IMG/VR virus record: IMGVR_UViG_3300023198_000771
DNA from: an uncultured virus (IMG/VR IMGVR_UViG_3300023198_000771)
Taxonomy: Duplodnaviria > Heunggongvirae > Uroviricota > Caudoviricetes > Crassvirales
DNA length: 64,000 nt
Direction: 5' to 3' (one strand)
Positions 1-64,000 of this stretch are shown here, piece after piece; positions within the stretch are counted from its first letter, which is position 1; the number at the start of each line of letters is the position of its first letter. Under the pieces are notes generated by a model that was not told the origin of the DNA, did no database searches, and worked only from the letters and a program-made list of their open reading frames with translations. Position numbers and translations under genes: made by a program.

Positions 1-32
1 GTAAGGAACGAGAAAAGCGAAGCCTTACTCCC

Positions 33-2009
33 ATGATGCAGTTTGAAGATTTAGGGATACAGACCAGAGCCGGTGCTGTACGATACGCCACGATATGTCC
101 GGAGTGCAACGATAAGCGAGAGAAGCACAAGGGGGCAAAGTGTTTGACGGTTAATGATGAACCTGATAACCGGTGGTATAAGTGTAATCATTGTGGTTGG
201 TCTGGCAATCTGGATGCACAGGGTCGGTATGAGGCTGTCAGGGAGAAGGCTAAAATCCCATCACAACAAAGGTCGTTTACGGCCAAAGTGAGTCAGTACA
301 TCAAAAACAGGGGTATCAGTATAAAGACTGCGAAGGAGGCCAAGTTATATGAGTTTCAGCGTGGACCTGCTACGATCATAGGATTTCCCATCTACATGAA
401 CCTTACACTGGTGAACGCTAAGTTCCTGGATATGGATTGGAAGAAGGAAAGCAAATATCCTAAGTGGACGCAGTTACCAAAGGATACCGGCACCAGGATC
501 ATACCGTTCGGTATGCAGAGTCTCAAAACCCATGATGATCAAGGAAACAAGTTCAATAACAATGTGCTGATCTGGACAGAGGGTGAGTGGGATGCACTCA
601 CATGGAAGGAGTGTGGGTATATCAATGTGATCTCAGTACCGCAGGGAGCGCCATCGTTAAAAGCCAAGGATTTCACAAAAGAGTTTGCCTATCTGCAAGA
701 CAAGTATGTGCAGAGTGTGTTGAAGGATATTGATATTCACTATCTGGCCGTAGATAATGATGCTGCAGGAATTAAGTTGAGGGGTCACATGGCTATGATA
801 CTGGGGAAGGAAAAGTGCAGGGTTATCAAGTACCCTACCGGATACAAGGATATTAACGAAGTATTCATTGGTGATGAGGGAAAGAATCTACCTGCCCTGT
901 TCAAGAAAGGGGTGGATGAGTGTTTCTTCAATTCCTCATCGGTACCTATTGCGGGTGTTGTCAAAGCATCCCATGTCAAGGAGGATCTGGAAAGGATCAG
1001 TAATGATGGATTTACTCCTGGATTTGGTATAGGTGTTCCGGAGGTTGATTTTCTTTTCACCGTCAAACCAAAGCTGATACAGTTTACAACCGGTGTCCCG
1101 GGTTCTGGAAAGAGCGTTTGGATGAGGTGGTGGTTGACTAAATTTATTCAGCACAATACTGAACTGGATGCAAAGTGGGCCTTGTTCACTCCAGAGAATA
1201 GACCGGTAGCCAGAGAATATGCCAAGATAGCCGAGGCACTAACTGGTCTGTCGTTTAGGAAGGGGCAAAAGAACAGTATGAGTGATGAGGTGAAGCGCAA
1301 GGCTCTGAACTTTATTGAGAAGCATTTCTTCATCATATCACCTGATAAGATGAACTACGAGAGTTTTGGAGGCAAGGTGGATCCCACGAAGCTAAATACC
1401 ATGGATGCGCTAATGCGCTATCTGGTGTACCTTAAAAAGACCGAGAACATATTTGGCTTTCTGATCGATGCCTGGAACAAGATTGAGCATGAGCAACCGA
1501 AGTGGCAGACTGAGACTGCGTTTATCAGTCAACAACTGGACCGGTTGGTAGATTTCAATGAATATTATGATGTGTTTGGAAATATCATTGTCCATCCCCG
1601 AAAGATTGAGATGGTGGGCGAGAACTACAAAATGCCTTCCCTGTATGATATTAAAGGATCCTCTGCATGGAAGGAGAAAGCAGACTATGGCCTCCTGATC
1701 CACCGGTACAAGATGAGGAAGATGACTGCAGCAAGAGCAGTTGAACTGGGCCTTGACTTTGGAGATCTGGACGAGGACGAGAAGTTTGAGGTGGTTCCGA
1801 AGGCTCCAACCATTGTGAGGACCGAGAAGATCCGGTTTGAGGAAACTGGTAATGAGAACAGGGTGAAGATGGAGATGAGTACCTGGGGCCAGTTTACTAT
1901 CGTTAATAAGAAGAAACAAGCAGCAGTTGAGGCTGCGGATCCCGATAACCGGATAGAGCAAAAAACAATCTTCGATGATGAAGATGCAGATGATGACTTA
2001 CCATTTTAA
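33..2009 (+). CDS. Bifunctional primase-helicase (T7 gp4/Twinkle-like)
   Basis: N-terminal Zn finger (CPEC...CNHC), Toprim motifs TEGEWDAL and DNDAAG, Walker A GVPGSGKS, helicase motif YDIKGS, acidic DDLPF tail. Confidence 0.92.
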   Translation: MMQFEDLGIQTRAGAVRYATICPECNDKREKHKGAKCLTVNDEPDNRWYKCNHCGWSGNLDAQGRYEAVREKAKIPSQQRSFTAKVSQYIKNRGISIKTAKEAKLYEFQRGPATIIGFPIYMNLTLVNAKFLDMDWKKESKYPKWTQLPKDTGTRIIPFGMQSLKTHDDQGNKFNNNVLIWTEGEWDALTWKECGYINVISVPQGAPSLKAKDFTKEFAYLQDKYVQSVLKDIDIHYLAVDNDAAGIKLRGHMAMILGKEKCRVIKYPTGYKDINEVFIGDEGKNLPALFKKGVDECFFNSSSVPIAGVVKASHVKEDLERISNDGFTPGFGIGVPEVDFLFTVKPKLIQFTTGVPGSGKSVWMRWWLTKFIQHNTELDAKWALFTPENRPVAREYAKIAEALTGLSFRKGQKNSMSDEVKRKALNFIEKHFFIISPDKMNYESFGGKVDPTKLNTMDALMRYLVYLKKTENIFGFLIDAWNKIEHEQPKWQTETAFISQQLDRLVDFNEYYDVFGNIIVHPRKIEMVGENYKMPSLYDIKGSSAWKEKADYGLLIHRYKMRKMTAARAVELGLDFGDLDEDEKFEVVPKAPTIVRTEKIRFEETGNENRVKMEMSTWGQFTIVNKKKQAAVEAADPDNRIEQKTIFDDEDADDDLPF

Positions 2010-2018
2010 ATCAAAACT

Positions 2019-2180
2019 ATGGACGAATTAAGAAAACAGGCAGAAAAAGTAACAGATCTCTATGTGAATATGAAGGAGGCGTTTCCTTACGCCCCTCACA
2101 GGGAACTGATGATATTGGCTGTAATGGCAGGAATCAAGGATGCGGAGGGATTTGTTGCTCTCAGGAAGGAGAAACCATGA
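2019..2180 (+). CDS. Small hypothetical protein (53 aa)
   Basis: Read by eye: MDELRKQAEKV...RKEKP*; fills the gap and overlaps the next start (ATGA). Confidence 0.6.
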   Translation: MDELRKQAEKVTDLYVNMKEAFPYAPHRELMILAVMAGIKDAEGFVALRKEKP

Positions 2181-2431
2181 AAGTACAAGGCAGAGGAATA
2201 CTAATAAAGCCGGACGAGAACCCGGAGAAAACAAAGGGTGGCATAATCAATCCTATTGTGAAGGAACAACCCAACACCGGTCTTGTGGTGCAGGTAGGGG
2301 ATGGTTGCGAGATCTGTACTGCCGGTGATAGGATCCAGTACAAGCGCAAGGGTGCCAGTATAATCTACTTAGAGGATGTGGAACACCATTTCATCATTGA
2401 GGAACAAATATTTTTCAACCATGGTAAATGA
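2177..2431 (+). CDS. groES: Co-chaperonin GroES/Cpn10
   Basis: EKTKGGII mobile loop, GLVVQVGDG, GDRIQY; 84 aa. Confidence 0.9.
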   Translation: MKVQGRGILIKPDENPEKTKGGIINPIVKEQPNTGLVVQVGDGCEICTAGDRIQYKRKGASIIYLEDVEHHFIIEEQIFFNHGK

Positions 2432-2840
2432 TTGGGCAGCAGCCGAAGAGTTGCAGATGTTCACAGAACTGTTTTTGGATCCTTCAACGAAGAAGGTATT
2501 GGAAGCCCGTAAGATCCTGGAAGATCCAAATTACAAGTGGAAGAAGGGAGAGAAGGACAGAGCCAAGGCTAAGTTTGCGAGGATTGAGGGAGAAAATATC
2601 AATCTGCACAGGTTTGTCAGCGCAGTTCGGAACCTCATCGATCAACATGAGGCGCAGACGGATATGCTGACGGAGATCTATTCTGAGTGGTATCAGAAGA
2701 TTGCCACAGAGGGAGCGCAGCCGTTGGAGATAATGAGTAGGCAGTACGATATTATACAAACCATGTGGGCCAGAATTTATGCAGCGATTGAGCCGTTGAA
2801 TCTTAAACTGGATCCACCTAAACAAATCGAAAAGCTATGA
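2421..2840 (+). CDS. Hypothetical helical protein
   Basis: ORF in operon; start moved to ATG 2421 (MVNDW). Confidence 0.7.
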   Translation: MVNDWAAAEELQMFTELFLDPSTKKVLEARKILEDPNYKWKKGEKDRAKAKFARIEGENINLHRFVSAVRNLIDQHEAQTDMLTEIYSEWYQKIATEGAQPLEIMSRQYDIIQTMWARIYAAIEPLNLKLDPPKQIEKL

Positions 2841-3367
2841 AACAAACAGCAGTAATGATCGTAGTATTACTCCTTGCCACGGTAGGGAGTACGGCACAGA
2901 CTTATCAGAGAACTTTCAGAGAGAAACCACCGGCAGCTATCTATCTGGCCTATCAGCCGTGGGATCATGGCCTTGGGATCCGTGGGGATTACCATATCAA
3001 TCACTGGGCGGGGGTCTATGGATCCGCTTCCTATGGGAAGTGGGGTCTGTACAAGATGTCTGGCCTGGGTGAACACATGAAGTTAACGGCAGGGATCTTC
3101 ATCCCGTACAAAGACTATGCCGGCGGTCAGTTTGATTGGACCGTTGGCCTTAACTATCACAAGGTATGGGGTGAGATCGTGGAGAGTGAATATTTCAAAG
3201 ACGATCCTGTGTTTCACAATCCCTGGTCCTTTGAGTTGGGACTTACCTGTAAGCTGAAGCGGTTCGCTATCGGGTGCAGGACAGATATTCTCCGGTGGGA
3301 GCCTTGCATCGATGTAGGGATACCGTTGAGGCAAAGTGACTATAATAAGCATAAAAGGAGAAGGTAA
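2837..3367 (+). CDS. Secreted/outer-membrane beta-barrel-like protein
   Basis: Sec signal peptide (MKQTAVMIVVLLLATVGSTA-Q), alternating aromatic/Gly beta-strands. Confidence 0.5.
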   Translation: MKQTAVMIVVLLLATVGSTAQTYQRTFREKPPAAIYLAYQPWDHGLGIRGDYHINHWAGVYGSASYGKWGLYKMSGLGEHMKLTAGIFIPYKDYAGGQFDWTVGLNYHKVWGEIVESEYFKDDPVFHNPWSFELGLTCKLKRFAIGCRTDILRWEPCIDVGIPLRQSDYNKHKRRR

Positions 3368-3660
3368 TGGCGAACGATAGCTTAAAAGAAATGGTAAATA
3401 ACTTGGCCGAGGGCCTTGTTGAATCGGTTATGATAGCGATGGCCGAGGAAGGAATGAAACATAAAGCAGGTGATCTCTCTAAACTTGATATAGTGGTTGC
3501 TACTGGCGAAGTAGAATCACCAATAAGCGGAAAATCATATCAACTTCAGATTTCTTTAGTTGTAAACAAAAATCTCTGGTTAGGCGAAAGAACCGTAGGG
3601 TTTCGTGACACAGTTGGTAGCTTTATGGTTGATAATGACTTAGACGAAAATCAAAACTAA
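3367..3660 (+). CDS. Hypothetical protein
   Basis: ORF coupled by TAATG overlap. Confidence 0.65.
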   Translation: MANDSLKEMVNNLAEGLVESVMIAMAEEGMKHKAGDLSKLDIVVATGEVESPISGKSYQLQISLVVNKNLWLGERTVGFRDTVGSFMVDNDLDENQN

Positions 3661-3661
3661 T

Positions 3662-4762
3662 ATGAGGAAAGATCTTGAAATCTACACGATACCTCATCAT
3701 ACCGAGGAATGGTATGAGTTCCGGAAAAGAGGTATTGGAGGCTCTGAGATGGGAACAGTGCTTGGTATCAACAAGTACGATACGGCTGTCCGGCTGTTCC
3801 ATGAGAAGATAGGATCCATTGAACCCAGGCGTGAGGATAACGAGCGTATGTTTTGGGGTAGGACCAATGAGGCCAACATAGCAGATGTTTGGCAGTATTA
3901 CGATGGTACCAAGGATGGATACGTGGAAAACTATGTCAATAAGAAGATTGTCCGTAAATGCAGGAGCGTGAACGGGTATATCGTCAATCCTAAATATCCA
4001 TGGTTGTTTGGATCCTTGGACCGTGTTATTAACATCGAAGGAGGATTCAATATGATCACCGGAGAACCATTGGAGATGGAGGGGATCCTTGAGTGCAAGA
4101 ACATGAGTTACTGGGTAAGCCAGATGTGGGAAGATGGGATCCCAATCTATCACCTTGCACAGATCCACACATACATGGCCATATTGGAAGCTGATTATGC
4201 AGAGGTAGTCATGCTTGTTGATGGGGGTAATTTGCAAGTGGAGAAGATTATGCGAGATGAGGCCCTTATTGAGAGGATCCTGACCATATCGAAGGCGTTC
4301 TGGTACAATCGGGTGGTCCCAGGGCAGGAGGCCATAGATAAGCGTAATATGGCAGAAGTGGATGGTAATATTGCTGAGAGCGAGAAATGGGAGGGAGAGG
4401 TGCAGCGATTTGAGCCGGATCCAGATGATTCTGAAGCCTACAAAGATTTCATGGAGGAAAAGTTCCTGAAGGTCCGGGAAACCGTGGACGGCACCATGCA
4501 GATGTATGCACTGGCCAAGCGTGACAAGTTCCTAAGAGCATTTATCAACAGGATTGACAAGGAGAGAACCGGCATTAAGAATAATTTCATTCAATTCCTC
4601 AGTAACTACGGTGCAGAGAGCGTTGACTTTGGCAAGTTGGGTGTGGTAAACTGGTCCTTCCGTAAGGGAGCCAAGAGCCGCACATTTAATAATAGGGTAA
4701 AGGAGAAGCCGGAGGATGACTATATCGACACAGAGTTTGAAAAATTAGATGATAATTTCTAA
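3662..4762 (+). CDS. YqaJ/lambda-type exonuclease
   Basis: EWYEFRKRGIGGSE, GSLD, ILECK, Q..Y motifs. Confidence 0.9.
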   Translation: MRKDLEIYTIPHHTEEWYEFRKRGIGGSEMGTVLGINKYDTAVRLFHEKIGSIEPRREDNERMFWGRTNEANIADVWQYYDGTKDGYVENYVNKKIVRKCRSVNGYIVNPKYPWLFGSLDRVINIEGGFNMITGEPLEMEGILECKNMSYWVSQMWEDGIPIYHLAQIHTYMAILEADYAEVVMLVDGGNLQVEKIMRDEALIERILTISKAFWYNRVVPGQEAIDKRNMAEVDGNIAESEKWEGEVQRFEPDPDDSEAYKDFMEEKFLKVRETVDGTMQMYALAKRDKFLRAFINRIDKERTGIKNNFIQFLSNYGAESVDFGKLGVVNWSFRKGAKSRTFNNRVKEKPEDDYIDTEFEKLDDNF

Positions 4763-4765
4763 GCT

Positions 4766-4900
4766 ATGGACATAAAAACATTAAATGAGGTGTACAAACT
4801 TGGTGACAAGGAACTGATTGACTATGAGCATGGCCTTTTTGTGCATCATGCCCTTGTGAGGGATGAGAGGCGCAGGAGACATTTGCTACCTAAAAGATAG
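4766..4900 (+). CDS. Small hypothetical protein (44 aa)
   Basis: Read by eye: MDIKTLNEVYKL...LLPKR*; fills the intergenic space. Confidence 0.5.
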   Translation: MDIKTLNEVYKLGDKELIDYEHGLFVHHALVRDERRRRHLLPKR

Positions 4901-4903
4901 GAA

Positions 4904-5209
4904 ATGATGGACACAGAAGATTGGAAAGAGTTTCAGAAAAAAGGCAAGGAGATCCGCAGGGGCCGGTTGCAGAGGCACCAGAAAGCTATCCTCCATTTTG
5001 CCTTGAACAAAGGGTTATCCCACAAGTATGTCCAGGAGTGGCAGATCAGGATCTCTAACGGCACAACAACCATGGACTTGTATCCACAGGCAAAGAGGTA
5101 TCATAACATCACAACAGGGAAGCGTGGAGATTATCACCATCTCAAAGGGTTTCTAAACTCAATATTCGGCAATGAAACAAGAGGTAACAGCGCAAAAGGT
5201 CCTGGGTGA
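4904..5209 (+). CDS. Hypothetical protein
   Basis: ORF in operon. Confidence 0.65.
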   Translation: MMDTEDWKEFQKKGKEIRRGRLQRHQKAILHFALNKGLSHKYVQEWQIRISNGTTTMDLYPQAKRYHNITTGKRGDYHHLKGFLNSIFGNETRGNSAKGPG

Positions 5210-5537
5210 ATTAGTGGCCCTGGGATTGGTGAGTGAAAAACATGAGGCGATATTTTGGGACTATTTGCATTGTGTTTGGGCGGCAGGGTATGACGAGGGC
5301 CGGTTGCAGTACGTTAAGCGGAAGCCGATTGCTCAGTTGGATAGGCAAGGTAAGTTGATTAAGATATGGCCCAGTTGCGTTGAGGCTGCACGATTTTATA
5401 ATATGAACAAAACAAGCATCAGTAAAGCTGCACTTGGGAAAACCAAATCGGGGATCTCCGCAGGTTTCAGATGGAAATACATAGAAGATGGCAAGACAGA
5501 TGACCGTGGTGAGTATGTTGGAACCTTCGATGGATAA
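5172..5537 (+). CDS. NUMOD1-type DNA-binding domain protein
   Basis: KPIAQLDRQGKLIKIWPSCVEAAR...ISKAALG...SAGFRWKY. Confidence 0.75.
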   Translation: MKQEVTAQKVLGELVALGLVSEKHEAIFWDYLHCVWAAGYDEGRLQYVKRKPIAQLDRQGKLIKIWPSCVEAARFYNMNKTSISKAALGKTKSGISAGFRWKYIEDGKTDDRGEYVGTFDG

Positions 5538-5790
5538 TGAAGGCAACCTACTCGATAAAGAAGGAGAGATCATCGATCCCTCCAAGAAAACTAAGAAGGT
5601 CCGGGAACCTGCCTTTGTGGAGCAGATGTATTACCTGTTGCACTGGGGGCTGACCTACGAGATCCTGATAGACAATCAGCAAAGATTTCCGGTGACCTAC
5701 ACCGTGGGGATCTGTCAGCATATCAAGACCGGAGTAATAAAGACAGTTTTTCCGCAAGAACTAACCGTAATAGGAAAGGAGATGGTATGA
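5488..5790 (+). CDS. Hypothetical protein
   Basis: ORF in operon, ATGA overlap with rusA. Confidence 0.65.
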   Translation: MARQMTVVSMLEPSMDNEGNLLDKEGEIIDPSKKTKKVREPAFVEQMYYLLHWGLTYEILIDNQQRFPVTYTVGICQHIKTGVIKTVFPQELTVIGKEMV

Positions 5791-6224
5791 GTTTCTACGA
5801 CATTGAGTTCAAAGTACCTGGTAACCCCAAAGCCTTAAAGCGGCACCGGTCATTCCAGAAGGGTAAATTCAAGGGAACCTATGATCCCTCAGAAGGAGAT
5901 AAGGCAGACTTCCTGGTGAAGTGTATGGCCAATAAACCGGACACTCCACTGGATGAGCCATTATCCGTGACACTGACGTTCTGTTTCCCACGGCCAAAGA
6001 GCCATTACAGGACAGGTGCTATGGCGCATTTAATGAAAGATGTGGCTCCCAAGTGGCATACAGGCACACCAGACACAGATAACCTTCTAAAATTCGTCTG
6101 TGACTCTCTGAACGGGATCTTCTGGAAGGATGATTCACGTATCTGCCATTCAACTCAGTCCAAGATCTATGGACATGAGGGGTACATTTTGATTCAAATC
6201 ACCAAACTCAACAAATTCAAATAG
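5787..6224 (+). CDS. rusA: RusA Holliday junction resolvase
   Basis: PDTDNLLKFVCDSLNGIFWKDDSRI signature. Confidence 0.92.
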   Translation: MSFYDIEFKVPGNPKALKRHRSFQKGKFKGTYDPSEGDKADFLVKCMANKPDTPLDEPLSVTLTFCFPRPKSHYRTGAMAHLMKDVAPKWHTGTPDTDNLLKFVCDSLNGIFWKDDSRICHSTQSKIYGHEGYILIQITKLNKFK

Positions 6225-6226
6225 CT

Positions 6227-6487
6227 ATGAAACTAACTATGTCACAAGAGAAGAGGGTTCTGGTTGAATCGCTGTTGGAAAATGACAGCAAACCAAACCA
6301 CGATCATTCAAAATCTCACTGGAAACAACACGTTTTCATGGATCCCACAACACTTACCTGCTATTATAACGATCAAGTTATTAGGTATGGCACATTGAAT
6401 GTTCTGATCGTCAACGGCACATTACATTATGATGGCACCGAACGACACCAGGATATTATGATGTTACGTTATTCACTCTTTAATTAA
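6227..6487 (+). CDS. Hypothetical protein
   Basis: ORF in operon. Confidence 0.6.
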   Translation: MKLTMSQEKRVLVESLLENDSKPNHDHSKSHWKQHVFMDPTTLTCYYNDQVIRYGTLNVLIVNGTLHYDGTERHQDIMMLRYSLFN

Positions 6488-6491
6488 AGCT

Positions 6492-7370
6492 ATGGCTAAG
6501 AGAGATGAATTTACCCGTACCTGGATCAAGGCTAATGCCCTTGAGGAGATCCAGAACTATGAGAAAGGGATCCTCACCATCCGGGGGTTACACTACCGGC
6601 TTGTGTCCCGGGGAATGACTAATTCCATTCAACACTACAAAAGAGTCGTATCGGCTATGATAGAGGCCCGATGGGAGGGGTCTGTTGACTTTGATACCTT
6701 CTCCGACAATGACAGGGAGATGATTGGTGAAACAGAGTTTGAAATGACCGTATTGGAAGATAAGGTGGAGCGCACCATGGGCAGCATCCGGTACTGGATG
6801 CAGAACTACGATAAGAACCGGTGGGAGAATCAGCCATACTATCCGGAGGTATTCATTGAGAAGAAGGCCCTGCAAGGAGTGTTCGGTCAGACTTGCGAAG
6901 ATTGGGATGTGGCGTTAGGTGCCTGTAAGGGGTACCCGTCACTTACATTTCTCAATGAGGCTCATCTCAGGTTCATTGATGCCTTCAACAAGGGATTCAA
7001 TCCCATTATCCTATACTTCGGTGACTACGATCCATCCGGTGAGGATATTCCCAGGAGCATAGAGGCGAACCTTCACCGGTTGGGGATCGAGGTTGAGGTC
7101 CGGAGGATTGCGCTCATGGAGTCAGATGTTATTGAGAGAGGGTTGCCACCGGCACCTATCAAGGATGGTGATTCAAGATCTGCCAACTGGGAAGGAATTG
7201 GACAGGTGGAACTGGATGCCGTTGAACCTAATGAGTTGCAGAATATGTGCGATCAGGCTCTACGTGAGATCTTCGATCATAAACTGTATCAGCAATTACT
7301 GGCACAGGAGAGAGAAGAAAAGGCCAAGTACAAAACCGAGGTAAAAAAATTAGTTAACGAAATCGAATAG
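6492..7370 (+). CDS. Topoisomerase VI subunit A/Spo11-like WHD-Toprim protein (Mini-A-like)
   Basis: TIRGLHYRL winged helix with Tyr, VFIEKKAL, CKGYPS, YFGDYDPSGEDI, ELDA. Confidence 0.75.
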   Translation: MAKRDEFTRTWIKANALEEIQNYEKGILTIRGLHYRLVSRGMTNSIQHYKRVVSAMIEARWEGSVDFDTFSDNDREMIGETEFEMTVLEDKVERTMGSIRYWMQNYDKNRWENQPYYPEVFIEKKALQGVFGQTCEDWDVALGACKGYPSLTFLNEAHLRFIDAFNKGFNPIILYFGDYDPSGEDIPRSIEANLHRLGIEVEVRRIALMESDVIERGLPPAPIKDGDSRSANWEGIGQVELDAVEPNELQNMCDQALREIFDHKLYQQLLAQEREEKAKYKTEVKKLVNEIE

Positions 7371-7372
7371 CT

Positions 7373-7738
7373 ATGAGCAAGGAAAAAGAAGATTTTAGAG
7401 AATTTGTCAGTCCGAGAGTGGCCGGGACAGTGGAAGCTGCCGGGGTACTTTACGGCAAGGGTCACAGGATCCACGATAAGATGGAGGAACTGGAAGCTGC
7501 CCAGGAAAAAATGAAGCAGAACAAGGCCGTCCGGACTTGGGGCCTCCGCTTTGAGACAGACAGTATGCAGGTTATCACTCTCAGCAGCAAGGATGAGTTG
7601 AGCGCAGAGATATGGGAAGCTACCCTGCAATACCTAACCCTACTTGAGGCTATCCACTACTCAGAGAGAAAGCAAGCAATTATCGATTTTAATAATTCAC
7701 TTAAAAAAGCAGACGATGGCAGCAGTACAGAAAAATGA
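7373..7738 (+). CDS. Hypothetical protein
   Basis: ORF in operon. Confidence 0.65.
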   Translation: MSKEKEDFREFVSPRVAGTVEAAGVLYGKGHRIHDKMEELEAAQEKMKQNKAVRTWGLRFETDSMQVITLSSKDELSAEIWEATLQYLTLLEAIHYSERKQAIIDFNNSLKKADDGSSTEK

Positions 7739-8021
7739 GTTCGATATTTCCGGCAAGGTATTATTTGTAGGGATGCCTATCTTCTACACAGACAAGATGA
7801 GTAAGCGAATACTGGTCCTGGAAGTGTGGGTAGATGGTAAGTATAAGCAAGAGGTCCCGTTCGATTACGTGAACGACAAGATGGATCTCATGAACAACAT
7901 CCGGATCAATGATTGGGTGAATGTTGATTTCATCCTGAGAGGCCGTAAGAAGATCCAGGAAAATGGGAAGGCGGTTTGGTATAGTAACAATGAAGGTATC
8001 ACCTGTGTAAAGCAAGACTGA
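7716..8021 (+). CDS. DUF3127 family OB-fold (SSB/PriB-like) protein
   Basis: FDISGKV...KRILVLE...V.VDFILRGRK...WYSNN; typical of Bacteroidota; start at ATG 7716. Confidence 0.75.
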   Translation: MAAVQKNEFDISGKVLFVGMPIFYTDKMSKRILVLEVWVDGKYKQEVPFDYVNDKMDLMNNIRINDWVNVDFILRGRKKIQENGKAVWYSNNEGITCVKQD

Positions 8022-8022
8022 A

Positions 8023-8385
8023 ATGGAGAGCCGGTACGATGAAATGTATAAACAGGTAGCAGAGTTTCATAAAGAACATCCGGAGGTTTGGGATCTGTTT
8101 AAGAAGTTCACCTTTGAGAAGATCAAGCAGGGGTTTAAGAATTATGGGGCCAGAAATATTATTGAACGGATTCGGTGGGAAACAGATAAACCCAATGAGC
8201 AGGGGGTTGGAACCTTCAAGATCAATAATAACTACCATCCTTTCTATGCGAGAAGATTTATGAGGAAATTTCCAGAGCATGAAGGTTTTTTCAGGACCCG
8301 GGAGCAGATCAGTAAGAAGCAACCGGCCACTAATCTTCCGGAACTGGGACCAGATGATCATCCATATACAAACCAAGATGAGTAG
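8023..8385 (+). CDS. Conserved phage hypothetical protein
   Basis: ERIRWET...FKINNNYHPFYAR...FFRTR pattern recalled from phage proteins; function unknown. Confidence 0.7.
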   Translation: MESRYDEMYKQVAEFHKEHPEVWDLFKKFTFEKIKQGFKNYGARNIIERIRWETDKPNEQGVGTFKINNNYHPFYARRFMRKFPEHEGFFRTREQISKKQPATNLPELGPDDHPYTNQDE

Positions 8386-8953
8386 CGGAGAAAAAATCAA
8401 ACTGGAAAAGGCTATGAACGTGGCCAGACGATTCCTTGCACTGGTTGATCCTTTCATTGTGAAGGGTGAGATGGCCGGTAGTGTCCGGAGAGGGTGCGGG
8501 TTGGTAGGCGATATTGAGATCGTTGTTGTTGAGGATCCATTCAACAGCATTGATAACCTCTTTCACGATAAGTACCCAGGCATGGTAGTCAATGGGCCAC
8601 GGTTGAAGCGATTCAAGTATCCCAAAGACAAGATCCAGGTGGAATTATACATTGCACAGGCGCATGACTACGGGAGGATCCTTGCGATCAGGACCGGATC
8701 CAGTGCGTACAGCCACAGCCAACTGGCTGTCCAATGGAACAGATTAGGGTGGTGTGGAACCTCTTTAGGGTTGAGGCGCAAGTCGGAGTGTGATAAAAAA
8801 AGCACCTGGAAGGTAAAACCAGAGTTTAAGGGGAAAGAAACCAAACCCCCAATATTTAATACAGAGTATGATTTCTTTGATTTCCTGCAGATCCCATGGA
8901 TACCTCCGGGGGAGAGGAATTGGAAGAGTAAACACAATGAGTTAAACTATTAA
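8378..8953 (+). CDS. Minimal DNA polymerase X-family nucleotidyltransferase
   Basis: AGSVRRG..VGDIEIV, RTGS, LQIPWIPPGER; start at ATG 8378. Confidence 0.85.
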   Translation: MSSGEKIKLEKAMNVARRFLALVDPFIVKGEMAGSVRRGCGLVGDIEIVVVEDPFNSIDNLFHDKYPGMVVNGPRLKRFKYPKDKIQVELYIAQAHDYGRILAIRTGSSAYSHSQLAVQWNRLGWCGTSLGLRRKSECDKKSTWKVKPEFKGKETKPPIFNTEYDFFDFLQIPWIPPGERNWKSKHNELNY

Positions 8954-8993
8954 TCTTAAAATTTACATTATGAAAAAGAACATTGGAATTTTA

Positions 8994-9093
8994 NNNNNNN
9001 NNNNNNNNNNNNNNNNNNNNNNNNNNNNNNNNNNNNNNNNNNNNNNNNNNNNNNNNNNNNNNNNNNNNNNNNNNNNNNNNNNNNNNNNNNNNN
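8994..9093. other. Scaffold gap (100 N) flanked by an identical 55-bp duplication (8939-8993 = 9094-9148)
   Basis: Seen directly. Confidence 0.95.
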
Positions 9094-9124
9094 GAGTTAA
9101 ACTATTAATCTTAAAATTTACATT

Positions 9125-9895
9125 ATGAAAAAGAACATTGGAATTTTATTGATGGTGCTATCCATGATAGCATTTGTCGGGTGTGAAGAAATGCCTGTTG
9201 AACCGGAAGAACTGACCAAATCTGCATTGAAAGGTGCCAATGAGCCAGATGGAAGTAACAACAACCTGGATAGCGTAGAGGTTGGCTTTATAGCAGATAT
9301 TGATGGAAATGTATATCAGACAGTGGAGATTGGAGATCAGACATGGATGGCTGAAAATTTAAGAGTAACTCATTATCCAGATGGAACTCCAATTCCTACT
9401 ACATTGGAATTATTGACGGGGGAAGATCCTGCCGATTATCATTGGTCTTATAATTATGAAGAATATAATGATGATACTTGGGGAAAATATTATACATACA
9501 CTGCCTCTCAAAATGTTTGTCCAGAGGGATGGAGGGTACCTACAAGGGAAGATATATATACTTTAGCAATATTTGTAGGTGAAGATCCAGACACCACTAC
9601 AATTCCCAGTGAAGATTACAAATTGAGTTATGAACTTAGAACAGCAGATCTTCAGTGGTGGAAAAATATTGATAATGTAACGAATGAAGTAAATTTTAAT
9701 GCAAGAGGGTCTGGGGCATATTATCCTTATAGTGAAAGTCCATATTTTGCACGTTTAAGATATGCAACTACATATTGGCTTCAAGATACTATGCTATTTG
9801 CATTTAGTTGGGCGAATGATGATTCTCCAATCCAGAAGGGGTATCTTAATAATGAACTTAATAGTGGATTTTCGGTTCGTTGTGTGAAAGATTAA
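9125..9895 (+). CDS. FISUMP (Fib_succ_major) domain lipoprotein
   Basis: Lipoprotein signal (..AFVGC), DIDGNVYQTVEIGDQTWMAENL, VCPEGWRVPT, GFSVRCVKD. Confidence 0.9.
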   Translation: MKKNIGILLMVLSMIAFVGCEEMPVEPEELTKSALKGANEPDGSNNNLDSVEVGFIADIDGNVYQTVEIGDQTWMAENLRVTHYPDGTPIPTTLELLTGEDPADYHWSYNYEEYNDDTWGKYYTYTASQNVCPEGWRVPTREDIYTLAIFVGEDPDTTTIPSEDYKLSYELRTADLQWWKNIDNVTNEVNFNARGSGAYYPYSESPYFARLRYATTYWLQDTMLFAFSWANDDSPIQKGYLNNELNSGFSVRCVKD

Positions 9896-9915
9896 CTTTT
9901 AATTATATAACTACT

Positions 9916-11442
9916 ATGGAACAAGACAAATTAGCAACGAAGCAAGGAACATTCCTTGACACGGCAATCATGGATCTGGCACAGATGCAGGTTGCAGCGA
10001 AGATGATCCTGGACAGCAAATTGGCTCCGGATCACTTCTATGAGAAACTACCAGACAATAAGCCTGACTACACAAAGGGGAAGGTTGAGTCTGTAATCCT
10101 GGTGTGTGTACACGGCCATGACCTTGGTTTGAAGCCTTTGGTGGCCTTACAGCACATTATTCCGGTCAACGGTCTATTGAGTATCAAAGGAGATGCAGCT
10201 AAGACGCTTATCTTCAATTCTGGTAAGCTGAAGCCGGGATCCTGGAAGGAAACTATCACCGGATCTATCGCCAATGGTGACTATGTGTGTACCATGACTG
10301 CAGAGAGGCTTGACACGAAGGAGGTAATGTCCCGGACCTTTGGTGTAGAACAGGCAAAGAGAGCCGGACTATGGATTGATGATAAGAAGCTGAAGGGTAA
10401 TGATGGGTGGAAGTATCTGAAGTCTGCATGGTACAAGTATCCTGAGAGGATGATGGCGTATCGTGCGTTGGGTTTCCTTTCGAGGGATCTATTCCCCGAT
10501 GTGCTTTCCGGTAGCTATACCACAGAGGAAGCTATTGATATGCCTGTCGATACATCCCTGGTAGTTCAGACAAATTCAGGAGCAGAGGTCATTGTTCCTG
10601 ACACGGAGTTCAGCAAGGACAGGAGTGAGGATCTGACCAGTAAGGCCAGTGCGCAGATTGATAAGAGGGCAGGGGAACTGGAACCGAAACCGAGAGAAGA
10701 GGTACATCCGGAGTCCCAGGCTCATATCAGGCAGCAGCCTATGACTATTGATGAAGCGCATCCAGTAGCACAGGAGGATAATTCTGCCCAAAGACAGCAC
10801 AAGGGAACAATGCTCAATGGTACGCCAGGGTGGGTCCCTGTCTATAATGAGGAAGAGTTGAGAGAAATGGATGCTCTTTCCGAATTGAATCCACTGATAG
10901 AGCATGACAGTATGATGGTTAAGTGCAGGGATATTGATCCTGGGAAGAATACCAATAAGAAGTTGAGGACTATCCTGCTGGCCCATTATGCAGGGGAAAC
11001 AATCACCTTGTATGCCAAGTTTGATCCAGAGCCGGATATAGATGCACCGGCACAGGATCCACCACCGGTACCAGAACCAGAACCAGAGCCAGAGAATCAG
11101 CCAGAATATGAAGCCGTGGTGGAGAGTGAGGCAGAGGAAGAGGATCCACCACCTGCTGACGATGTACAGCCAAATACCGGCTTTGATGTCAGTGCGCCTG
11201 ATCCAGGTACCGATGTAAACAAGTTTGAGATTGAAGTTCCCGAACTGGTAGATGGTAAACGTGGGTTTGATCAGGTCAAGACACTCTTTGAAGAACTTGC
11301 CAACAAAGCAGGGATAGATAACAATGCCTATGATAACATAGTTAAGACGAAGTTCCCCGAGTTTCAGAAGTACAGGAGTAAGGAGGATTTCTGCTACATG
11401 GGAGAAGTGTCCGAGATCAACACCTTGCTTAATAGTATTTGA
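9916..11442 (+). CDS. RecT/Bet-like single-strand annealing protein with long acidic Pro-rich C-terminus
   Basis: GHDLGLKPLVALQHIIPVNG, AKRAGLW, WYKYPERMMAYRA..RDLFPDVL.G.YT.EE; start ATG 9916. Confidence 0.75.
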   Translation: MEQDKLATKQGTFLDTAIMDLAQMQVAAKMILDSKLAPDHFYEKLPDNKPDYTKGKVESVILVCVHGHDLGLKPLVALQHIIPVNGLLSIKGDAAKTLIFNSGKLKPGSWKETITGSIANGDYVCTMTAERLDTKEVMSRTFGVEQAKRAGLWIDDKKLKGNDGWKYLKSAWYKYPERMMAYRALGFLSRDLFPDVLSGSYTTEEAIDMPVDTSLVVQTNSGAEVIVPDTEFSKDRSEDLTSKASAQIDKRAGELEPKPREEVHPESQAHIRQQPMTIDEAHPVAQEDNSAQRQHKGTMLNGTPGWVPVYNEEELREMDALSELNPLIEHDSMMVKCRDIDPGKNTNKKLRTILLAHYAGETITLYAKFDPEPDIDAPAQDPPPVPEPEPEPENQPEYEAVVESEAEEEDPPPADDVQPNTGFDVSAPDPGTDVNKFEIEVPELVDGKRGFDQVKTLFEELANKAGIDNNAYDNIVKTKFPEFQKYRSKEDFCYMGEVSEINTLLNSI

Positions 11443-11455
11443 TTTCATACCTTTG
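11424..11455 (+). promoter_or_regulatory. Bacteroidota-type promoter
   Basis: cTTG (11424-11427) N20 TACCTTTG (11448-11455). Confidence 0.7.
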
Positions 11456-11487
11456 AAGTCGAACTCTTACTTAGAGACAATTAATTG

Positions 11488-11524
11488 GGGCAGTTGACCG
11501 AGATGGTGGACTGCCCTTCTTTTA
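11488..11524 (+). terminator. Intrinsic terminator/attenuator just downstream of the promoter
   Basis: GGGCAGT...ACTGCCC stem followed by TTCTTTT. Confidence 0.7.
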
Positions 11525-11545
11525 TTCACTTTAAAATTCAATATT

Positions 11546-12187
11546 ATGAACGATGAAAGCATTATTATTCACATTGCAAAGGCTTGTCACCAGGCTAACA
11601 AGATATGGTGTGAGGCCAATGGTGATCACAGTCAGGCTGATTGGGATCTTGCGGAGCAGTGGCAGAGGGAGTCTGCCATTAATGGAGTGAAGTTTAGGAT
11701 TGAGAATCCTAATGCCGGTAACGATGCCCAACACAACAATTGGATGAAGGAGAAGATTGATAATGGTTGGGAGTGGGGAGAGGTGAAAGACACCGATGCA
11801 AAAACGCATCCTTGTATAGTTACATTCGACAAGTTGCCAGAGTTCCAACAGAAAAAGGATGCCTTATTTGGATCTATTGTTGATGCCCTGGTAAAAGAAC
11901 CCTTTCATTTCAATTTCGAGGATCAGAGGATTATTGATCAAGATGAGTTTCACCAGAAAGATGTCAAGGCAGACAAACTTCTCCGGGTTGGTCTTGATGC
12001 CCAATTACAGAACCTAAAAGGATGTCATGGTTCCAGGGAGAGATCCCTTGCAATCACAAAGGTTCAGGAGGCTATTATGTGGCTTGGGATGGACTTAAAG
12101 AGGTTGAATGAACCAAACCCCTATCCGAACAGCTACAATCCTGCTAACAGCATTATTGAGCCAACGGCTGATGGTCTGAAGATGTAA
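11546..12187 (+). CDS. RyR-domain protein fused to an Acb2/Tad1-like helical hairpin (candidate anti-defence protein)
   Basis: N-term HNNWMKEKIDNGWEWGEVKDTDAKTHPCIVTFDKLPEFQQKKD (RyR repeat); C-term SRERSLAITKVQEAIMWLG. Confidence 0.75.
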   Translation: MNDESIIIHIAKACHQANKIWCEANGDHSQADWDLAEQWQRESAINGVKFRIENPNAGNDAQHNNWMKEKIDNGWEWGEVKDTDAKTHPCIVTFDKLPEFQQKKDALFGSIVDALVKEPFHFNFEDQRIIDQDEFHQKDVKADKLLRVGLDAQLQNLKGCHGSRERSLAITKVQEAIMWLGMDLKRLNEPNPYPNSYNPANSIIEPTADGLKM

Positions 12188-12194
12188 TCTTATA

Positions 12195-12220
12195 GCGGGG
12201 GATTAATTCCCCTGCTTTTT
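12195..12220 (+). terminator. Intrinsic terminator
   Basis: AGCGGGGGA-ttaat-TCCCCTGCT then TTTT. Confidence 0.75.
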
Positions 12221-12233
12221 ATACATTTATATT

Positions 12234-12428
12234 ATGGAAGAGAGAAAGAGCAGTAACGATTGGTGGCATGACCACGAATTGTTTCCTATAATGAGAATCC
12301 AGGACCCGGACGGATGGGACAGGTCGAACCTCCACTATTCATTCTATGAGGAAACAGTGAGCAAGGAAGAGTTTGAGCGCAGGATGGGATTGTCCACCTG
12401 TGTACCAAGAGATAAATCAAAGAAATGA
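12234..12428 (+). CDS. Hypothetical protein
   Basis: 64 aa ORF containing DPDGWDR. Confidence 0.65.
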   Translation: MEERKSSNDWWHDHELFPIMRIQDPDGWDRSNLHYSFYEETVSKEEFERRMGLSTCVPRDKSKK

Positions 12429-12913
12429 GTTATCAAATATTTGAGAAGCCTGGGATGGGGCAGCACCTCACTCAGACAGTCATCTTCAAACAGATCTGGA
12501 TGAGATCCAATAAGAAGTCATTCGTGTCTGGCCTATTCCTTCGCAAGTTCATGGCAACTGATCTTGCCTTCAACTGTTTTGCTCATGTTCTGGCCAAAGG
12601 ATTGAACCAATATCCTTATTTTAAGTATTATGCTAAGAATATCGTGCTTTTAACGCCCGGAGAACACGCTCTACTGGACCAGGGTACAGAAGAAGCCCGA
12701 ATATCTTACGCATTAGACGTTAAATCAGCCGATTGGCAGCGTTTGTACGATCTGAGGGAGGAATTGAAGGTGGAGTATAAAAAGGTTTTTCCAACCAGGA
12801 GAGGCTTGATCATCGGATACAAATACTCTCCGGCTGAACAGATGGCTAAGATAGGCTACCTCAATAAGGTGTTTTTCGAGTCTCAGTTGGAGGCCAAAAA
12901 AAAAGGGGGTTGA
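12425..12913 (+). CDS. HNH-like nuclease-fold protein
   Basis: FAHVLAKG..YP...NIVLLTPGEH pattern. Confidence 0.5.
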   Translation: MSYQIFEKPGMGQHLTQTVIFKQIWMRSNKKSFVSGLFLRKFMATDLAFNCFAHVLAKGLNQYPYFKYYAKNIVLLTPGEHALLDQGTEEARISYALDVKSADWQRLYDLREELKVEYKKVFPTRRGLIIGYKYSPAEQMAKIGYLNKVFFESQLEAKKKGG

Positions 12914-12930
12914 TAGCCCCCTTTCTTATT
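12896..12930. terminator. Bidirectional terminator between convergent modules
   Basis: A9-GGGGGT-tgata-GCCCCC-TTTCTT. Confidence 0.8.
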
Positions 12931-13250
12931 TATCGGATTCGCACATCCAACTGTGTGGGCGGTATTTGAGATCGTTGGACTTGCCAATGATAAACCTTAT
13001 CATCCGAGTTAATCCAGAACCTACGATGCTCCCAATAGTTTACAGGGCCATAGGACATTTGATAAACACCTTGTACTGACCAAGTGTGTATTTCACCACT
13101 CTTACCATCACTGGCTATTGCTGATGGTGGCCCCCAGGACATATAGAGGTTTTGTTTGGTACTCCCCATCCAGGAGTTCATAATTTCTTTCTGACTTGTG
13201 CATCCTGCCAGTAGGATAATTGCGATAATCATTAAGTGTTTCATAGTCAT
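12930..13250 (-). CDS. Small lipoprotein
   Basis: Lipobox LLAGC; WMG.TK..L..SWGPP. Confidence 0.75.
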   Translation of the reverse strand: MTMKHLMIIAIILLAGCTSQKEIMNSWMGSTKQNLYMSWGPPSAIASDGKSGEIHTWSVQGVYQMSYGPVNYWEHRRFWINSDDKVYHWQVQRSQIPPTQLDVRIR

Positions 13251-13253
13251 TGA

Positions 13254-13505
13254 TTATTTAGGTGTGTTACGAACTACAAAGTAATCTTCTTCAGGATCGA
13301 AAGAGGGTTCCAGTTCTTCACAGGCTTGTTGGATCTCCAATCCTTTGATCCCAATTCCTTCCAATGCCTTCCTGGATAACTTAAAGTGATTGCACTTGAG
13401 AATGAAGTGTCGCAGATCCTCTCCGGTCAGGGTGTTGATCCGTAGTTTGAATTGCTCATCGGTTATTACCGATATGAATACTCCTGGTCTAATCTCTTTT
13501 TCCAT
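13254..13505 (-). CDS. Hypothetical protein
   Basis: Probable start MEKEIRPG at 13505. Confidence 0.55.
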   Translation of the reverse strand: MEKEIRPGVFISVITDEQFKLRINTLTGEDLRHFILKCNHFKLSRKALEGIGIKGLEIQQACEELEPSFDPEEDYFVVRNTPK

Positions 13506-13761
13506 ATCGTTGAATATAAAGTTTGGGCCTGTTATCCCTGGGATGTAGTTCAAATTCAAGGCTACCTACCTTAAACTTGATTCCTTTTGCCATGATCTTG
13601 TACCAGGGAGTGCGGATTCTGATCCACAGAAGCCGTTTAGCGGTCCAATTTGCCACTTTATCGTACCAATGATACTTCCGGTATAGATACATCAATAGAT
13701 ACGTGATACCGAATGTTACGGCACTTGTGGCCACCATTCCTAAAATCATTTCTTTCTGCAT
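13489..13761 (-). CDS. Membrane-anchored hypothetical protein
   Basis: N-terminal hydrophobic helix; conserved leader AAAACCATACAACT-ATG. Confidence 0.6.
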   Translation of the reverse strand: MQKEMILGMVATSAVTFGITYLLMYLYRKYHWYDKVANWTAKRLLWIRIRTPWYKIMAKGIKFKVGSLEFELHPRDNRPKLYIQRYGKRD

Positions 13762-13775
13762 AGTTGTATGGTTTT

Positions 13776-13816
13776 AAAAAGCAGGAAGGAGAAACCAATA
13801 CAAACCCCTTCCTGCC
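13776..13816 (-). terminator. Terminator-like hairpin with loop GGUUUGUAUUGGUUUC
   Basis: Minus strand GCAGGAAGG...CCTTCCTGC-TTTTT. Confidence 0.7.
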
Positions 13817-13825
13817 CGAGTATCC

Positions 13826-14221
13826 CTATGTGTGGGACACCGTTTGGTTTTTTACATAATGCTCCAAATATTCAATAATCTTGGTCAATAGCTGTGCTTC
13901 AAATATATCATGGGTACGCATACGTTTGTCCACCCAGTAATGGATTAGCAGAACGATGTTGGGAGAGATGTACAGTTGATACTTCTGGTGATCGAAGTCT
14001 AACCAAATATCCGGTGGCCGGTACATGAACAGGCCAACAAATCCGAGGTGGCCTACTCTGGCTATCATCAGAGAAGGAATATCTGCTTCATGGAGTTTAG
14101 TCAGAAACATTGCCAAGTCTGGTAGCTTCATGTCCCATAGGAGGTCAAGGATCGTCATATCATCACCGTTGACCTTCATTGTCCCTTGCAGTGGTAGTTT
14201 TATGTCACCTATGAATTGCAT
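13826..14221 (-). CDS. Hypothetical protein
   Basis: ORF in minus-strand operon. Confidence 0.6.
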   Translation of the reverse strand: MQFIGDIKLPLQGTMKVNGDDMTILDLLWDMKLPDLAMFLTKLHEADIPSLMIARVGHLGFVGLFMYRPPDIWLDFDHQKYQLYISPNIVLLIHYWVDKRMRTHDIFEAQLLTKIIEYLEHYVKNQTVSHT

Positions 14222-14226
14222 ATCGG

Positions 14227-14448
14227 CTACAATTTAGTCATTAATGCGTGAAACATCTCATCTACGGCAATGCCCACAATCCGATCAGCTTTGATCCTGA
14301 CGTATGCCTTTGCTGCCTTTGGGCCTTGTGAGATGAATATTTTCTTCACCTCTTTCATCAGTTCCTTGTACTGGTCAAAGAACTCCATCTCTACCTTGAT
14401 ATTGTTTACAAATTCCAGTTCTTCCTTTGTTAATTTAAGATCATCCAT
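14227..14448 (-). CDS. Hypothetical protein
   Basis: Probable start MDDLKLT at 14448. Confidence 0.55.
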   Translation of the reverse strand: MDDLKLTKEELEFVNNIKVEMEFFDQYKELMKEVKKIFISQGPKAAKAYVRIKADRIVGIAVDEMFHALMTKL

Positions 14449-14683
14449 TTTGCTTGGTTTTTTTAGTTGATTTCTTGTGATTTCTGGTTCTGAATCTCTC
14501 AGCCTGTATGTAGAATATGTCATCACCTGACAGGAATAGCTTGTACTGCTCTCTGGTGAGTAAGGATCTGATCTCTGTGTTGGTGATCAGTTCGCCAGTG
14601 CGCTTACCATCCCTAAATATCTCATACTTGCCTTTGTTCGGGGCCGGGGCCTGGGAGAGGTATATGTTGAGTAGCTTTGCCAT
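14441..14683 (-). CDS. Hypothetical protein
   Basis: ORF coupled to upstream gene by TAATG. Confidence 0.6.
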   Translation of the reverse strand: MAKLLNIYLSQAPAPNKGKYEIFRDGKRTGELITNTEIRSLLTREQYKLFLSGDDIFYIQAERFRTRNHKKSTKKTKQNG

Positions 14684-14949
14684 TATCGTGGCAAGTCATA
14701 TACTCTGAAGTTGAGGTACTCGCTGCTGAAGTTCTCAGCCACATGGCCAAGCATCACTTCCAACAGTACGTCTGTGAAAATGTACTTGACCCCATTAGCC
14801 TCAAAGTAAATGATCAGGGTGTTGTCAGTCTTTGTACCCTCAACAACAAGTCGAATATCATCAGTGGCGATCTCTGCCCACTGGCACATTACACCCTTAC
14901 TGATACTGCTGTTAAGGAATGTCTGCCTTCTCACATTAAATGGTTTCAT
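14683..14949 (-). CDS. Hypothetical protein
   Basis: ORF preceded by the conserved leader identical to that of the 13761 gene. Confidence 0.6.
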   Translation of the reverse strand: MKPFNVRRQTFLNSSISKGVMCQWAEIATDDIRLVVEGTKTDNTLIIYFEANGVKYIFTDVLLEVMLGHVAENFSSEYLNFRVYDLPR

Positions 14950-14961
14950 AGTTGTATGGTT

Positions 14962-16050
14962 TTAACTTGGTCCTGCTGAGTCACCGAACGCACCAGAAGG
15001 GAGTTCCCAAGTATCAACGAAAATAGGATCGTTATATTCTGTTTGGGTTCCTGCTTTGATGAGTTCAGCACTCAGTCCATTTACACAGGCTTTGAATACC
15101 TTGCCAGTGGTAGCCTGTTCAACCACTGACTTAGTGCGGTGTATGGTTGTACCGAAATCCTGCTCGTATTCAGCTATCCGGTCAAATCCTTTTTGGTCTA
15201 TGTGCTGCACACTGGCCCATTGATTCTTTGAGCCAAAGATGCACTTCATACATGATAAGCGTCCCCATCCCAATTTGTAGGCAGGGTGAGGGTTCACCTT
15301 GTATTTACCAATGATGTCCCAAACCTGGGTTTCAGTCCATGCGTGGACGGGCCTCCAATGGTCAACATGACGTTTACTCTTCCCATTGCGTCTATCTGCC
15401 CTATCTGGCTCGAAAGTGTGGTATTTGGCTCTGGATGTGCTTTCTTCGGCACGTTCACCAGTTATGACCAGTGTGCGTTTGTTGTGGAAGCGGCTCTGGT
15501 TGGTGATGGCAGCCGTACATACATCTATCTTTAGATATGCTGAACACCATCTCACACTCAGGTTGGCTGACACCTGTGGAAACTTCTGTCTGGTATTGTC
15601 TGGCCCTTTGCCACCAGATAGGCCACACTCAATAAGGTTGTCCTCTGGATACTCCCAGTGGTTCCGGGAGGTGGGGGAGTTGAGGCGGTTCATCTCACGT
15701 TCAAATCCTCCCTCCTTCCATGAATAGAATATGGGTAGATCAAATGCACTGGCCACCTTCCTGCAATAGTCCTCAGTACAGGCCCAATCCATCAGCGTTG
15801 ATCCTTCCTTACCATCAATGAGGTGGTGCCACAGCTCAATCTTACTGCGATCCACACCGAGTTCAAACAGGTGAAGCAGACAGGCCGTTGAGTCCTTGCC
15901 CCCGGAGAAGGCAAGGATAACATGGTCATAGCTGTTTAGATCAGCCTCAATGGAGCGAGTCAGCTCCTCCTGCTGTTGGATCAGAGCAACCATGTCCAGT
16001 TGCCCTGACCCTCTCATCTGTTCACTGGTGAATAAAGAGTTCTGCATCAC
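14962..16050 (-). CDS. PAPS-reductase family (PP-loop, DndC-like) protein
   Basis: AFSGGKDS PP-loop, RWCSAYLK, TGERAEES..RA, WRPV..WT, RLSCMKCIF. Confidence 0.88.
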   Translation of the reverse strand: MMQNSLFTSEQMRGSGQLDMVALIQQQEELTRSIEADLNSYDHVILAFSGGKDSTACLLHLFELGVDRSKIELWHHLIDGKEGSTLMDWACTEDYCRKVASAFDLPIFYSWKEGGFEREMNRLNSPTSRNHWEYPEDNLIECGLSGGKGPDNTRQKFPQVSANLSVRWCSAYLKIDVCTAAITNQSRFHNKRTLVITGERAEESTSRAKYHTFEPDRADRRNGKSKRHVDHWRPVHAWTETQVWDIIGKYKVNPHPAYKLGWGRLSCMKCIFGSKNQWASVQHIDQKGFDRIAEYEQDFGTTIHRTKSVVEQATTGKVFKACVNGLSAELIKAGTQTEYNDPIFVDTWELPSGAFGDSAGPS

Positions 16051-16250
16051 TTAGCCTCCACATCATATATTACACCATCATCGCTGAGTGCTGCGATAGA
16101 CTGTGCGTTGAGAATACCTTGCCAAATAAGGTTCCAACTGTTCTCGTTGGCCCGGAATTGTTTCAGGATCACCTTATCGGTGCCGTGATAGACCGTGATT
16201 ATTCCATCACTGAGTTCTACCTTGATTGCTGCTGCTCCTAATCTACTCAT
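16047..16250 (-). CDS. Hypothetical protein
   Basis: ORF in operon. Confidence 0.6.
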   Translation of the reverse strand: MSRLGAAAIKVELSDGIITVYHGTDKVILKQFRANENSWNLIWQGILNAQSIAALSDDGVIYDVEAK

Positions 16251-16262
16251 GGCTATGGCTTT

Positions 16263-16616
16263 TTATTCGCTTAAATGTGGTGAAATAGTCCTGCCGCATA
16301 TTGGGCAGTCATCATCACAGGCACAACTCCACCTGTCAGTCCACTCATGTCCACAAACGCATTGATAATGGTTTGTCATGGTGTTTTCCTCATCTTCCTC
16401 ATCCATGATGCTGCCACCAGAATAAGAGTCAATAGATACTCTGCTATCCCAATCGGGATCGATGTCATCAATGTCAAGCATATACATTCCATCTTTCATT
16501 TCAGTATCTTCTGACCGATGGTTGTATGCTTCCTGATCTCTGGCCTCTTGGGTGGGGAAGGGGCCACATAGCTGCGGCTCCACATCTCCCCACACAATAA
16601 TTAGATAGTGCTTCAT
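16263..16616 (-). CDS. Acidic protein with C-terminal Zn ribbon
   Basis: CVCGHEW...CDDDCPICG. Confidence 0.6.
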   Translation of the reverse strand: MKHYLIIVWGDVEPQLCGPFPTQEARDQEAYNHRSEDTEMKDGMYMLDIDDIDPDWDSRVSIDSYSGGSIMDEEDEENTMTNHYQCVCGHEWTDRWSCACDDDCPICGRTISPHLSE

Positions 16617-16711
16617 TAGAGGATAGCATTAAGGGTTAATAATACGAAATAAGCCACCACTGCTGCTGTGAGCAGTGCTTGGGCCACCTGAGATACTGTT
16701 ATTGTTTTCAT
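16616..16711 (-). CDS. 31-aa single-helix membrane peptide
   Basis: MKTITVSQVAQALLTAAVVAYFVLLTLNAIL*; TAATG coupling to next gene; AACCAATAC leader. Confidence 0.65.
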   Translation of the reverse strand: MKTITVSQVAQALLTAAVVAYFVLLTLNAIL

Positions 16712-16724
16712 GTCGTTGTGTATT

Positions 16725-16783
16725 GGTTAAGACCACCTGATCCCGTCAGGCGGTTTCTGCTACTGAAGCGTCATCAGTTAACC
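16725..16783 (-). ncRNA. Type I hammerhead ribozyme
   Basis: GGUUAA-CUGAUGA-CGCUUCAGUAGCA-GAAA-CCGCCUGA-CGGGA-UCAGGUGG-UC-UUAACC: both core boxes, stems I-III, GUC cleavage triplet. Confidence 0.85.
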
Positions 16784-16957
16784 TTACCTCTTCCGGTACA
16801 CATTCAGTCCAAATGAGATACCATCACCCACAGGCTTGTTACCAAGCGTTGAGGCGATCTGAATAGTTTTGCCGGAGGCAGAGGGGCCGAAGTCCTTAGT
16901 CAGGTCCACCTCAATGGTCAGGATGTTCTTGTCGATTGTTGTTTTTACATTGTTCAT
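16784..16957 (-). CDS. 57-aa conserved beta-rich protein (possible nucleic-acid binder)
   Basis: MNNVKTTIDKNILTIEVDLTKDFGPSASGKTIQIASTLGN...FGLNVYRKR*; stop codon abuts the ribozyme. Confidence 0.7.
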   Translation of the reverse strand: MNNVKTTIDKNILTIEVDLTKDFGPSASGKTIQIASTLGNKPVGDGISFGLNVYRKR

Positions 16958-16968
16958 AGCTGTTATAT

Positions 16969-17148
16969 TTAAGTGAATAACCAGTGTGTTATTGATAGGT
17001 TCTCCCGGTACACCTCTGCATGGGAGTATTCGTTCTCATCCTTCAACCAAGTGGCCAATAGGTATAGTTCACCGGGAAGGATGTATTGCTTGTGGGGTGG
17101 GCCTTTATGCCTGTAAATAATTACCCAATATGCTACTCTTGTTTTCAT
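16969..17148 (-). CDS. Small hypothetical protein (59 aa)
   Basis: MKTRVAYWVII...HWLFT*; ATGA overlap with the methyltransferase stop. Confidence 0.55.
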   Translation of the reverse strand: MKTRVAYWVIIYRHKGPPHKQYILPGELYLLATWLKDENEYSHAEVYRENLSITHWLFT

Positions 17149-18032
17149 ATCAGTTCGTGTTGGTTAAAATATCTTATTGCTTCCTCACCGATCCACTTGG
17201 CCAGTGGTGGACATACAGCGTTACCGATCTGCTTGTACTGCTCAGTCTCACCACCATGAAATACATAGCTATCAGGGAATCCCATTACTCTGGCATACTC
17301 TCTGACAGTGAAGGGGCGATAGCCAACAGGGACAGAAGGATCAACAATCACTTGATGGCCCTTATTCTTGCCATACTGGGCCAGTAAGCACCTTGCATAG
17401 GTTCGGGGGTCACTTGGGTCAAGGATCACAGGTTTGTCCCTGTATTCACCGTCAAAACGTGCGACAACACTGCTTGTTGGTTCTATCCCGTTCCACTCAT
17501 CCAATAGATCAGATAACAATGGTCTGACAGTTACCTCTGGTGGCCTGAGTTCAAATGGCTTCCGGGTACCGATCAGGATCAAGCGAGGGCGTGACTGTGG
17601 TAGCCAGTTCAGCGAGTTCACCGGACATAGTATATTAATATAGTAGTCGGGGAGTTCTTGCATGGCTTCCATCACCACTGGAAACTTCTTCATGCCGGGG
17701 ACATTCTCAACGATATACATCTCCGGTTCCTCAATGGCAATGTGACGAAAGAAATGGAGGAAGAGATCATCACCTGTGCGGCTGCCCTTGATGTCAGCTA
17801 TTGCGCTGTAATGAGTGCAGGGATATGTACCCAGTATAATGGGAGTGGATGGCTGATCTTTTACCCTGATGTCCTTGATGTCCATCTCAAGCACTTTATG
17901 GTCATGGTTGGCCCGGAGGGTGGCAGCAGCATGAGGATCAAGTTCAAGGCTTTGTATAACCTTGATCCCGGCTTCCTTCATGCCCTGATCCATGCCCCCG
18001 GCACCACTGAAATATGATTTAGCTTCTATCAT
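17145..18032 (-). CDS. DNA (cytosine-5)-methyltransferase
   Basis: Motifs I FSGAGG, IV YPC, VI ENVPG, VIII QSRPR, IX/X REYARVMGFP..QIGNAV. Confidence 0.95.
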   Translation of the reverse strand: MIEAKSYFSGAGGMDQGMKEAGIKVIQSLELDPHAAATLRANHDHKVLEMDIKDIRVKDQPSTPIILGTYPCTHYSAIADIKGSRTGDDLFLHFFRHIAIEEPEMYIVENVPGMKKFPVVMEAMQELPDYYINILCPVNSLNWLPQSRPRLILIGTRKPFELRPPEVTVRPLLSDLLDEWNGIEPTSSVVARFDGEYRDKPVILDPSDPRTYARCLLAQYGKNKGHQVIVDPSVPVGYRPFTVREYARVMGFPDSYVFHGGETEQYKQIGNAVCPPLAKWIGEEAIRYFNQHELI

Positions 18033-18211
18033 CAGTCTATCTGATTTAATATGTCAATAGCTGCTTGAATATGAATAGCTGCCCTTCTCATTCTCTCAAG
18101 GTTGGTAGGGCCAAGTATGAGGGTTGTCCTGTCCTCATTTAGTTTCTGCTTGTTGTGGAGCGCAATACGCACCTTTTCAAGCTGTGTGATATGTGTGCTG
18201 CAAAGTGTCAT
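18032..18211 (-). CDS. Small hypothetical protein (59 aa)
   Basis: MTLCSTHITQLEK...LNQID*; TGATG overlap. Confidence 0.55.
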   Translation of the reverse strand: MTLCSTHITQLEKVRIALHNKQKLNEDRTTLILGPTNLERMRRAAIHIQAAIDILNQID

Positions 18212-18212
18212 A

Positions 18213-18695
18213 TCAGTGTTGGATTAGACCCTCATCAGCGAAGGAGAAATAGTTTTCTCTGGTGATAATGATGTGATCAAGCAGCTTGATTTCACAAAGT
18301 TCGGCTGCCTTGTTTATCTTCTCTGTTATCTTGATGTCTGCATCACTTGGCTGAATGTTTCCAGAAGGGTGATTGTGCGCTACGATGATGTTACAAGAGA
18401 AAGCTAAGAGCGCAGCAGCCAGTAGTGTACGGGTGTCGATAACTGTCCCTGATAGTCCACCTTTGGAGTGCAGGACAATGCCCTTGACTCTGTTGGCCCT
18501 GTTGAGTAGGATCAGGTAGAAAGATTCATGTGCTTCCAGTGTTCCCGGCTCCCAGTTGTTGCGCAGCATATCAGTCACTTCCTGACTGTTTTTAATGGGT
18601 TCATTCATGCCATCATTGACATAATGGAGCGTAGCTTGTGGCACTCCGTAGAGTGTTAGCTGCTCCTTAACTTGCTTGATTTCAATCTGTTTCAT
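18213..18695 (-). CDS. radC: RadC-like JAB domain protein
   Basis: ESFYLILLNRAN, AHNHPSGNIQPSDAD, LLDHIII, FSFADEG; probable start ATG 18695. Confidence 0.93.
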   Translation of the reverse strand: MKQIEIKQVKEQLTLYGVPQATLHYVNDGMNEPIKNSQEVTDMLRNNWEPGTLEAHESFYLILLNRANRVKGIVLHSKGGLSGTVIDTRTLLAAALLAFSCNIIVAHNHPSGNIQPSDADIKITEKINKAAELCEIKLLDHIIITRENYFSFADEGLIQH

Positions 18696-18742
18696 CGTAT
18701 TTGTGTATTGGTTTAACACTATTTATACTGTCTGTATGGGGG

Positions 18743-18823
18743 TGAAGTTACAACAACAGAATGAAAATAACAAATAAATATATCAAATAGATTTGTATAT
18801 TAAATATATTCGTTGTAGTATTG
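18743..18823. promoter_or_regulatory. Back-to-back divergent Bacteroidota-type promoters
   Basis: Minus: TTTG(18774-18771)-N20-TAACTTCA(18750-18743); plus: TTTG(18792-18795)-N20-TAGTATTG(18816-18823). Confidence 0.65.
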
Positions 18824-18855
18824 AATCAGAAACCAATACTAAAAACCGATACAAA

Positions 18856-19206
18856 ATGAGCAAAGAGATTAAGGATCAGACAGTTAACAGCTTTAACGCT
18901 GTGATTAATGAGAAACTGGACACACCAGAAAAGCGTTTGGATGTGGCCACAACCATCTGTAAAAGAGCGTTTAACGTAGTTGGCGATCTAACATTTCACC
19001 ATCTGAGTGAGTTCGACCACAGGGATGAGGATAAGCCAAGAGATCAGTTCTCCCCATCTATCTATTGGGTGTATGATTTCAAGGTAGAGGGGCTGACGGT
19101 ACCCGGAACCACTGACCAGTACAAGCACAACAGCATCACACTGGCTAACTATGGTGGTGTAGATTTCGGCTTTCACTCTTTCAATATCAGATACCTAAAT
19201 ATTTAA
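18856..19206 (+). CDS. Hypothetical protein
   Basis: Start MSKEIK after AACCAATAC leader. Confidence 0.65.
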   Translation: MSKEIKDQTVNSFNAVINEKLDTPEKRLDVATTICKRAFNVVGDLTFHHLSEFDHRDEDKPRDQFSPSIYWVYDFKVEGLTVPGTTDQYKHNSITLANYGGVDFGFHSFNIRYLNI

Positions 19207-19209
19207 GCT

Positions 19210-19644
19210 ATGAGAGACACAGATTTTATAAAAGTAGAAATATCCGTTGACATTGAGTTGAGCAATGGGGGCATTGAGTTGAAGAACCACGACTATTATT
19301 GGTACTCCTCAAGCAGAACAAAACCGGGAGAGTCTTATCTTGAAGTAATAGCCTTGATCAAGTCACTGTTGAAGCATGGGAGGCTTTCAATGATTACCAT
19401 TGATGTACTGAAGGGTAACACCCAAAGCACCACCACTGAGAATATCTATTCACTCCGCATGATCGAAAGGGGAGCCGGGGAGATGAGAGTAGCAAGATTT
19501 GAGAATAGTAAGTATAACTTTGATGATGAAGATACCATCACCACTCAAACACCTGAGTCATTTGTAGCCCAGTATGGAGCCGCAGCCAATGAACAGGCGA
19601 TGTATTACTGGATCGAATGGTTAAAAGAAATAACAGGAGCATGA
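19210..19644 (+). CDS. Hypothetical protein
   Basis: ORF in operon. Confidence 0.65.
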   Translation: MRDTDFIKVEISVDIELSNGGIELKNHDYYWYSSSRTKPGESYLEVIALIKSLLKHGRLSMITIDVLKGNTQSTTTENIYSLRMIERGAGEMRVARFENSKYNFDDEDTITTQTPESFVAQYGAAANEQAMYYWIEWLKEITGA

Positions 19645-19832
19645 GCGCAAAGGGAGATAAGGCCAGAAAGTCATTTAACTACGCTTGTAAACAAGCGAGT
19701 AAGTGCAGACACGAACGGTACATTGTTAACTGTTCAAATTGCTCTGATTACTCCACCTGTGATATACAGGCAAGGATTGAGAAGGCAAGGGGAAACCTTG
19801 AGTACACTAATTTCACACAATTTAAAGTATAG
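19641..19832 (+). CDS. Small Cys-rich protein
   Basis: C..C...CSNC....C; ATGA overlap. Confidence 0.55.
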   Translation: MSAKGDKARKSFNYACKQASKCRHERYIVNCSNCSDYSTCDIQARIEKARGNLEYTNFTQFKV

Positions 19833-19836
19833 CACC

Positions 19837-20253
19837 ATGAACACAATGACCGAAGTAAAACAGACAGTTTGGTATGCAGGGAGATTACTCCACTACACTG
19901 ATACCATCGTAGAGCCACAGCCTGATGCACAGGACGCAATGGGCAATTATATTGATGAGATGCAGGAGCAGCTTGAAATCTACAAAGACAGGGGATTGAA
20001 AGCCTGTTGGACGCATGAGCAGGGAGATGTTCACCACCTGTACACTGAGAGGTATCACAACCAACAACTGCCAGTAATGGAGTTGAGCAACACCGCATTT
20101 ATTGTTGACTTCCAGTTACAGGAGATCAGGCAAAGCAGCAACCCATACAATGCTATCCCTTTCACTGAGATGGATGAGGACACGAAAGCAAGGGTAAGGG
20201 GGATCAGGGCGCAGTATTCACAACTGGATTACATTCCCGGTCTGGACGATTAG
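19837..20253 (+). CDS. Hypothetical protein
   Basis: Probable start MNTMTEV at 19837. Confidence 0.6.
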   Translation: MNTMTEVKQTVWYAGRLLHYTDTIVEPQPDAQDAMGNYIDEMQEQLEIYKDRGLKACWTHEQGDVHHLYTERYHNQQLPVMELSNTAFIVDFQLQEIRQSSNPYNAIPFTEMDEDTKARVRGIRAQYSQLDYIPGLDD

Positions 20254-20274
20254 AAGCGATTTAAGCGACTCAAT

Positions 20275-20310
20275 GGCTCGGATGGTTCAACTGTCCGGGC
20301 CTTTTGTTTT
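20275..20310 (+). terminator. Intrinsic terminator
   Basis: GGCTCGGATGG-ttcaa-CTGTCCGGGCC-TTTTGTTTT. Confidence 0.75.
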
Positions 20311-20826
20311 ACGGCCAACACTCAAGCGATAGGTATCAATGTGTGATGTTCTGTGGATCTCCTTCACCACCGCCTTATAGAATGTAATACCGGGAACAGT
20401 GAATGAAATGAAAGTGTTATTGATGTGTGAGGGTTTGACAGCATGAGGGTGAGCAGGATCAAAGGTTGTGCGATGGATCAGTCCTGCATTGATCAGCTTA
20501 CTGATGTAATTCAATTCAGTTGTGGTAAATGGATACTTGCAAGAGTCCACAGCAGCACCACCACCAGAAGTAAGGAAGTAGAGTTTGCAAAGCATGAACC
20601 ACTGGTACACTGTTATCTTTGGTTTAACCTGGGCCAGGGTACCTGGGATTAGATAAGCCAGGGTAATCACATCGAACCGGCTGACAGGCCACAGGAACCT
20701 CCACACCGCAAGATAAACCTGCTTGAAGAGTCTAACATCACCACCACTGAGAGTATTGAATGTTGTCAGCAGTAAGGGTGATACAGTTGGTAAGGAGGGT
20801 GGTGAAGGAGACTGTTGATTGATCAT
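20287..20826 (-). CDS. Hypothetical protein (possible winged helix)
   Basis: ORF; TAACTTGC promoter-like box at 20860-20853. Confidence 0.55.
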   Translation of the reverse strand: MINQQSPSPPSLPTVSPLLLTTFNTLSGGDVRLFKQVYLAVWRFLWPVSRFDVITLAYLIPGTLAQVKPKITVYQWFMLCKLYFLTSGGGAAVDSCKYPFTTTELNYISKLINAGLIHRTTFDPAHPHAVKPSHINNTFISFTVPGITFYKAVVKEIHRTSHIDTYRLSVGRKTKGPDS

Positions 20827-21335
20827 AACTCTCAATTTAATGTAGATTTGTTGCAAGTTAACACAATCTCAGTGCAATACACTGGACCATATCACACAAT
20901 GTCTATGAATATCGCATCCTAACGGCTTTTAATCCATAATACGGGACACGAAGAGGCACCAGTTATCCAACAACTGAACACCGCATGAACAGGGTGATTG
21001 ATGCGCTTTATTGGCAGCACCACCGATGTACTATAATTAATATTATGTTAAATAGGCCACAATGTCAGTATGATTGATGATAGCCTATCCCCTACCCTAT
21101 CGAGTTTGAGATCTCGCATTAAAATGAAGGAGAAGGGCAACCGCTTTGATGTTGGTGAGATCCACGGCCACACTGGGAGCCAATGGAGGGGGGCGGGTCC
21201 GCAGATTCGATTTCGTTTGAGATCCGGCATCCTGTTTTCTATACATAGAAGTCACACAGACAGTCACTTACCCTATGGCGGTATTCTGTGCGATATATAT
21301 TGACATAGTAGAATCGTGCAGATATGTTATATACG

Positions 21336-21367
21336 TTTGTATAGTATAAATATTTTTTTTACCTTTG
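21336..21367 (+). promoter_or_regulatory. Consensus Bacteroidota promoter
   Basis: TTTG(21336-21339)-N20-TACCTTTG(21360-21367). Confidence 0.8.
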
Positions 21368-21380
21368 GCATGGTACTGTA

Positions 21381-21902
21381 ATGCTATTGTGTTATATGAA
21401 AAAAATTTCGACAAGTAACGGTTTTTTTATCCTGGTGGATGACGCTGATTTTGCTTATTTGGATCAGTTCGTTTGGAGGGCGAGGGACAACTATGGGAGG
21501 ACTCGATATGCTGTCCGGGGCCGTTATAAGGCATCTACTGTAATTATGCACCGGATGATTATGGATGCTCCTGAAGGCGTTGAGGTTGATCATATAGACG
21601 GGAATGGGCTGAACAACCAGAGAAGCAACTTGCGGCTATGCAGTTCTTCTGAAAACAAGTGGAATGGTTGTAAGCGTAACTGGAATGGTAAATCTACCCT
21701 GAGTAAGTATAAGGGTGTTACTTCTATTCGGTACAAGAAGAAAGACGGTACGGTGCGGATCCGGTGGGTAGCACAGATACGGCATAACTGGAAGCCTATT
21801 TACATTGGAATGTATGATACTGAGGAAGAAGCAGCCGAGGCGTACAATGAAAAGGCCGTGGAATTGTTTAACGAATTTGCAAAGCTGAATGAACTGGGAT
21901 AA
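21381..21902 (+). CDS. HNH endonuclease with AP2 domain
   Basis: MHRMIM..VDHIDGNGLNNQRSNLR, SKYKGV, WVAQI...IG.YDTEEEAAEAYN. Confidence 0.92.
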   Translation: MLLCYMKKISTSNGFFILVDDADFAYLDQFVWRARDNYGRTRYAVRGRYKASTVIMHRMIMDAPEGVEVDHIDGNGLNNQRSNLRLCSSSENKWNGCKRNWNGKSTLSKYKGVTSIRYKKKDGTVRIRWVAQIRHNWKPIYIGMYDTEEEAAEAYNEKAVELFNEFAKLNELG

Positions 21903-22149
21903 AGATTGGTATGTGGTGTTCTCTGATCAAGGGAATGGGAGCGCACTAACAAAAGGGTTTACTAACCGGACTGTATTGGCCGAGTACCTGGATGTAAGCT
22001 ATAATACGCTTACTAACCATTTTGTACGTGACAAGGAGGATTATCATGTTTATCCTGAGAAAGGTGTTACTGTGATCCGTGTGAAGGGAATAATCCCAGG
22101 AAAGCAGAGGGTTCAGCGACATACTGGTGAGCATAACCGAAACATTTGA
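21889..22149 (+). CDS. Small HTH-like protein
   Basis: LAEYLDVSYNTL. Confidence 0.55.
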   Translation: MNWDKDWYVVFSDQGNGSALTKGFTNRTVLAEYLDVSYNTLTNHFVRDKEDYHVYPEKGVTVIRVKGIIPGKQRVQRHTGEHNRNI

Positions 22150-22330
22150 TATTATGGTTAAGATCTTATATGATGTGCCTATTGAAGTTACTGAGAAGCA
22201 GTACCGGAGGATTACGGACGGGCGGTTCGGTATGATTGTGGCGCACCGTAGAGATGCGGAGGGGCGGTGTTGGATCAAGCTGTGGGTGATGCAGTACAAG
22301 GAACGGTTGGCAATGGAATTAAATAAGTAA
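22127..22330 (+). CDS. Hypothetical protein
   Basis: ORF in operon; start uncertain. Confidence 0.5.
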   Translation: MSITETFDIMVKILYDVPIEVTEKQYRRITDGRFGMIVAHRRDAEGRCWIKLWVMQYKERLAMELNK

Positions 22331-22332
22331 CT

Positions 22333-22515
22333 ATGTGTAGATTCAGATTATTTAAGAAGCGTACTACTCCGGAGAAGGATTGGACAGGGTTCAGTGCGAA
22401 GAAGCCATGCGGTGCGATTGCAGTGATTCATACATATCCCTGTGATCACACAAAGCATTACGAGTGCCGGTACTGTGAGATATGGGTACCAGGCCCTCCA
22501 ATTAGGAATATATAA
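22333..22515 (+). CDS. Small Cys-rich hypothetical protein
   Basis: 60 aa ORF containing CRYC. Confidence 0.45.
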   Translation: MCRFRLFKKRTTPEKDWTGFSAKKPCGAIAVIHTYPCDHTKHYECRYCEIWVPGPPIRNI

Positions 22516-22560
22516 TTTAACACAGGATATTGTAATAATTTTTACTTAAAAGTTGTAACC

Positions 22561-22938
22561 ATGCACTACACACTATTTGAACTGGAACGTATTGAGAAGA
22601 TCCTGAATATTAAACTGGACGAGGCCCGGGAAGCGTATATGCAACGCCTGGACATTGTTCAGAACAATTTCCGAGCCATGATAATTGAGAGCAATGGCCG
22701 TCAGGAGAGGATTGTTATCCATGGTTCTGCTGCCGGTTATGAGGGGGAGCCTGTTAGTGGGGAGCTGTCTGCTAAGTGGAAGGATTTCCAACTGGACGAT
22801 ATGGACCTGGTGTTCCTGCATGGAGAGGTGGATCTCTTCAAGAGTGGTATCAACTCCCTGTATTCGTACTGGAACTATGCTGTGGAGATCTTTATTGACA
22901 ATATGCGTACACGTATCACAGAAAAGGAGAAAACATGA
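22561..22938 (+). CDS. Hypothetical protein
   Basis: ORF in operon. Confidence 0.6.
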   Translation: MHYTLFELERIEKILNIKLDEAREAYMQRLDIVQNNFRAMIIESNGRQERIVIHGSAAGYEGEPVSGELSAKWKDFQLDDMDLVFLHGEVDLFKSGINSLYSYWNYAVEIFIDNMRTRITEKEKT

Positions 22939-23339
22939 AAAGATCAGAATTTTTAAAACGGTTGGGCCTGGGGATAGCGGCTATTCCTTTTGCCAAACAA
23001 GTTGCCGGTGCGGTGACAGAGGTAATGAATGATGAGGCCGGAATAATAGCTGATGGCGTTCCTAAAGAGTGGTTGGCAAAACCTCCTATCCATGACGAGA
23101 TGATTGCAAAGTATGGCCACTATGAGGAACCATGGATCCATGAAGGGTGGCCGTTGAGGTTGAATGATATAATCGCTATTGAGAACTCAGATGATGAGTA
23201 CCTGGTAACTGCACTTCACAGGGATCCTGTTGAGGGAAAACAAATGGCTACCTGTATTCCATTCAAGGAAGGTCCACCGGTGTATATCACCCGGGACAAT
23301 AATATAATCAGATTTTCAAACCTTAAATCACAATTATGA
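22935..23339 (+). CDS. Protein with Tat-like signal peptide
   Basis: MKRSEFLKRLGLGIAAIPFAKQVAGA resembles RRxFLK. Confidence 0.55.
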   Translation: MKRSEFLKRLGLGIAAIPFAKQVAGAVTEVMNDEAGIIADGVPKEWLAKPPIHDEMIAKYGHYEEPWIHEGWPLRLNDIIAIENSDDEYLVTALHRDPVEGKQMATCIPFKEGPPVYITRDNNIIRFSNLKSQL

Positions 23340-23815
23340 AACAAGACCAAGTACAGATCCTTCACGCCAAGTTCGGGAAGATCATTGAGATCGGTTATTA
23401 TGACCGTACCGATGCACGTAACCATTCCATTGAGGATGAAGAGGTCGCACACCGGGACCTGAAAAATGCGCTGATGGCCTTTAAGGATGAGGTGTCCGAG
23501 GCATACTACTCTGTGGCTCATACCCTGAGTGACTACATCACTCCAAATGAGGTGATAGTGACTGAGAAGAAAGGAGCCTTCTTCCTGACCATTAAGGGTA
23601 AGTTCTCTACCTCCCATTCTGATGAGGTGAATATTACCTCCGGAGCGATCCTGATGGCAGATGATCCCACTGATGATCTGGTGGTGAAGCTGAACACCCT
23701 CCGCACTGAGTTGTGGGAATACTTCTGGAACGATAAAGCTGACGGTAAGCTGCCGTTCCCCAAAGGAGAGGTACCCGAGGCGGTGCAGGAAGAGAACACC
23801 ATCTTAGAAAATTAG
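23336..23815 (+). CDS. Hypothetical protein
   Basis: ORF with ATGA overlap. Confidence 0.7.
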   Translation: MKQDQVQILHAKFGKIIEIGYYDRTDARNHSIEDEEVAHRDLKNALMAFKDEVSEAYYSVAHTLSDYITPNEVIVTEKKGAFFLTIKGKFSTSHSDEVNITSGAILMADDPTDDLVVKLNTLRTELWEYFWNDKADGKLPFPKGEVPEAVQEENTILEN

Positions 23816-23817
23816 TT

Positions 23818-24012
23818 ATGGATTATTTCTATAACGCAACCCATGAGAGTTTCCAATCGATGATTGGACTGACCTACACTTTTCCTATCCAAGATGCCTG
23901 GAACTATTCCAGTGTATGTAATGCAGCAATAGGCGCAAATCTGAAAGTTGAGGCTATGTTGGATGATGGGGTCGTTTATACAATCATAACCCAAACAATT
24001 CTTCGGCCATGA
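23818..24012 (+). CDS. Hypothetical protein
   Basis: ORF in operon. Confidence 0.55.
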   Translation: MDYFYNATHESFQSMIGLTYTFPIQDAWNYSSVCNAAIGANLKVEAMLDDGVVYTIITQTILRP

Positions 24013-24236
24013 CCTACGATCCTCCATTAAGCCTCTCCTTCCGTAGTCTGATCAAAGAAGGAAAGTTTTTCACCTTGGATGGTGGGAAAGAAGTGACCGC
24101 ACCCTACTACTCTAAATTCATTCGCAGTACGGATGATTTGACATCGATTGAGGTAAATTATGTCTTAATCAAGTATTCCAGGTACAATAAGAACCTGATG
24201 GAACTGGCTACATACATCGATAAAATGAAGATATGA
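24009..24236 (+). CDS. Hypothetical protein
   Basis: ORF with ATGA overlaps. Confidence 0.55.
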   Translation: MTYDPPLSLSFRSLIKEGKFFTLDGGKEVTAPYYSKFIRSTDDLTSIEVNYVLIKYSRYNKNLMELATYIDKMKI

Positions 24237-24592
24237 TAGACTTACGCAGAATGTACAAGATCCTACAAAAATGGTTCAATGAAACCTTTGGGAAGGACCC
24301 GGATCCCATGACAGTCATACTCAAACTGCAAGAGGAAGTGAATGAGTTGAACATGAGGGTACAAACCTATGAGCAGTGGCAGACCAATGAGAACCGGTTG
24401 GCTGTTCAGGAAGAGATTGCCGATGTAACCATGGTCCTCTTCCGACTCTCTCAAACCTACGGCTTCTGCTACGATAACTTTGTGGATGCTATTATAACCA
24501 AGCATAATGTAAACCGGAAGCGTAAGTGGGTGGAGATGCCTGATGGCAGATGGAAGCACCTTCCTGACGGCACCACAATCACATACAAATGA
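24233..24592 (+). CDS. MazG-like / DUF550-type (d)NTP pyrophosphohydrolase
   Basis: KWFNETFG, KLQEEVNEL, EEIADV, K..VNRKRKW. Confidence 0.8.
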   Translation: MIDLRRMYKILQKWFNETFGKDPDPMTVILKLQEEVNELNMRVQTYEQWQTNENRLAVQEEIADVTMVLFRLSQTYGFCYDNFVDAIITKHNVNRKRKWVEMPDGRWKHLPDGTTITYK

Positions 24593-25002
24593 GTGAGCAT
24601 TATAAAACGATCCGTAAGGCCCGGGAAGCGGTCAAGGAGTTGAAAGCCCAAGCCTGGAACGATACCAAGATTGCCAAGCATATTGGCGTGTCAGTGCAAA
24701 TCATAAAGGATATTGTTATCCTTGATGAGGTGGCCATGAATCTCCGGCAGCCCACCGTTGACAAGTTCCGGAAGTTTATAGATACCCGCAGTGCAGCTAA
24801 ACAGCACTTTGCTGCCGAGGAAGAGAAACCGGAGCCTGAACCGGCACCAGAATATCAAGACCCCGGACCCCCTCCTTACGGGGGGAGGAAGATCGCTATG
24901 CCCGAGGATCTGTTGGCTGACCTCAACGAACTCTCTACAAAGTTTGCATCAAAGGGGTACCGGTTGGATTGCACACTCACACTTCAACACTCACCAGAAT
25001 GA
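24589..25002 (+). CDS. HTH-containing protein
   Basis: WNDTKIAKHIGVSVQII. Confidence 0.55.
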   Translation: MSEHYKTIRKAREAVKELKAQAWNDTKIAKHIGVSVQIIKDIVILDEVAMNLRQPTVDKFRKFIDTRSAAKQHFAAEEEKPEPEPAPEYQDPGPPPYGGRKIAMPEDLLADLNELSTKFASKGYRLDCTLTLQHSPE

Positions 25003-25385
25003 ACGCACTATCCGTAAAACAACCCTGGGCCGGTCTGATTGCCAAGGGCCGAAAGACCATCGAAACCCGTACATGGTACACTACCTACCGTGGAGATCTC
25101 CTTATCTGTTCATCCAAAGTCCGGATCCATCCGAACAAGGTTGGACAACACTACTACCAAGGACCGCTATGTTTCTTAAATGCACAAACCCTCTGCCTGG
25201 TAAAAGTGGTGGACTGTGTGGAGATGACTAAGGAGCATGAGTGTGCTGCTATGTGTCCAGTATATCCTGACGCATGGGCATGGATCCTGGAAGATATACG
25301 GGAGGTAAAGCACCTGCCGGTCAAAGGACAGTTGGGAATTTATAACGCACCGTACTCGTATGAGGAATTAAAACTGGAACTATGA
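24999..25385 (+). CDS. ASCH domain protein
   Basis: ALSVKQPWA.LI..G.KTIETRTW.T.YRG.L.I; VKGQLGIY. Confidence 0.9.
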   Translation: MNALSVKQPWAGLIAKGRKTIETRTWYTTYRGDLLICSSKVRIHPNKVGQHYYQGPLCFLNAQTLCLVKVVDCVEMTKEHECAAMCPVYPDAWAWILEDIREVKHLPVKGQLGIYNAPYSYEELKLEL

Positions 25386-25837
25386 GAATAAGCAAAGGAG
25401 AGAAAATAGCAACGTGGGTCCTGTACGCAGCAGTAGCAATATGGCTGTTCTCGCTTGGAGTATCCAACTGTAAAGGACAAATGACAATCCCACTGGTGAA
25501 GGGTACCGTGGAGGAAGGGAATGTGCTGACCCCGGGCGAGGGATCCGGAGATCTGTTCACCCTGTACAAAAGTACCATGGAGGCCACTACTGCCGAGGTG
25601 ACAATTGATTTCAGGCGATTGAAGTATGAGAGGCCAAGTAATCTTACCTATCCGATTGATAGCATTGATATTTCCGAAAGTATGCAGGATGGGTACGAAA
25701 AAATCACTTTATGGACCTCAGTGGAGTTCTCCCTTGACAAAGCCGAGAAGATCATCATATTCGCAAACGGTATCACTTACAGGATGTATATCTACTATCC
25801 GGAAGAGATCTTTTACTTTTCCGGCAAAGTTCACTAA
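25382..25837 (+). CDS. Membrane-anchored/secreted hypothetical protein
   Basis: N-terminal hydrophobic helix. Confidence 0.6.
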   Translation: MRISKGEKIATWVLYAAVAIWLFSLGVSNCKGQMTIPLVKGTVEEGNVLTPGEGSGDLFTLYKSTMEATTAEVTIDFRRLKYERPSNLTYPIDSIDISESMQDGYEKITLWTSVEFSLDKAEKIIIFANGITYRMYIYYPEEIFYFSGKVH

Positions 25838-25875
25838 CTTGCCTGGGAGAATAAATTCATCATAAACTTAAAACC

Positions 25876-26268
25876 ATGGCGAAAGAGAAAAAAGTAGTCA
25901 AACACCTTACCGGTAAAGTGGACATCAAGGCCACCTTATCACAGTTAAGGGATCCTGCACAGGCTAAAGGCCCACGGCAGATTGGACAGGTGAAAAGAGA
26001 TATTTCTGTCCGTATTGGAAAGGTCACCCGTGAAGAGGTGGTGAAGCGGCTCGATGCTGCCGAAGCGATCCTTACCACCGGAAAGGTGCCGGCAGCACTC
26101 AAAGGAGGATCCCCAAAGACAGCGAACGCTACCCTGTCCAAGGCAAAGGGTGATCTCACTAAGGCCAACAAGAAGATCGAGGCCCTGAAGGTGGAACTGG
26201 CAGCCAGTACTGCAGAACTGGAAAAAGCATTGGAGAGGATCCCAAGTGCGGATCCTACCGGAGAATAA
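25876..26268 (+). CDS. Basic protein with C-terminal coiled coil
   Basis: K/A-rich; TAACTTGC box upstream. Confidence 0.65.
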   Translation: MAKEKKVVKHLTGKVDIKATLSQLRDPAQAKGPRQIGQVKRDISVRIGKVTREEVVKRLDAAEAILTTGKVPAALKGGSPKTANATLSKAKGDLTKANKKIEALKVELAASTAELEKALERIPSADPTGE

Positions 26269-26312
26269 TTTTCAAAAAGTTTTCAACAGTCATTTTGTAT
26301 TGATTTTTCCCC

Positions 26313-26471
26313 TATATTTGGGGTGGTTAGTTTTAGTTAATACTACGTTTAGAATTTGATGGCAATCACTAAGGACCACTGTACGCCCGTATGGTGGTTC
26401 TTTTTTTTGTATCATTGTTCTGCCATTCGATTCTCCAACAGAGCCGATAGTATTAACTAAAAAATTACACC
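26313..26471 (+). promoter_or_regulatory. Promoter plus structured leader/attenuator RNA
   Basis: TATATTTG box; 15-bp perfect inverted repeat 26331-26345/26448-26462 enclosing a terminator hairpin 26371-26408. Confidence 0.7.
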
Positions 26472-26831
26472 ATGCAGAATCATCCTGATTTCTTACGTGC
26501 CAACCCGTCTGATGCTGTCCAGTTCACAGATACCCAAGAGAATCACATTAAGCAGAACTATGTAAAGGTTGAGGAAATCAAGTTCCTTGTTATACCTCAA
26601 CAATACCTATGGGCAGAAGATCTCAAACCAAATGAGAAAATCCTAATGTCGTTTATCCGGATGGCTGATCAGAAAGATCATTGTTGGGCCTCAAATGCTA
26701 CCATTGGGAAGTGGATGCAGCTTCCTACTCAGACAGTGAAAAATCTAATTGTTGGATTGAAGAAGAAAGGTTACCTGCAACAAGTGTCCTGGGATGGCCG
26801 GTACAAAAGGGTTATTAAGTGTTTAAGGTAG
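26472..26831 (+). CDS. Helix-turn-helix protein (replication-initiator-like N-terminal HTH)
   Basis: LKPNEKILM..I......CWASNATIG......TV...I..LKKKGYL. Confidence 0.75.
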   Translation: MQNHPDFLRANPSDAVQFTDTQENHIKQNYVKVEEIKFLVIPQQYLWAEDLKPNEKILMSFIRMADQKDHCWASNATIGKWMQLPTQTVKNLIVGLKKKGYLQQVSWDGRYKRVIKCLR

Positions 26832-26997
26832 ATTCTCCCGTACTCATACGAGTACGACAGCCGTATTAGAATTAGTACACATAAAAGATAAGTAAAGGAT
26901 ACTTCACTGTGATGTACTGTGATTAAGGCTCGTAAATCAAAGATTTACCAAAAACTATCCATTACCACATTACAGTATAAATTCATAACTTGGCAAC

Positions 26998-27077
26998 AAT
27001 TAGCCGATGCCGAACGGTTGATCTGCTTTCTTGTTTCATAGCAAGTGACCCGGGTTGCAAAACATCCCGGGTTTTTT
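26998..27077 (+). ncRNA. Candidate three-hairpin small RNA
   Basis: TAACTTGG box at 26986; hairpins ATTAGCCG/CGGTTGAT, CTTGTT/AGCAAG, ACCCGGG/CCCGGGT + T-run. Confidence 0.55.
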
Positions 27078-27110
27078 GTAACTTGCCATTGAACTAAAAA
27101 ACAAAACATC

Positions 27111-27635
27111 ATGCCAGATTTTAAATTAGACATTGAGGTTAAGGTTACCGTAAAACCTGTAAATCCCAAGGTTGGCAGCACACAGAGAGGCCCCTGGGAA
27201 AGAAATCTGTATGTTGTGAAAGAGGAGAAATCAGTCCTATATCACAATGTAGCCAAGGCTGACGTTGCAACACTGGTGGCTAACGCCATGCCCGTTGTTG
27301 CAGAACAACAAGCTGTTGGTTTGAAGCCCCCCAAAGTAGTTGGGATACTCCCCAATGGCACTATTGCTGCTACTACAGCAGCCTTGAACGCCACTGGCGA
27401 TAATCAAGGTGTGTCAACAGCGCCAACCTGTGAGTATGGTGTGACTACCGCACTGGGAACATCACAGGCATCTACCGTTACTCCGGATGTATCAGCCGAT
27501 GGAACGGATACTGATTATGCTTTCGCATTGACAGGACTGACCGCCAGTACGAAGTATTATTGGCGAGTGAAACTTGTATCTACCAGTGGAACACAGTATG
27601 GGCCATTGAAGTCATTCACCACTCCTGCCACATAA
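27111..27635 (+). CDS. Fibronectin type III domain protein (possible virion decoration)
   Basis: EYG.TT.LG, LTGLTASTKYYWRV, YG...SFTT; own TAACTTGC box (27079) and terminator. Confidence 0.75.
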   Translation: MPDFKLDIEVKVTVKPVNPKVGSTQRGPWERNLYVVKEEKSVLYHNVAKADVATLVANAMPVVAEQQAVGLKPPKVVGILPNGTIAATTAALNATGDNQGVSTAPTCEYGVTTALGTSQASTVTPDVSADGTDTDYAFALTGLTASTKYYWRVKLVSTSGTQYGPLKSFTTPAT

Positions 27636-27648
27636 TATTGTTGGGGTG

Positions 27649-27695
27649 CAAGGGTTGTTTGGTTTACTCGCAAGGTTCCAGGCAACCCTTCTTTT
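27649..27695 (+). terminator. Intrinsic terminator
   Basis: AAGGGTTGTTTGG...CCAGGCAACCCTT-CTTTT. Confidence 0.7.
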
Positions 27696-27718
27696 AATTT
27701 CATTTAATAGAAACTATT

Positions 27719-27910
27719 ATGAACGCAAAGAAATCATTGATCATTTTCGGCTTTTATGCTGTATGGCTTACCCTTGTGGTATTGTCGTTTGCTCACGCTG
27801 CCAAGACGGTAGGTGAAAACACACAAAATGGGATTATCTGGTTTGGAGTATCACTTCTCACCGCAGTCCTTGGAATCTGGATAGCAATCAAGCTGAACAG
27901 GATGAAGTAA
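27719..27910 (+). CDS. Two-TM small membrane protein
   Basis: Two hydrophobic helices, basic ends. Confidence 0.6.
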   Translation: MNAKKSLIIFGFYAVWLTLVVLSFAHAAKTVGENTQNGIIWFGVSLLTAVLGIWIAIKLNRMK

Positions 27911-27923
27911 CATTTGCAAAAAC

Positions 27924-28241
27924 ATGAAGCAGATAATTCGGCAAATTATTCAATGGCTAACAAAATGGTTTTGGAATAAGCCTACGGCAAGGCCCGACCC
28001 ATTTACAGCCAAGGAAGTCCTTCACCTATACACCTGTGTACAGTACAAAGGTCAATGGATCAATCTCAGGAAAACTGAGTTAAAAGCCTTTGACGCTATG
28101 GCGAGATCCGACAAAAGAGCCATGGCCTTGCGATTTAAGCAACAAGTGAAGAAAGGCCATTTGAAGTTCGTTGAGATCGATGGACAAATGACCTGTATCA
28201 AAAACAAAGACTATGGAATTAAAGAAAGCAGTGGCAAATAA
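27924..28241 (+). CDS. Hypothetical protein
   Basis: ORF in operon. Confidence 0.6.
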   Translation: MKQIIRQIIQWLTKWFWNKPTARPDPFTAKEVLHLYTCVQYKGQWINLRKTELKAFDAMARSDKRAMALRFKQQVKKGHLKFVEIDGQMTCIKNKDYGIKESSGK

Positions 28242-28911
28242 TGTTTGCATTAAACTGGATCCTACAAATAATGTGATCGAAACCCCCTCTGGATTAAAGC
28301 TACAAATAGACACCTCCTTTGAGCCGGAGAAGCATATTGTACGGGTAGGAACGGTTATAAAAACACCTGAAACACTGGTGTACCACCACAAGAAATCAGG
28401 CTATCCATGGAAAACAACCATGGACCTTAAAGAGGGTGATCGTGTGGTGATGTACTTCATGGCTATCCAAAACTGTCTGGCACCCGAGCAAAAGAAGTGT
28501 TACATCGAGGGAAAAGATGTGTATATTTTCATCAAGTACCACAACATCTACGCAGTTATTGAGGAAAACAATATCCGTCCCATCAATGGATATGTCCTGG
28601 TTGAGCCTGTTGAGGATCCTGCATGGTTGGAGAAGAAGGAGAGATTTGAGAAGATAAATCTAAACCTACCCGATCTCCGGAAATCAAGCAATGTGAATGT
28701 GACCTATGGGAAGATTGCATATATAGCACCCCCTAATGAGGAATATGCTGATGATTACAAATCAGATAATCACCATAACGAGCAGGTGGGGGATACTGTT
28801 GTGATGAAGAGGATCACTGATATACCGGTGGAGTATGAGTATCATGCCAAGATGGATGGTGGCCGTAAGTTGTACCGGATGCAAAGACACCAAATACTCG
28901 CAGTGTTATGA
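28213..28911 (+). CDS. Tandem double-domain GroES-like protein
   Basis: ETPSGL..GTV...LKEGDRV and IRPINGYVLVEPVE..GKIAY..VGDTV..ILAVL. Confidence 0.75.
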   Translation: MELKKAVANNVCIKLDPTNNVIETPSGLKLQIDTSFEPEKHIVRVGTVIKTPETLVYHHKKSGYPWKTTMDLKEGDRVVMYFMAIQNCLAPEQKKCYIEGKDVYIFIKYHNIYAVIEENNIRPINGYVLVEPVEDPAWLEKKERFEKINLNLPDLRKSSNVNVTYGKIAYIAPPNEEYADDYKSDNHHNEQVGDTVVMKRITDIPVEYEYHAKMDGGRKLYRMQRHQILAVL

Positions 28912-29282
28912 AATACTTAAAATTCAAAATAGATATTTACGATTGGGATATTTATTACATCGAGGTTGAAAAAAAGAAGGACCTCAAAGCTGTTATAGTT
29001 AAATTATCCAAGTTAAAAATGCCCCACAAAATAATGGTGGGGATCCGGGATGACATTAAGGATGGAGCCACGAATGGCGGTCATCATTGGTGCCACACTT
29101 ACGAAAGAAAAACCATAGTTCTGCTTTATAAGACTACCAGTAAAAGAAACAGGACACACACCATCTTCCATGAAAAACGCCACATAGAAGATCGTATTTT
29201 ACATCATTTAGGCATTGACGATATAGAAGCGTCAGCCTTTCTTGCGGGATATATTGCAGAGAAACTAATTCCAATATTATGA
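28908..29282 (+). CDS. Putative zincin-like (HExxH) protein
   Basis: TIFHEKRHIED...EASAFL.GY. Confidence 0.55.
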   Translation: MKYLKFKIDIYDWDIYYIEVEKKKDLKAVIVKLSKLKMPHKIMVGIRDDIKDGATNGGHHWCHTYERKTIVLLYKTTSKRNRTHTIFHEKRHIEDRILHHLGIDDIEASAFLAGYIAEKLIPIL

Positions 29283-29920
29283 ACTGGCAATTCACAGATA
29301 TAGAATTTCGAGGGATGATGTACAATCCCTCCAAGGTACCGGAAGGGGAAACTGTTTTTAAGATCTTCCCGGCACTGAAGGCCCACCAACCATTTAAGAA
29401 GTCACCCGGGAAAGAACTGGACAATAACCTGGTGATGCTTTTCATCTTCTGTATGTACGATAAGAGTACCCCGTACCGCAGCAAGTTCCCTGATGTGTTG
29501 AAGCGAAAGATAGAGATAGCGCACGATGTGGGGTTTACCTTGGACGATAAAGGGAACTTTGAGGATCCTGTTGAGGATTTTCTGAAAGGGAATAATGAGA
29601 TTGTGAACCGAAAGATTGTTGAGTTCGTGAGGATCCACAGGTCATTCAAATATTCCTACCTGGTAACCATCGAGGCCAGTTACTACAATCTGATGCTCGA
29701 TGTGATGGGAGGGGAAACCAAGAGGATACCTGACCTACGATCTATCCAGGAGGAACTGGAAAACACCATGGCCGAATTGCTTACTGAGGACGATAACCCA
29801 TATATCCGGGATGCCGTCCTTCGTTATATGGAGGAAGAACGGCTGCAGTTGCGGCCAGAAGATATTGCACTAAAACTTGCAGCCGGTGAACAGCCTGTCA
29901 CTTATAAAGAGATACAGTGA
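29279..29920 (+). CDS. Probable terminase small subunit/packaging-associated protein
   Basis: Position directly upstream of and overlapping terL; function inferred from position only. Confidence 0.45.
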   Translation: MNWQFTDIEFRGMMYNPSKVPEGETVFKIFPALKAHQPFKKSPGKELDNNLVMLFIFCMYDKSTPYRSKFPDVLKRKIEIAHDVGFTLDDKGNFEDPVEDFLKGNNEIVNRKIVEFVRIHRSFKYSYLVTIEASYYNLMLDVMGGETKRIPDLRSIQEELENTMAELLTEDDNPYIRDAVLRYMEEERLQLRPEDIALKLAAGEQPVTYKEIQ

Positions 29921-32135
29921 CGAGGTTGAACCTCAGATCTTAGCCCAGTACAAAAAGCCGGATAAATTTCTATGGGTAAACGATAATGATAGGGATATGA
30001 CCCCTATGCGTATCGATCTCCCTGACTGTCCTGCATACCATGAGATAGATGGATTTGGTAAACCGGCCAAAGAGCAGTGGTGGTCACCCCCGAAGCTGCC
30101 CAGGCGATTAAAGGAGTTGCAGCGCAAGTTTGAAACCATCGATGAGATATGGGATGAACTCACCAAGCACCAGGATATTTATGAGCAGGAGATCAAATTT
30201 ATGCGGAAGATGTGGTACTACCGCCTCAACGGGTACTGGTTCTTCAATAATGGGAAGCCTACATACATCGATGGGTGGAACTACTTTTACATAGCCTGGT
30301 GGAAGATCGATACTGGACTCCCGAAATACAGGGATAGGGATAGGAAGTTCTTCCTCTTTGCCCGTCATATCTACAATGAGCGCAGGACCTTCAAATTCAT
30401 AACCAAGAAAGGTGAGGCTATCCGGAGCGAAAAAAGTGGGTACTTTGATTTCATAGATGCTGGTGGCCGTGTGTTCTACGGATTCAACTATCCAAAGCAC
30501 AGACGGGAGGGAGCGACCTACAAGGCTGAGTGCATCAACTATGAGATCATTTCCCGGACCATTGGTGCCTGGGGTGGTATCCAATCCATGAACGAGGTAC
30601 AGGGCCGGAAGTGTTTCATCAAACACCTGGTAGGCCCATGGAAGAAACTCCCATTCTTTTTCAGACCCAATTACGAGGGATCCACCTCACCAAAAACTGA
30701 ACTATCATTCTCACCACCGGCACGAAGGTTATCCAGTAAAGGATCCTTGGCCACCTCAGATATTGGTCTTGAATCAATGATCAACTTTGGACCGGCTGAT
30801 CCTGCCTCCTATGATGGTGATAAGTTGTACTTCCACCATGACGATGAGGTAGGTAAGTTGAAGAAGGGCCTATCCTGTTGGGACCGGCACCTGGTAGTGA
30901 AGGAGTGCCTGGTAATGGGATCCGAGATTATTGGGTTCACAATTAAAACCTCAACGGTGGGTGAGATGGAGAAAGGTGGAGGAAAGGCTTTTAAGCACCA
31001 GTGTATGATGAGCGACTATTTCACTCGCACACCAAACGGGCAGACGAGATCTGGTCTGGCCACTCTATTCATACCCGCATACGAGGGGCTGCAAGGATTC
31101 ATTGACCAGTACGGTAATTCTATTATTGACACCCCAACCAAAGAACAAGCTGCCTTTATTGGCCGTAAGATCGGAGCAAAGGAATACCTGCTTAACAGGC
31201 GAAAGGGTTACATCGATGCAGGTGACTATGAGGGACTGTCCGAAGAGATCCGGCTATACCCCATGAACTTCACTGAATGTTTCCGGACTGCAGCTAAGTC
31301 CTCCGGATTCAATATGCAGAAACTTGAAACCTATATCGATGAGTTGAGGTTTAAGCGAAACAGTGAGATGCCGGTTGAGGGTGACTTTCGTTGGGTGAAC
31401 AACAACAGGGATACTATGGTGGAGTTTGTCGCACGTAAGGGAGGAAAGTTCCTTGTTTCCCACCAGTTGAATGAGAATGAGGCGAACCGTAAATACTGGT
31501 CTGATGAAACAGAATCATGGAAGGCCGGTAACACATCCTGGGGAGTGGCTGGTGGTGACCCCTTCAAGTTCAATAAGACTGAGGGTAACCGTAAATCAAA
31601 GGGTGGAGGTGCCGTGGTGCGGAAGGGGAAAATCAAGGATGGTGATTTTTCCATGAAGCGGAAGTTTGTCTGCACATACTCCAACCGGACCTATGACAAG
31701 TACGAATATGCGGAGGATATGTTGATGATGTGCGTGTATTATGGTGTTCAAATGTTTCCTGAAATCAACGTGGATCTACTGTGGGATTACTTTGAACAGC
31801 GTGGCTACTCTGCTTTCCTTCTATATCGAGTAGATCCAAAAACTTTTCAACAGGGTAAAACACCAGGAGCAAATACTAACGATAAGATCAAGCAGGACAT
31901 TTTTGGGGAGTATATGAACTTCATAGAATACGAGGCTGATGAAGAGAACCATATTGAACTTTTAGAGGAATGTAGGGACATTGGTGGACCTGAAGAGATG
32001 ACAGACTACGACTTGTTTTCAGCCGGTGGATATGCCCTACTGGGTACCGCAGGTATCTATGATGAAATAGAGGAAATGGAAAATGAAGAAGTGGATATGA
32101 GCAAGTTTCACAGAAAGCGAGTTTACCGTAGGTAA
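29877..32135 (+). CDS. terL: Terminase large subunit
   Basis: RLNGYWFFNNG.PTYI.G..Y, KHRREGAT Walker A variant, HDDEVGK, GGDPF nuclease; crAss-like; exact start uncertain (TTG 29877 or GTG 29886). Confidence 0.9.
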   Translation: MQPVNSLSLIKRYSDEVEPQILAQYKKPDKFLWVNDNDRDMTPMRIDLPDCPAYHEIDGFGKPAKEQWWSPPKLPRRLKELQRKFETIDEIWDELTKHQDIYEQEIKFMRKMWYYRLNGYWFFNNGKPTYIDGWNYFYIAWWKIDTGLPKYRDRDRKFFLFARHIYNERRTFKFITKKGEAIRSEKSGYFDFIDAGGRVFYGFNYPKHRREGATYKAECINYEIISRTIGAWGGIQSMNEVQGRKCFIKHLVGPWKKLPFFFRPNYEGSTSPKTELSFSPPARRLSSKGSLATSDIGLESMINFGPADPASYDGDKLYFHHDDEVGKLKKGLSCWDRHLVVKECLVMGSEIIGFTIKTSTVGEMEKGGGKAFKHQCMMSDYFTRTPNGQTRSGLATLFIPAYEGLQGFIDQYGNSIIDTPTKEQAAFIGRKIGAKEYLLNRRKGYIDAGDYEGLSEEIRLYPMNFTECFRTAAKSSGFNMQKLETYIDELRFKRNSEMPVEGDFRWVNNNRDTMVEFVARKGGKFLVSHQLNENEANRKYWSDETESWKAGNTSWGVAGGDPFKFNKTEGNRKSKGGGAVVRKGKIKDGDFSMKRKFVCTYSNRTYDKYEYAEDMLMMCVYYGVQMFPEINVDLLWDYFEQRGYSAFLLYRVDPKTFQQGKTPGANTNDKIKQDIFGEYMNFIEYEADEENHIELLEECRDIGGPEEMTDYDLFSAGGYALLGTAGIYDEIEEMENEEVDMSKFHRKRVYRR

Positions 32136-32169
32136 ATAATTCCCTATCTTAGGCAAAACATAACTCACC

Positions 32170-34470
32170 ATGGCCAAGGAAGCAATTAATACTATAAGTT
32201 CCTATCAGCGAGGGGCATATCCATTCCCAAAGGATGAGATACCCACCGATGAAAAGGGAGCAGAATGGTGTCGAAAGTGGTGCGAGGCTATGTATGCGGC
32301 CTATATCACAGATAGGACAGGCGTTCCATATTCAACCATTGATGAACTAAATGACCTCCGTGATTATGCTGCAGGGATGCAAGGCGTAGAGCGTTACCAG
32401 GAGATATTATTGGACGAGTCAGAGGAGGGTGGAGATCTCACAGGATACATGAATGTTAACTGGGAGATTTTTTCAGTTATGCCTAAGTTCCTCCACATCA
32501 TACGTGGCATCTTTGAGGAACAGGAACACTCGATTGTGGCAACTGCTGTGGATCCAAAGAGTAGTGAGGAAAGGGAAATCGAAAAACTCCGCAAGTGGTT
32601 CAAGGGTCGTTACAAGCCTATCATGGAAGCCGTGAACCAGTTTGCCGGTCACAAGCCGGAGCCTGAGTGGATCCCCGAAACCTTGGACGAGTTGGAGATC
32701 TACCAACAGGTAGGAGGGTTCAAACTGGCCAAGGAAACTGAGATTGAGGAAGCACTGACATACACTGAGTATATTTCCGATTGGAAAGAGATTAAGCGGA
32801 AGATGTTGGATGATTTTGCTACCATCAACTGTGCTTCTGTCAAAGACTTCACTGACATTTATACCCGGAAGGTTAAGTCCCGTTGGGTGGATCCTGTCAG
32901 ATTGGTTATCCAATATTCAAAGCACTGGGACCACCGCAACTCAGAATATGCCGGTGAACTGATCTCAGAAACAATCTCCAATATCCGGAAGAACACTGAT
33001 CTCACAGAAGAACAACTCCGGAACCTTGCCCAATTCTACAATGGGCGAAGCGCAAACAGAAACCTGTCATCCTGGACCGAGGAAGATCTACGCCTGGAAG
33101 GTGGAGGTTGGAAGTATGATAACTTCAAGATCGAGGTTATGGATTCTGAATGGTTCTCTGTCAATCAGAAGAACTTCACCAAGCGCACCAATGCAAGGGG
33201 TGATACCCTCATGTATGAGGAAAAGGACAACAAGATCTATGACACCGAAACCAAAAAAACAGTCACCAACAAGTTCAAGGTTGTCTATCGGGCAAAATGG
33301 ATTGTTGGCACAGAGTTTGTCTATGACCACGGTTTACAGTACGATGTCCCAAGAACAGGCAAGAAAGAGGTTGAACTGTCATTTAAGTTTTACAAACTCC
33401 CAGGACGTTCAATCGTCAGTCTTTCCGTACCCAACCTTGACCAGATCCAGTTAACCTGGTTGAAGATGCAAAACGCATTGGCCATGTCCTCCAATTCTGG
33501 TGTGGCCGTTGAATACACCTCCCTAATGAACATGAAACTGGGGGGAGAGAAGATGGAACCATTGGAGATCCTTTCCATCCGGAGGGATACCGGTGACCTG
33601 ATCTACAAGATGACTACCCACATGGGAAAACAGAATATTCCCGGGGGTATGCGCCCCATTCAAGAACTTACCGGAGGTATCGGACCTCAACTGCAAGAAT
33701 TTGTACAGTTGTTCGATCTGAACCTCAACTTCATCCGGGACCTGACCGGTATCAATCAGATTGCTGATGCCAGTAACCCCAACCCAAACCAGAGCGTAGG
33801 AGGTGCTGAAATGGCTATTGTGGCCACCAACAATGCACTGAAGCCTATCTATGCAGGGTATATCAGGCTCAAAGAACTGGTGGCCCGGGCAGCAGCTATA
33901 AGGATCCAGTTACTTGTACGCCACGATAAGAAGGCTTACGAGGGGTATATCCCAGTAGTGGGAGGTGCCGGAGTGAAGATCCTTTCAGTTGGCACTGATA
34001 TACTGGACGCTGATTGGGAGATCCAAATCCAAGCGAAACCCACCACACAACGCAAACAGGTCATCCTGGAATCTGCTATGAAGGCCATGCAACCCGATAA
34101 AGACGGGTTCACAGGCATAGAGGAAGGTGACTTTATGATGATTGAAAGACTGTTGGAGGCCGGTAATGAGAAACTGGCAGAGATCATGCTTAACTTCCGG
34201 TCCAGGAAAAACAAAGAACGTCAGTTGCAGATCCAGAGGGAGAACATGGAATTGGATAAGAAGAATGGTCAAGAACTGGATGCTTCCAAACAAGAACAGG
34301 TCCGTCAGACAGCACAGTTTGAAAGTGAACTAAAGAAGGGTGAGGAAACCCACAAGTTCGACCTGGAACTCCGTAACAAAGAACAGGAGCATGGTTGGAA
34401 GATGGAAGAGATTATGTTAGAGAAATCCTTAGATATGAATCAAGCAGATCAAACTAAAAAAACGGCTTAA
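32170..34470 (+). CDS. Portal protein
   Basis: Position after terL, 766 aa, PKF..II.G, VDP..LV, YAGE, IRDLTGIN. Confidence 0.85.
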   Translation: MAKEAINTISSYQRGAYPFPKDEIPTDEKGAEWCRKWCEAMYAAYITDRTGVPYSTIDELNDLRDYAAGMQGVERYQEILLDESEEGGDLTGYMNVNWEIFSVMPKFLHIIRGIFEEQEHSIVATAVDPKSSEEREIEKLRKWFKGRYKPIMEAVNQFAGHKPEPEWIPETLDELEIYQQVGGFKLAKETEIEEALTYTEYISDWKEIKRKMLDDFATINCASVKDFTDIYTRKVKSRWVDPVRLVIQYSKHWDHRNSEYAGELISETISNIRKNTDLTEEQLRNLAQFYNGRSANRNLSSWTEEDLRLEGGGWKYDNFKIEVMDSEWFSVNQKNFTKRTNARGDTLMYEEKDNKIYDTETKKTVTNKFKVVYRAKWIVGTEFVYDHGLQYDVPRTGKKEVELSFKFYKLPGRSIVSLSVPNLDQIQLTWLKMQNALAMSSNSGVAVEYTSLMNMKLGGEKMEPLEILSIRRDTGDLIYKMTTHMGKQNIPGGMRPIQELTGGIGPQLQEFVQLFDLNLNFIRDLTGINQIADASNPNPNQSVGGAEMAIVATNNALKPIYAGYIRLKELVARAAAIRIQLLVRHDKKAYEGYIPVVGGAGVKILSVGTDILDADWEIQIQAKPTTQRKQVILESAMKAMQPDKDGFTGIEEGDFMMIERLLEAGNEKLAEIMLNFRSRKNKERQLQIQRENMELDKKNGQELDASKQEQVRQTAQFESELKKGEETHKFDLELRNKEQEHGWKMEEIMLEKSLDMNQADQTKKTA

Positions 34471-34472
34471 TC

Positions 34473-35678
34473 ATGGCAAAACAGACAAGAGAAGAAATCG
34501 AAAGAAATCCGGAGTTTATGGCCCTCCAAGATATTGAAGGCATAGATCCGGCTGAATTATTGAAACAAGCAGGTGGAGATCCACCGGCTGATCCCCCCCC
34601 GGGAGATCCACCGGCCCCCCCTGCAACACCACCGGTACCACCGGCTGATCCTCCCCCGGGAGATCCACCGGCACCACCGGCCACACCACCAGTTGCGGAT
34701 CCTGACCCATCACCACCGGACGCTTTACTGAACGAGATGTTTGGTGGGCGATTTAAGAGTGTTGATGAGGTCAAAAATGCGAATATACCCGGAATATTAG
34801 ATGAGGTCGCTACCCTGAGACAGGAGAAGGCTGATCTAACATCACAGCTTGAATTGAAGCCCAAAACAAACTTCGCCAATGACGAGGTGGCTTTGTTTAA
34901 CGAGTTCGTGAAGGAAACCGGGACCAGAGACTACGGGGTTTTTAATAAGATCAACAGTGCGGAGGTAGCGACCATGGACTCCATGGAAGCATTAGTGACC
35001 AAATACGTACTGGATCATCCCGAGCAGTCAGGCAAGGAACCACAGATCCGAAAGTATTTCGAGAAGAAGTATAATGTGGATCCTGAGCAAGTTGAAGAGG
35101 CTGATCTTGAAATCAACAAATTAGGAATGGATGCTGATGGAGCAACCGCAAAAAAGGCTCTCCAAGAGGTTAAGGACAAATTGAAGGTCCCTGAACCAAG
35201 CCAAGAGCCAAGTAAGCCGAAGGAATTAACCCCGGAGGAAAAAGCAACCTTGCAGACCGGTTGGAATAACGTGGGCAAGGGAGTCAGCAGCAAACTGGCG
35301 AAGCTGAGTGTACCCATCAAAAATGGTAAAGATCCTCTTTTGGACTATGAAGTTTCAGAATCCGAGCAAAAAGAGATCACTGATTTTGTCCAGAATTATG
35401 CCGTTGAGAACCAAATGGAACTTAACGAAACAAATATCCGGCAAGTATCTACCATGGTGTATAACACACTGATGATAAACAAGCTGCCAGAAATCGTCCA
35501 TTCCGTATTTGAGAAGGCGAGAAGTCTGACTGAAGAACAGGTCCACGCTATCTATGCAAATCCATCACCGGCCAAGAATAACGACACTCCTCCCGCAACA
35601 CCAGATCCGGTACAGACCGATTTGGAGAAGCAGCAGGACGAGATATTCAATGCAGAAATGGATGCGTTTAATCAGTAA
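34473..35678 (+). CDS. Probable scaffolding protein
   Basis: Acidic/Pro-rich, between portal and capsid. Confidence 0.65.
   Translation: MAKQTREEIERNPEFMALQDIEGIDPAELLKQAGGDPPADPPPGDPPAPPATPPVPPADPPPGDPPAPPATPPVADPDPSPPDALLNEMFGGRFKSVDEVKNANIPGILDEVATLRQEKADLTSQLELKPKTNFANDEVALFNEFVKETGTRDYGVFNKINSAEVATMDSMEALVTKYVLDHPEQSGKEPQIRKYFEKKYNVDPEQVEEADLEINKLGMDADGATAKKALQEVKDKLKVPEPSQEPSKPKELTPEEKATLQTGWNNVGKGVSSKLAKLSVPIKNGKDPLLDYEVSESEQKEITDFVQNYAVENQMELNETNIRQVSTMVYNTLMINKLPEIVHSVFEKARSLTEEQVHAIYANPSPAKNNDTPPATPDPVQTDLEKQQDEIFNAEMDAFNQ
34581..34694 (+). repeat. 57-bp tandem duplication encoding PPADPPPGDPPAPPATPPV x2
   Basis: Units 34581-34637 and 34638-34694 with synonymous differences. Confidence 0.9.
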
Positions 35679-35729
35679 TTGACTAAGTAAGAGGTGTATA
35701 TTATGTCTAACAAATAAAATTGAAAAATT

Positions 35730-37112
35730 ATGAATCCAGATGCAGTTGCGCAATTATACGCCTCAGACATTGTTTCAGGTTTTGATATTCACAAGCCTGA
35801 GAAATTGAATACCCTATTCTCCCGTTATGGAGATCAGGGAGCTTCCTACTTCCAATTACTCAGATCCATGGGATTTGAGAAGGAAGTATCACTCGATACC
35901 TATTCACACTACGAAGAGAACCGAATCCATGAGATTTGTGTTGTAGATGCTATTGTGTCTCAACCGGCAATCGGGGCAGTCATTAAGTTTACACTCGATG
36001 CAACCTCATTGGACGCAAACAATAACTTCTATGTAAGGCTATGGGATGTTATCCTGTTCCCTAATGAAGTTACCGGTTCGGTTACGCTCATCGAGGATGC
36101 CGGTACGACCACACCGGACATTACCTGTACGTTGAATGATGATACCGAGCAGTTCCCGGCTCTCGCAGCCTTGGACGAGTTGATCATTATTTCCAATGCT
36201 TTCTCTGAAGGATCCGGTCAGCCCGATCCTGCTATCAGGGGAACATGGGAGTATGAGAACGATGCTCAGATCATCAAGGAAACTATTGGTGTAACTGGTT
36301 CGGAAATGGTGAACCAAACTTGGTTCCAGGTTAATACCATGGGAGCCAAGACCAGTGCCTACTACCACTTAGGTCAAGTGGATATTGACTATCGAACTGC
36401 CCTGCGTATCGATGGTGCGCTACTTTTCGGTAAGAGAACCGTCAACACCTTACTCGTTGATCCCGTAACTGGTCGGCCTATCAAGACCACAGAGGGGGTG
36501 GTACCCTATATTCGTAGGGTTGGAAACGAGCAGTCATACGTTTCCGGAACATTTGATGTTCTGGAATTTGACGAGATGGACAATACCCTTGACCGTGAAG
36601 GGGCCGGGAATTATATTCTTGGTTTACTTGGAATCACCCTCTCCCAGGACATTGAGAACAGCCTGGTAACTTACTTTGCAGACACCAATATCCAGTATGC
36701 AAGGCAGACTTCCAATGATGTGCTGTTCAATGCCAATGAATCTCTGGCTGCATCGGTGAACTTCAAGTATCTCACCAAGTCGGAGAGAACCTTCCTGTTC
36801 AAAAGGATGGGCGTTCTTAACAACCCTAAACTCTACGGAGCAGCCGGTTATGAGAACATCGGTCCCAAACTTGGAATGTTCATGCCTATCAACAAGAAGA
36901 AAGACCCCGTTAGCGGAAACATGGTCGAGTCCATTGGTACCAGGTACCGTGGCTTGGGCAAATACAACCGCAGGATGGAAGTCTGGCAAGTTGGTGGTGC
37001 AGGAGAAGGTTTGAAGGTGACGGACATCGATGACCGTAATACCTACCAACGCTGCCATGTGGGAGCGCATTTCCGTGGTGGGAATCAAATGGTCCTGATG
37101 GAACCGGCATAG
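35730..37112 (+). CDS. Major capsid protein
   Basis: 460 aa, FSEGSGQP...N..QIIKE...V.GSE, TTEG; position; strong terminator after. Confidence 0.85.
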   Translation: MNPDAVAQLYASDIVSGFDIHKPEKLNTLFSRYGDQGASYFQLLRSMGFEKEVSLDTYSHYEENRIHEICVVDAIVSQPAIGAVIKFTLDATSLDANNNFYVRLWDVILFPNEVTGSVTLIEDAGTTTPDITCTLNDDTEQFPALAALDELIIISNAFSEGSGQPDPAIRGTWEYENDAQIIKETIGVTGSEMVNQTWFQVNTMGAKTSAYYHLGQVDIDYRTALRIDGALLFGKRTVNTLLVDPVTGRPIKTTEGVVPYIRRVGNEQSYVSGTFDVLEFDEMDNTLDREGAGNYILGLLGITLSQDIENSLVTYFADTNIQYARQTSNDVLFNANESLAASVNFKYLTKSERTFLFKRMGVLNNPKLYGAAGYENIGPKLGMFMPINKKKDPVSGNMVESIGTRYRGLGKYNRRMEVWQVGGAGEGLKVTDIDDRNTYQRCHVGAHFRGGNQMVLMEPA

Positions 37113-37128
37113 TAGATGCCTAATACTT

Positions 37129-37159
37129 GGAGGGGGTATCCGTACCCCTTCCTTTTTTT
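37129..37159 (+). terminator. Intrinsic terminator after major capsid gene
   Basis: GGAGGGGGTA-tccg-TACCCCTTCC-TTTTTTT. Confidence 0.9.
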
Positions 37160-37183
37160 CACTTTTTAATTAAATCAAACGCT

Positions 37184-38107
37184 ATGTTATATAAGAATGA
37201 CGAGATCTACAAAATGAGTAATGAGGACCACAGGAAAATCAATAAGATGTATCCTAAGTTTCCCATTCGGCTAATCTATCCGGAGTCCCGGGTTAAAAAA
37301 TCCAGGTCGAAGCATAACAGGCTTCCGGACAAACCAAACTCAATATCCTTTCCCCTCAAGGCAGCCGTCAGGACGGATAAAGGAGTAGAGAATTGGAGAT
37401 ATGCAGAGAATAAAATCATTGGTACAAATGGACGTACTATATGGCAACCGCACAACCTGATCCTTAGAGGCTCTATGATGTTGGAGAAGTCAGATATTGA
37501 ACTGGTGTTCTGGTTAGTTAATTGTTGCCCATTCCTTCAGGGCGGGGCAAACTGGAACGAGAAGGTGGCTAAGTGTGTCATCGAGGATCTACGTGGTGCT
37601 GCTGAGATAAAGGCAAAGAAGGAAGAGGAAATGGCCACCGTGAAGGCCATGATCTATTCGTCAACAATGGGAATGGGAGAGAAGAAGCTACGCTTAGTGG
37701 CAAAGGCTTATTTTATCAGCGATGTAAATGAACTATCCTACGCCCAGGTGAAACTTGCAGTCGAGAACACCATTATGAGGGATAAGAGAACGGGTATTAA
37801 GAAGTTCCTTGATATGGTTGAGGCTGAACAGGTGATCTCTGTGAGATCTAACCTGCAAAGCGCAGTTGACCGTGAGTTGATAACTTATATGGTTACAAAC
37901 AAGCAGTGGGCTTGGGTGACCGGAAAAGGACAGAAGAACGAACCTATTTGCCAGATTGGAGCAGGTGCGGATCCGAGTGAAGCACTATACGATTATTACC
38001 TTGGAAACAGAGGTTTCGCACAGGAACTTGCGGCCTCCCTTAAAGGAAAGACAGTTGTTATGGCTGCCGGTGCCGGTGGCCTTGACGATGATCAAGATCC
38101 GGAGTAG
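37184..38107 (+). CDS. Conserved crAss-like protein downstream of major capsid gene
   Basis: Start MLYKND at 37184; call from position. Confidence 0.65.
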   Translation: MLYKNDEIYKMSNEDHRKINKMYPKFPIRLIYPESRVKKSRSKHNRLPDKPNSISFPLKAAVRTDKGVENWRYAENKIIGTNGRTIWQPHNLILRGSMMLEKSDIELVFWLVNCCPFLQGGANWNEKVAKCVIEDLRGAAEIKAKKEEEMATVKAMIYSSTMGMGEKKLRLVAKAYFISDVNELSYAQVKLAVENTIMRDKRTGIKKFLDMVEAEQVISVRSNLQSAVDRELITYMVTNKQWAWVTGKGQKNEPICQIGAGADPSEALYDYYLGNRGFAQELAASLKGKTVVMAAGAGGLDDDQDPE

Positions 38108-38135
38108 TGTTTCGATAGGATATAGGATGTTATTT

Positions 38136-38166
38136 GTGCCGTATCCTTGAAATAGGGGTACGGCAT
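38136..38166. terminator. Hairpin (terminator or processing site)
   Basis: TGCCGTATCC...GGGTACGGCA; lacks a clear U-tract. Confidence 0.45.
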
Positions 38167-38187
38167 ACTTACGTAAACTAAACAGAA

Positions 38188-38622
38188 ATGAGCGCAACAA
38201 ACAGTTTTGAATCAGCAATTCTTCGGCACATACTACTGAACGATCCCATCACTGGATTGGGTGACGCAGGGGGCCTGCTTCCATCAGTAGTGGCAGGAAG
38301 CGTTTATGTTGCCTTATTGTCTCAGGATCCCGGGGAAGATGGTCTTATAACCAATGAAGCTACATACGGTGGCTATGCCCGGGTAGCTGTTCCACGAAGC
38401 GGGGCGGGATGGGTTGAGGCCAACGGGATAGCTCGTAATTTTGCTAACGTAAATTTCCCTGAGTGTACCGGTGGATCCGAAACAGATACACACTTTGCAA
38501 TTTGCACCTCCCCTACAGGAAGCACTATGATATTACACGGTGTCTTACCGTCACCAGCATTAGTTTCAATAGGAGTTCAACTACAGTTCGGCCCAAATAC
38601 GCTTGCAATAAACTATGATTAA
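38188..38622 (+). CDS. Small virion/fibre-associated protein
   Basis: YVALL..DPGE.G...EA.Y.GYAR..V; paralogue of 44086-44625. Confidence 0.65.
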   Translation: MSATNSFESAILRHILLNDPITGLGDAGGLLPSVVAGSVYVALLSQDPGEDGLITNEATYGGYARVAVPRSGAGWVEANGIARNFANVNFPECTGGSETDTHFAICTSPTGSTMILHGVLPSPALVSIGVQLQFGPNTLAINYD

Positions 38623-38644
38623 CATAATTAAAAAAAATTAGACC

Positions 38645-40333
38645 ATGGCAATTAACGCAGCACACGTTTCCGTTGCAGCAAACGGAGACATAAGATGGAC
38701 GGGGGCAGCTGAAACATATACAGTTTTGGAGCTTCACCGATTTTTACAGGACCTTGCGGATCAGCAGCAAGCCTCTGGCGATGATCTTGTGGACATCACA
38801 AGTAGCACTCCTTCAGAAAGGAGTACAGACAACATTGTTACTCTCTTAGGAACCTACAATATAGATGCTACAATGGCACAGCATCTCTATGATGGATCTA
38901 TCACTCAGGGAGCAGGAGATGAGGTTTATTCCGGACTCGTAGTTGTGGGATCAGTAAACCTGGCAACAACTCTAATGATCATTCAGGATGATGCTCTCTA
39001 TGATGATGGCGTTCATACTCCCGCAACACCTTTTTGGGGAACAGGACTTAATGCGGATGCAGCTAACAATGTTCTTATGCGCTGCATGGTCCTGACCAGA
39101 ACATTAGGAGCCGATGTTGATGCTAAAAGGATTCGTGTACAAGCCAGGGAATATTTTGATTCCTATGCTGAGTTCTCTGTTACAATGGGGCTGGGTAATG
39201 CTACGGCTGCGATCTTTACAGTTGATGATCTGAACAACGCAACGGCAGCAGCAACAGTAGCCACATGGACCACAATCACGAATGTTGAGGGGTATCAGCT
39301 TATCGACCTGAATAATGGAAATGGCCCAGAGCCATATTACTCTCAGTGGAACAGAGACACTTACACCATTAACCAGCTTTATGAAAGAGCCAAATGGTTG
39401 ACAAGGAGAGGTGCCACTGTTACAGACATCTACGGAAAGGATGGAGAGTTATTCCGTGGGATTACCCATGAGATCGTGGTTGACACACCCACCGGAACCT
39501 TTTCTGCAACAGAAGTTGTTACCTGGGGAACCGGGGCCACAGCAGGAAGTGGGTTGATGGTTGCCATAAACAGCACAACTGCACCAACGAAGATGTGGAT
39601 ACAGCAATTGAACGGAATATTACCAACAGACGGGCTAACCATTACTGGTGTTTCTACCGCAACGGCTGATGTGAATACAACCATAACCGGACGGTCATTA
39701 GCTCCTTGCTTCTTGGGGCAGTCAACTGGAACAGCCATCATCGGTGCTTATGGGGTTGGAATTGAATTAGCCGATCTTACGGTTGCTGACAAGCTATTCG
39801 ACCTGAACAACGTCCTTCAGGCACCACCAAACAACGTCACATTTTCCGTGGCAGGATTAGTCGTTGCTCAGGACTATGTTCTTGTAGGACCCAAGGATGT
39901 TGGGAATGACTTTGAGTTTGATCAGATGACCTTGGCTACCACTCTAAATGGGGCATCTGAAACATCGGTAGTGGTACAGGCTGCATCTATCCCTGCAGAC
40001 ACGCCACAGACCGGAATACTCAGAATAACCCTGAACAGTGGTATTAAGCGAAGGATAGCTTACACGGCCCATACGGGAGGGAATACATTCACCATTGCAT
40101 CAAGTAGCTTTGTTGCAGATCCAGCAGCAAGCACTAATGGGGTGATGCTTGGGTATATTGATCTACTTGCTGTTTCTACATCTGAGACTTTCACGGTAGT
40201 ATATGTTTCGGACCGGGACCTATTTGTTAGGGTACGTGATGGAGGCGCAACACCGATTAAAACCTTTGAGACACCAGCAACACTTGGATCAGCCGGTGGT
40301 AGCTCAACAGCCATTAGAACCTCAGACTTATAA
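38645..40333 (+). CDS. Virion structural protein
   Basis: T/A/G-rich, in structural operon. Confidence 0.65.
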   Translation: MAINAAHVSVAANGDIRWTGAAETYTVLELHRFLQDLADQQQASGDDLVDITSSTPSERSTDNIVTLLGTYNIDATMAQHLYDGSITQGAGDEVYSGLVVVGSVNLATTLMIIQDDALYDDGVHTPATPFWGTGLNADAANNVLMRCMVLTRTLGADVDAKRIRVQAREYFDSYAEFSVTMGLGNATAAIFTVDDLNNATAAATVATWTTITNVEGYQLIDLNNGNGPEPYYSQWNRDTYTINQLYERAKWLTRRGATVTDIYGKDGELFRGITHEIVVDTPTGTFSATEVVTWGTGATAGSGLMVAINSTTAPTKMWIQQLNGILPTDGLTITGVSTATADVNTTITGRSLAPCFLGQSTGTAIIGAYGVGIELADLTVADKLFDLNNVLQAPPNNVTFSVAGLVVAQDYVLVGPKDVGNDFEFDQMTLATTLNGASETSVVVQAASIPADTPQTGILRITLNSGIKRRIAYTAHTGGNTFTIASSSFVADPAASTNGVMLGYIDLLAVSTSETFTVVYVSDRDLFVRVRDGGATPIKTFETPATLGSAGGSSTAIRTSDL

Positions 40334-40342
40334 TCAGAGGTC

Positions 40343-42610
40343 ATGGCAATAACCGTCACACCCGATTGGGTAGTAGTCAATAGTGCCGAGGCCACAACTG
40401 GATGGTCAGCTGTAGGAGGTCAGGGCGCAGCGGCTATTACCCTAAAAGCACAGGGAACCTATTCCATTGACTCTGATCCAAATGGTACGGGGCTAAAAGG
40501 ATTATCACACCTTTTAGCTACTGCCGTGGATATTCGTGATCAGCACGTATTGATGTGGTTGGCGGTTGGTACTAATGAGGTCAATACCTTTGCAAACGGT
40601 GGTCACAGGATTCGCCTGGGGGCCACTTCTGCAACGTCCAATTATCGGGAGTTCTATGTAGGGGGTAACGATAAGGGCCTTGGTTCTGTAAAAGGGATGT
40701 GGAACGCTTATTGCGTTGACACCAGAAGGGCGGCAGACAATGTGAACGGAACCTTAAACATGAACTCTGTAAGAGCCTTCGGTCATATAAATAATATCAC
40801 AATCGTTCCAAACGGTATTAACTCCCTATTCTTTAATGACCAGATCATTAGGGGAAGGGAGCTTCATGTTTTGGGTACAGCCGGAGATACCCCGGGCATA
40901 GCTGCCAATGATGCGACCAATGGCCGGGGGATTTTTAAGGATGTAAATGGTATTTATTATATACTTGGTAGAGTCAGGATTGGGGCTACAGCTGCGGCCA
41001 CTGCTTCTGATTTTACAGACACCCTGAAGGTATGGAATTTTGAGGACCAGGTGGTAAGCGCAACATTCCATAAGGTTGAATTAGTTGGTAGTTCAGGGGG
41101 AGTAAATACCGCAATCTTTGGAACAAAGATCGGAACCGGGGTTGCTGCCTCCGGAGCCGGTGGAAACACCTTCTTATCGGGTGGTACAGTTCCATTTAGG
41201 GTTGAGGCTATAGATTCCCTCATCACCGTAGGGTTCTATGGATGTATCTTTACAGGTCCGTCAGCTCAAAAGCAAGATAACCTAAGATACTACGCCACCT
41301 TTACAGGAGCCACTTACACAGAGGATACGGAGGATGCTGGCGATGCTTTGACGGGAGATATATTATTCATGCCTGCATCAGAGGGTGTTGGTGACGGATG
41401 TGTGTTCGGCCATGAGGACAAATTCAGTCAACTTAACATCACCATAAGCACAGCCGGAACCGTTGGAGCCGGTGTGTGGGAATATTGGAATGGTACGGCC
41501 TGGGCTGCATTAACCGATGTTACTGATGGAACAAATCAACTCAAAGCAACCCCAGGGGTCTATACCGTAACATACGCCATACCCGATGATTGGGCCGAAC
41601 AAACACTGGATACGGATAGGAATTTCTATTTCCTACGTTTCCGTGTAACTACGGTTTACACAGTAAATCCCGTTGGCACACTGGCTAACTGCACCATGGG
41701 AGGAACAGTCAGAATGGAAGCCTCAACAGTAGAATCTATCGGTTGTACATATACAGGGATGGATGGGATAAGGATTAGGAATGGGGCAATATTACGCAAA
41801 GCAGTTATAAGCAATTCAGTGTCGAGTGCTAAATATGCTGCACTGGATCTTGGGTCTGCCGATCCTGCAACAGACACGGTGAGGGAGATTACCATATTGA
41901 ACTCAACAAATGGGATCTTACTTAAAGGTACCAGTGCCGGGGCTACTACTTATAATCTTAACAATATTAAGTTCTCAGGAAACACCAATGATGTAAGGGT
42001 AGATTTCCCTGCAGGCGCAACTATAACTATCAATATCCTAAACGGTGGAGATACCCCATCCATACAAAATGTAAATGGGTCCACGGTAACCATTGTAAAC
42101 GCAGTCTCAGTTAAAGTTACCTGTCAGGATGCCACAACATTTGCTGATCTGCAATCTGCAAGAGTTCTTTTAGAGGCGTTTACCGGAGGAGCTTTACCTT
42201 ATGATGTAACAGTCACCATAACCAGGGTAACCACAACGGCTACAGTGGCGCATACGACTCACGGATTTAAGGTGGGGGAGAAGGTAACAATAAGAGATGC
42301 TGTTCAGCCAGAATACAATGGAGTAAAAACTATCACTGCCATTACCACTGATACTTATGATTACACGGTATCCGGAACACCAACTACCCCGGCTACAGGA
42401 ACAATAAAAGCCACAGCAGTAATCCTTGATGGAGATACGGATGTAAATGGTGAGATCCTTAACTCAGGGTTTAATTATAATGGAGTTCAGCCAGTGTTGG
42501 GAACTGCAAGAAAGTCATCTATAACTCCGTTTTACAAAACATCAAAGATACCAGGCGAGATCACAACAGCAGGATTTAACACAGTAACACTTTTGATCAA
42601 AGATGAATAA
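40343..42610 (+). CDS. Virion structural protein with beta-helix-like and FCCH-like segments
   Basis: T/G-rich; TATVAHTTHGFKVGEKVTI...YNG...IT motif. Confidence 0.6.
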   Translation: MAITVTPDWVVVNSAEATTGWSAVGGQGAAAITLKAQGTYSIDSDPNGTGLKGLSHLLATAVDIRDQHVLMWLAVGTNEVNTFANGGHRIRLGATSATSNYREFYVGGNDKGLGSVKGMWNAYCVDTRRAADNVNGTLNMNSVRAFGHINNITIVPNGINSLFFNDQIIRGRELHVLGTAGDTPGIAANDATNGRGIFKDVNGIYYILGRVRIGATAAATASDFTDTLKVWNFEDQVVSATFHKVELVGSSGGVNTAIFGTKIGTGVAASGAGGNTFLSGGTVPFRVEAIDSLITVGFYGCIFTGPSAQKQDNLRYYATFTGATYTEDTEDAGDALTGDILFMPASEGVGDGCVFGHEDKFSQLNITISTAGTVGAGVWEYWNGTAWAALTDVTDGTNQLKATPGVYTVTYAIPDDWAEQTLDTDRNFYFLRFRVTTVYTVNPVGTLANCTMGGTVRMEASTVESIGCTYTGMDGIRIRNGAILRKAVISNSVSSAKYAALDLGSADPATDTVREITILNSTNGILLKGTSAGATTYNLNNIKFSGNTNDVRVDFPAGATITINILNGGDTPSIQNVNGSTVTIVNAVSVKVTCQDATTFADLQSARVLLEAFTGGALPYDVTVTITRVTTTATVAHTTHGFKVGEKVTIRDAVQPEYNGVKTITAITTDTYDYTVSGTPTTPATGTIKATAVILDGDTDVNGEILNSGFNYNGVQPVLGTARKSSITPFYKTSKIPGEITTAGFNTVTLLIKDE

Positions 42611-42950
42611 GATAATAGAGATTGACAGAGATCCCATGAATAGCAAAGGGAAAAGGGTACCATGGAGTGAGCTTAATCCTTTGGAGAAGGAAACTGCTTT
42701 GCGAAAAAAAGCAGAAGCCTTGCTGCAGGCTATGAACAGTAGAGTGATAGTATTGGAAAAGGAAAATGCTGCGCTCTTAGAGAAGAATGTTATCTTACTC
42801 AAGGAGCAGCAGAGGGATAATGAAAACAGGCATGGGCAAAATATCATCATGAATAATGCCATGTCCAATAACAATAAGCAAGTTGAAGATTGCGTAGCGG
42901 AAATAAGCCTATTAAAAAGAAGGCTAAGGAAATACGAAAAAGTTGACTAA
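42603..42950 (+). CDS. Coiled-coil protein
   Basis: Heptad L/E/K/N pattern. Confidence 0.6.
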   Translation: MNKIIEIDRDPMNSKGKRVPWSELNPLEKETALRKKAEALLQAMNSRVIVLEKENAALLEKNVILLKEQQRDNENRHGQNIIMNNAMSNNNKQVEDCVAEISLLKRRLRKYEKVD

Positions 42951-44086
42951 TGGCCATATCTATCGATTGGGGAACAAGAGTAATAAACGTACCAAGGCTT
43001 GACCTGACATTAATCCAGGCAAGCCCCACGGAGATACGTGAATTAAATCTTAATGCCTTTCACCTTGAACTAAAAAATCTGGAAGATGGTGAGGATGGTA
43101 TGCCGTTCCCAGACACTCATAGTCACAACACTGAGGTAACACTTGGAGGATTGACCTATGCCAGAGTAATCGAGATGATAAATGGATATACAGTAACCTT
43201 TGAGAACGGGGCTTATGCCGTGAACCTAACAGGAGCCAATTCCAATGTTGGTGATGTAATCAATGTAAACAATGTATCCGTTCGTTCTGCAAACTCAGCA
43301 GGTTTAATAACAAGTAAAGACATTGAATTTGCCTCATTCGATGGAGGGGTAACCGTAGATACATCTAACACAACAGGATTAGCTGGGTCGGGAACTATTT
43401 ATCCTACAGGAACCAACCAAAGACCAGTAGATAATCTGGCTGATGCTGCATTGATAGCAGCCTTCAGAGGTTTTAAACGTATTTTTGTAAAAGGCAATCT
43501 AATCGTCACCAACGATGCTGCCTGGACAGGGTTTGAATTTATAGGATCAAGCCCAATCAAAACACTCATAACAATTCCTGCAATAGCCGAAGTGTTAAAC
43601 TGCGAGTTTTATGATGCAGAAGTAATCGGCACACTGGACGGTAATTCCCACATAGAGAATGGAATTGTTCAAAACCTGGTATTTGTAGATGGGTATATTA
43701 AAGAGTGCGCCCTTGGGGATATATCGCTTGGTACTTCTACCATAGCTAATATATGGGATTGTAAATCATCAGTACCAGGACCAACAACACCCATCATTGA
43801 TATGAATGGTAGTGGTATTCTTTCGATGAGAGAGTATAATGGAGGTGTAAAAATAATTAACTATAACGGGGCAGGATCACATAGCATTGACCTTAACTCA
43901 GGTCAGGTAATATTAGACTCAGCCACAGTAGTCAGCGGCACATGGGTTATAAGGGGTGTAGGTAAATTAGTAGATGAATTAGGTAACCCTATTATAACTG
44001 GGTCCTGGAATGGAGCAACTATTATTAATGAAACCATATCTGTTGAATCAGTTACGGAAGGGGTGTGGAATAAAGTTTTACCATAA
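42950..44086 (+). CDS. Virion structural protein
   Basis: Beta-rich; TAATG-coupled. Confidence 0.6.
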   Translation: MAISIDWGTRVINVPRLDLTLIQASPTEIRELNLNAFHLELKNLEDGEDGMPFPDTHSHNTEVTLGGLTYARVIEMINGYTVTFENGAYAVNLTGANSNVGDVINVNNVSVRSANSAGLITSKDIEFASFDGGVTVDTSNTTGLAGSGTIYPTGTNQRPVDNLADAALIAAFRGFKRIFVKGNLIVTNDAAWTGFEFIGSSPIKTLITIPAIAEVLNCEFYDAEVIGTLDGNSHIENGIVQNLVFVDGYIKECALGDISLGTSTIANIWDCKSSVPGPTTPIIDMNGSGILSMREYNGGVKIINYNGAGSHSIDLNSGQVILDSATVVSGTWVIRGVGKLVDELGNPIITGSWNGATIINETISVESVTEGVWNKVLP

Positions 44087-44625
44087 TGACAACAGGAGAA
44101 TTATTAGTAACAATGTCAACACTGACCACGGGAACTGCCCTGGCACATTTCACTAATATAAGTTTTGGTGGTGGTGGAGGTATTGGTGCTGACGATGCTA
44201 CTGACTATATGGAGCAGGCTGTTGTTGAACTTCTGTTTATGAACGCTGATCTACCGCTTATTGGTGACCAGGGCGGGTTAAAAGGATCAGATATTGAAGG
44301 CAACCTGTACATGGCCTTATTGACCGGGGATCCAGGCGAGGCCGGGAGCCAGCTGGTTGAGGCCGCATACTCAGGTTACACCAGGATCCCAATCATTAGG
44401 GGGCCGCTTGGATGGGAGTATAAGGATGGTGGAGCAAAGAATATTCCAATGGCCACATGGCAACCTAACAATGATGCACAAGTTACCGTTACATATATTG
44501 CAGTGATGGATTCTTTAGAGGGAGGTAATATGTTGTTTAGAAAAGAACTGGCAATCCCGGTAAACATCCCAACTGGTGACCAAGCGCAGATAAACTATAA
44601 TCAGGTAAGTGTAAAAATGAATTAA
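44086..44625 (+). CDS. Virion/fibre-associated protein, paralogue of 38188-38622
   Basis: LYMALLTGDPGEAG...EAAYSGYTR. Confidence 0.65.
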   Translation: MTTGELLVTMSTLTTGTALAHFTNISFGGGGGIGADDATDYMEQAVVELLFMNADLPLIGDQGGLKGSDIEGNLYMALLTGDPGEAGSQLVEAAYSGYTRIPIIRGPLGWEYKDGGAKNIPMATWQPNNDAQVTVTYIAVMDSLEGGNMLFRKELAIPVNIPTGDQAQINYNQVSVKMN

Positions 44626-44626
44626 C

Positions 44627-45148
44627 ATGAATAAGACATACAAAAGCCGGTTAGATTTTTTGGAGGCACAGATGCTTAAAGCGATGAGTGCAGCTATGCC
44701 ATTATTGTCAAAGACTGATTTTGATTTGGTTTTTGCTGGCGCATTAGCAGACAAGGACATTTCATCATCTTTCTTGGTGATCGCTAACTCGAAAAAGATA
44801 GGTCAAAACTTCAAAACATTTATTGTCAACAAGGAATGGTTAAAAGATAGCGATCTTACGGTACATGAAGATCAAATGGTGTTTATTTATAGGGGTACTA
44901 ATTGTACCATCGAAAGATATACCGCTGACCATCTCGAATTAAAATTAATTACAGAAGATACCGATGCCCACATCCTCATCCAGGAAGCACCTGTTGAAGA
45001 AGTAAGAATTAAATATCTACGCCTGGGAGGGTCAGGAAAACCAGTTAGCGAACTGAAAGGAAAGGCTAAAACTAAAGAGAAGAAAGTATTGGCCGACCTT
45101 GAAACTTGGAAGGAACAGTACAGAGGTTATAATAAAACACCTAACTAA
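44627..45148 (+). CDS. Hypothetical protein
   Basis: ORF in operon. Confidence 0.6.
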   Translation: MNKTYKSRLDFLEAQMLKAMSAAMPLLSKTDFDLVFAGALADKDISSSFLVIANSKKIGQNFKTFIVNKEWLKDSDLTVHEDQMVFIYRGTNCTIERYTADHLELKLITEDTDAHILIQEAPVEEVRIKYLRLGGSGKPVSELKGKAKTKEKKVLADLETWKEQYRGYNKTPN

Positions 45149-45149
45149 G

Positions 45150-48100
45150 ATGGCAATAGTCAACATATCAGGTACTATTAACAGCTCGTTCTCAACGTCT
45201 GGCGTTCTGGTCAATGCAGCCCAGGCAGCTGGTGATGCTGTCTTTACCATTGATCTCAGACCAACGAATCCAATAATCATCGTCCAGGATAATCTGAACT
45301 ATCCTGTTTTGCTTTGGAATATCAATGATGCCGTTGCTGTTATTACCCTGGTAGGGCCACAGGGAGAAATCTATAAGAATGAGAATTATCTTACCCCTGA
45401 TATTGTCCCGGCTACAAGTAGGTATCTTAACAAGACTATTACCTTACCACTGGATCCACTGGCCAATTATACGAATATCCTCAAAGGGAATTACACGTTG
45501 AAGATCTCATGGTACAATAGTGTCCTGGACGAGTATTATACTTTTCTGGATGTGTACCAGTACAACATGGATCCTCCAACAATAGCCAACACAACCACCT
45601 CCGGACCATACACCGGGATCCTCACCTCAACAGATACAACAGCCTATGGAGGTGGTGTTCATCAAATCATTAGGCAGCATAGGATCGAGTACCCGGATGA
45701 ACTTGCGGTTCCTCCTCCGGATGTTGTTAGTTCCAATGCAGTAGTCCAGGTTACACCCATCTACACGAACGAGTGGACCATCACCATTAATTCATTCGTT
45801 GAATACCGCTTTGCGGACCTATTGAGGGTCTTGTGGGAGGGAGATGGAACCTTTACCCATTGTGTGTACGGTGGGTGCATAGGAGCCATGTATGATGCCA
45901 TTGAAACCATGCTCACCACATACCGGGAGGCCATGGCTTGCAACCTCAACGACCAGGAAGCCTATCAGAAGCGTCTTGTAATCGTCAATACTGCATGGCA
46001 CCTGCTTAACGAGGCATATTGGTCCGGTGATGCAGTAGAAGCCGATGAACAGGCTTATATCATCCAGGAACAGGTAGAATACACCGGTGGGGGTATTTGT
46101 GGTGGTGCCACATCAGAGTTAGTAGTACCATGCCCACCATGGACCGGAGGAGGCACAGGAGGCACTTATACGTTCTCCAATGGCCTTACAGAAGCAGCGG
46201 GGAATGTAGTCTGGGGAGGAACGCTTACACAGCCCACCACGATCAATATGGCAGGGAACGAGGTATTGTTCTCCGGATCCAACTTAGGGAACACTGTCAG
46301 CCAAAGCATATCAGCCTCCGGAGGGATTTTACAGAAGTCCAGTGATGGCACCACGGAGGGTAGGGTATATGTCACGCAGGATCTTGTAACTCTTGAACGT
46401 GCTGACCTGGGAACCCCTACCAACACAAGGGGGTACGAACTCACCGCAACAGGAATTGTTGAAAAAGGCGATTACAAGGCCGGTTATGTGGACAGGCAGC
46501 TTGTGGCCAAGGATTATGTTGACACCTTATTCGCAGGGGCAGCGACATATACCTTTGAGAACGCTTTGACCGATACAGCCGGTGTAGTGCGGGTAGGAGG
46601 AGCCATGACGCAGAATACAGTGATAACCGCCGGGGCATACACCTGGGAGCATACGGCTGCCGGTCCGTCCACATCACAGGAGTTATACATGGACAGCAGA
46701 AGGATCCGATGGTCCACATTCGCAGTACCGGATTGGGAATTTGATGGTCATTGGGGCGAGATTCAAGCACAATCCACCTTAACAGGGTATTCAGATGTAT
46801 CCATGGCAGTTGGGGATCCTGATTGGATAGTCTTATTATCCCTTAATACAAACTTAGGGATGTACATATTTGACGATATGTTCAACAGGGGCCTGGTTTA
46901 TTTTGATGATTATTCTTTGGCGGGTATTGCATACGGTGACAGATGGATCCCTGACTATGGTGCAGTAAAAGCCTATGCAGACAGTGTAGCAGGAGTTACC
47001 GCTTTCACTGGGCTTTCAGACACACCTGCATCATATACTGGCTTTGGATCCTATTTCCTTCGTGTAAACGCAGGAGCGACAGCCGTAGAGTTCGTTACCG
47101 GTACATGGGTGCCGGTGGCCGGTGGTACATTCACAGGTCAGGTTACAATAGCAACATCCACCGATAGACCATTGATCTTACAACAGATCGGAGCAGGATC
47201 CACACCAGGTACACCCGAGGCAGGAATAAACTATCTCTCCTTCCAGGATAACGATGGGGATGAGCAAGGGTATATAGGTATTGATGCCTCCGGAAATGTT
47301 ATCCTCAGTTCATCGATTATCGGAGGAGGAATATTAGCCAACGATAGTCTATCCGTCCAGGGCGATATAAACCTCACCGGATCTTTCTACACTGATTTCA
47401 TCTATGAGAAAACAGCCAACCATGGCGTTATCGTGGATGGGGTCACCCTGAAAGATGGAATAGTTATTGCCCCGGGACTTGGGACGGGAGCGATAGGGGC
47501 GATTGACGCATATATTGGAGATGCTTTCTCCACACCTACCTATGGGCTTATGCAAGTAGGTAACTCAGTATTTGGTAGATCATCAATCAATGTAGCTTCC
47601 TTGGACCTGGATGGATCCGTTCTGGTATGGAACCAGGGATTACCCGCAACCTCCAACATTGAGTTTGCCTTTGCCAACTCAGCAAATGATATTCGTTTTG
47701 CACTGGCTGTCCCAGGTGCAGGAAACGCAACATACTCCCCAAGGTCCATGCTGATCGTAGGACCGGCACCGGCCAACGATGCCATGGTCACCGTGGGCTA
47801 CTGGTCATCTATATTCGATGCCACGAAGATACCATGCGACACCTCAACGACAGGGGCAGATCTTGGGGTGCAGAACAATGTGCAGATAGGCGGTACCCTA
47901 TGGGTGGATACGATAGGAGAATCTACGACAGCAGCAGGAGTGACAGTATCCCATCCACTTGCCCTTACAGGCATAGTAAACGCCTCCAATACCTATGTGC
48001 TGCATTACAATAGTGGTACAGGGGCAGTAACCTACGCCCTTCCTTCAACACAGTACATACCCTACGGAACGAAGCAGAGTTCAGTCGATGCCGGAACAGT

Positions 48101-48203
48101 TGGGGAGATGTCAGTTGATGACGATTATCTCTATATTTGTGTAACAACCGGTGGTGTAGGTTTGGCCACCTGGAAACGAACAGCAATACTACAAAGTCCT
48201 TGA
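45150..48203 (+). CDS. Large tail fibre/hub protein
   Basis: YTF.N.LT repeats; C-terminal G..GE...DDDYLYIC...WKR motif; start ATG 45150. Confidence 0.65.
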   Translation: MAIVNISGTINSSFSTSGVLVNAAQAAGDAVFTIDLRPTNPIIIVQDNLNYPVLLWNINDAVAVITLVGPQGEIYKNENYLTPDIVPATSRYLNKTITLPLDPLANYTNILKGNYTLKISWYNSVLDEYYTFLDVYQYNMDPPTIANTTTSGPYTGILTSTDTTAYGGGVHQIIRQHRIEYPDELAVPPPDVVSSNAVVQVTPIYTNEWTITINSFVEYRFADLLRVLWEGDGTFTHCVYGGCIGAMYDAIETMLTTYREAMACNLNDQEAYQKRLVIVNTAWHLLNEAYWSGDAVEADEQAYIIQEQVEYTGGGICGGATSELVVPCPPWTGGGTGGTYTFSNGLTEAAGNVVWGGTLTQPTTINMAGNEVLFSGSNLGNTVSQSISASGGILQKSSDGTTEGRVYVTQDLVTLERADLGTPTNTRGYELTATGIVEKGDYKAGYVDRQLVAKDYVDTLFAGAATYTFENALTDTAGVVRVGGAMTQNTVITAGAYTWEHTAAGPSTSQELYMDSRRIRWSTFAVPDWEFDGHWGEIQAQSTLTGYSDVSMAVGDPDWIVLLSLNTNLGMYIFDDMFNRGLVYFDDYSLAGIAYGDRWIPDYGAVKAYADSVAGVTAFTGLSDTPASYTGFGSYFLRVNAGATAVEFVTGTWVPVAGGTFTGQVTIATSTDRPLILQQIGAGSTPGTPEAGINYLSFQDNDGDEQGYIGIDASGNVILSSSIIGGGILANDSLSVQGDINLTGSFYTDFIYEKTANHGVIVDGVTLKDGIVIAPGLGTGAIGAIDAYIGDAFSTPTYGLMQVGNSVFGRSSINVASLDLDGSVLVWNQGLPATSNIEFAFANSANDIRFALAVPGAGNATYSPRSMLIVGPAPANDAMVTVGYWSSIFDATKIPCDTSTTGADLGVQNNVQIGGTLWVDTIGESTTAAGVTVSHPLALTGIVNASNTYVLHYNSGTGAVTYALPSTQYIPYGTKQSSVDAGTVGEMSVDDDYLYICVTTGGVGLATWKRTAILQSP

Positions 48204-48224
48204 TATAACTAAAAAATAGAAAAA

Positions 48225-49349
48225 ATGGCTCAGTACGATGTATTAGTAACGCAAAATGTACACGCCACTCTTGTCGAATACCAGGAGAGGTTTGTAGCAG
48301 GGGCGAGAAGCAACCTTATTACATTCAATATTTCAAACGAACCAGTGGCTCTTGCTCCCGGCACTGCAGGATATGTCCTTAAATCAGCAGGAGCAACAGG
48401 TGACTTGTATTGGGATGTACTCGCTGCAGGACACACACAGAACACGGATATTGGCACCACATCCAGTATTTTTGAACTGGACAGTGATGGCACTAATCCT
48501 ATTGAACTGACAGCAGAAGCAGGACTCGATAAACTTGGCGTAAGGGTGAACGGTGGAGCAACCTTCGCTGATATTGAGGCCAAAGATGCGACCTTTGCCA
48601 AGGTGACGGTAGTGGCAGCACCATCAGCCGGGACGGATCTGACCAACAAAACCTATGTGGATGGACTGCTTGCATCTAATGATGCCATGATCTTCAAAGG
48701 AACGGTTGGAACCGGAGGAACGCATACCATTGCAGCCTTTAACGCCCTTGCCACATACGATGCCGGTTGGACCTACCGGATTATTGAGGCGGGTACCGTG
48801 AAGGGGAATGTTGTTGAGGTTGGCGATATGATAATTGCCATGGTAGATAGAGCCGGATCCGGTGAACTTGATGCCGATTGGACCGTTGTGCAGACAAACC
48901 TTGACGGTGCCGTTATAGGCCCCGCAAGCTCCACTGCTGGATATTTTGCTATCTGGAATGGAACAACAGGCAAGCTGCTCCAAGATGGTGGTGGTGCGCC
49001 CGGGACCATGGCCTACGAGACAGCAACCAATTATCTTACTACGGCAGCAGCAGCTACCACGTATGTAGCACAGGCACTCTTTGATGCTCAAACAATTATT
49101 GCAGCCGTGACGGATGATACACCGGCAGCAGTAACCGTAGCTGAACAGACGATTGTGGGAAGGATCACATCAGGTAATATTGCAGCCTTGACCGCAGCAC
49201 AAGTAATGGGGGTCCTATGGCAGGCAGCACCGGCCACACCAACCTCAACAGGGACAGTTAATCAGATTGCGTTTGACGAGGACTATTTCTACATCTGTAC
49301 CGCAACGAACACTTGGAGGAGAGCGCCATTAGCAACAACCTGGGTATAA
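48225..49349 (+). CDS. Tail fibre protein
   Basis: NKTYVD, AMIFKGT, VEVGDMII, WTVVQTNLDGAV; C-terminal DEDYFYIC..WRR. Confidence 0.7.
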   Translation: MAQYDVLVTQNVHATLVEYQERFVAGARSNLITFNISNEPVALAPGTAGYVLKSAGATGDLYWDVLAAGHTQNTDIGTTSSIFELDSDGTNPIELTAEAGLDKLGVRVNGGATFADIEAKDATFAKVTVVAAPSAGTDLTNKTYVDGLLASNDAMIFKGTVGTGGTHTIAAFNALATYDAGWTYRIIEAGTVKGNVVEVGDMIIAMVDRAGSGELDADWTVVQTNLDGAVIGPASSTAGYFAIWNGTTGKLLQDGGGAPGTMAYETATNYLTTAAAATTYVAQALFDAQTIIAAVTDDTPAAVTVAEQTIVGRITSGNIAALTAAQVMGVLWQAAPATPTSTGTVNQIAFDEDYFYICTATNTWRRAPLATTWV

Positions 49350-49362
49350 CAAATAGATAGTT

Positions 49363-51699
49363 ATGGCACAATATGATCTATTATTAACGCAGAACGTACA
49401 CGCTACATTAATAGAATATTCTGAGCGATTTGTTAATATAGCGAAGGGAGGTTTGTTGTCGGCTATAACCGACCAAACCCCTACCGTTCTTGCAGCCGGG
49501 ACGGATGGGTACATATTAGCCCGGGATGATGTTGAGGTTACTGGGTTAAAATGGATCGATCCTGCAACACTGGCCGGTGTCACGGTAGCAGCACAGGCTG
49601 ATGATAGGATTGTGACAGCCACAGGTACAGCCGATGCTCTTAACGCAGAAGAGTTTCTTACCTACAACACCACTCAGGGGCTTTACATTGGTTCAGGTAA
49701 TGGGATCCTATTTGCAGCAGCAGCAGCCACACACCAAATCTACACACCTGCAGGAGCCGTCAAATCCAACATTACGATTGAAACCGGAACGAACAGTGCT
49801 GCCGGGGCCGGGGATATTACCCTGAAAGCCGGGGCCGGTATAGCAGCCGGGGGGAATGTGTATTTCCAGAGAGATACCACGTATGGGAATTTCTTCTTCG
49901 GAACAGGTGCAGCCGGTCACCTACCTGCCAGGGCAACCGAAACCCAAGTAATTTATTACGATACATCAACTGGACAGGTCAGTTATGGGTCACCGGGGGC
50001 TGTTGGAGGGTTATTTACAAGAGTTGGCACTGAGTTGAATGTAACTACTGCCGGAGATGATATAGCACTACTCACTACTGAGAAATTAAAGTTTAATCAC
50101 TCAACAACTTATATAAGTGGACCTGATGGTGGCACAGGAGCGATACACTTTTATGTTAATTCAACTCATTTTATGGGTATGAGTGGGAGTCAAATACAGA
50201 TACTTCAACCAATTGTTGCTCAAAATAACCAGAATCTTGGTGGAACAGGATCAGCACAATGGTTTGGAACTGTATTTGCCGGTAGGTTTTCTTTTGAGGC
50301 TTTGGGATATTATATTGATACTTCTGGTACTGATATGATTTTCACTGATGGAAGCAATACTGATGTTACCCTTAGCAGCCTTGTTGGAGGAGGTATTCCA
50401 TGGACCAGGACATCAACAGATGTTACACTGACAAATTCAGGAGATACTATTACGTTAGAGGTAGGTGAATTATTTCGTTTTGGTGCGGGTACTGATTATA
50501 TTGCAAGTACAGCCACCGGTAATATCACCATCTATAATGGCAGTTCTCCGGCATTTTCATTCCAAGGAGGAGGCACCCACGGTTGCTATGCTTCGATCCT
50601 GCCTATAGGGTCCATACAGCTCGGGGATAACAGCAACGTATGGACCAGAGTAGTCACCAACATCTTAAACCTTGAAGGCACCAGCTATGGGATCCAGTTG
50701 GCTACAAATGCCATAACATTCACCGATGTGAATGGAACGAGAACACTGGCAAGCCTTGGAACGGGTAGCGGAACGGTTACAGCCGTGAACAATGGTGATG
50801 GGATGAACTTTACCAATATCACCACCTCCGGATCAGTGACACTGGGAACACCTACAACTAATCTAACGTCAACCACAACTAATGCTGTAACCACATCTGC
50901 CCATACTCACGCTATCACAACAGGATTAGCTGTTAATAATATTGTGGCGATAGCAGTAGCTTGTGCTGATAATGACTATGCCAAGTTCACTACTACCGGC
51001 CTTGAAGGTAGAACCTATGCAGAGGTGGCGGCAGATATTGATTCTTCAAATTTTGCTTTTTCTGGAAACAATACAGTAACAGGAGGATATTTAATTTTTA
51101 ATGCAGGAAGTAGTTATCTTAAAATGTATGATAATCTTTCAGTTAGGTTTGGGAATAGCAATGATTTTGAAATGTATTTTAAATCAACCGGAGCAGATCT
51201 GTACCTTGATGGAATAACGGTATCAAATGATATTTTCTTCTCAGTAGCCGAAGCTGTAAAGTTTACATTTGACATGGGTACAACGGGTGGAGGAACAGGG
51301 ACGGCACTTGATTGGGTTGCTACTTCTGATATAAGGCTTAAAACGAAGATTAGGCCATTAGAGGTGGACATGGACCAGTTCCTTGTAATTAGTAACAAAG
51401 CTATAAGACATAATTGGGTAGGAGAGCCTGAGCCTTATACTTCTTCATCGATTGGATTTGTAGCACAAGATATTGAAGAATTTTACCCGGAGTTAGTGAC
51501 TATCGGAAAACATAAGCCACACCTGAGAGGGTTATCCTATGCTAAGTTGGTCACGGTAGCAATCAAGGCCACAGCACAGACATGGGAGTATGCAGTGGCT
51601 ATTGACGGTAAACTGGATGTAGTGCAATCAGAAGTTGAAAAGTTGAAAATTAAGGTAGAGAAATTAACAAACGAACTAAATACTTTAAAAAATGGCTAA
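49363..51699 (+). CDS. Tail fibre/spike with C-terminal intramolecular chaperone (peptidase S74)
   Basis: TSDIRLKTKI, GFVAQDIEE..PELV, LSYAKL, terminal coiled coil. Confidence 0.88.
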   Translation: MAQYDLLLTQNVHATLIEYSERFVNIAKGGLLSAITDQTPTVLAAGTDGYILARDDVEVTGLKWIDPATLAGVTVAAQADDRIVTATGTADALNAEEFLTYNTTQGLYIGSGNGILFAAAAATHQIYTPAGAVKSNITIETGTNSAAGAGDITLKAGAGIAAGGNVYFQRDTTYGNFFFGTGAAGHLPARATETQVIYYDTSTGQVSYGSPGAVGGLFTRVGTELNVTTAGDDIALLTTEKLKFNHSTTYISGPDGGTGAIHFYVNSTHFMGMSGSQIQILQPIVAQNNQNLGGTGSAQWFGTVFAGRFSFEALGYYIDTSGTDMIFTDGSNTDVTLSSLVGGGIPWTRTSTDVTLTNSGDTITLEVGELFRFGAGTDYIASTATGNITIYNGSSPAFSFQGGGTHGCYASILPIGSIQLGDNSNVWTRVVTNILNLEGTSYGIQLATNAITFTDVNGTRTLASLGTGSGTVTAVNNGDGMNFTNITTSGSVTLGTPTTNLTSTTTNAVTTSAHTHAITTGLAVNNIVAIAVACADNDYAKFTTTGLEGRTYAEVAADIDSSNFAFSGNNTVTGGYLIFNAGSSYLKMYDNLSVRFGNSNDFEMYFKSTGADLYLDGITVSNDIFFSVAEAVKFTFDMGTTGGGTGTALDWVATSDIRLKTKIRPLEVDMDQFLVISNKAIRHNWVGEPEPYTSSSIGFVAQDIEEFYPELVTIGKHKPHLRGLSYAKLVTVAIKATAQTWEYAVAIDGKLDVVQSEVEKLKIKVEKLTNELNTLKNG

Positions 51700-51991
51700 G
51701 AAAATCACATTGAACATCGCCAATGATGTAAAGGCTGTTGAGATCAGGGATACCATCATTGATAACTATGCTAACCCCACGTACAAGGATACCATAGATG
51801 ATCCTGATTGGGTTTATGACCCTAATAACCCCACTATGCCCGGGAAGGTTCCTAATCCCGTCAGCAGGGATGCTTTCTTTAAGGCCCATATAATTGACAC
51901 CATAAAGAGTCAGTATTTGAGAGCCAAGAGTTTATTGGTGCGAAGAATACCATTAGAATCTATTGAGAACGAAGATCTGGAATTAACATAA
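51692..51991 (+). CDS. Hypothetical (fibre-associated) protein
   Basis: ORF overlapping the fibre gene stop. Confidence 0.6.
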   Translation: MAKKITLNIANDVKAVEIRDTIIDNYANPTYKDTIDDPDWVYDPNNPTMPGKVPNPVSRDAFFKAHIIDTIKSQYLRAKSLLVRRIPLESIENEDLELT

Positions 51992-51992
51992 G

Positions 51993-52448
51993 ATGACACT
52001 CACAACAGGCACATTATACCTGGTAGGTGCAGGGCAACCTGTTACTTCAAGCATCCAATATGAGTTGGAGGGAGTCACTGATGGGATTGGATTATTGGAA
52101 GCAATCACCCTTTCAGGTGAAGCCTTTAACAGTATGCGAGATTTTGCAGGGTATAGTGCTTGTAGTGAAACTATTCCATCAGTGCCAACCGGGGTGTCTG
52201 CAAGTTGGGCCGGAACACCTTCGGGGTTAATTAGAGTTTATTTCACTAAACCTGCCAATGCAGTTGGGATAGACTGTCAGGATAGTGTAAATAACTCTAC
52301 ATGGGCTAATTTTTACATGGGTTATACACTCTCCTCTCCTCTTTCAGCTACTAATGGATGTGCAAACATTTATTATAGAGTAAGAGCATATAATTGTGCC
52401 GGATCAGGTTCTTACTCATCTGGCGTTCTTGCATCTGGAACTTGTTAG
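51993..52448 (+). CDS. FN3-like domain protein
   Basis: PSVPTGVSAS...YYRVRAYNCAGSG.YS. Confidence 0.65.
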   Translation: MTLTTGTLYLVGAGQPVTSSIQYELEGVTDGIGLLEAITLSGEAFNSMRDFAGYSACSETIPSVPTGVSASWAGTPSGLIRVYFTKPANAVGIDCQDSVNNSTWANFYMGYTLSSPLSATNGCANIYYRVRAYNCAGSGSYSSGVLASGTC

Positions 52449-52459
52449 GAATTATAGAT

Positions 52460-52842
52460 ATGGCAAAAGCAGAGAAAAAAAGAAGGTTTATTACCCTTGA
52501 ACTGAACCCCAATATGTCAGACAGTGAGGAACNNNNNNNNNNNNNNNNNNNNNNNNNNNNNNNNNNNNNNNNNNNNNNNNNNNNNNNNNNNNNNNNNNNN
52601 NNNNNNNNNNNNNNNNNNNNNNNNNNNNNNNNAAAAGAAGGTTTATTACCCTTGAACTGAACCCCAATATGTCAGACAGTGAGGAACTGTTTTTTAAAGA
52701 GTGGGTTGCTGACGGACTTAGGAAGATGAGATTACACGGCAATAATGCAATATTAACAATACCCAAGGTGGCTCTCCGGACCCAGTTTGAGAATGATTCG
52801 GATATTGTGGTTGTAAACAAGAATATTTTAATACCTAAATAA
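52460..52842 (+). CDS. Hypothetical protein interrupted by scaffold gap
   Basis: Collapsing the 55-bp duplication (52478-52532 = 52633-52687) gives one ORF MAKAEKKRRF...NILIPK*. Confidence 0.55.
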
Positions 52843-52880
52843 CTTAACTTTATAACATTATTAATCAAAACAATCAAACT

Positions 52881-53411
52881 ATGAAAAAGAAGGATTTGTA
52901 TTCATTTATGAGGGGCCTGAATTCGACAAAATTTGAACACCCCAGGTCCACCTATGCCGTCAACAAGAACAAAAGGCTTGTTGAGGAAGTTATCACCGAC
53001 ATGGAGAAGGCTAACACACCCTCCGACAAGATGAAGGAGTTCGGCACAGAAAGAGAAGAACTGGCAAAAAAGCATTGTGTGGTCGATGATGCCGGTAACC
53101 CCAAGCTGATAAAGCTGCCCGGGACCGCCACAGGAGAGGTTCAGATGATATATGAGATCCCGAGCCAGAACGATCCTGAAAGCAAGTACCGGAAGGAACT
53201 GGCCAAGATCGAGAAGAAGTACAAGGAGGAGATCGAGGCCCATGACGAAAAGGTGAAGAAGTACAACGAGGAGTTCCTTTTGGAGGATTCGGAGTACAAA
53301 CCCTTCAAGATCGATCTATCCTTCCTGGAAGCGCATGAGATATGTCCACAGCCGGTCATGGATCTCATCTTCTGGATGGTCAGGGATGACGTTTTTGAAA
53401 CCGAAAAATAG
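52881..53411 (+). CDS. Hypothetical charged helical protein
   Basis: ORF following the fibre cluster. Confidence 0.7.
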   Translation: MKKKDLYSFMRGLNSTKFEHPRSTYAVNKNKRLVEEVITDMEKANTPSDKMKEFGTEREELAKKHCVVDDAGNPKLIKLPGTATGEVQMIYEIPSQNDPESKYRKELAKIEKKYKEEIEAHDEKVKKYNEEFLLEDSEYKPFKIDLSFLEAHEICPQPVMDLIFWMVRDDVFETEK

Positions 53412-53417
53412 AGAGAT

Positions 53418-54116
53418 ATGACACTTTTTGAACAATGGGAACTGGTCAATTACATAGCCAACAAGGATTATGAGGGCAATGTAATAACACCTGACAGGTT
53501 TGGTCAGCTATGTATAGTTGTGAACATGGATCTGTTCAAGGTGAAGATGGGGCTGCCCGAGGATTATCAGTTGGGACAACCCATTTCACGGCAATACCTT
53601 GATGCTACTCAACGGTTGACCGATGAAACACGGTTCCTAAAAACAAGAGTGGCAGCACAGGCCGTAGCAGGTGGCGTAGTAGCCTACCCGGGTACTTACT
53701 TTGGGTTTGATGCCATGCGCTACGGTTATCAACGACAGGTGGATGGATCTCCCAAGGTGATCTGGAAAGCTGTTGAACCTCTCACTGAGGATGAGTATTC
53801 CGACAGGGCCGGTAATTCCATTAAGGAGCCTACTGCCAAGAATCCTGTTTGTGTGTTACGGAGTAATGGGATCTATGTTTATCCTACCGTCATCGTACAG
53901 GTCGATTTTAACTACGTTAGGTACCCAGTGGATCCAGTGTTCGATTATGTTGTGAACAGTGGATATATCACCGAAGGGGCCTCTCCTGTGGAGTATGAAT
54001 GGCCAGTGCATCTACACAGGGATCTCACAATGATGATCCTGTCCTATATCGGAATTAACCTCCGGGAACAACAGTTGGAGCAATATGCCGAGCAGCATAA
54101 AACACAGGGAGTATAA
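53418..54116 (+). CDS. Tail ring/adaptor protein
   Basis: ANKD..G.ITPD.F, Y.RYP.DP, ILSYIGINLRE; crAss-like. Confidence 0.75.
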   Translation: MTLFEQWELVNYIANKDYEGNVITPDRFGQLCIVVNMDLFKVKMGLPEDYQLGQPISRQYLDATQRLTDETRFLKTRVAAQAVAGGVVAYPGTYFGFDAMRYGYQRQVDGSPKVIWKAVEPLTEDEYSDRAGNSIKEPTAKNPVCVLRSNGIYVYPTVIVQVDFNYVRYPVDPVFDYVVNSGYITEGASPVEYEWPVHLHRDLTMMILSYIGINLREQQLEQYAEQHKTQGV

Positions 54117-54134
54117 ACCATAAAAATATCAGCC

Positions 54135-54542
54135 ATGAATGGAGGGAAAAAAACGTACAGGAAAGTGAAAAGTGCTGCCAAAGCACAGGGCAGAGCAACC
54201 AAGAGGACTTCCAAGCAGACGGGTAAAACCATCAAGCGTGGAGGCAAAACTATTGCCAAGGGCGTGAAACAGGGTCAGAAAGCCTTTAAAGCATCAGCCA
54301 AGGGTACAACTAAAGGCAGAACCCCCAGTACCAAGTCACGTACCAAAAGCGAAGATGCAGCTATGAAGGTTCAGTCAGGTAGCAAGGCTATGGCAGCACC
54401 CAAGCCAAAGGCTAAGATCAAAAAGAAAGCCTACACCACTACTGAGAATGTCAACTACCAGGGAGGCCGGACAGGTCAGAAGAAGTATCTGACAAAAAAA
54501 GGCAAGGAAACCAATCGTAGAGGCGGTAGGGCCAAGTCTTAG
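54135..54542 (+). CDS. Highly basic K/R/T/A-rich protein
   Basis: Histone H1-like composition, very few acidic residues. Confidence 0.65.
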   Translation: MNGGKKTYRKVKSAAKAQGRATKRTSKQTGKTIKRGGKTIAKGVKQGQKAFKASAKGTTKGRTPSTKSRTKSEDAAMKVQSGSKAMAAPKPKAKIKKKAYTTTENVNYQGGRTGQKKYLTKKGKETNRRGGRAKS

Positions 54543-54544
54543 TC

Positions 54545-54658
54545 ATGGGATGCAAAGGCAAAGGGAGGGGTAAGAGTATGAAAAAACGTACTCATATACC
54601 CAAGAGATCGCCTTCAAGGAAGGCTCCCAATAGGACCACTAAAAAGAAAATCAAATGA
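54545..54658 (+). CDS. 37-aa basic peptide
   Basis: MGCKGKGRGKSMKKRTHIPKRSPSRKAPNRTTKKKIK*; ATGA overlap with next gene. Confidence 0.55.
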   Translation: MGCKGKGRGKSMKKRTHIPKRSPSRKAPNRTTKKKIK

Positions 54659-55281
54659 GAAAAATAACACTCATCGAATTGGTGCAGGATTATTTATCCG
54701 GGGGTGATGCCCCGGACGATTTGAAGGGTAGGTACCATCCGGAGGTCATAGCGAACTTACTTGCACTGGCCTATAATACTGTTGTCATGCAAACCTATAT
54801 GGAGGGAAAGACATACAGCGATTATAGTGTCCTTGATGCTTGGGCGTTGAATCACACTTTACCTATTGTGAGTAATGTGGTTGCATTACCGTACCCTCCG
54901 GTTCAGTTGCCAAATGGCATGGGGATCTTACAGGTGGCCTGTGGTAATGATCTAACCAATGTGTTTGCATACCGGGAAACCAATTCCAATGCGGTATTCA
55001 ATGCCTTGGATGTAGGACAGGTCAGCACGAAGCCTAATTTCTACCTGGAAGTGAACGCAGGGTCCGGAAACAACTCTCATGTTTTACAGTTGGCTCTGGT
55101 ACCGAGTGGTGTAAGCGAGGTGAAGGTAAAGATGATTGTGCCTTTTGACACTGTTGACGATTTCGCAACTATCTCCATTCCTGCCGGGAAGGAGGAATTG
55201 CTTATTCAATCAGTTGTTGCGCTGATGAGGGAGAAACCGGCAGAGGATACTGTTAATGATAATAAAGCCAGACAACAATGA
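54655..55281 (+). CDS. Tail ring protein
   Basis: Position; LP..PVQLPNG.G motif. Confidence 0.6.
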   Translation: MRKITLIELVQDYLSGGDAPDDLKGRYHPEVIANLLALAYNTVVMQTYMEGKTYSDYSVLDAWALNHTLPIVSNVVALPYPPVQLPNGMGILQVACGNDLTNVFAYRETNSNAVFNALDVGQVSTKPNFYLEVNAGSGNNSHVLQLALVPSGVSEVKVKMIVPFDTVDDFATISIPAGKEELLIQSVVALMREKPAEDTVNDNKARQQ

Positions 55282-56045
55282 GCCTAACAAATCCAAAAAC
55301 CACAGGAACAGTCACCATCAATTATGTAGTGATGAGTGTGCTGAATAGGTTAAAGGACTATTCGATGAGACATTATTCCTTCTTGGAACAGATCATCATC
55401 GAAGGTTATTCAGATCTTAACCTATGGCACCTTGATAACATCGAGGTCGTTTATCTTAGAATGTCCGAAGCCAAGACCATTGATCTTCCTGCGGATTTTG
55501 TTGATTGGCTGAAAATTGGGGTACCCATTTCCGGGAAGCTGAGAGTGTTGACTAATCATAAACAGATCCTATTCCCAAGAACATTTGCCGATGGCGCACC
55601 GGTGGGTAACGCTGATGATGTTGGCGGTGGGATTGGGGAGGCAATATACTTCTCTGACCATTTCAGAGATGGGCAGTTCGTTGGTGGACTTTATGGGATG
55701 CCTGGTGGTGCTGATCAGGCTTTCTACCGGATCGATAAGGAAACAAGGACTATCATATTCTCTGGATCCATTCCCAGGGCAGAGATAGTATTGGAATATG
55801 TTTCCTCCGGAATAAAGCTGCAAGGCACAACGGTTATTCCCAGGGAGGCTATTCCTGCGTTGAGGACATGGGCATTGTGGCAGATCATTGAGGATGATCC
55901 GAAAGTATCTCCCACACAGAAGGAAAGGAAGAAGGAGCAGTACGAAGAACAACTCCATGCACTTGATTACTTCCAGAGCGCATTTACGAAGGATGAGTAC
56001 AAGCGTCACGTTTATAAGCATAGTAAACAATCAACTAAGAGATAA
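55278..56045 (+). CDS. Tail ring protein
   Basis: LPADFVDW.KIG, IVLEYVSSG. Confidence 0.7.
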   Translation: MSLTNPKTTGTVTINYVVMSVLNRLKDYSMRHYSFLEQIIIEGYSDLNLWHLDNIEVVYLRMSEAKTIDLPADFVDWLKIGVPISGKLRVLTNHKQILFPRTFADGAPVGNADDVGGGIGEAIYFSDHFRDGQFVGGLYGMPGGADQAFYRIDKETRTIIFSGSIPRAEIVLEYVSSGIKLQGTTVIPREAIPALRTWALWQIIEDDPKVSPTQKERKKEQYEEQLHALDYFQSAFTKDEYKRHVYKHSKQSTKR

Positions 56046-59000
56046 TGCAGAAACAAGATATTCTTCCGATAGGTGGATTGAACACCGATAAGGATCCCCG
56101 GCATTTTGAGCAGGGAGATTATGAGGCAGCAAGAAACTTGCACACTGGTACCACTCAGGGAGCCGGTGATGAGGGATTGGTATCTTCTGTAAAATCTCAT
56201 GCAGCATTATCCCTTCCGACTCTTGGTGGGGCAACAACCAACTGGTTACATCTTGGGAAAGCCAAGGATGAGGAAAACGACAGGTCCTATCTATTAATCT
56301 ATGGTGAGGTTGCTGCCGTAGGGCAGTTTGCAATTATCAAGCACAACTTCCTGGATGACACATTAAAGATCATATTCCAGGGATTAGCTTCAGCATGGGG
56401 TGTTAGTCCATGGGGTGCAACGATGCAGAAATGCCATAACCCCAGGATCATTGATGGCCGGTTGATTTTCACAGACAATGTGAATGATATTCGCCAGATC
56501 GATGTGGAGAAGATGGAAGTCACATGGGATGCGGGAATCACATCGGTTGTTACGATGTGGGACGAGAATCAGGCTTACGGTGCAGGATATTCTATTGGCA
56601 CTTTATTGTGGTATCTTGATCGTGTTTATGAAATCATTCAGGATCCAATCGGAAACACGGATGCGCCACCATCATTCCCCGCTTATTATACCGATATTGC
56701 AGCCGTAGTGGATGTGTACCTGGATCCCATCGATCCAAACAATTTTACACTGGCAGCACTACCGCCACTTATTTCTGCCATAGCACAGTATATACCATCC
56801 GTGGATGTTGCTGTTAACCAACTGAAAGGGAAAACATGGCAATTTTCTTACCAGTATGTGTACATGGATTATCGCAAGAGTACCTACGCACCACCAAGTA
56901 TAGTCCCACCACCATCTCAGGAAGAAACGACTTCCGGTGCGCCTGAAACAGATCCCTCACACAATAACACTATCAGGTTGCGGATTAATTCAGGGAATGA
57001 GCAAGTACGCTCGATCAGGATAGTAGCCAGAACATCTGAGGATCCTTCAACATGGTTCCTTATTGATGAAATTTTTGTGGTCAATGATAAGGATGAGAGG
57101 CTGTACACCGCCAATCAACTTTTCTATGTGAATTTCTATAACGACAAATCAGGTGAAGTAGTAGTGGCGGCAGATGTATTCAACCTATTCCACTTTGTAC
57201 CTATCCGGGCAAAACACATGGAGGTCATAGAGGGGAACCGCCTTGCATTTGGACACATCACGGAGGGATATACTCGTATTGGTGCCTTTGTAGATATTGA
57301 TCTTGCATGGCAGGATCTCGCAGGGATAACCATCCAGACGGTATGGCTGAATATTACGAGAAGATTTATAACCGCCACGGCTCCTGATATGCAATATTTA
57401 TTGGAGTTTAATTTACCATCAATAGATCCAGGTCCGTGTACATTTAAGATAAGAATTAAGCAGAACATTGGGGATCCTTGGACTTACACAGAATATATTT
57501 ATGATGGCATAACTGCATATCCATCATCAGTATTAACCGGCCTTACTACCGCTTTTCTCATAAATTACCCGGGCGAAATAGATACCTGTTTTGCTCCCGG
57601 CACCCACAGGTTTTGTGCATTTCCAAGAACTGCCACATGGCCAACAAATCCTTACGCCAACTGGGAATATGAGTTTTATTATGAGAAGAATGTTACCGAT
57701 GTGGAAAAATACCCCCAGTTAAAGACGGGGGCTACTCATGCCTGGGCGCTGATATATCGTGATATTGTGGGTAGGATAACCCCACTCATCGGGGTTACTG
57801 AAATGACCAAGTACATCCCATTCCCAACCGAGGATACTAATAGTAACGTAGAGCGCAGACCACTTATTACATTTAATATAAACCATCTACCTCCACCACA
57901 AGCTGTAAGCTACGAGATTGCCTATGCAGGTAATAAATCAATCGCATGGTCCCTGCAGCTCATGGCTTATAACTTTGCCGTAGGAGAGAAGGATCACGAT
58001 GATCCAACCACGCATAACCCATCTCTTGAATATTATAGATGCCGGATTAAGAAAGCGCAGACCAACACCAGGAACAATCTTTTAAACTGGTCCGTTGAGG
58101 AATACGTATGGCAGAAAGGAGATCGGATCCGGATTATGGGTAAGGTGAGTCCTGCCGGTGTACTTACGGAGATCAATGGTGCTATCTATGATGTAGAGAT
58201 CATGGCTGTCTTTAACGATGTGATGTACACACAGGAGGTTGGGGATGATCCGCACGATACTACCGAGACAACTGACGAATGGCTCTATTTCCCAATAAAT
58301 GAAAACCTACCTGGATTCGTTCCAACCATAGCCGGAACGCCTAATCATTGGCCTGATAATTTATGGGTAGAGATCTACCGTCCATTCGTTACAGAAACAA
58401 ACCTGTACTTCACAACCGGTATGACATTTCCCATCGGAGTCGATGTGTATGGAAATAAATTTCATGGTGGGGATACGAACCAGGTTCTTAATGCAGGGGG
58501 GGAGAATGTAACCCCGGCCATTGTCGCTAATACGTCACACGATCAATGGAAGTTTCTAAGGAATTTCAGGGAGGTGACGGACACTATCAACTTCTTTTTA
58601 TTTGCTGAGAGTGAATATGCCTCTGACTTTTATATAACACAGAAACTAACCTCCCAGGGAAATCCTATTCCCAATATCGATAGTCAGCAACAGAATGTTC
58701 TTACCAAGCGGATGAGGCATGGAGGAGCAGTGAGCATAGGATCCCAGTTAAACCTTCTCGCTGAATTTGAGTATGACGATTACCTGGACCTGAAAGACGA
58801 GTATGGCCCCATCGAAGGGATGAGAGAGATAGGGTTCGTTTTAAAGGCCATACAGTACACGAAGGTAGTCAGCGTGTATATCAGCCGTCAAGAGTCCTTT
58901 ACTGCCTCTGGTAAGGCTCAATACCTGTTTACGGACAAAGTATTTGGTTCTTCTCGTCCCTCCATGGAGAACTACGGAACACAGCATCCGGATAGTGTTG

Positions 59001-59776
59001 AGGTCCATAACCGGCATTTATACTTTTGGGATCAGTCAGAGGGAGCCGTTATCAGGGATGCTGCCAATGGAATAGAGGTTATCAGCGAGAATAAGATGAA
59101 CCGGTATTTCAGAGATCTTGCCGATTGGATAAAGGCTCAGACAAATCAACATAATGTATGGGTCCAGTTCGGATTTTCCAAGGCCACCAAGGAACTCTTC
59201 TGCCTGTTCGGATATGAAGCGAATACCCAGGAGATAATTACATTCAGCGAGAATGATCAGAGGTGGAAGAATCAATTCGATGTGGATTTTGAGCGAGGAT
59301 TGATGTACTGGATAGGGAAAAGATTATTCCAAACTAACGGAGGATCAGTTTATGAATGGTGGGCAGGAGCCGACTACCAAGTATTAACAGGCACCACCAG
59401 AACGGGGCAGTTGATTGTATATGCTAATCAGCATCCGGCCAAAGTCAAGACATTCAAATCTGTCCATATTTATCAGACCGGGGGAGATCCTGTTATCAAC
59501 ACGATCATAGTACCAGAGAAGGCCACAGCCGTTGAGGGAGAGATGCAAACCTATGTCAGGGCAGCGAACATCGAGAAGAAAGAAGGTGTTTATTATTGTG
59601 GTATCTTGAAGGATATTAACACCCCAGGTCCACAGGCCCAGGATTGGAAGGAACTGAATGGCCGTGACATGAGGGGCCTATATTGTAAGTTTGATATTAT
59701 AGTCCAAAACACAAATACCAAGGTTGTATTATCGAATATTGCAGTAGTAGCAACACCAAGCGAACGAAGTCAATAA
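56045..59776 (+). CDS. Tail muzzle/stabilisation protein (P22 gp10-like)
   Basis: GGLNTDKDP....GDY..A.N, QFSYQYVY.D...S, GNRLAFG...EGY, KEG.YY, G..MRG.Y; 1243 aa. Confidence 0.82.
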   Translation: MQKQDILPIGGLNTDKDPRHFEQGDYEAARNLHTGTTQGAGDEGLVSSVKSHAALSLPTLGGATTNWLHLGKAKDEENDRSYLLIYGEVAAVGQFAIIKHNFLDDTLKIIFQGLASAWGVSPWGATMQKCHNPRIIDGRLIFTDNVNDIRQIDVEKMEVTWDAGITSVVTMWDENQAYGAGYSIGTLLWYLDRVYEIIQDPIGNTDAPPSFPAYYTDIAAVVDVYLDPIDPNNFTLAALPPLISAIAQYIPSVDVAVNQLKGKTWQFSYQYVYMDYRKSTYAPPSIVPPPSQEETTSGAPETDPSHNNTIRLRINSGNEQVRSIRIVARTSEDPSTWFLIDEIFVVNDKDERLYTANQLFYVNFYNDKSGEVVVAADVFNLFHFVPIRAKHMEVIEGNRLAFGHITEGYTRIGAFVDIDLAWQDLAGITIQTVWLNITRRFITATAPDMQYLLEFNLPSIDPGPCTFKIRIKQNIGDPWTYTEYIYDGITAYPSSVLTGLTTAFLINYPGEIDTCFAPGTHRFCAFPRTATWPTNPYANWEYEFYYEKNVTDVEKYPQLKTGATHAWALIYRDIVGRITPLIGVTEMTKYIPFPTEDTNSNVERRPLITFNINHLPPPQAVSYEIAYAGNKSIAWSLQLMAYNFAVGEKDHDDPTTHNPSLEYYRCRIKKAQTNTRNNLLNWSVEEYVWQKGDRIRIMGKVSPAGVLTEINGAIYDVEIMAVFNDVMYTQEVGDDPHDTTETTDEWLYFPINENLPGFVPTIAGTPNHWPDNLWVEIYRPFVTETNLYFTTGMTFPIGVDVYGNKFHGGDTNQVLNAGGENVTPAIVANTSHDQWKFLRNFREVTDTINFFLFAESEYASDFYITQKLTSQGNPIPNIDSQQQNVLTKRMRHGGAVSIGSQLNLLAEFEYDDYLDLKDEYGPIEGMREIGFVLKAIQYTKVVSVYISRQESFTASGKAQYLFTDKVFGSSRPSMENYGTQHPDSVEVHNRHLYFWDQSEGAVIRDAANGIEVISENKMNRYFRDLADWIKAQTNQHNVWVQFGFSKATKELFCLFGYEANTQEIITFSENDQRWKNQFDVDFERGLMYWIGKRLFQTNGGSVYEWWAGADYQVLTGTTRTGQLIVYANQHPAKVKTFKSVHIYQTGGDPVINTIIVPEKATAVEGEMQTYVRAANIEKKEGVYYCGILKDINTPGPQAQDWKELNGRDMRGLYCKFDIIVQNTNTKVVLSNIAVVATPSERSQ

Positions 59777-59794
59777 CCTTAAAAAATAGAAATT

Positions 59795-60475
59795 ATGCCA
59801 GCACCATGGGGAGCAATAATTCAAGCAGCCAATAGCGCAATCGGAGCCATTGGGTCCGGGATAATGGGATCCAAAATGGGCAAGAAGCAGATGCAGATGG
59901 GTCAGGAAATGCAGGATGAGGCCCGGGCTTTATCCGCACGATTCAAACGTCCTGAGATGCAGACCCCACAGGCTATCCAGATGATGATGGAAATGGCCCG
60001 AGGGAAGCAGTTCCAACAGATGCCTGGGATGACTACTATGCAAAACCAGATCGAAAAAGCGACTGCCGGTGGAGTGAAAGCCATGGAGAGGGGGGGTACC
60101 GGTGCAGAGGCTTTTGGTGGTATTGCCGATCTCTATGCGAATCAAATGGATACTCAGGCTAACCTTGGGGTCGAAGGCGCACGATACCAGGAACGAGGGC
60201 AGGATCAATACATGGGGGCCTTAGAGGGTCTTGGTGAGTGGGAACAACAGGCGTGGGGTTGGAATAAGGCTGATCCTTATCTGCAAGCACAAGAAAAAGC
60301 ATCAATGCTTGAAATGGCCGGAAGGCAGGGGGAGTGGGAAGGATTGAAGAACAAGATGGGATCCTGGGCCGAGGCATTTTCCGGATTTGGTAGCGGGGGA
60401 ACGCCAGATATGACAATGACTTCATTATTTGGTGGTGGAAAGAAGGATGTGGGATCAGCAGCAGCAACAAGTTAA
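59795..60475 (+). CDS. Virion cargo/ejection protein
   Basis: Hydrophobic G/A N-terminus, Q/M-rich helices, follows muzzle. Confidence 0.6.
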   Translation: MPAPWGAIIQAANSAIGAIGSGIMGSKMGKKQMQMGQEMQDEARALSARFKRPEMQTPQAIQMMMEMARGKQFQQMPGMTTMQNQIEKATAGGVKAMERGGTGAEAFGGIADLYANQMDTQANLGVEGARYQERGQDQYMGALEGLGEWEQQAWGWNKADPYLQAQEKASMLEMAGRQGEWEGLKNKMGSWAEAFSGFGSGGTPDMTMTSLFGGGKKDVGSAAATS

Positions 60476-60487
60476 ACACAGGAAACA

Positions 60488-62155
60488 ATGGCAAAAGGAA
60501 CGAGTTCAGGCGATGTGCATTTCAGCGTACCGGAAGGTGCTGATCCGTTAGGCATAGGAGTATTAGATCTTGGAAGAAGTTCCTACGATCCTATTGATAC
60601 TATACGGAGATTCAACGAAACCCGTAGGCAGAACCGTCTTATAAGGCAAGATAGAGATCGAGAGGACTATCAGAACTTTATGAAAATGATGCCTACTGTT
60701 AGTGGGGTCAATAAGAATATAGCTGCCAACATGAACAAGGATATACTTGAAATGAGTAAGCTGTTTAAGCAGCAACAATCATTAGGTGCCTTTGGGGGGT
60801 TTGCTAAGACCGGGGAAGATAAAGATGAGAAGGTTTCCATTAAACTGTCCGAGATCGAGAATAAGGTTGCGACAGATGCTCCTATATACAAGTGGTACTC
60901 CGACCAGTATGGGAAAGACCAAACTGTAATGAGATCTCCGGCCAATAAGGATAAGATCGATTGGGAATTGACCATGGAGAATGTGGATGCCATGAATCAG
61001 GCCAAGGATGTTGAGGGATTTTCACAACCTTTTGCCGAGAACGGAGGATCCTTAGTTGTATTCAAGCCAGAACCACAAGACATCATTGGATATGCCAAAA
61101 AGGTGGGATCTATGATTGAGGGAACCGACATTATGAGCCATGAGATTAAGATGGATCCCATGACGAATACAATGACCACTACCCAGGTAACGGGTGCGGA
61201 TCCTGCAATGATACATAAAGCCTATCAGACGGGATATGAGTTTGCAGAACCCAACATGAAAAATGCCATCGATGCCCTGTACAATGTGGCTCCCGACAAG
61301 AAAAATGCTGATGGCGTTATAATGGATGCGAAAGAATGGTGGGCTAATAAGTTCTCAGGATTTCATGGTACCACAACCTCAAAGAAAACAACCAAGCTGA
61401 CGAAGGATACCGATAAAGAATCTACCCCAGGATACGGAATGGCAAGGAATGAAGATGGATCCTTGAATATTGCTCAGAACACTTCCACTATACAGATGGC
61501 TGTTCCGGTAGATACTGAAACGAGAACCGTTAAAAGGACCAGAAAGTTCGGGAAAGATAAAGGTCAGCCAGTTTACAATGCACCTCAGACTGCACAGGCA
61601 CCCAGGAATGTTGAATATAGCACAGTATCAGTTCCTCTTACAGGATTTGATAAAACCTATGATGTATATAGCCACGGATCGGCTATCGATACAGAAACCG
61701 GTAAGCCTATTGATAAGGCCAAGAGTTCAACACACAAGGCCGTAAGGCTCGATTTCATTCCTGTATGGAGAGGAGAAGAAAAGAAGATTGAATCTGAAAC
61801 CACTGATGATAGCGGTAATATCGTGAAGGAAACATTTACCTTGAAGCCGGGAGATAAGATACCTATACACATCCAAGAACAATTACAGGATGAGAATCAG
61901 AGTTTCAGTTACGAGCCGTTCTTATTGAGTTCATCTGTATATGGACCGGCCATTGAAGAAAAGGCCCTTGCAGCCGGACTATCCTGGGAGGAATATGTTT
62001 CCAGGCATGGTAAGACCGCTATCACACCATGGGAGAAAGCCAACCGTGAACTACTGGTTAAAATGAAAGCATCTAAGGTTGATCCTACTGAGTTGGAGAA
62101 TCTGATTAAGGAGATCAATCAGAAGTTGAATGGAGTTGATGACATATTTAATTAA
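60488..62155 (+). CDS. Virion cargo protein
   Basis: Position in cargo cluster. Confidence 0.55.
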   Translation: MAKGTSSGDVHFSVPEGADPLGIGVLDLGRSSYDPIDTIRRFNETRRQNRLIRQDRDREDYQNFMKMMPTVSGVNKNIAANMNKDILEMSKLFKQQQSLGAFGGFAKTGEDKDEKVSIKLSEIENKVATDAPIYKWYSDQYGKDQTVMRSPANKDKIDWELTMENVDAMNQAKDVEGFSQPFAENGGSLVVFKPEPQDIIGYAKKVGSMIEGTDIMSHEIKMDPMTNTMTTTQVTGADPAMIHKAYQTGYEFAEPNMKNAIDALYNVAPDKKNADGVIMDAKEWWANKFSGFHGTTTSKKTTKLTKDTDKESTPGYGMARNEDGSLNIAQNTSTIQMAVPVDTETRTVKRTRKFGKDKGQPVYNAPQTAQAPRNVEYSTVSVPLTGFDKTYDVYSHGSAIDTETGKPIDKAKSSTHKAVRLDFIPVWRGEEKKIESETTDDSGNIVKETFTLKPGDKIPIHIQEQLQDENQSFSYEPFLLSSSVYGPAIEEKALAAGLSWEEYVSRHGKTAITPWEKANRELLVKMKASKVDPTELENLIKEINQKLNGVDDIFN

Positions 62156-62162
62156 CTGACAC

Positions 62163-64000
62163 ATGGGTAAGCAAGTCAAAGACGGTCTGGACAAAGATCC
62201 TAAATCATGGTTTAAATACTATGAGAATAAGGTGACCAATGATGAGAGGTTCACCAGTGCCACTCCGGAGGACCAGATGAGGTACCTGGGAAACGTATTT
62301 GATAAATATGGATCCTTCATGTATAACGGTGCCGACACTCAGGATAAAAAGGATTCCATCCGTAACGACTATATTACCACCACTCTCCAAAAAAAAAATA
62401 CTCCGGAAGAACCAGAGGTCGAGGCATGGGAGCCTCCCGTTTATTCAAAAGATTCTATACTACCATCACCCGAGGCAGAGTCCACAAGGGTTGAGGCTCC
62501 ACCTGTTTTCACAGAGGATCCTGACGTTACCCTTCCGGAAGAAGAACAACCGAAGCCACCGCAGCCAATAAACCAGGCCGTTAGTGATATTCAATCCAAT
62601 GTAGAGAGCATCTACAAAGCTAAAGGATGGCCTTCCCCCAATATGAAGATTCAACAGTACCAGGAAAGAGCCAAGGAGTTGCAGCAACAGGTCCTTGATG
62701 GAAAAATGAATGAGGATGATTATGAAGGCAAACTCGATGAGGTACTGAATGATATTGGATTAGGCCGTGACGGTGACAAGGTGTATGTATTTCCCAATGA
62801 AGTTGAGTTGTACCGGCAGGAGATCGATAAAGCCTACCGGCAGCATCTTACTGATCGTAGCGCCACCGAAAAGGATGGATTCTTTAAGGATGTACTCGAT
62901 GCTTTAAACGTGGGATCTCAGAGAGTAATGACCTCACCCACCAGGATCCTTGCCATAACAGAAAAGATGGCCAACGGAATGTTGAACCTGATGGGCCAGA
63001 AGGAGCGATTAGGATCTACCTACTGGGCTGACAAGGCCAAGATCGAGGGAGAGATCCAGGGTGCCATGAAGCAGAACAATGAACGGTACACTGAGGGTAT
63101 CACTGAGATGGCCAAACGTGGGAACATGAGAGGTGCCGTAGGACAAACAATCATGGCTGTTGCCGAGAACGCACCACTGATGACCATGCTTGTTATGGGT
63201 AATGCAGCCGGAGCCACCAATGCAACCTTGGGTTACATGGGGATGGATAAGGCAGCCGATGAGTATATGCGGAACGAGGAAAATCCGGATATGACTGAAC
63301 TGGTCAAGATCGTCAATGCCCTGGGAAAAGGAATGAGTGAAGTGGTATTTGAGAATATGGGTACCATGGCTATCATCAATAGCGTGAAGAGAGGGATCAG
63401 GGAGGCCGGAGAAGCCACTGTCAGGGATCAACTGATCAAATCATACACCCCAATGTTCCAACGCCACGTAGCAACCTTAATGGGTGCTTCCAGTAAGGCA
63501 GTGTGGGAGGGTGCAGAGGAAATGGCCACAGAGTTTACTGATAACCTACTCGATTGGGCCAATGATAAGGATGTTGACGTAGGAGCCAATGTTGCTGATG
63601 CAGGTATTGTCGGTGCAGTATTTGGTACCATGTTAGCCTCACCACAGATTTATGCTGACCTGAAAGGTGGTAAGAGTGAATATGTGAAGTCCCTTGCCGA
63701 TGCTATTCCAGATAACCTGGACTTTGAGAGGAAGATGGCCGTAGCTGAATTGATGATCGAGGCTGATCAGATCGGAATAAATAGTCAGGATGGAATGTCC
63801 GAGGCTCAGAAGATCCGTGTCAAGGAGATCAACGAGGAAATGAATACCTTACTGGGTATCACTCCGGAGGACCAGGCAGCAGCTAATCAGGAGAAGTATG
63901 GATTTGAACTGACACCTGAGTATGTGGAAGCAGTCAGGGAGCAAAGGGCCTACTTTGATGATATGAAGATCAAGGAGGCACAGGAGCGATTGAATCTTCC
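62163..64000 (+). CDS. Large virion cargo protein, N-terminal part (runs off window)
   Basis: ATG 62163 MGKQVKDGLDK...; absent from ORF track and no stop seen in the portions translated; acidic Pro-rich linker then G/A-rich helices. Confidence 0.75.
   Translation, partial: MGKQVKDGLDKDPKSWFKYYENKVTNDERFTSATPEDQMRYLGNVFDKYGSFMYNGADTQDKKDSIRNDYITTTLQKKNTPEEPEVEAWEPPVYSKDSILPSPEAESTRVEAPPVFTEDPDVTLPEEEQPKPPQPINQAVSDIQSNVESIYKAKGWPSPNMKIQQYQERAKELQQQVLDGKMNEDDYEGKLDEVLNDIGLGRDGDKVYVFPNEVELYRQEIDKAYRQHLTDRSATEKDGFFKDVLDALNVGSQRVMTSPTRILAITEKMANGMLNLMGQKERLGSTYWADKAKIEGEIQGAMKQNNERYTEGITEMAKRGNMRGAVGQTIMAVAENAPLMTMLVMGNAAGATNATLGYMGMDKAADEYMRNEENPDMTELVKIVNALGKGMSEVVFENMGTMAIINSVKRGIREAGEATVRDQLIKSYTPMFQRHVATLMGASSKAVWEGAEEMATEFTDNLLDWANDKDVDVGANVADAGIVGAVFGTMLASPQIYADLKGGKSEYVKSLADAIPDNLDFERKMAVAELMIEADQIGINSQDGMSEAQKIRVKEINEEMNTLLGITPEDQAAANQEKYGFELTPEYVEAVREQRAYFDDMKIKEAQERLNL

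Follow-up and report, generated by a model that had tools for sequence, protein, structure and literature searches.

A phage protein that joins a RyR domain to an Acb2/Tad1-type hairpin: a putative two-module inhibitor of nucleotide-signalling immunity

Phages encode RyR-domain proteins that act on the nucleotide signals of host immunity. RyR Tad and the RyDEP homologue H4 form dimers, bind 3'cADPR/2'cADPR with nanomolar affinity and defeat type I Thoeris; the homodimer of the RyDEP family runs through helices alpha1 and alpha4. RyDEP itself, gp78 of mycobacteriophage DyoEdafos, is a single-domain glycosidase that cleaves 2'/3'cADPR and is encoded inside a NARP1 NAD-salvage operon (PMC13232231, available text). 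The same source reports that six of eight RyDEP homologues bound signals and none of the eight cleaved them, that the two characterized further, H4 and H7, both defeat type I Thoeris, and that one family uses both modes, cleavage and binding. RyR Tad, which is gp68 of Pectobacterium phage vB_PatP_CB1 and matches homologue H7, binds gcADPR with an affinity of 43 nM (10.64898/2026.06.04.730250, available text). Its RyR domain is C-terminal and lies behind a beta-sheet domain that showed no activity. An earlier sequence-only reading of the locus described here linked phage RyR-domain proteins to immune second messengers, and these two preprints of 2026 put that link in print.

A second group of relatives is built on a helical hairpin. 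Tad1 (CbTad1 and CmTad1; 7uav and 8kbb) and Acb2 both form hexamers, trimers of dimers with trinucleotide pockets in which an Arg/Thr pair contacts the phosphates of cA3/cAAG. PaMx33 Acb2 and T4 Vs.4 are counted as Acb2, as are 46 'Acb2' homologues in Hadary et al. 2025. A single chain can also serve against two systems: Acb4-Sequestin, gp59 of Pseudomonas phage Ab09, is an anti-CBASS and anti-Thoeris sponge in which both activities have been demonstrated (10.64898/2026.06.04.730250, available text). Its domains are unrelated to both modules of the protein that we describe.

We analysed a window of 64,000 nucleotides from an uncultured Crassvirales virus (IMG/VR IMGVR_UViG_3300023198_000771), a tailed phage of about 77 kb with a probable Bacteroidota host. 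On the + strand, an ORF at 11546..12187 starts with ATG and encodes 213 amino acids plus a stop. It opens with a four-helix RyR/Repeat12 (R12) domain of the RyDEP / RyR Tad family (residues 1-117; 11546..11896). A low-confidence linker follows (residues 118-131; 11897..11938), where the two blocks of the model that span residues 111-130 have a pLDDT of 77 and 62, and then an Acb2/Tad1-type two-helix hairpin (residues 132-186; 11939..12103). The protein ends in an extended tail of the NPYP...TADGLK type (residues 187-213; 12104..12184) that is nearly invariant in alignments. The precomputed collection labels for this protein (P0001) are PF24729.3 and PF02026.22, and a search at E <= 0.001 returned 1164 homologues. 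The AF2 model of the whole protein has a mean pLDDT of 89.1.

The RyR signature noted in the sequence-only reading is well beyond chance: PF02026 matches residues 62-105 with an E of 1.8e-10 and scores 41.3 bits, where the cut-off is 27.4. In phmmer searches of the PDB, the protein matched a Bacteroides/human RyR Repeat12 chimera at an E of 2.8e-20, RyR1-3 at about 1e-14, and the 139-aa chain 35tm_A at 1.7e-7 (34.4 bits), with query residue 63 on chain residue 75. From its length and register, 35tm_A is probably RyDEP, to which our protein would then be a distant relative with a second module fused to it. The model places helices at 3-24, 38-53, 59-72 and 99-116 (pLDDT 83-97), and hence has the all-alpha, four-helix fold seen in RyDEP. 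Comparison of the modelled N-terminal domain with human RyR3 Repeat12 (9l91_A) by VIA-align gave a Z of 9.9 and an rmsd of 2.9 over 118 aligned residues, while the next unrelated chain reached a Z of 6.4. A Foldseek search of the whole model against the PDB returned only RyR entries.

All six published ligand positions are filled, as judged by eye in an ungapped register: H63, W66, K81, H88, K104 and D105. RyDEP H75, W78, H100 and D117 correspond to H63, W66, H88 and D105; PF02026, the fold and the H/W/H/D pocket are common to both proteins. Every one of the RyR Tad residues H129, W132, K147, H154, K170 and D171 is matched as well, which adds K81 and K104. H63, K81 and H88 never vary among 150 cluster representatives, and at least 90% of these keep W66, K104 and D105 at their positions. 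Two of the eight RyDEP homologues bound no signal, so conserved residues are no guarantee of binding. The window domain shares 44.8% identity over residues 5-118 with a Ruegeria-phage gene that, by host genus and by eye, we take to be the sponge-type homologue H4. With RyR Tad and H4 it shares a phage-encoded R12/RyR domain and all six ligand residues, and two-domain proteins occur in that family. It differs from gp68 in having the RyR domain at its N terminus, followed by an Acb2/Tad1-type hairpin, and its binding is a prediction.

The Acb2/Tad1-like motif of the C-terminal module claimed in the sequence-only reading is recovered by PF24729 at residues 154-180 with an E of 6.2e-6, though its 26.7 bits fall 0.3 bit under the curated cut-off of 27. 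This match spans profile positions 27-52 of 58 and covers the second helix only; stand-alone relatives, 64-80% identical, reach 27.4-36.5 bits on the same profile. A profile built from the C-module alignment (A3) matched CmTad1 (8kbb) at an E of 4.6e-6, and no Acb2 chain in the PDB was matched by sequence search with the module. AF2 predicts two antiparallel helices, 132-158 and 164-186 (pLDDT 86-98), and the module folded alone gives the same two long helices. In ungapped alignment, the cA3 phosphate ligands R88 and T95 of Tad1 fall on R164 and T171 (codons 12035-12037 and 12056-12058, + strand), with the spacing of seven that is also found in the Acb2 pair R67/T74. Across 40 fusions and 39 mostly stand-alone relatives T171 is invariant and R164 is at least 90% conserved. 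Tad1 residues K96, Q98, E99, M102 and W103, which lie at the hexamer interface, align with K172, Q174, E175, M178 and W179.

The resemblance to Tad1 is partial. The hairpin is related by sequence and keeps the Arg/Thr pair and the hexamer-interface residues. The N-terminal antiparallel beta-sheet domain of Tad1 is absent from the model, in which an all-alpha RyR domain and a linker precede the hairpin. Ungapped alignment to 7uav_A pairs residues F82, N92 and R109 of the CbTad1 gcADPR/CDN pocket with N156, R166 and D183; the aligned stretch ends before R113, which would meet L187 if the alignment were extended ungapped. With both the beta-sheet domain and the gcADPR-pocket residues missing, the C-module is not a whole Tad1. 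Classical Acb2 proteins belong to the same Pfam hairpin family and, at about 65-100 aa, are similar in size to the stand-alone form of our module, but an NPYP-type tail is not found in the classical Acb2 sequences of the Hadary et al. set. The alignments that we used (PF24729, PDB and profile A3) leave the N-terminal CDN pocket of Acb2, with its stacking Y11 and its K26, uncovered; candidates for these residues, picked by eye, are an aromatic F-x-F stretch and an invariant K144. An F-x-F-x-F aromatic stretch in the linker also occurs, by eye in the alignments, at the N terminus of many stand-alone relatives. The tail has no secondary structure in the model (pLDDT 77-80) and is common to fusions and stand-alone relatives of the same subtype.

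Comparing the two halves with known structures, as the earlier reading had proposed, gave unequal answers: the N-terminal domain matches RyR Repeat12, but the likeness of the C-terminal half to Tad1 is unspecific. The best E of a Foldseek search with the C-module alone was 0.79; Tad1 chains took ranks 2, 3, 7-9, 11 and 13, at E 0.85-1.8. VIA-align scored the module against CbTad1 at a Z of 4.8, while generic helical hairpins among 48,161 representatives reached a Z of 8-9.4 and unrelated hairpins in the rescored Foldseek list a Z of 8-10. Acb2 chains were absent from the rows shown by either program. Since hundreds of unrelated chains resemble any two-helix hairpin, fold searches cannot separate a sponge hairpin from others, and the structural likeness to Acb2/Tad1 that the earlier reading chose as its criterion for the C-terminal half does not discriminate.

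Might the hairpin serve as a scaffold only, binding no nucleotide and oligomerizing the RyR domain for avidity or pocket number, with Thoeris as the sole target? The residues shared with Tad1 are also interface residues, so that their conservation could reflect assembly alone, and the Pfam match is confined to the second helix. T4 Acb2 has the Thr but does not bind cA3, and its D61R mutant still failed to do so; hence, the correct residue is insufficient for cA3 binding. However, the C-module thrives on its own. We found 2713 proteins of 48-156 aa that match it at E <= 0.01, and 73 of the 79 IMG/VR loci that carry it have no RyR domain; an oligomerization tag without a partner would lack a function of its own. 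'Acb2' homologue no. 5 of Hadary et al., which by eye looks like the same NPYP-tail subtype, inhibited the E. albertii 3'3'-cGAMP CBASS by itself and none of six other systems tested. That protein carries an internal duplication with no counterpart in the window, and its published tests did not include cA3. Nor does mere assembly explain a near-invariant tail of 27 residues. We consider a purely structural role unlikely.

Could the RyR module instead be an enzyme, with the role of the hairpin unchanged? It would then be an inverting glycosidase of the RyDEP type, converting 2'/3'cADPR to ADPR at the ribose-ribose bond. The RyDEP catalytic dyad H75/D117 is present as H63/D105, alongside W66 and H88, and the family includes both modes in the available RyDEP text (PMC13232231). 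By eye, however, the dyad is equally present in sponge-type homologues, and so it does not discriminate enzyme from sponge. Cleavage was a property of RyDEP itself and of none of the homologues tested, according to the same text, and the window domain resembles the gene of the Ruegeria phage far more than it does the probable RyDEP chain. RyDEP Q54, a residue mutated by its authors, aligns with E42 if no gap is allowed, a weak point made by eye. Unlike RyDEP, our gene has no NARP1 NAD-salvage gene named near it by PHROG and Pfam among most ORFs of at least 100 aa between 33 and 21902, a scan that distant forms could escape. We conclude that a sponge mode is more likely than cleavage for the RyR module, and that an enzyme joined to a sponge is distinctly improbable.

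The gene sits in a replication/recombination block with primase/helicase, RecE-like, RusA-like, topoisomerase and RecT-like genes; the only match of 9000-14000 to cultured phages by blastn was 200 nt long, in Vibrio phage Kuja. On its right, an intrinsic-terminator-like hairpin at 12194..12216 (+), 7 nt past the stop codon, has a 9-bp stem with six GC pairs followed by TTTTTAT (fold z -3.88, equalled by 0 of 200 shuffles), in agreement with the terminator proposed for this gene from sequence. The leader hairpin proposed with it also exists, at 11487..11517 (+). Its position 45 nt past the recT stop (11440-11442) and the T-rich run behind it suit a terminator better than a leader, and we take it as the probable terminator of that upstream gene and the left edge of the cassette. 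A simple terminator scan did not flag it. The spacer 11443-11545 folds at -29.6 kcal/mol (z -4.12, equalled by 1 of 200 shuffles). The proposed promoter was not borne out: no sigma-70-like site is present on the + strand of this 103-nt spacer. The Bacteroidota-type -7 promoter consensus is TAnnTTTG, and one match lies upstream of the gene at 11448-11455, but the window as a whole shows no enrichment of the motif (41 matches versus 42.9 expected). That the protein is not a counter-defence factor at all, but senses a nucleotide or metabolite to regulate replication or recombination of the phage, with coincidental sponge folds, would suit a gene that follows recT and the ATP and drug binding of animal R12 domains (available text), but we regard it as highly improbable, given that all phage members of either family tested so far act on immune signals, that two terminator-like hairpins bracket the cassette as is often the case for accessory genes, and that anti-signalling genes of N4-like phages also adjoin replication genes (10.64898/2026.06.04.730250, available text).

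Phages use these two modules separately against alarm nucleotides, and here they are joined in one chain; it therefore probably blunts Thoeris and CBASS at once. We favor, with moderate confidence, the view that the fusion is a two-module inhibitor of nucleotide-signalling immunity, a sponge against both systems. The sequence-only reading had proposed a protein of two modules that binds signals made of cyclic oligonucleotides or derived from ADPR, or degrades them, and the domain identities, the residues and the literature support this for a putative activity. Ligand binding, oligomeric state and in vivo activity are predicted from what we computed: domain identities, conservation, predicted folds, modules standing alone and recurrence of the fusion. 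The protein would be made from the early/replication region of the phage. Its RyR domain would most likely dimerize back-to-back, and the pocket formed by H63, W66, K81, H88, K104 and D105 would hold 3'cADPR/2'cADPR (gcADPR), so that the Thoeris effector stays off. The second module (about residues 118-213), hairpin plus tail, most likely drives a higher oligomer, by analogy with the hexamers of Acb2 and Tad1. On its three-fold faces, R164 together with the T171 of the adjacent chain would bind cyclic trinucleotides; the module may bind 3'3'-cGAMP too, and CBASS would be blocked.

A more specific architecture can be put forward tentatively: Tad1 rebuilt from unrelated parts. In it, a D3 hairpin hexamer would supply two trinucleotide pockets, three RyR dimers at the rim would give six cADPR pockets, and the tail would be a third element, either a lid or a site for an unassigned signal. 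Like Tad1, the whole fusion would pair a gcADPR site with a cyclic-trinucleotide site. Unlike Tad1, it would owe its gcADPR site to an unrelated RyR domain, and a long conserved tail follows the hairpin. This would be a modular and convergent case of 'Tad1 by domain replacement', with RyR pockets in place of the beta-sheet pockets. If the tail were a functional element in its own right, that would explain the abundance of the subtype in Bacteroidota phages.

How widespread is each arrangement? Typical stand-alone C-module proteins are about 80-100 aa and abundant; the best 120 of the 2713 matches share 64-80% identity, and the stand-alone subtype occurs in Tenacibaculum, Bacteroides and crAss-like phages. 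Both Pfam labels were found on 42 of the best 120 of the 1164 homologues of the fusion protein. Of 80 IMG/VR loci, 79 carried an ORF matching the C-module, which was fused to a RyR domain in six; a split form, with a separate RyR ORF within 2.5 kb of the C-module ORF, was found at none of the 80. The RyR domain is also seen fused to Tad2-like domains. We counted fusion events on a tree of 120 RyR domains, in which only 9 of 117 inner branches are well supported. On the best tree the NPYP-subtype fusion takes six changes, of which supported branches force only one, so that it may have arisen once or several times; the Tad2 fusions need at least two. The same pairing of modules occurs in a cultured, N4-like phage, Sulfitobacter phage phiCB2047-B, as SUFG_00048, annotated as a hypothetical protein (42% identity over residues 7-179). 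It scores 40.5 bits for RyR and 33.4 bits for PF24729, the latter above the cut-off. The hairpin in this protein, however, belongs to the classical Acb2 subtype, with an FNPSG-type lead and no NPYP tail.

Both the modules and the fusing of such modules are already published; what seems undescribed is the pairing of RyR with an Acb2/Tad1 hairpin. The literature text that we searched, including the available parts of the RyDEP and RyR Tad preprints, makes no mention of such a fusion. By eye, none of the eight RyDEP homologues in the supplementary table has this architecture (PMC13232231, available text). The hairpin subtype itself has had little exposure: the largest published screen covered 84 sponges, only one of them from this subtype. 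Phage records at present annotate genes like this one as 'hypothetical protein', as 'ryanodine receptor' or even as 'minor head protein', and those under such labels can now be given names.

If the fusion is active, one small gene would cover the phage against both Thoeris, with its cADPR signals, and CBASS, with its cyclic oligonucleotides. It would then be a third example of sponge-module shuffling, after Acb4-Sequestin and beside the RyR fusions to Tad2-like domains. The analysis also brings to attention an abundant stand-alone Acb2/Tad1-hairpin subtype with 2713 relatives. The fusion offers a natural test of whether a RyR dimer and a hairpin hexamer can combine into a Tad1-like trimer of dimers.

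The ORF at 11546..12187 (+) is real, with an ATG start and a 213-aa product, and the window that carries it is part of the genome of a tailed phage. Upstream of this fusion gene, PHROG scans identified genes for a primase/helicase, RecE-like exonuclease, RusA-like resolvase, topoisomerase and RecT-like annealing protein; farther along they identified the large terminase, portal and tail proteins. The recT stop and the fusion-gene start are separated by 103 nt, and a strong hairpin flanks the gene on either side. The sequence-only reading had given the gene its own promoter, leader hairpin and terminator. The terminator was borne out by a hairpin at 12194-12216 (+; 9-bp stem and T run, z -3.9). 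However, a promoter search confirmed no promoter, and the hairpin at 11487-11517 (+; z -4.1), with a T-rich run behind it, is better explained as the terminator of recT than as a leader.

Several neighboring genes were recorded. The RecT-like protein (9880-11442, +) has 520 aa, of which only about residues 12-300 match RecT; the remainder is a long acidic and proline-rich extension. Directly past the fusion-gene terminator, a 64-aa ORF (12234-12428, +) matched phrog_11725 (E 8.7e-14), and behind it PHROG and Pfam searches gave no match for a 162-aa ORF (12425-12913, +). A PAPS-reductase-like gene (14962-16050, -; phrog_424, E 4.9e-34) shares the opposite strand with that of a DNA methyltransferase (17145-18032, -; phrog_116, E 1.4e-59); the two may act together in DNA modification or anti-restriction.

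The C-terminal part of the fusion protein (about residues 118-213, here the C-module) had been read as Acb2/Tad1-like. Its Pfam match to Acb2_Tad1_hairpin (PF24729; E 6.2e-6) was confined to the second helix and scored 26.7 bits, 0.3 bit short of the cut-off (27). Used alone as query, residues 125-213 gave 2713 matches (E <= 0.01) to proteins 48-156 aa long, so the module is an abundant stand-alone phage gene; the best 120 of these were 64-80% identical, nearly all with the PF24729 label. These stand-alone relatives, the PF24729 scores of the members scanned (27.4-36.5 bits) and the match of a 39-sequence C-module profile to CmTad1 (8kbb; E 4.6e-6) together lift the borderline match. Tad1 binds the cA3/cAAG phosphates at a three-fold interface through R88 and T95, which align with R164 and T171 of the fusion protein, a spacing equal to that of R67/T74 in Acb2. 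Across fusions and stand-alone proteins alike, T171 is invariant and R164 is kept in at least 90%. The builders of the Tad1 hexamer (K96, Q98, E99, M102 and W103) align with K172, Q174, E175, M178 and W179. That the hairpin half only oligomerises, as this second set of residues would allow, is unlikely. The Tad1 beta-sheet domain, however, is absent from the AlphaFold2 model, and the gcADPR/CDN residues F82, N92 and R109 are replaced by N156, R166 and D183. The C-module is a hairpin of Acb2/Tad1 type but is not a Tad1.

AlphaFold2 models gave the C-module two long helices (132-158 and 164-186) and, behind this hairpin, an extended and nearly invariant tail (187-213). The best Foldseek E was 0.79, with Tad1 chains near the top at 0.85-1.8, and in VIA-align CbTad1 reached Z 4.8 whereas unrelated hairpins reached 8-10. 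Fold similarity to Acb2/Tad1, on which the sequence-only reading would have judged this half, therefore does not discriminate, and the case rests on the profile match and on the kept functional residues.

The tail gives the NPYP subtype its name. Wet-lab evidence on this subtype comes from a single protein, "Acb2" homologue no. 5 of Hadary et al. (PMC12393519, table S2), in which we recognized the motif blocks by eye and which has an extra internal duplication; by this comparison it is the one NPYP-subtype protein among the 84 screened. In that paper it rescued phage on an E. albertii CBASS signaling through 3'3'-cGAMP, but not on cUA CBASS, Thoeris types I, II and IV or either Pycsar, and the screen took in no cyclic trinucleotides.

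The N-terminal RyR-repeat signature proved sound. Pfam RyR (PF02026) matched over its cut-off (E 1.8e-10), and phmmer against the PDB matched RyR Repeat12 domains (best E 2.8e-20), a bacterial "putative ryanodine receptor" from B. thetaiotaomicron and the 139-aa "RyR domain-containing protein" 35tm_A (E 1.7e-7), which is probably RyDEP by length and register fit. With 40 homologues as input, the AlphaFold2 model (mean pLDDT 89.1) has four helices within residues 3-116, a stretch that aligns structurally with human RyR3 Repeat12 over 118 residues (Z 9.9, rmsd 2.9 A).

The link between phage RyR domains and immune messengers, raised in the sequence-only reading, is now documented in preprints on RyDEP (PMC13232231) and RyR Tad (10.64898/2026.06.04.730250). 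As described in passages of these papers, RyDEP cleaves 2'/3'cADPR. Six of 8 RyDEP homologues bound the signals, and cleavage was seen with none of the 8; the further characterized H4 and H7 are nanomolar sponges that defeat type I Thoeris. Pectobacterium phage CB1 encodes RyR Tad (gp68), a dimer that sequesters gcADPR with a KD of 43 nM through H129/W132, K147/H154 and K170/D171. All pocket residues of RyR Tad and RyDEP are kept here in ungapped register (H63, W66, K81, H88, K104 and D105); among 150 cluster representatives the first, third and fourth are invariant and the others kept in at least 90%. The residues matching RyDEP's catalytic dyad (H63/D105) do not separate sponge from enzyme. 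The window's RyR domain is 44.8% identical to a Ruegeria-phage gene, by host and by eye the sponge-type H4, but only distantly related to RyDEP, so a sponge mode is favored from sequence, and a glycosidase is quite improbable.

Both Pfam labels stood on 42 of the best 120 whole-protein homologues, at 40-100% identity across 81-100% of length except for two rows that matched the RyR half alone. RyR-domain partners among the 150 representatives of 50%-identity clusters were the hairpin (11), Phage_gp49_66 (8) and a Tad2-like domain (2). Of the 80 IMG/VR loci fetched with the C-module, 79 held a matching ORF; it was fused to RyR in 6, and in none did a separate RyR gene lie within 2.5 kb. A tree of 120 RyR domains had too low a resolution for counting fusion events. 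The only cultured phage with the fusion architecture was the N4-like Sulfitobacter phage phiCB2047-B, where it is annotated hypothetical and its hairpin is instead of classical Acb2 type (33.4 bits).

Other arrangements were also seen. In P0046, P0053, P0057, P0086, P0099 and P0116, a RyR domain sharing 57-72% identity with that of the window is joined to a Tad2-like domain (PF11195; P0046, E 1e-22), a second kind of RyR-sponge fusion that was directly confirmed in P0046 and P0057. The 355-aa homologue P0038 has the reversed order, with a weak Acb2/Tad1 hairpin match (7-46, E 5e-4) about 240 residues ahead of a C-terminal RyR domain (285-328). In locus L047 (2309-2725, +), an NPYP-subtype hairpin follows another partner, DUF1508 (PF07411, E 1.2e-7). 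RyR-domain matches occurred in 273 phage records; cultured-phage genes are labeled "ryanodine receptor", "Ca2+ release channel domain containing protein" or hypothetical, and that of Erythrobacter phage XM05 "minor head protein".

The stand-alone NPYP subtype occurs in Tenacibaculum phage Gundel_1, Bacteroides phage BK735P4, two crAss-like phages and MAG contigs, mostly of Bacteroidota. The window also encodes a lipoprotein-like Fib_succ_major protein (9125-9895, +; PF09603, E 5.4e-31) with a signal peptide and Cys, in a region of lower GC (0.385 in 8001-10000). Surface proteins with this domain, the Fibrobacter succinogenes major paralogous domain, are characteristic of Bacteroidota and Fibrobacter. 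The subtype's carriers and this gene suggest a Bacteroidota host.

Both modules, their ligands and the fused-sponge principle were published in 2022-2026, and simultaneous silencing of Thoeris and CBASS has been demonstrated experimentally for the unrelated Acb4-Sequestin fusion. A full-text literature search turned up no pairing of RyR with an Acb2/Tad1 hairpin, though supplements may hold one, and none stands in the passages and tables consulted from PMC13232231 and 10.64898/2026.06.04.730250. The novelty is thus the domain combination. Domains, pocket residues and published relatives support the earlier two-module reading, a protein that binds or degrades cyclic-oligonucleotide or ADPR-derived signals. 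A function outside defence is very improbable. The analysis establishes the domains, residues, predicted folds, modularity and recurrence of the fusion. We consider a dual sponge the probable reading, with binding, stoichiometry and activity inferred as follows. The RyR half would form a back-to-back dimer that sequesters 3'/2'cADPR. The hairpin half would join chains into a higher oligomer, whose three-fold faces would hold cyclic trinucleotides via R164/T171, and the NPYP subtype may also hold 3'3'-cGAMP. Thoeris and CBASS effectors would then be silenced together.

Follow-up and report, generated by a model that had tools for sequence, protein, structure and literature searches.

What occupies the one long spacer in an otherwise tightly packed row of early phage genes, and what would it do to the transcript that carries it? 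The locus lies in the 64,000-nucleotide stretch of DNA analyzed here (the window). Between 18719 and 13826, every gene lies on the minus strand and either overlaps its neighbor or is separated from it by at most 12 nt, except at the hammerhead spacer, where 72 nt separate the 57-aa gene from the 31-aa gene. The row comprises radC, a C5 methylase, small ORFs, and a PAPS-reductase-like gene; no Pfam or PHROG family matched the 57-aa or the 31-aa protein. The original prediction placed an intercistronic hammerhead ribozyme in this spacer, and the element does lie on the sense strand of the row that runs from radC to the PAPS-reductase-like gene.

Read base by base, the minus strand at 16783-16725 has the layout of a hammerhead, and the reading first proposed is exact to the base. 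The topology is that of type I, with an open stem I that bears the 5' and 3' ends and with stems II and III closed by loops. The core consists of C3-U4-G5-A6-N7-G8-A9 and of G12-A13-A14, the latter followed by A15.1 (16754) paired with U16.1 (16732). There are three helices, a stem I of 6 bp, a stem II of three Watson-Crick pairs plus a C-A, and a stem III of 8 bp plus the A-U pair, and they are accompanied by covariation, both in the family alignment described below and as compensatory changes in stem III of a related phage, L001. Hammerheads are cut 3' of an NUH triplet. Here the triplet is GUC at 16733-16731, in which H17 is not G, and it stands directly before stem I. The predicted cut and its distance of 19 nt from the ATG of the 31-aa ORF agree with the original coordinates, as does the start of the element at the base right after the TAA of the 57-aa ORF; the conserved A just before stem I comes from this TAA. 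The Watson-Crick pair of the consensus at positions 10.1 and 11.1 is replaced by C16770 opposite A16758, the noncanonical first pair of stem II that had been pointed out from the start. The hammerhead fold of the window element was computed to lie 1.7 kcal/mol above the predicted minimum, because the core CUGA can pair with the UCAG of loop II; in 83% of canonical members, the hammerhead fold is at most 0.5 kcal/mol from the minimum. In related metagenome contigs, a G-to-A change in loop II abolishes this competing CUGA/UCAG fold, and stem III is shortened, with 5 and 7 bases left out. The coordinates of all features are collected in Table 1.

Table 1. Positions in the window of the hammerhead element, its neighboring genes, and the leaders that share its motif
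Feature	Position	Strand	Description
57-aa gene directly upstream	16784..16957	-	From the ORF list; TAA at 16786-16784
Full match to family model R1	16722..16786	-	53.9 bits, E = 9.7e-10 (rough calibration); model positions 1-58 of 58
Stem I, 5' strand (GGTTAA)	16778..16783	-	6 bp with 16730-16725
Core strand CTGATGA (C3 to A9)	16771..16777	-	Letters and family-model match; identical in L001
Stem-loop II, 13 nt	16758..16770	-	C16770 opposite A16758, the variant 10.1-11.1 position
Pairs and loop of stem-loop II		-	G16769-C16759, C16768-G16760, U16767-A16761; loop UCAGU at 16766-16762
Core strand GAAA (G12, A13, A14, A15.1)	16754..16757	-	Letters and family-model match
Stem-loop III, 21 nt	16733..16753	-	8 pairs (one G-U); 5-nt loop CGGGA
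Predicted scissile bond	16730..16731	-	After C17 (16731), before U1.1 (16730), by the hammerhead rule
Stem I, 3' strand (TTAACC)	16725..16730	-	First bases of the predicted 3' product
Leader of the predicted 3' product, 19 nt	16712..16730	-	Without Shine-Dalgarno
31-aa hydrophobic ORF	16616..16711	-	ATG at 16711; one-base overlap between its stop and the start of the next gene
117-aa gene, next cistron	16263..16616	-	From the ORF list; Cys-rich C-terminus
radC leader	18693..18716	-	Holds TTAAACCAATACACAA, after a TATAAA box; exact match at 18701-18716
Same 9-mer, leader of first plus-strand gene	18831..18839	+	ATG at 18866

We compared the element with a covariance model (R1) whose training set was 102 canonical type I hammerheads from viral contigs, with the window excluded. 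The window element matched the model over its full length (Table 1), and the runner-up site on either strand of the 64-kb window reached 12.7 bits. Training members scored 64 to 76 bits and the 16 variant loci outside the window 36.7 to 54.4 bits. In the R1 alignment, 96.9% of cells are paired and 406 cells carry double-sided changes, a covariation reached by none of 500 shuffles; the slid controls were 27 to 40% paired. The dimensions of the element are also those of the family, given that a stem-loop II of the same 13 nt is found in 83 of the 102 canonical members and a stem I of 6 bp in nearly all family members. A single pattern scan of viral contigs gave at least 128 matches, often with several copies per contig. 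On the evidence of its sequence, the spacer element is a member of a very abundant phage family of type I hammerheads, and the type I assignment made originally is borne out by both the anatomy and this membership. An exact 26-mer of the element had no match in viral contigs, and blastn with 16200-17200 gave no match among GenBank phages.

The Rfam scan that had been suggested as a check came back negative. There were no hammerhead hits at gathering score in the whole 64-kb window for RF00163, RF00008, RF02275, RF02276, RF02277, or RF03152, and at E <= 10 the 301 nt of 16600-16900 gave no hammerhead and two irrelevant lncRNA matches. This result says little, because canonical relatives fail in Rfam too: they stayed below gathering with 24.5 versus 56.3 bits for RF03152 and 15 to 17 versus 52 bits for RF02275, and a second copy in contig L120 reached 24.7 of the 34 bits demanded for RF00163. 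RF03152 does align to the hammerhead part of a canonical relative of the window element. We therefore rejected the Rfam miss as counterevidence, given the low power of the scan.

Placement relative to genes is a property of the family as well. In 49 of 69 members, a stop codon is found between -9 and +10 nt relative to the element, compared with 120 of 1,202 random positions (10%), and a start codon follows the cut by 15 to 35 nt in 50 of 69 members, compared with 277 of 1,174 controls (24%). Across the family, the element sits right after a stop codon, with about 19 to 31 nt up to the following start codon. The window element has this arrangement on the sense strand, after a stop at a distance of 0 nt and with a start 19 nt past the predicted cut. 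Intercistronic hammerheads of phages have been in print since 2011 (PMC3088659), and that paper describes hammerheads on either side of prophage genes, with the proposal that they divide long phage transcripts into mRNAs the length of a gene.

The closest independent view of the element comes from L001, a phage found through homology of the 57-aa protein (81% identity) and not through the hammerhead motif. Its hammerhead keeps the core, stem I, and the C-A, and 7 of the 13 bases of stem-loop II differ. Stem III is a different, fully paired 6-bp stem with a GCAA loop; stem II has two Watson-Crick pairs only, together with two C/A mismatches. The leader after the cut differs from that of the window at one position in 22 nt. 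Conservation, which the original prediction had asked to see, is thus found for core, stem I, and leader in L001 and is absent from L002, where the 57-aa protein has a 55% relative and we found no hammerhead. The tie to the 31-aa membrane peptide gene did not survive the comparison, because L001 lacks the 31-aa ORF, and the same ribozyme and leader there precede a different gene of 106 codons. We rejected the 31-aa gene as a fixed partner of the ribozyme on these grounds.

The C-A at the start of stem II is not peculiar to the window and L001. We assembled 17 distinct elements, the window included, that have some base X opposite A at 10.1-11.1; core invariance in the 16 other variants is so by construction, because the pattern scans demanded an intact core. 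X is C in 11 of the 17 and A in 6, and never G or U. The next stem II pair is G-C in 15 of the 17, compared with 39 of 102 canonical members (Fisher p = 1.2e-4, which is optimistic because the variants are phylogenetically nonindependent, with about 13 distinct stem II types). Within each of two pairs of variants (L065 with L214 and L100 with L221), stem II is the same, and stems I and III are wholly different and still paired. The intercistronic layout is mostly kept by the 16 variant loci outside the window. A scan that left 10.1-11.1 free found C-A three times, A-A twice, U-U once, and G-G once among the 122 elements listed, and double-change states outnumber single-change states at this position among them. 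An extra U before an intact G-C was seen in 9 of the 122 family elements listed. Some hammerheads, such as that of the viroid CChMVd, carry an extra nucleotide between A9 and G10.1. That insertion also sits at the junction of core and stem II, but it is one-sided and leaves G10.1-C11.1 adjacent on the other strand, whereas the variant in the window changes both strands. The purine N7 of G10.1 is a metal ligand, and C has no purine N7. The X-A pattern had no match in a search of one genome per prokaryote species, which gave no lead to a host or prophage.

Our search of the literature on mismatches at 10.1-11.1 returned nothing on C-A or A-A, and no paper that we found mentions C10.1, A10.1, or A11.1 in connection with a hammerhead, although the alignments in Dataset S1 of PMC3088659 may contain cases. 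The accessible text of PMC3088659 does report (section 8) a natural hammerhead with a U10.1-U11.1 mismatch that is active. Like the window element, it has a non-Watson-Crick layer at the start of stem II beside the core; unlike it, the layer of the window type is C-A (11 elements) or A-A (6) and is coupled to G-C. The pairwise mutagenesis of a type III hammerhead in PMC9901934 should cover the double mutant G10.1C/C11.1A. C-A beside the core is, as far as these sequences go, a rare, recurrent variant in other phages, for which we found no description. We infer that C-A or A-A in place of G10.1-C11.1, followed by G-C, is a tolerated or selected alternative rather than a product of decay, and the layer may lower or tune the rate of cleavage. 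With somewhat more confidence than doubt, we explain the locus as a whole by an intercistronic hammerhead that splits the early operon and in which the C-A layer is tolerated or selected and does not reflect decay.

We considered that the element could instead be a dead or near-dead relic, in which loss of G10.1-C11.1 ended useful cleavage and left a structured spacer. This is unlikely in our judgment, if still deserving of weight, and the same holds for its corollary that the remnant persists, for example, as a hairpin that protects a 3' end or as a plain separator of cistrons. G10.1-C11.1 is the most conserved stem pair of the consensus after A15.1-U16.1, and the authors of that consensus discarded candidates mispaired at 10.1-11.1 unless activity had been measured (PMC3088659, accessible text). 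The competing CUGA/UCAG pairing that leaves the hammerhead fold above the minimum, the very weak stem II of L001, and the scarcity of X-A variants in the unbiased scan (5 of the 122 elements listed) point the same way. A dead element, however, should lose its core, and the window and L001 keep every base of the core and of stem I while stem-loops II and III have changed heavily, stem III with full compensation. The variant state is moreover specific (C or A opposite A) and coupled to G-C, which is unlike random decay; stems I and III covary within variant lineages; the loop II change in related contigs abolishes the competing fold; and U-U at 10.1-11.1 is compatible with activity in the natural hammerhead of PMC3088659.

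C-A or A-A could also make cleavage conditional, with the operon divided at particular stages of infection only. The condition could be, for example, higher Mg2+, a bound factor, or the protonated state of an A+.C wobble. The variant is recurrent and specific, a second fold competes with the active one in the window element, and slower phage variants have been suggested to gain activity under suitable conditions or signals (PMC3088659, accessible text), all of which are consistent with conditional cleavage. We nevertheless consider it improbable, given that canonical and variant members use one intercistronic layout, suggesting the same job, and that C and A at 10.1 may behave differently. Finally, a chance look-alike, that is, a G+C-rich hairpin serving as a terminator or RNase III site beside CTGATGA and GAAA, is highly implausible even though the core is short, Rfam finds nothing, and stem III alone is a strong hairpin, since it is contradicted by the match to the independent model R1 (E of about 1e-9), by the conservation of core and stem I in L001, and by the chance matches of comparable pattern, which form a separate group (stem I of at most 4 bp in 42 of 50 loci, mostly no stem II), and since the hairpin is followed by no T-run and no terminator-like site was called.

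The hammerhead that we favor would also determine how the downstream RNA begins. The motif AACCAATAC at 16728-16720 (minus strand) lies inside the leader that follows the predicted cut. There are 4 exact copies of it in the window, where chance would give about 0.5 for a 9-mer over the two strands, and 3 of the 4 stand just upstream of early-gene start codons. Copies with one mismatch were not enriched in the window (18 found versus 17.5 expected), nor was a 16-mer pattern of the leader when up to 3 mismatches were permitted (5 versus 2.9), and only exact and near-exact copies in leaders were counted as evidence. At the head of the minus-strand row, radC has TTAAACCAATACACAA in its leader, a close match to the post-cut leader, and the motif also precedes radC and the divergent gene in L001. 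In each of the two phages, three leaders carry AACCAAUAC about 8 to 16 nt ahead of the AUG. The shared leader motif of the original prediction is accordingly real: both divergent first genes have it in their leaders, and L001 has it as well. The masking of the motif by stem I is partial, with 4 of the 9 bases (16728-16725) in the stem and the rest outside. We infer a start of the radC transcript near its leader from the -10-like box; a sigma-70 promoter scan of 13500-19300 stayed at chance level (12 found versus 11.3 expected), and the promoter/terminator scan named no site at the element or the radC leader. The 3' product of the predicted cut would start almost like early mRNAs initiated at a promoter.

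We propose the following working for the locus. The minus-strand early operon, from radC to the PAPS-reductase-like gene and beyond, would be transcribed as one RNA, and the hammerhead would fold during its own synthesis. G12 (16757) would activate the 2'-OH of C17 (16731), and the chain would break between 16731 and 16730. The upstream RNA would then have the stem III hairpin and a 2',3'-cyclic phosphate at its 3' end, and the downstream RNA would begin with a 5'-OH at UUAACCAAUAC..., with the AUG 19 nt on. The weak, A/U-rich 6-bp stem I would dissociate, and the two halves of the operon would therefore be separate mRNAs, each with its own stability and translation. At its new 5' end, the downstream RNA would closely resemble the radC leader and probably also the start of the radC transcript. 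Two bolder ideas go further, and we regard them as speculative and rather doubtful. One is that C-A or A-A followed by an obligatory G-C is a selected, so far undescribed design of the junction of core and stem II, with one more non-Watson-Crick layer on top of the tandem G.A pairs; it would alter the rate or the dependence on metal or pH, and some phage hammerheads would then cut conditionally instead of constitutively. The other is that, in a host without Shine-Dalgarno-led initiation, the cut would give an internal cistron the 5' end of a first gene.

The proposed working resembles that of RiboJ, an engineered ribozyme insulator that cleaves itself and gives a cistron a defined 5' end regardless of what lies upstream. 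The likeness is one of function with an engineered part, and we claim no kinship. Among natural elements, the type I hammerheads of phages and prophages (PMC3088659, accessible text; RF00163; RF03152, "RAGATH-1 hammerhead") share the CUGAUGA, the GAAA, the GUC cut site, the open stem I with closed stems II and III, and the position between phage genes, and their consensus has G10.1-C11.1 where the window has C opposite A. The best precedent for a cut that makes the leader comes from the haloviruses HF1 and HF2. Their HHphage, on a polycistronic transcript, lies 13 nt ahead of the point where an early gene starts, and the 5' end mapped there is within 3 nt of the hammerhead cut site (PMC3088659). 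That element differs in being structurally distinct and salt dependent, in belonging to archaeal viruses, and in preceding the first of several ORFs on its transcript; the element in the window has a cistron on either side. A role for intercistronic phage hammerheads has so far only been proposed in the available text of these sources (PMC3088659; PMC6765202).

Our findings do not overturn current views, and the locus offers a good test case for them. The type I family is far commoner in viral contigs than Rfam thresholds show, with at least 128 matches from one pattern, and because its members are so consistently placed between stop and start, the idea of an operon-cutting cassette becomes quantitative. 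The states G-C, U plus G-C, C-A, A-A, and U-U form a natural series for probing the 10.1-11.1 position. The motif common to the post-cut 5' end and to promoter-proximal early leaders suggests a testable reason for the position of the cut. The genes downstream of the element vary in related contigs. The 117-aa gene is swapped there, with a joint at 16255/16586 and 644 other letters between. The differences at 16621-16645 read as V>L, L>F, L>L, L>V, N>Q, and L>F, and the predicted hydrophobicity of the 31-aa protein is kept.

The element in the spacer between the 57-aa gene and the 31-aa ORF is real, has the anatomy first described for it, and is a predicted ribozyme. The type I hammerhead layout claimed for 16783-16725 on the minus strand agrees exactly with the sequence (see the table), including a noncanonical first pair of stem II, C16770 opposite A16758, with three Watson-Crick pairs and then a 5-nt loop beyond it. 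The predicted cut at 16731/16730 was also placed correctly, with the 31-aa ORF starting 19 nt further on, at 16711. In folding calculations, the predicted minimum is 1.7 kcal/mol below the hammerhead fold, owing to an alternative pairing of CUGA with the UCAG of loop II. For 102 canonical members of the family (G10.1-C11.1 beside the core), this gap has a 90th percentile of 2.1 kcal/mol and does not exceed 0.5 kcal/mol in 83%. When the loop II change of related contigs is put into the window element, the hammerhead fold becomes the minimum.

Positions of the parts of the window hammerhead and of the leader motif copies
Feature	Position	Strand	Remark
TAA stop of 57-aa ORF	16786-16784	-	
Stem I, 5' strand	16783-16778	-	6 bases
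Core CTGATGA	16777-16771	-	
Stem-loop II	16770-16758	-	13 bases
Core GAAA	16757-16754	-	
Stem-loop III	16753-16733	-	21 bases
T-C	16732-16731	-	
Stem I, complementary strand	16730-16725	-	
AACCAATAC, post-cut leader	16728-16720	-	
AACCAATAC, radC leader	18713-18705	-	16 bases closely match the post-cut leader
AACCAATAC, leader of first plus-strand gene	18831-18839	+	
AACCAATAC, hairpin loop between convergent genes	13793-13801		

The Rfam check proposed with the original prediction did not return the element. With Rfam 15, the whole window had no match at gathering score, and 16600-16900 had no hammerhead at E ≤ 10; given that canonical relatives were missed too, this negative result is uninformative. 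Textbook G-C versions of the same family at four loci reached at best 24.5 bits with RF03152 (gathering score 56.3) and 15 to 17 bits with RF02275 (gathering score 52), and the second family copy in viral contig L120 scored 24.7 bits with RF00163 (gathering score 34) versus 62.4 bits with R1, a covariance model of the phage type I family. We searched viral contigs with a family pattern (stem I TAA, core, GAAACC...GGTC, and TTA) that left 10.1-11.1 free. At least 128 loci matched, giving 122 distinct elements among the matches listed. In nearly all of these, stem I is 6 bp, stem-loop II 12 to 14 nt, and stem III 4 to 11 bp long, and stem I is preceded by A and followed by CAA. R1 was trained, with the window left out, on the 102 of 106 G-C elements that had enough flank and were still distinct over the longer span. 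In its alignment, 96.9% of cells are paired and double-sided changes number 406, a signal that comes only from the positions beyond the three stem I and three stem III pairs fixed by the search pattern; none of 500 shuffles reached these values, and slid controls were 27 to 40% paired. Run on the whole window with filters off, R1 found a single site, 16786-16722 on the minus strand (53.9 bits, E 9.7e-10; runner-up, 12.7 bits).

The window element, as a predicted ribozyme, belongs to a known kind of system, here in a variant form that is rare but recurs. Among the 122 elements of the unbiased scan (matches listed), the 10.1-11.1 state is G-C in 106, an intact G-C preceded by an extra U in 9, C-A in 3, A-A in 2, and G-G and U-U in 1 each; C-G, A-U, and U-A occur in none. 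Dedicated scans, for C10.1 plus A11.1 in viral contigs and for any base opposite A11.1 in metagenome contigs, gave with the window 17 distinct three-stem elements, in which the base opposite the A is C in 11, A in 6, and never G or U. Chance matches stood clearly apart in the viral C-A scan, where 42 of 50 loci had a stem I of at most 4 bp, mostly without a stem II. The pair following the C-A or A-A layer is G-C in 15 of the 17 variants (the exceptions being one G-U and, in the related phage L001, one A-C) versus 39 of 102 canonical members (Fisher p = 1.2e-4); because the variants represent about 13 stem II types, support for this coupling is weaker than the p value but still clear. Several pairs of variants, such as L065 with L214 and L100 with L221, have a common stem II, with stems I and III wholly different and fully paired, and L205 (C-A) and L202 (G-C) have nearly the same stem III. 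The elements at L216:517-575 and L189:1050-1106 do not differ in their flanks or in stems I and III, and stem II of the L216 element is 2 nt longer and begins with C-A, which looks like an exchange or insertion confined to stem II. The variants score 36.7 to 54.4 bits on R1 and lie between cistrons in the way that canonical members do. Together, the restriction to C or A opposite A, the G-C coupling, the shared stems, the common layout, and the R1 scores argue for the C-A/A-A layer being a tolerated or selected alternative rather than random decay.

A natural U10.1-U11.1 mismatch has been reported in a study whose search filter discarded 10.1-11.1 mispairs unless activity was measurable (PMC3088659). 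Our literature search, with Dataset S1 of that paper outside its scope, found no C10.1, A10.1, or A11.1 in connection with a hammerhead and no description of C-A or A-A closure of stem II. The extra U, between A9 and G-C, is a second recurrent junction variant (L112, L115, L116, L134, L159, L161, L167, L190, and L195), with a stem-loop II of 14 to 16 nt versus the usual 13. RF01679 (Pseudomonas sRNA P36) weakly matches the C-A hammerheads L010:95-140 and L011:387-432 (18.6 bits, E 3.5) through their common CAGAAACCGGG...CCCG segment, probably by chance.

Since the search patterns demanded an intact core, L001 and the metagenome contigs that cover the window element provide the only independent test of core conservation. 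Viral contigs yielded two relatives of the 57-aa protein, L001 (81% identity) and L002 (55% identity). L001 has a hammerhead at the same place; L002 has no hammerhead element. In L001 the GUC site, stem I, the two core strands, and the C and A beside stem II are those of the window element, and the leader that follows differs at 1 of 22 bases. Its stem-loop II differs at 7 of 13 bases, and its stem III is a different helix, 6 bp and fully paired, with a GCAA loop. Contigs from four metagenome runs cover the window element and include a loop II change at 16763 and stem III shortened by 5 and 7 bases; there are no core changes among the differences listed, beyond which lie 101 more. In one metagenome contig the match is confined to 16721-16784, with both sides unrelated.

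From radC (18719) to 13826, all genes lie on the minus strand and overlap or are at most 12 nt apart, save for the 72-nt spacer that holds the element. Pfam and PHROGs identify a RadC-like JAB domain, a C5 cytosine methylase, and a PAPS-reductase-like protein in this row and phage proteins (primase/helicase, portal, and virion) in other parts of the window. The order in L001 is radC, the 57-aa gene, the hammerhead, a different 106-codon gene, and homologues of the 88-, 80-, and 131-aa genes, without the methylase, the 31-, 117-, and 67-aa genes, or the PAPS-reductase-like gene. In related contigs, the 117-aa gene is swapped for 644 other letters (joint 16255-16586), the 31-aa to 67-aa genes for 271 (16044-16634), and the 59-aa gene for 258 (16957-17176). 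These replacements amount to mosaic gene exchange on either flank of the predicted ribozyme. The 31-aa ORF is probably a real gene, given that its stop shares one base with the start of the next gene and that its translation shows conservative hydrophobic exchanges among the differences listed for related contigs.

Placement between genes was measured for 71 distinct elements (loci L081-L160, each with at most 1.5 kb of flank), counting ORFs from 30 codons upward. An ORF stop falls within -9 to +10 nt of the element start in 49/69 versus 120/1202 random positions in the same loci, and the next start codon lies 15 to 35 nt after the cut in 50/69 versus 277/1174. Raising the ORF minimum to 60 codons gives 40/66 versus 62/1020 (stop) and 40/68 versus 122/1067 (start). 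The invariant stem I TAA often doubles as the stop codon (distance -6); the window distances are 0 for the stop and 19 for the start. Hundreds of bacterial hammerheads have been described close to prophage genes, often bordering individual genes, and were proposed to process long phage transcripts into shorter mRNAs (Perreault et al. 2011, PMC3088659); according to a review, more work is needed on the role of hammerheads in bacteria and phages (PMC6765202). In L189, family hammerheads at 295-351, 711-767, and 1050-1106 lie a few hundred bases apart and flank single small genes, and the same arrangement of several per contig occurs in L084, L116/L124, L131, L151, L176, L184, L194, and L203. L120 has three within 800 nt on the plus strand (1001-1055, 1495-1558, and 1744-1799), of which one matches type III (RF00008, 39.9 bits) and the other two are type I family copies (R1, 67.0 and 62.4 bits). 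Ribozymes of different classes cluster in viral contig L087, where a canonical family hammerhead and a twister-P1 match (1763-1827, minus strand; 47.5 bits, gathering score 67.2) are about 200 nt apart. L220 (601-1111) and L224 have an A-A variant immediately before a radC homologue (31% identical to the window RadC), so radC is found near such ribozymes in unrelated contigs.

The original prediction also held that stem I masks a leader motif common to other early genes. The motif is indeed common, with AACCAATAC in the radC and first plus-strand leaders; pairing in stem I takes in only 4 of its 9 bases. The window holds exactly four copies, and L001 has copies before radC, before the divergent gene, and after the hammerhead. 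A few bases ahead of the radC copy, both phages have a TATA(A/T)AT box, from which we infer that the primary radC transcript probably begins at or just before AACCAATAC. The fourth window copy sits in the loop of a 9-bp hairpin, GCAGGAAGG / CCTTCCTGC (13776-13813, plus strand), between the ends of convergent plus- and minus-strand gene rows. This hairpin was not called in the terminator scan and is possibly a bidirectional terminator.

What the first reader, a model, noticed from the sequence alone, without database searches (positions are those of the whole stretch)
26986..27077. Candidate phage sRNA presenting an anti-start-codon loop complementary to several phage genes
Seen: a promoter-like TAACTTGG box, about 80 nt with no sense-strand ORF folding into three hairpins, and a terminator. 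The middle hairpin displays UCAU in its loop; segment 27023-27042 is the reverse complement of GCTATGAAACAAGAAAGCAG. Matching start regions: 2834-2845 (GCTATGAAACAA, plus AGCAG after a bulge), 5169-5182 (13/14), 23335-23346 (12/12), 6224-6233 (10/10). Inference: a trans-acting antisense RNA that shuts off selected early/middle genes, or host mRNAs, in a host phylum that largely lacks Shine-Dalgarno sequences. Caveat: ATGAAA is the commonest start context, so some matching is expected by chance.
Basis: partly seen in the sequence, partly recalled or inferred. Interest (0 to 1): 0.75.

Follow-up and report, generated by a model that had tools for sequence, protein, structure and literature searches.

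The report
Phage small RNA masking start codons
A group of uncultured phages of Bacteroidota carries a gene for an ~80-base RNA whose unpaired parts mirror the start regions of several of the phage's own genes and have changed in step with them, so it probably damps their translation, although no transcript has been seen.

Summary
The element is a real, conserved small-RNA gene (about 26998-27077): Bacteroidota -7 promoter box, 5' hairpin with a conserved UGCC(GA) loop, a pyrimidine-rich anti-start segment, and an intrinsic terminator. A covariance model finds it in 18 analysed phage records that form one clade; stems covary while loop and seed stay nearly fixed. Rfam has no match. The four named matches are exact and sit at start codons. 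Evidence for pairing with phage mRNAs: start regions of carriers, even genes without orthologs, match the RNA about three times more often than those of GC-matched non-carrier phages. Six of 44 gene families bind their own phage's RNA better than swapped RNAs (p 1e-4 to 2e-3). Synonymous codons are frozen at some predicted sites. The middle hairpin is kept in only 10 of 18. Likely a trans-acting translational repressor working like C4 or FopS, but a new family. No expression data, host unknown, carriers are one clade. The scan noted similar-looking RNAs in other Bacteroidota phages, not this family.

The parts
26986..26993 (+). -7 promoter box of the Bacteroidota primary sigma factor (TAACTTGG; consensus TAnnTTTG)
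   Evidence: A box lies at this spacing in 18 of 18 members, a perfect TAnnTTTG in 14 (the search was limited to the stretch before the RNA). Consensus and T-12 numbering from PMC6847099.
26998..27077 (+). Predicted small RNA, about 80 nt
   Evidence: Fold z = -3.55. The start predicted from the box falls 0-4 nt before the first base pair in 18 of 18 members, exactly on it in 10.
26999..27022 (+). 5' hairpin: 8-bp stem, loop AUGCCGAA (27007-27014)
   Evidence: Stem sequence differs between members but pairing is kept, and the UGCC core of the loop is nearly fixed. All 8 model pairs have double-sided changes.
27023..27043 (+). Linker and seed (CUGCUUU, then CUUGUUUCAUAG): the anti-start-region segment
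   Evidence: UGC and UCUUGUUUCAUAGC invariant in the first 14 aligned rows, with small U-tract changes in distant members.
27030..27045 (+). Weak middle hairpin with UCAU loop; optional in the family
   Evidence: Predicted; CUUG..CAAG arms kept in 10 of 18 members.
27047..27077 (+). Intrinsic terminator hairpin and U tract
   Evidence: Fold; all 9 model pairs have double-sided changes.
27079..27086 (+). Second -7-like box (TAACTTGC) for the next gene (27111), making the RNA a separate unit
   Evidence: Sequence; similar boxes follow the terminator in several relatives. Inferred.
27924..27943 (+). Best-supported target: start region of a 105-aa gene of unknown function, mirroring linker and 5' loop
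   Evidence: Own-RNA preference p = 1e-4 globally and within subclades, 17 members. Predicted binding -15 to -18 kcal/mol with opening costs.
28211..28231 (+). Target: start of the GroES-like co-chaperonin gene (28213)
   Evidence: Top-ranked start in the window (-18.1); own-RNA preference p = 7e-4 and 3e-4; family.
34463..34500 (+). Probable target: start region of the 401-aa gene between portal and major capsid gene (scaffold-like by position only)
   Evidence: Own-RNA preference p = 1.1e-3 and 5e-3. GGC AGA frozen in the 13 records of the other subclade. In the window's subclade only a CGGC before the ATG is kept and the median rank is 0.46.
37181..37197 (+). Probable target: start of the 307-aa gene after the major capsid gene (function unknown)
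   Evidence: Own-RNA preference p = 6e-4 and 0.016; TTA 16 of 17, TAC 16 of 17, AAG 15 of 17. The window has the one TAT. Fold matches only uncharacterised proteins of crAss-like and related phages.
5166..5182 (+). Lineage-specific match at gene 5172, with complements of both the loop (TCGGCA) and the seed
   Evidence: Only such combined site in the window, mean 0.06 expected; no own-RNA preference across the family (p = 0.18).
2834..2852 (+). Lineage-specific match at gene 2837
   Evidence: not shared by 2 orthologs.
23335..23346 (+). Lineage-specific match at gene 23336
6224..6233 (+). Lineage-specific match at gene 6227
9914..9926 (+). Match at the RecT-like gene start (9916), with G-U pairs; weakly supported
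   Evidence: Third-ranked start in the window, but no own-RNA preference (p = 0.23).

Best explanation
A stand-alone gene for an ~80-nt trans-acting antisense RNA. Shown by sequence comparison: promoter box, 5' hairpin, unpaired seed and terminator are conserved as a unit across one phage clade, and a subset of the phage's own start regions is complementary to the RNA and varies with it. Inferred: host RNA polymerase makes the RNA from the start of infection. The unpaired linker (CUGCUUU) and the UGCCG loop nucleate on AAAGCAG-like and CGGCA sites within about 30 nt of a start codon, the U-rich seed zips over the AUG, and the A-rich unstructured initiation region that Bacteroidota ribosomes need is masked, so translation falls. 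The oldest targets lie beside the RNA and around the head-assembly genes; other genes join and leave the set by drift of their first codons. The likeliest role is a threshold or timer that holds down chosen assembly and accessory proteins until their mRNAs outnumber the RNA; this last step is a guess (about even odds).
For: Family: a model built from 12 rows finds the RNA in 18 analysed records including the window, always shortly before the GroES-terminase module, in one clade of the portal tree (support 99). Pairing is 93% standard, 0 of 500 shuffles as high. Start enrichment: GCTATG, TGCTAT and CTATGA, complements of the seed's 3' end, rank 1st, 2nd and 4th of 2108 six-mers enriched at carrier versus non-carrier starts. 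GCTATG begins 74 of 1314 carrier genes, 5 of 692 non-carrier genes and 6 of 610 genes in a host-phylum sample, with no difference at internal Met codons (2.0% vs 2.2%). Among genes with no ortholog in any other record, and using the same RNA and GC-matched carriers, 29 of 329 versus 15 of 528 bind at -10 kcal/mol or better (p = 2e-4), and GCTATG is 19 of 329 versus 4 of 528. In the window 12 of 89 starts reach -16 with the true seed; 0 of 120 shuffles that keep the anti-AUG end do as well (mean 5.4%). The loop complement CGGCA is strand-biased near carrier starts (86 versus 29 for its reverse, of 1312; 16 versus 17 of 692 in non-carriers) and co-occurs with seed matches (odds ratio 2.9, p = 1e-4). 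Swap test: 6 of 44 families prefer their own phage's RNA at p 1e-4 to 2.3e-3, also within subclades; portal, capsid, terminase and 33 others do not. Frozen synonymous codons at predicted sites: Gly GGC 13 of 13 and Arg AGA 15 of 15, against 0 of 215 and 0 of 114 fully frozen background columns.
Against: No transcript, host or experiment. Carriers are one clade, so the carrier versus non-carrier contrasts rest on one origin, and a host-specific taste for GCU-AUG cannot be excluded. With opening energies included, the number of window starts bound is no better than for seed shuffles (20 and 12 of 32 shuffles as high); only the mean of the ten best stands out (1 of 32). In a 400-start sample of carriers the keep-core shuffles matched the true seed 8 of 120 times. 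CGGCA is no more common at carrier starts (6.6%) than around their internal Met codons (6.0%). Against only the GC-rich non-carriers the singleton contrast weakens (p 0.01-0.12). Starts come from my own simple gene caller; 46 were moved by alignment and some GroES-like starts by rule. One gene family has frozen codons that a promoter on the other strand explains better, so freezing alone does not prove RNA pairing. Permutation p values ignore relatedness below the subclade level. Repression rather than another outcome of pairing is assumed.
Confidence: 0.72

Rival explanations
1. A cis-acting attenuator or leader. Transcripts from upstream read through the element; a short upstream ORF whose start pairs with the seed, or the starts of the next genes, decide between termination and read-through into the late module.
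For: In most members of the larger subclade an ATG lies 26-33 nt before the RNA, its first codons are complementary to the seed, and the short ORF runs into or through the terminator. The two strongest window targets are the second and third conserved genes downstream.
Against: The window and 3 of its 4 subclade relatives have no such ATG. The site shows no own-RNA preference (p = 0.23). The reading frame over the RNA is not conserved. Tracked targets 7-20 kb away or upstream (34473, 37184, 5488 family, DUF6734 gene) cannot be reached in cis from this leader. A separate promoter box follows the terminator.
Confidence: 0.11
2. The main targets are host mRNAs; the matches in phage genes reflect a start context shared with an unknown host.
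For: The seed has stayed nearly fixed while many phage targets turn over, as expected if a conserved outside partner pins it. Known phage sRNAs act largely on host mRNAs (PreS; VpdS).
Against: GCTATG is rare at starts in 35 stretches from genomes of the host phylum (6 of 610). The 16-base seed complement occurs once in 401 such genomes, with control hits at the same level. Phage targets track private changes in each RNA's 5' stem. The true host lineage was not sampled knowingly.
Confidence: 0.09
3. A protein-binding RNA (decoy or scaffold) whose fixed loop is a protein site; the complementarity to starts is secondary.
For: A 7-8-nt loop fixed on freely covarying stems is typical of a protein or tertiary contact (inference). 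Loop complements are not enriched at starts above the internal level.
Against: The loop complement is strand-biased, co-occurs with seed matches and uses rare codons: the portal's last codons read NCG GCN in 6 of 6 records of the window's subclade while ACG is 12% of Thr codons. This rival does not explain the swap test.
Confidence: 0.06
4. An ordinary terminator with a U-rich leader that mirrors A-rich starts by composition alone.
For: ATGAAA begins 13 of 87 window genes and 16-19% of genes in related phages; U-rich stretches pair easily with A-rich starts.
Against: Conserved promoter spacing, covarying 5' stem and fixed loop and seed; composition-preserving shuffles do worse; swap test.
Confidence: 0.02

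Closest known systems
C4 antisense RNA of phages P1 and P7 (PMC5320573, passages read)
   Same: About 77-80 nt; phage RNA acting on phage mRNA with two separate elements, one covering the initiation site and one adding specificity; in part of this family a complementary site also lies just before the RNA gene.
   Different: No Rfam match to any C4 family. C4 is cut from a longer precursor by RNase P and closed by a P1 stem; this RNA has its own promoter and terminator. C4 controls one antirepressor operon in temperate phages; this RNA matches many genes, and a tyrosine integrase was found in only 1 of 14 records searched.
GibS and FopS sRNAs of Bacteroides thetaiotaomicron (PMC7366714, PMC11697453; passages read)
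   Same: Trans-acting sRNAs of a phylum without Hfq or Shine-Dalgarno use that repress by pairing over or next to start codons with long seeds; sigma-ABfr promoter and intrinsic terminator.
   Different: Chromosomal, target host metabolic genes, seed at an unstructured 5' end. Here the 5' end is a hairpin with a fixed loop, the seed is central and the gene is phage-specific (1 marginal, non-matching hit in 151 genomes of the phylum). No Rfam match.
Phage-encoded trans sRNAs PreS (lambda), VpdS (VP882) and SviR (PLE satellite)
   Same: Small RNAs of phages or satellites that pair with several mRNAs during infection.
   Different: PreS and VpdS are Hfq-bound, from temperate proteobacterial phages, with many host targets; SviR belongs to a satellite and acts on another phage. 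The 2025 review of phage sRNAs has no occurrence of 'Bacteroid'.
Burkholderia ncS16 (RF02866)
   Same: Hairpin, CU-rich single-stranded middle, terminator; the best Rfam score in the region.
   Different: 19.7 bits against a gathering score of 48, E = 0.14: shared anatomy, not homology.

Membership tests
C4 antisense RNA (P1/P7) | Match to the Rfam C4 covariance models | tested here: not met
   No Rfam hit at gathering score in the window or in 6 homologous loci; no C4 family among 6 hits at E up to 10.
C4 antisense RNA (P1/P7) | Processed from a longer precursor by RNase P, with a closing P1 stem | tested here: not met
   5' and 3' ends do not pair in the predicted folds; a promoter box fixes the 5' end and a terminator the 3' end. 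Processing itself cannot be observed here.
C4 antisense RNA (P1/P7) | Two separate elements pair with two sites near the target's initiation region | tested here: inconclusive
   Loop and seed complements co-occur near starts (odds ratio 2.9) and lie together at 5166-5182 and 27924-27943; pairing not shown experimentally.
C4 antisense RNA (P1/P7) | Part of a lysogenic immunity region controlling an antirepressor | tested here: not met
   Neighbours are an HTH or replisome-organiser gene and the GroES-terminase module; tyrosine integrase in 1 of 14 records. Other integration systems were not searched.
GibS/FopS sRNAs | Sequence match to the family (R1 seed; Rfam model) | tested here: not met
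   No Rfam hit; the paper states that the FopS structure was deposited in Rfam. The R1 letters themselves were not seen.
GibS/FopS sRNAs | Single-stranded 5' seed followed by a terminator | tested here: not met
   The 5' end is a covarying hairpin and the seed is central.
Trans-encoded base-pairing sRNA (general class) | Own promoter and intrinsic terminator, no conserved ORF | tested here: met
   box and terminator conserved, reading frames over the RNA differ between members.
Trans-encoded base-pairing sRNA (general class) | Conserved unpaired seed with imperfect complementarity to several mRNAs encoded elsewhere | tested here: met
   (computational).
Trans-encoded base-pairing sRNA (general class) | Discrete transcript and seed-dependent regulation of targets | not testable with these tools
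   No RNA run holds the stretch and no host is known.

The most novel reading that the evidence does not exclude
One 80-nt RNA is the master translational brake of a whole clade of mostly integrase-less Bacteroidota phages. Genes, including newly gained ones, enter its regulon by acquiring a GCU-AUG start and a CGGCA or AAGCAG docking site in their first codons, so protein N-termini evolve under RNA-pairing constraints. The RNA then works as a protein-free timer, dormancy switch or superinfection block in a host that has neither Hfq nor Shine-Dalgarno sequences.
Probability: 0.35. Interest if true: 0.85.

Novelty: new variant of a known kind. Interest (0 to 1): 0.74.

Why it matters
A 2024 review states that the role of non-coding RNAs in lytic phages remains to be elucidated (PMC10884466), and the phage sRNAs with known targets that I found in print come from proteobacterial systems. 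This is a compact, testable case from Bacteroidota phages distantly related to crAss-like viruses, with named targets and natural compensatory variants for swap experiments. If right, it shows how such phages can time or ration assembly proteins after transcription while relying on host-type promoters, offers a route to non-integrated persistence or superinfection exclusion, and supplies a natural scaffold for programmable knock-down in Bacteroidota.

Tried and rejected
No whole genome is held for the window. Rfam and ARAGORN gave nothing; a tRNA-Met anticodon mimic was dropped because the middle hairpin is lost in 8 of 18 members. blastn of the locus against cultured phages: no match. The sigma-70 scan is uninformative for this promoter type and missed the terminator. 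Most hits of the short pattern scans were chance: 62 stretches, 56, 22 and 1 were inspected, and only those with hairpin, seed and terminator were kept. The combined loop-plus-seed pattern was absent from 5 related records. Model search of 151 genomes of the host phylum: one hit at E 9e-4 that lacks the 5' hairpin and loop (only 30 candidates scored per genome). Terminase search of 401 such genomes: none, so no prophage or host lead. No RNA holder listed among public runs; two DNA runs with small shares showed only short pieces, partly from relatives. G008 lacks a hit because the record ends at the site; it was left out of both groups. Alignment A5 used for pair counts holds about 9 low-scoring rows that are not members and is fitted to the model. 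Functions of 27924 and 37184 were not found. RecT-like and 5172 families failed the swap test. A pairing partner for the frozen codons of the capsid gene was not found. The tree is the quick version; the careful search did not finish. Literature: eight searches found no description of this RNA. In PMC10690425 four supplementary files were searched without a hit, but two archives and three large files, which probably hold the alignments, could not be read, so it may be among that paper's 8495 unnamed candidates.

Full report
Setting. The window is most of a ~75-kb phage genome: primase/helicase, RecE, RusA, RecT-like and methylase genes on the left; GroES-like gene, large terminase, portal and capsid on the right. 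The nearest cultured relatives by terminase are Cellulophaga, Maribacter and Flavobacterium phages at 26-29% identity, and the gene after the capsid folds like uncharacterised proteins of crAss-like and related phages. The host is therefore probably a Bacteroidota, not identified. The element lies between an HTH gene (26472-26831) and a 174-aa gene (27111), about 1 kb before the GroES-like gene.

Observation. With the T-12 numbering of the Bacteroidota -7 box (PMC6847099, passages) the RNA starts near 26998 and ends at the U tract at 27077. It folds into a 5' hairpin (loop AUGCCGAA), a 7-nt linker, a weak hairpin showing UCAU, and a terminator (z = -3.55, 1 of 200 shuffles as good). Of 2547 ATGs in the window, 6 match the segment exactly over 10 or more bases: the element, four called starts of 87, and one codon at the start of a missed ORF.

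A conserved family. Pattern scans of viral and metagenome contigs gave the first homologs among many chance hits. The scan with the 5' hairpin alone returned 4 true members of 56 stretches, all 4 with the seed unchanged. A covariance model from 12 rows was run on 80 loci found through terminase and on whole records. It finds one copy in each of 8 records at least 90% complete with terminase identity of 65% or more; a ninth, G008, ends at the site. None of 14 records at 32-45% identity has a hit at E below 0.001. I analysed 18 carrier records including the window and 10 non-carriers. Carriers form one clade in a quick portal tree, support 99, with two subclades of 5 (+G008) and 13. Stem 1 changes freely while pairing is kept, the loop keeps UGCC in 17 of 18 (CGCC in one), and the terminator covaries. 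Pair counts on the model-fitted alignment, which includes about 9 non-member rows, give 93% standard pairs and double-sided changes at 17 of 17 pairs, 0 of 500 shuffles as high. A -7 box precedes all 18, perfect in 14, and the start it predicts falls 0-4 nt before the first pair in all 18. The middle hairpin survives in 10 of 18 while its letters are conserved, so the letters matter, not the hairpin. Rfam has no match.

Do phage start regions match more than chance? Genes were called with a simple script; 46 starts were moved by alignment. In the window 12 of 89 starts pair with the seed at -16 kcal/mol or better; shuffles that keep the anti-AUG end give 5.4 +/- 2.3%, 0 of 120 as high. For a sample of 400 carrier starts the same null was reached 8 of 120 times, and 36 of 120 for non-carriers. 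Among 2108 six-mers, those most enriched at carrier versus non-carrier starts are GCTATG, TGCTAT, AGCTAT and CTATGA; three are exact complements of the seed, and TCGGCA, the loop complement, ranks 21st. GCTATG starts 74 of 1314 carrier genes, 5 of 692 non-carrier genes and 6 of 610 genes from 35 of 40 fetched stretches of the host phylum (5 were too short). To remove shared ancestry I kept only genes with no ortholog in any other record: with one RNA for both groups and carriers of at most 40% GC, 29 of 329 versus 15 of 528 bind at -10 or better with opening costs (p = 2e-4); against the three GC-richest non-carriers p is 0.01-0.12. CGGCA is three times as common as its reverse complement near carrier starts, even in non-carriers, and co-occurs with seed matches (odds ratio 2.9), but is no commoner than around internal Met codons. 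Against the reading: with opening costs the count of bound window starts is not above seed shuffles (20 and 12 of 32), only the top-ten mean is (1 of 32). All these contrasts rest on a single origin of the RNA.

Do targets change with the RNA? For all 44 gene families present in 5 or more carriers, I compared binding of each start region to its own phage's RNA with binding to swapped RNAs. Six stand out, global and within-subclade p: 27924 family 1e-4 and 1e-4; 5488/5500 family 3e-4 and 7e-3; 37184 family 6e-4 and 0.016; GroES-like 7e-4 and 3e-4; 34473 family 1.1e-3 and 5e-3; a DUF6734 gene just upstream of the RNA in the larger subclade 2.3e-3 and 1.8e-3. Four pass a Bonferroni limit of 0.0011, one sits on it. 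Two more reach 0.04-0.05; 36, including portal, capsid, terminase, RecT-like and 5172, show nothing. The first 8 families were picked for strong binding, but they also rank high on swapped RNAs, so the choice does not hang on own-RNA scores alone. In the 27924 family the first codons of records G021, G024, G002 and the window mirror each phage's private stem letters. Synonymous sites agree: GGC AGA is frozen (13 of 13, 15 of 15) where it faces the linker, against 0 of 215 Gly and 0 of 114 Arg background columns, and TTA TAC AAG is nearly frozen in the 37184 family. In the window's subclade the 34473 family keeps only CGGC before the ATG, spelt by rare NCG codons at the end of portal in 6 of 6 records, and ranks at chance by energy. 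The window's own 5488 start binds weakly (-5.7).

All are true matches here, and 5172 also carries the loop complement right before its ATG, but none is shown to be conserved. They look like recent recruits. The top window targets with opening costs are 28213, 27924, 9916, 23336 and 34473.

A cis site. In most of the larger subclade a short ORF starts 26-33 nt before the RNA with seed-complementary first codons and runs into the terminator. This recalls the layout of C4-type loci (recalled) and could add attenuation, but the window's subclade lacks it, the frame is not conserved and it shows no own-RNA preference (p = 0.23).

Mechanism. Shown by comparison: a conserved transcription unit, covarying structure, fixed unpaired motifs, and matching start regions that vary with the RNA. 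From established work: Bacteroidota initiate without Shine-Dalgarno pairing and depend on unstructured A-rich start regions (PMC6847099, passages), lack Hfq, and their sRNAs GibS and FopS repress by covering start regions (PMC7366714, PMC11697453, passages). Inferred: linker and loop nucleate, the seed covers the AUG, initiation is blocked (0.72). The purpose is open. A tyrosine integrase occurs in 1 of 14 records and no prophage was found in 401 genomes, so classical lysogeny control is unlikely; timing or rationing of assembly and accessory proteins, a carrier state, or exclusion of relatives are the candidates.

Comparison and novelty. It works like C4 (two elements, phage mRNA targets; PMC5320573, passages) and like GibS/FopS (same phylum, start-region masking), and belongs to neither family. 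PreS, VpdS and SviR are the nearest functional phage precedents (preprint 10.1101/2024.10.31.621285 passages; PMC12197685 first sixth of the text and a term search; PMC10884466 passages). Eight searches found no description; unread supplements of PMC10690425 could list it unnamed. Earlier notes of this scan describe look-alike anti-start RNAs in other Bacteroidota phages, none matching by sequence; they are unchecked and not counted as support.

Verdict. A real, undescribed phage sRNA family with unusually good comparative evidence for multiple phage targets and no expression data. New variant of a known kind; interest 0.74.

Noticed in passing
window 35745-35765 (start of the major capsid gene, 35730): Codons 8, 9 and 11 are frozen across carriers (CAA 14 of 15, ATA 15 of 15, GCC 16 of 16). 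On the opposite strand they spell a -7 box, TATATTTG, in 13 of 16 carriers (TATAATTG in the window): a possible conserved antisense promoter firing across the capsid start codon.
   Followed up: partly
window 11546-12187: 213-aa gene with a RyR domain and a borderline Acb2/Tad1 hairpin match (26.7 bits, cut-off 27): a possible anti-defence nucleotide sponge.
   Followed up: no
window 26269-26471: Non-coding stretch with a 14-bp hairpin and U tract (26371-26402); the part around 26270-26440 is covered by several contigs of relatives. Could be another conserved element before the HTH gene.
   Followed up: no
window 26472-26831: The HTH gene is 119 aa in the window's subclade, while the other subclade has a 150-200-aa replisome-organiser-like gene at this place.
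   Followed up: no
window 25835, 26986, 27079 (+) and 20860 (-): Intergenic boxes here read TAACTTG(C/G) rather than TAnnTTTG, which may reflect the host's sigma variant.
   Followed up: no
L272:11758-12648 (record G019) and 12 other records: A DUF6734 gene lies 1-4 genes upstream of the RNA in all 13 records of the larger subclade and in none of the window's subclade or the non-carriers.
   Followed up: partly
record G001:9956-10420: The only tyrosine integrase among 14 records searched.
   Followed up: no
record G007:67500-74100 region: A 2125-aa ORF is inserted between the RNA and the gene that follows it in the window.
   Followed up: no
window 12930-13250 (-): 106-aa ORF with a lipoprotein-like signal (hydrophobic stretch ending in LAGC) whose start region matches the seed over 10 bases; a superinfection-exclusion-type protein is one possibility.
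   Followed up: no
L032 and L058: Two marine viral contigs carry the 16-base seed pattern twice, 126 bases apart, within a short repeated unit unrelated to this RNA.
   Followed up: no
window 14962-16050 and 17145-18032 (-): PAPS-reductase-like and DNA methyltransferase genes in the leftward block.
   Followed up: no
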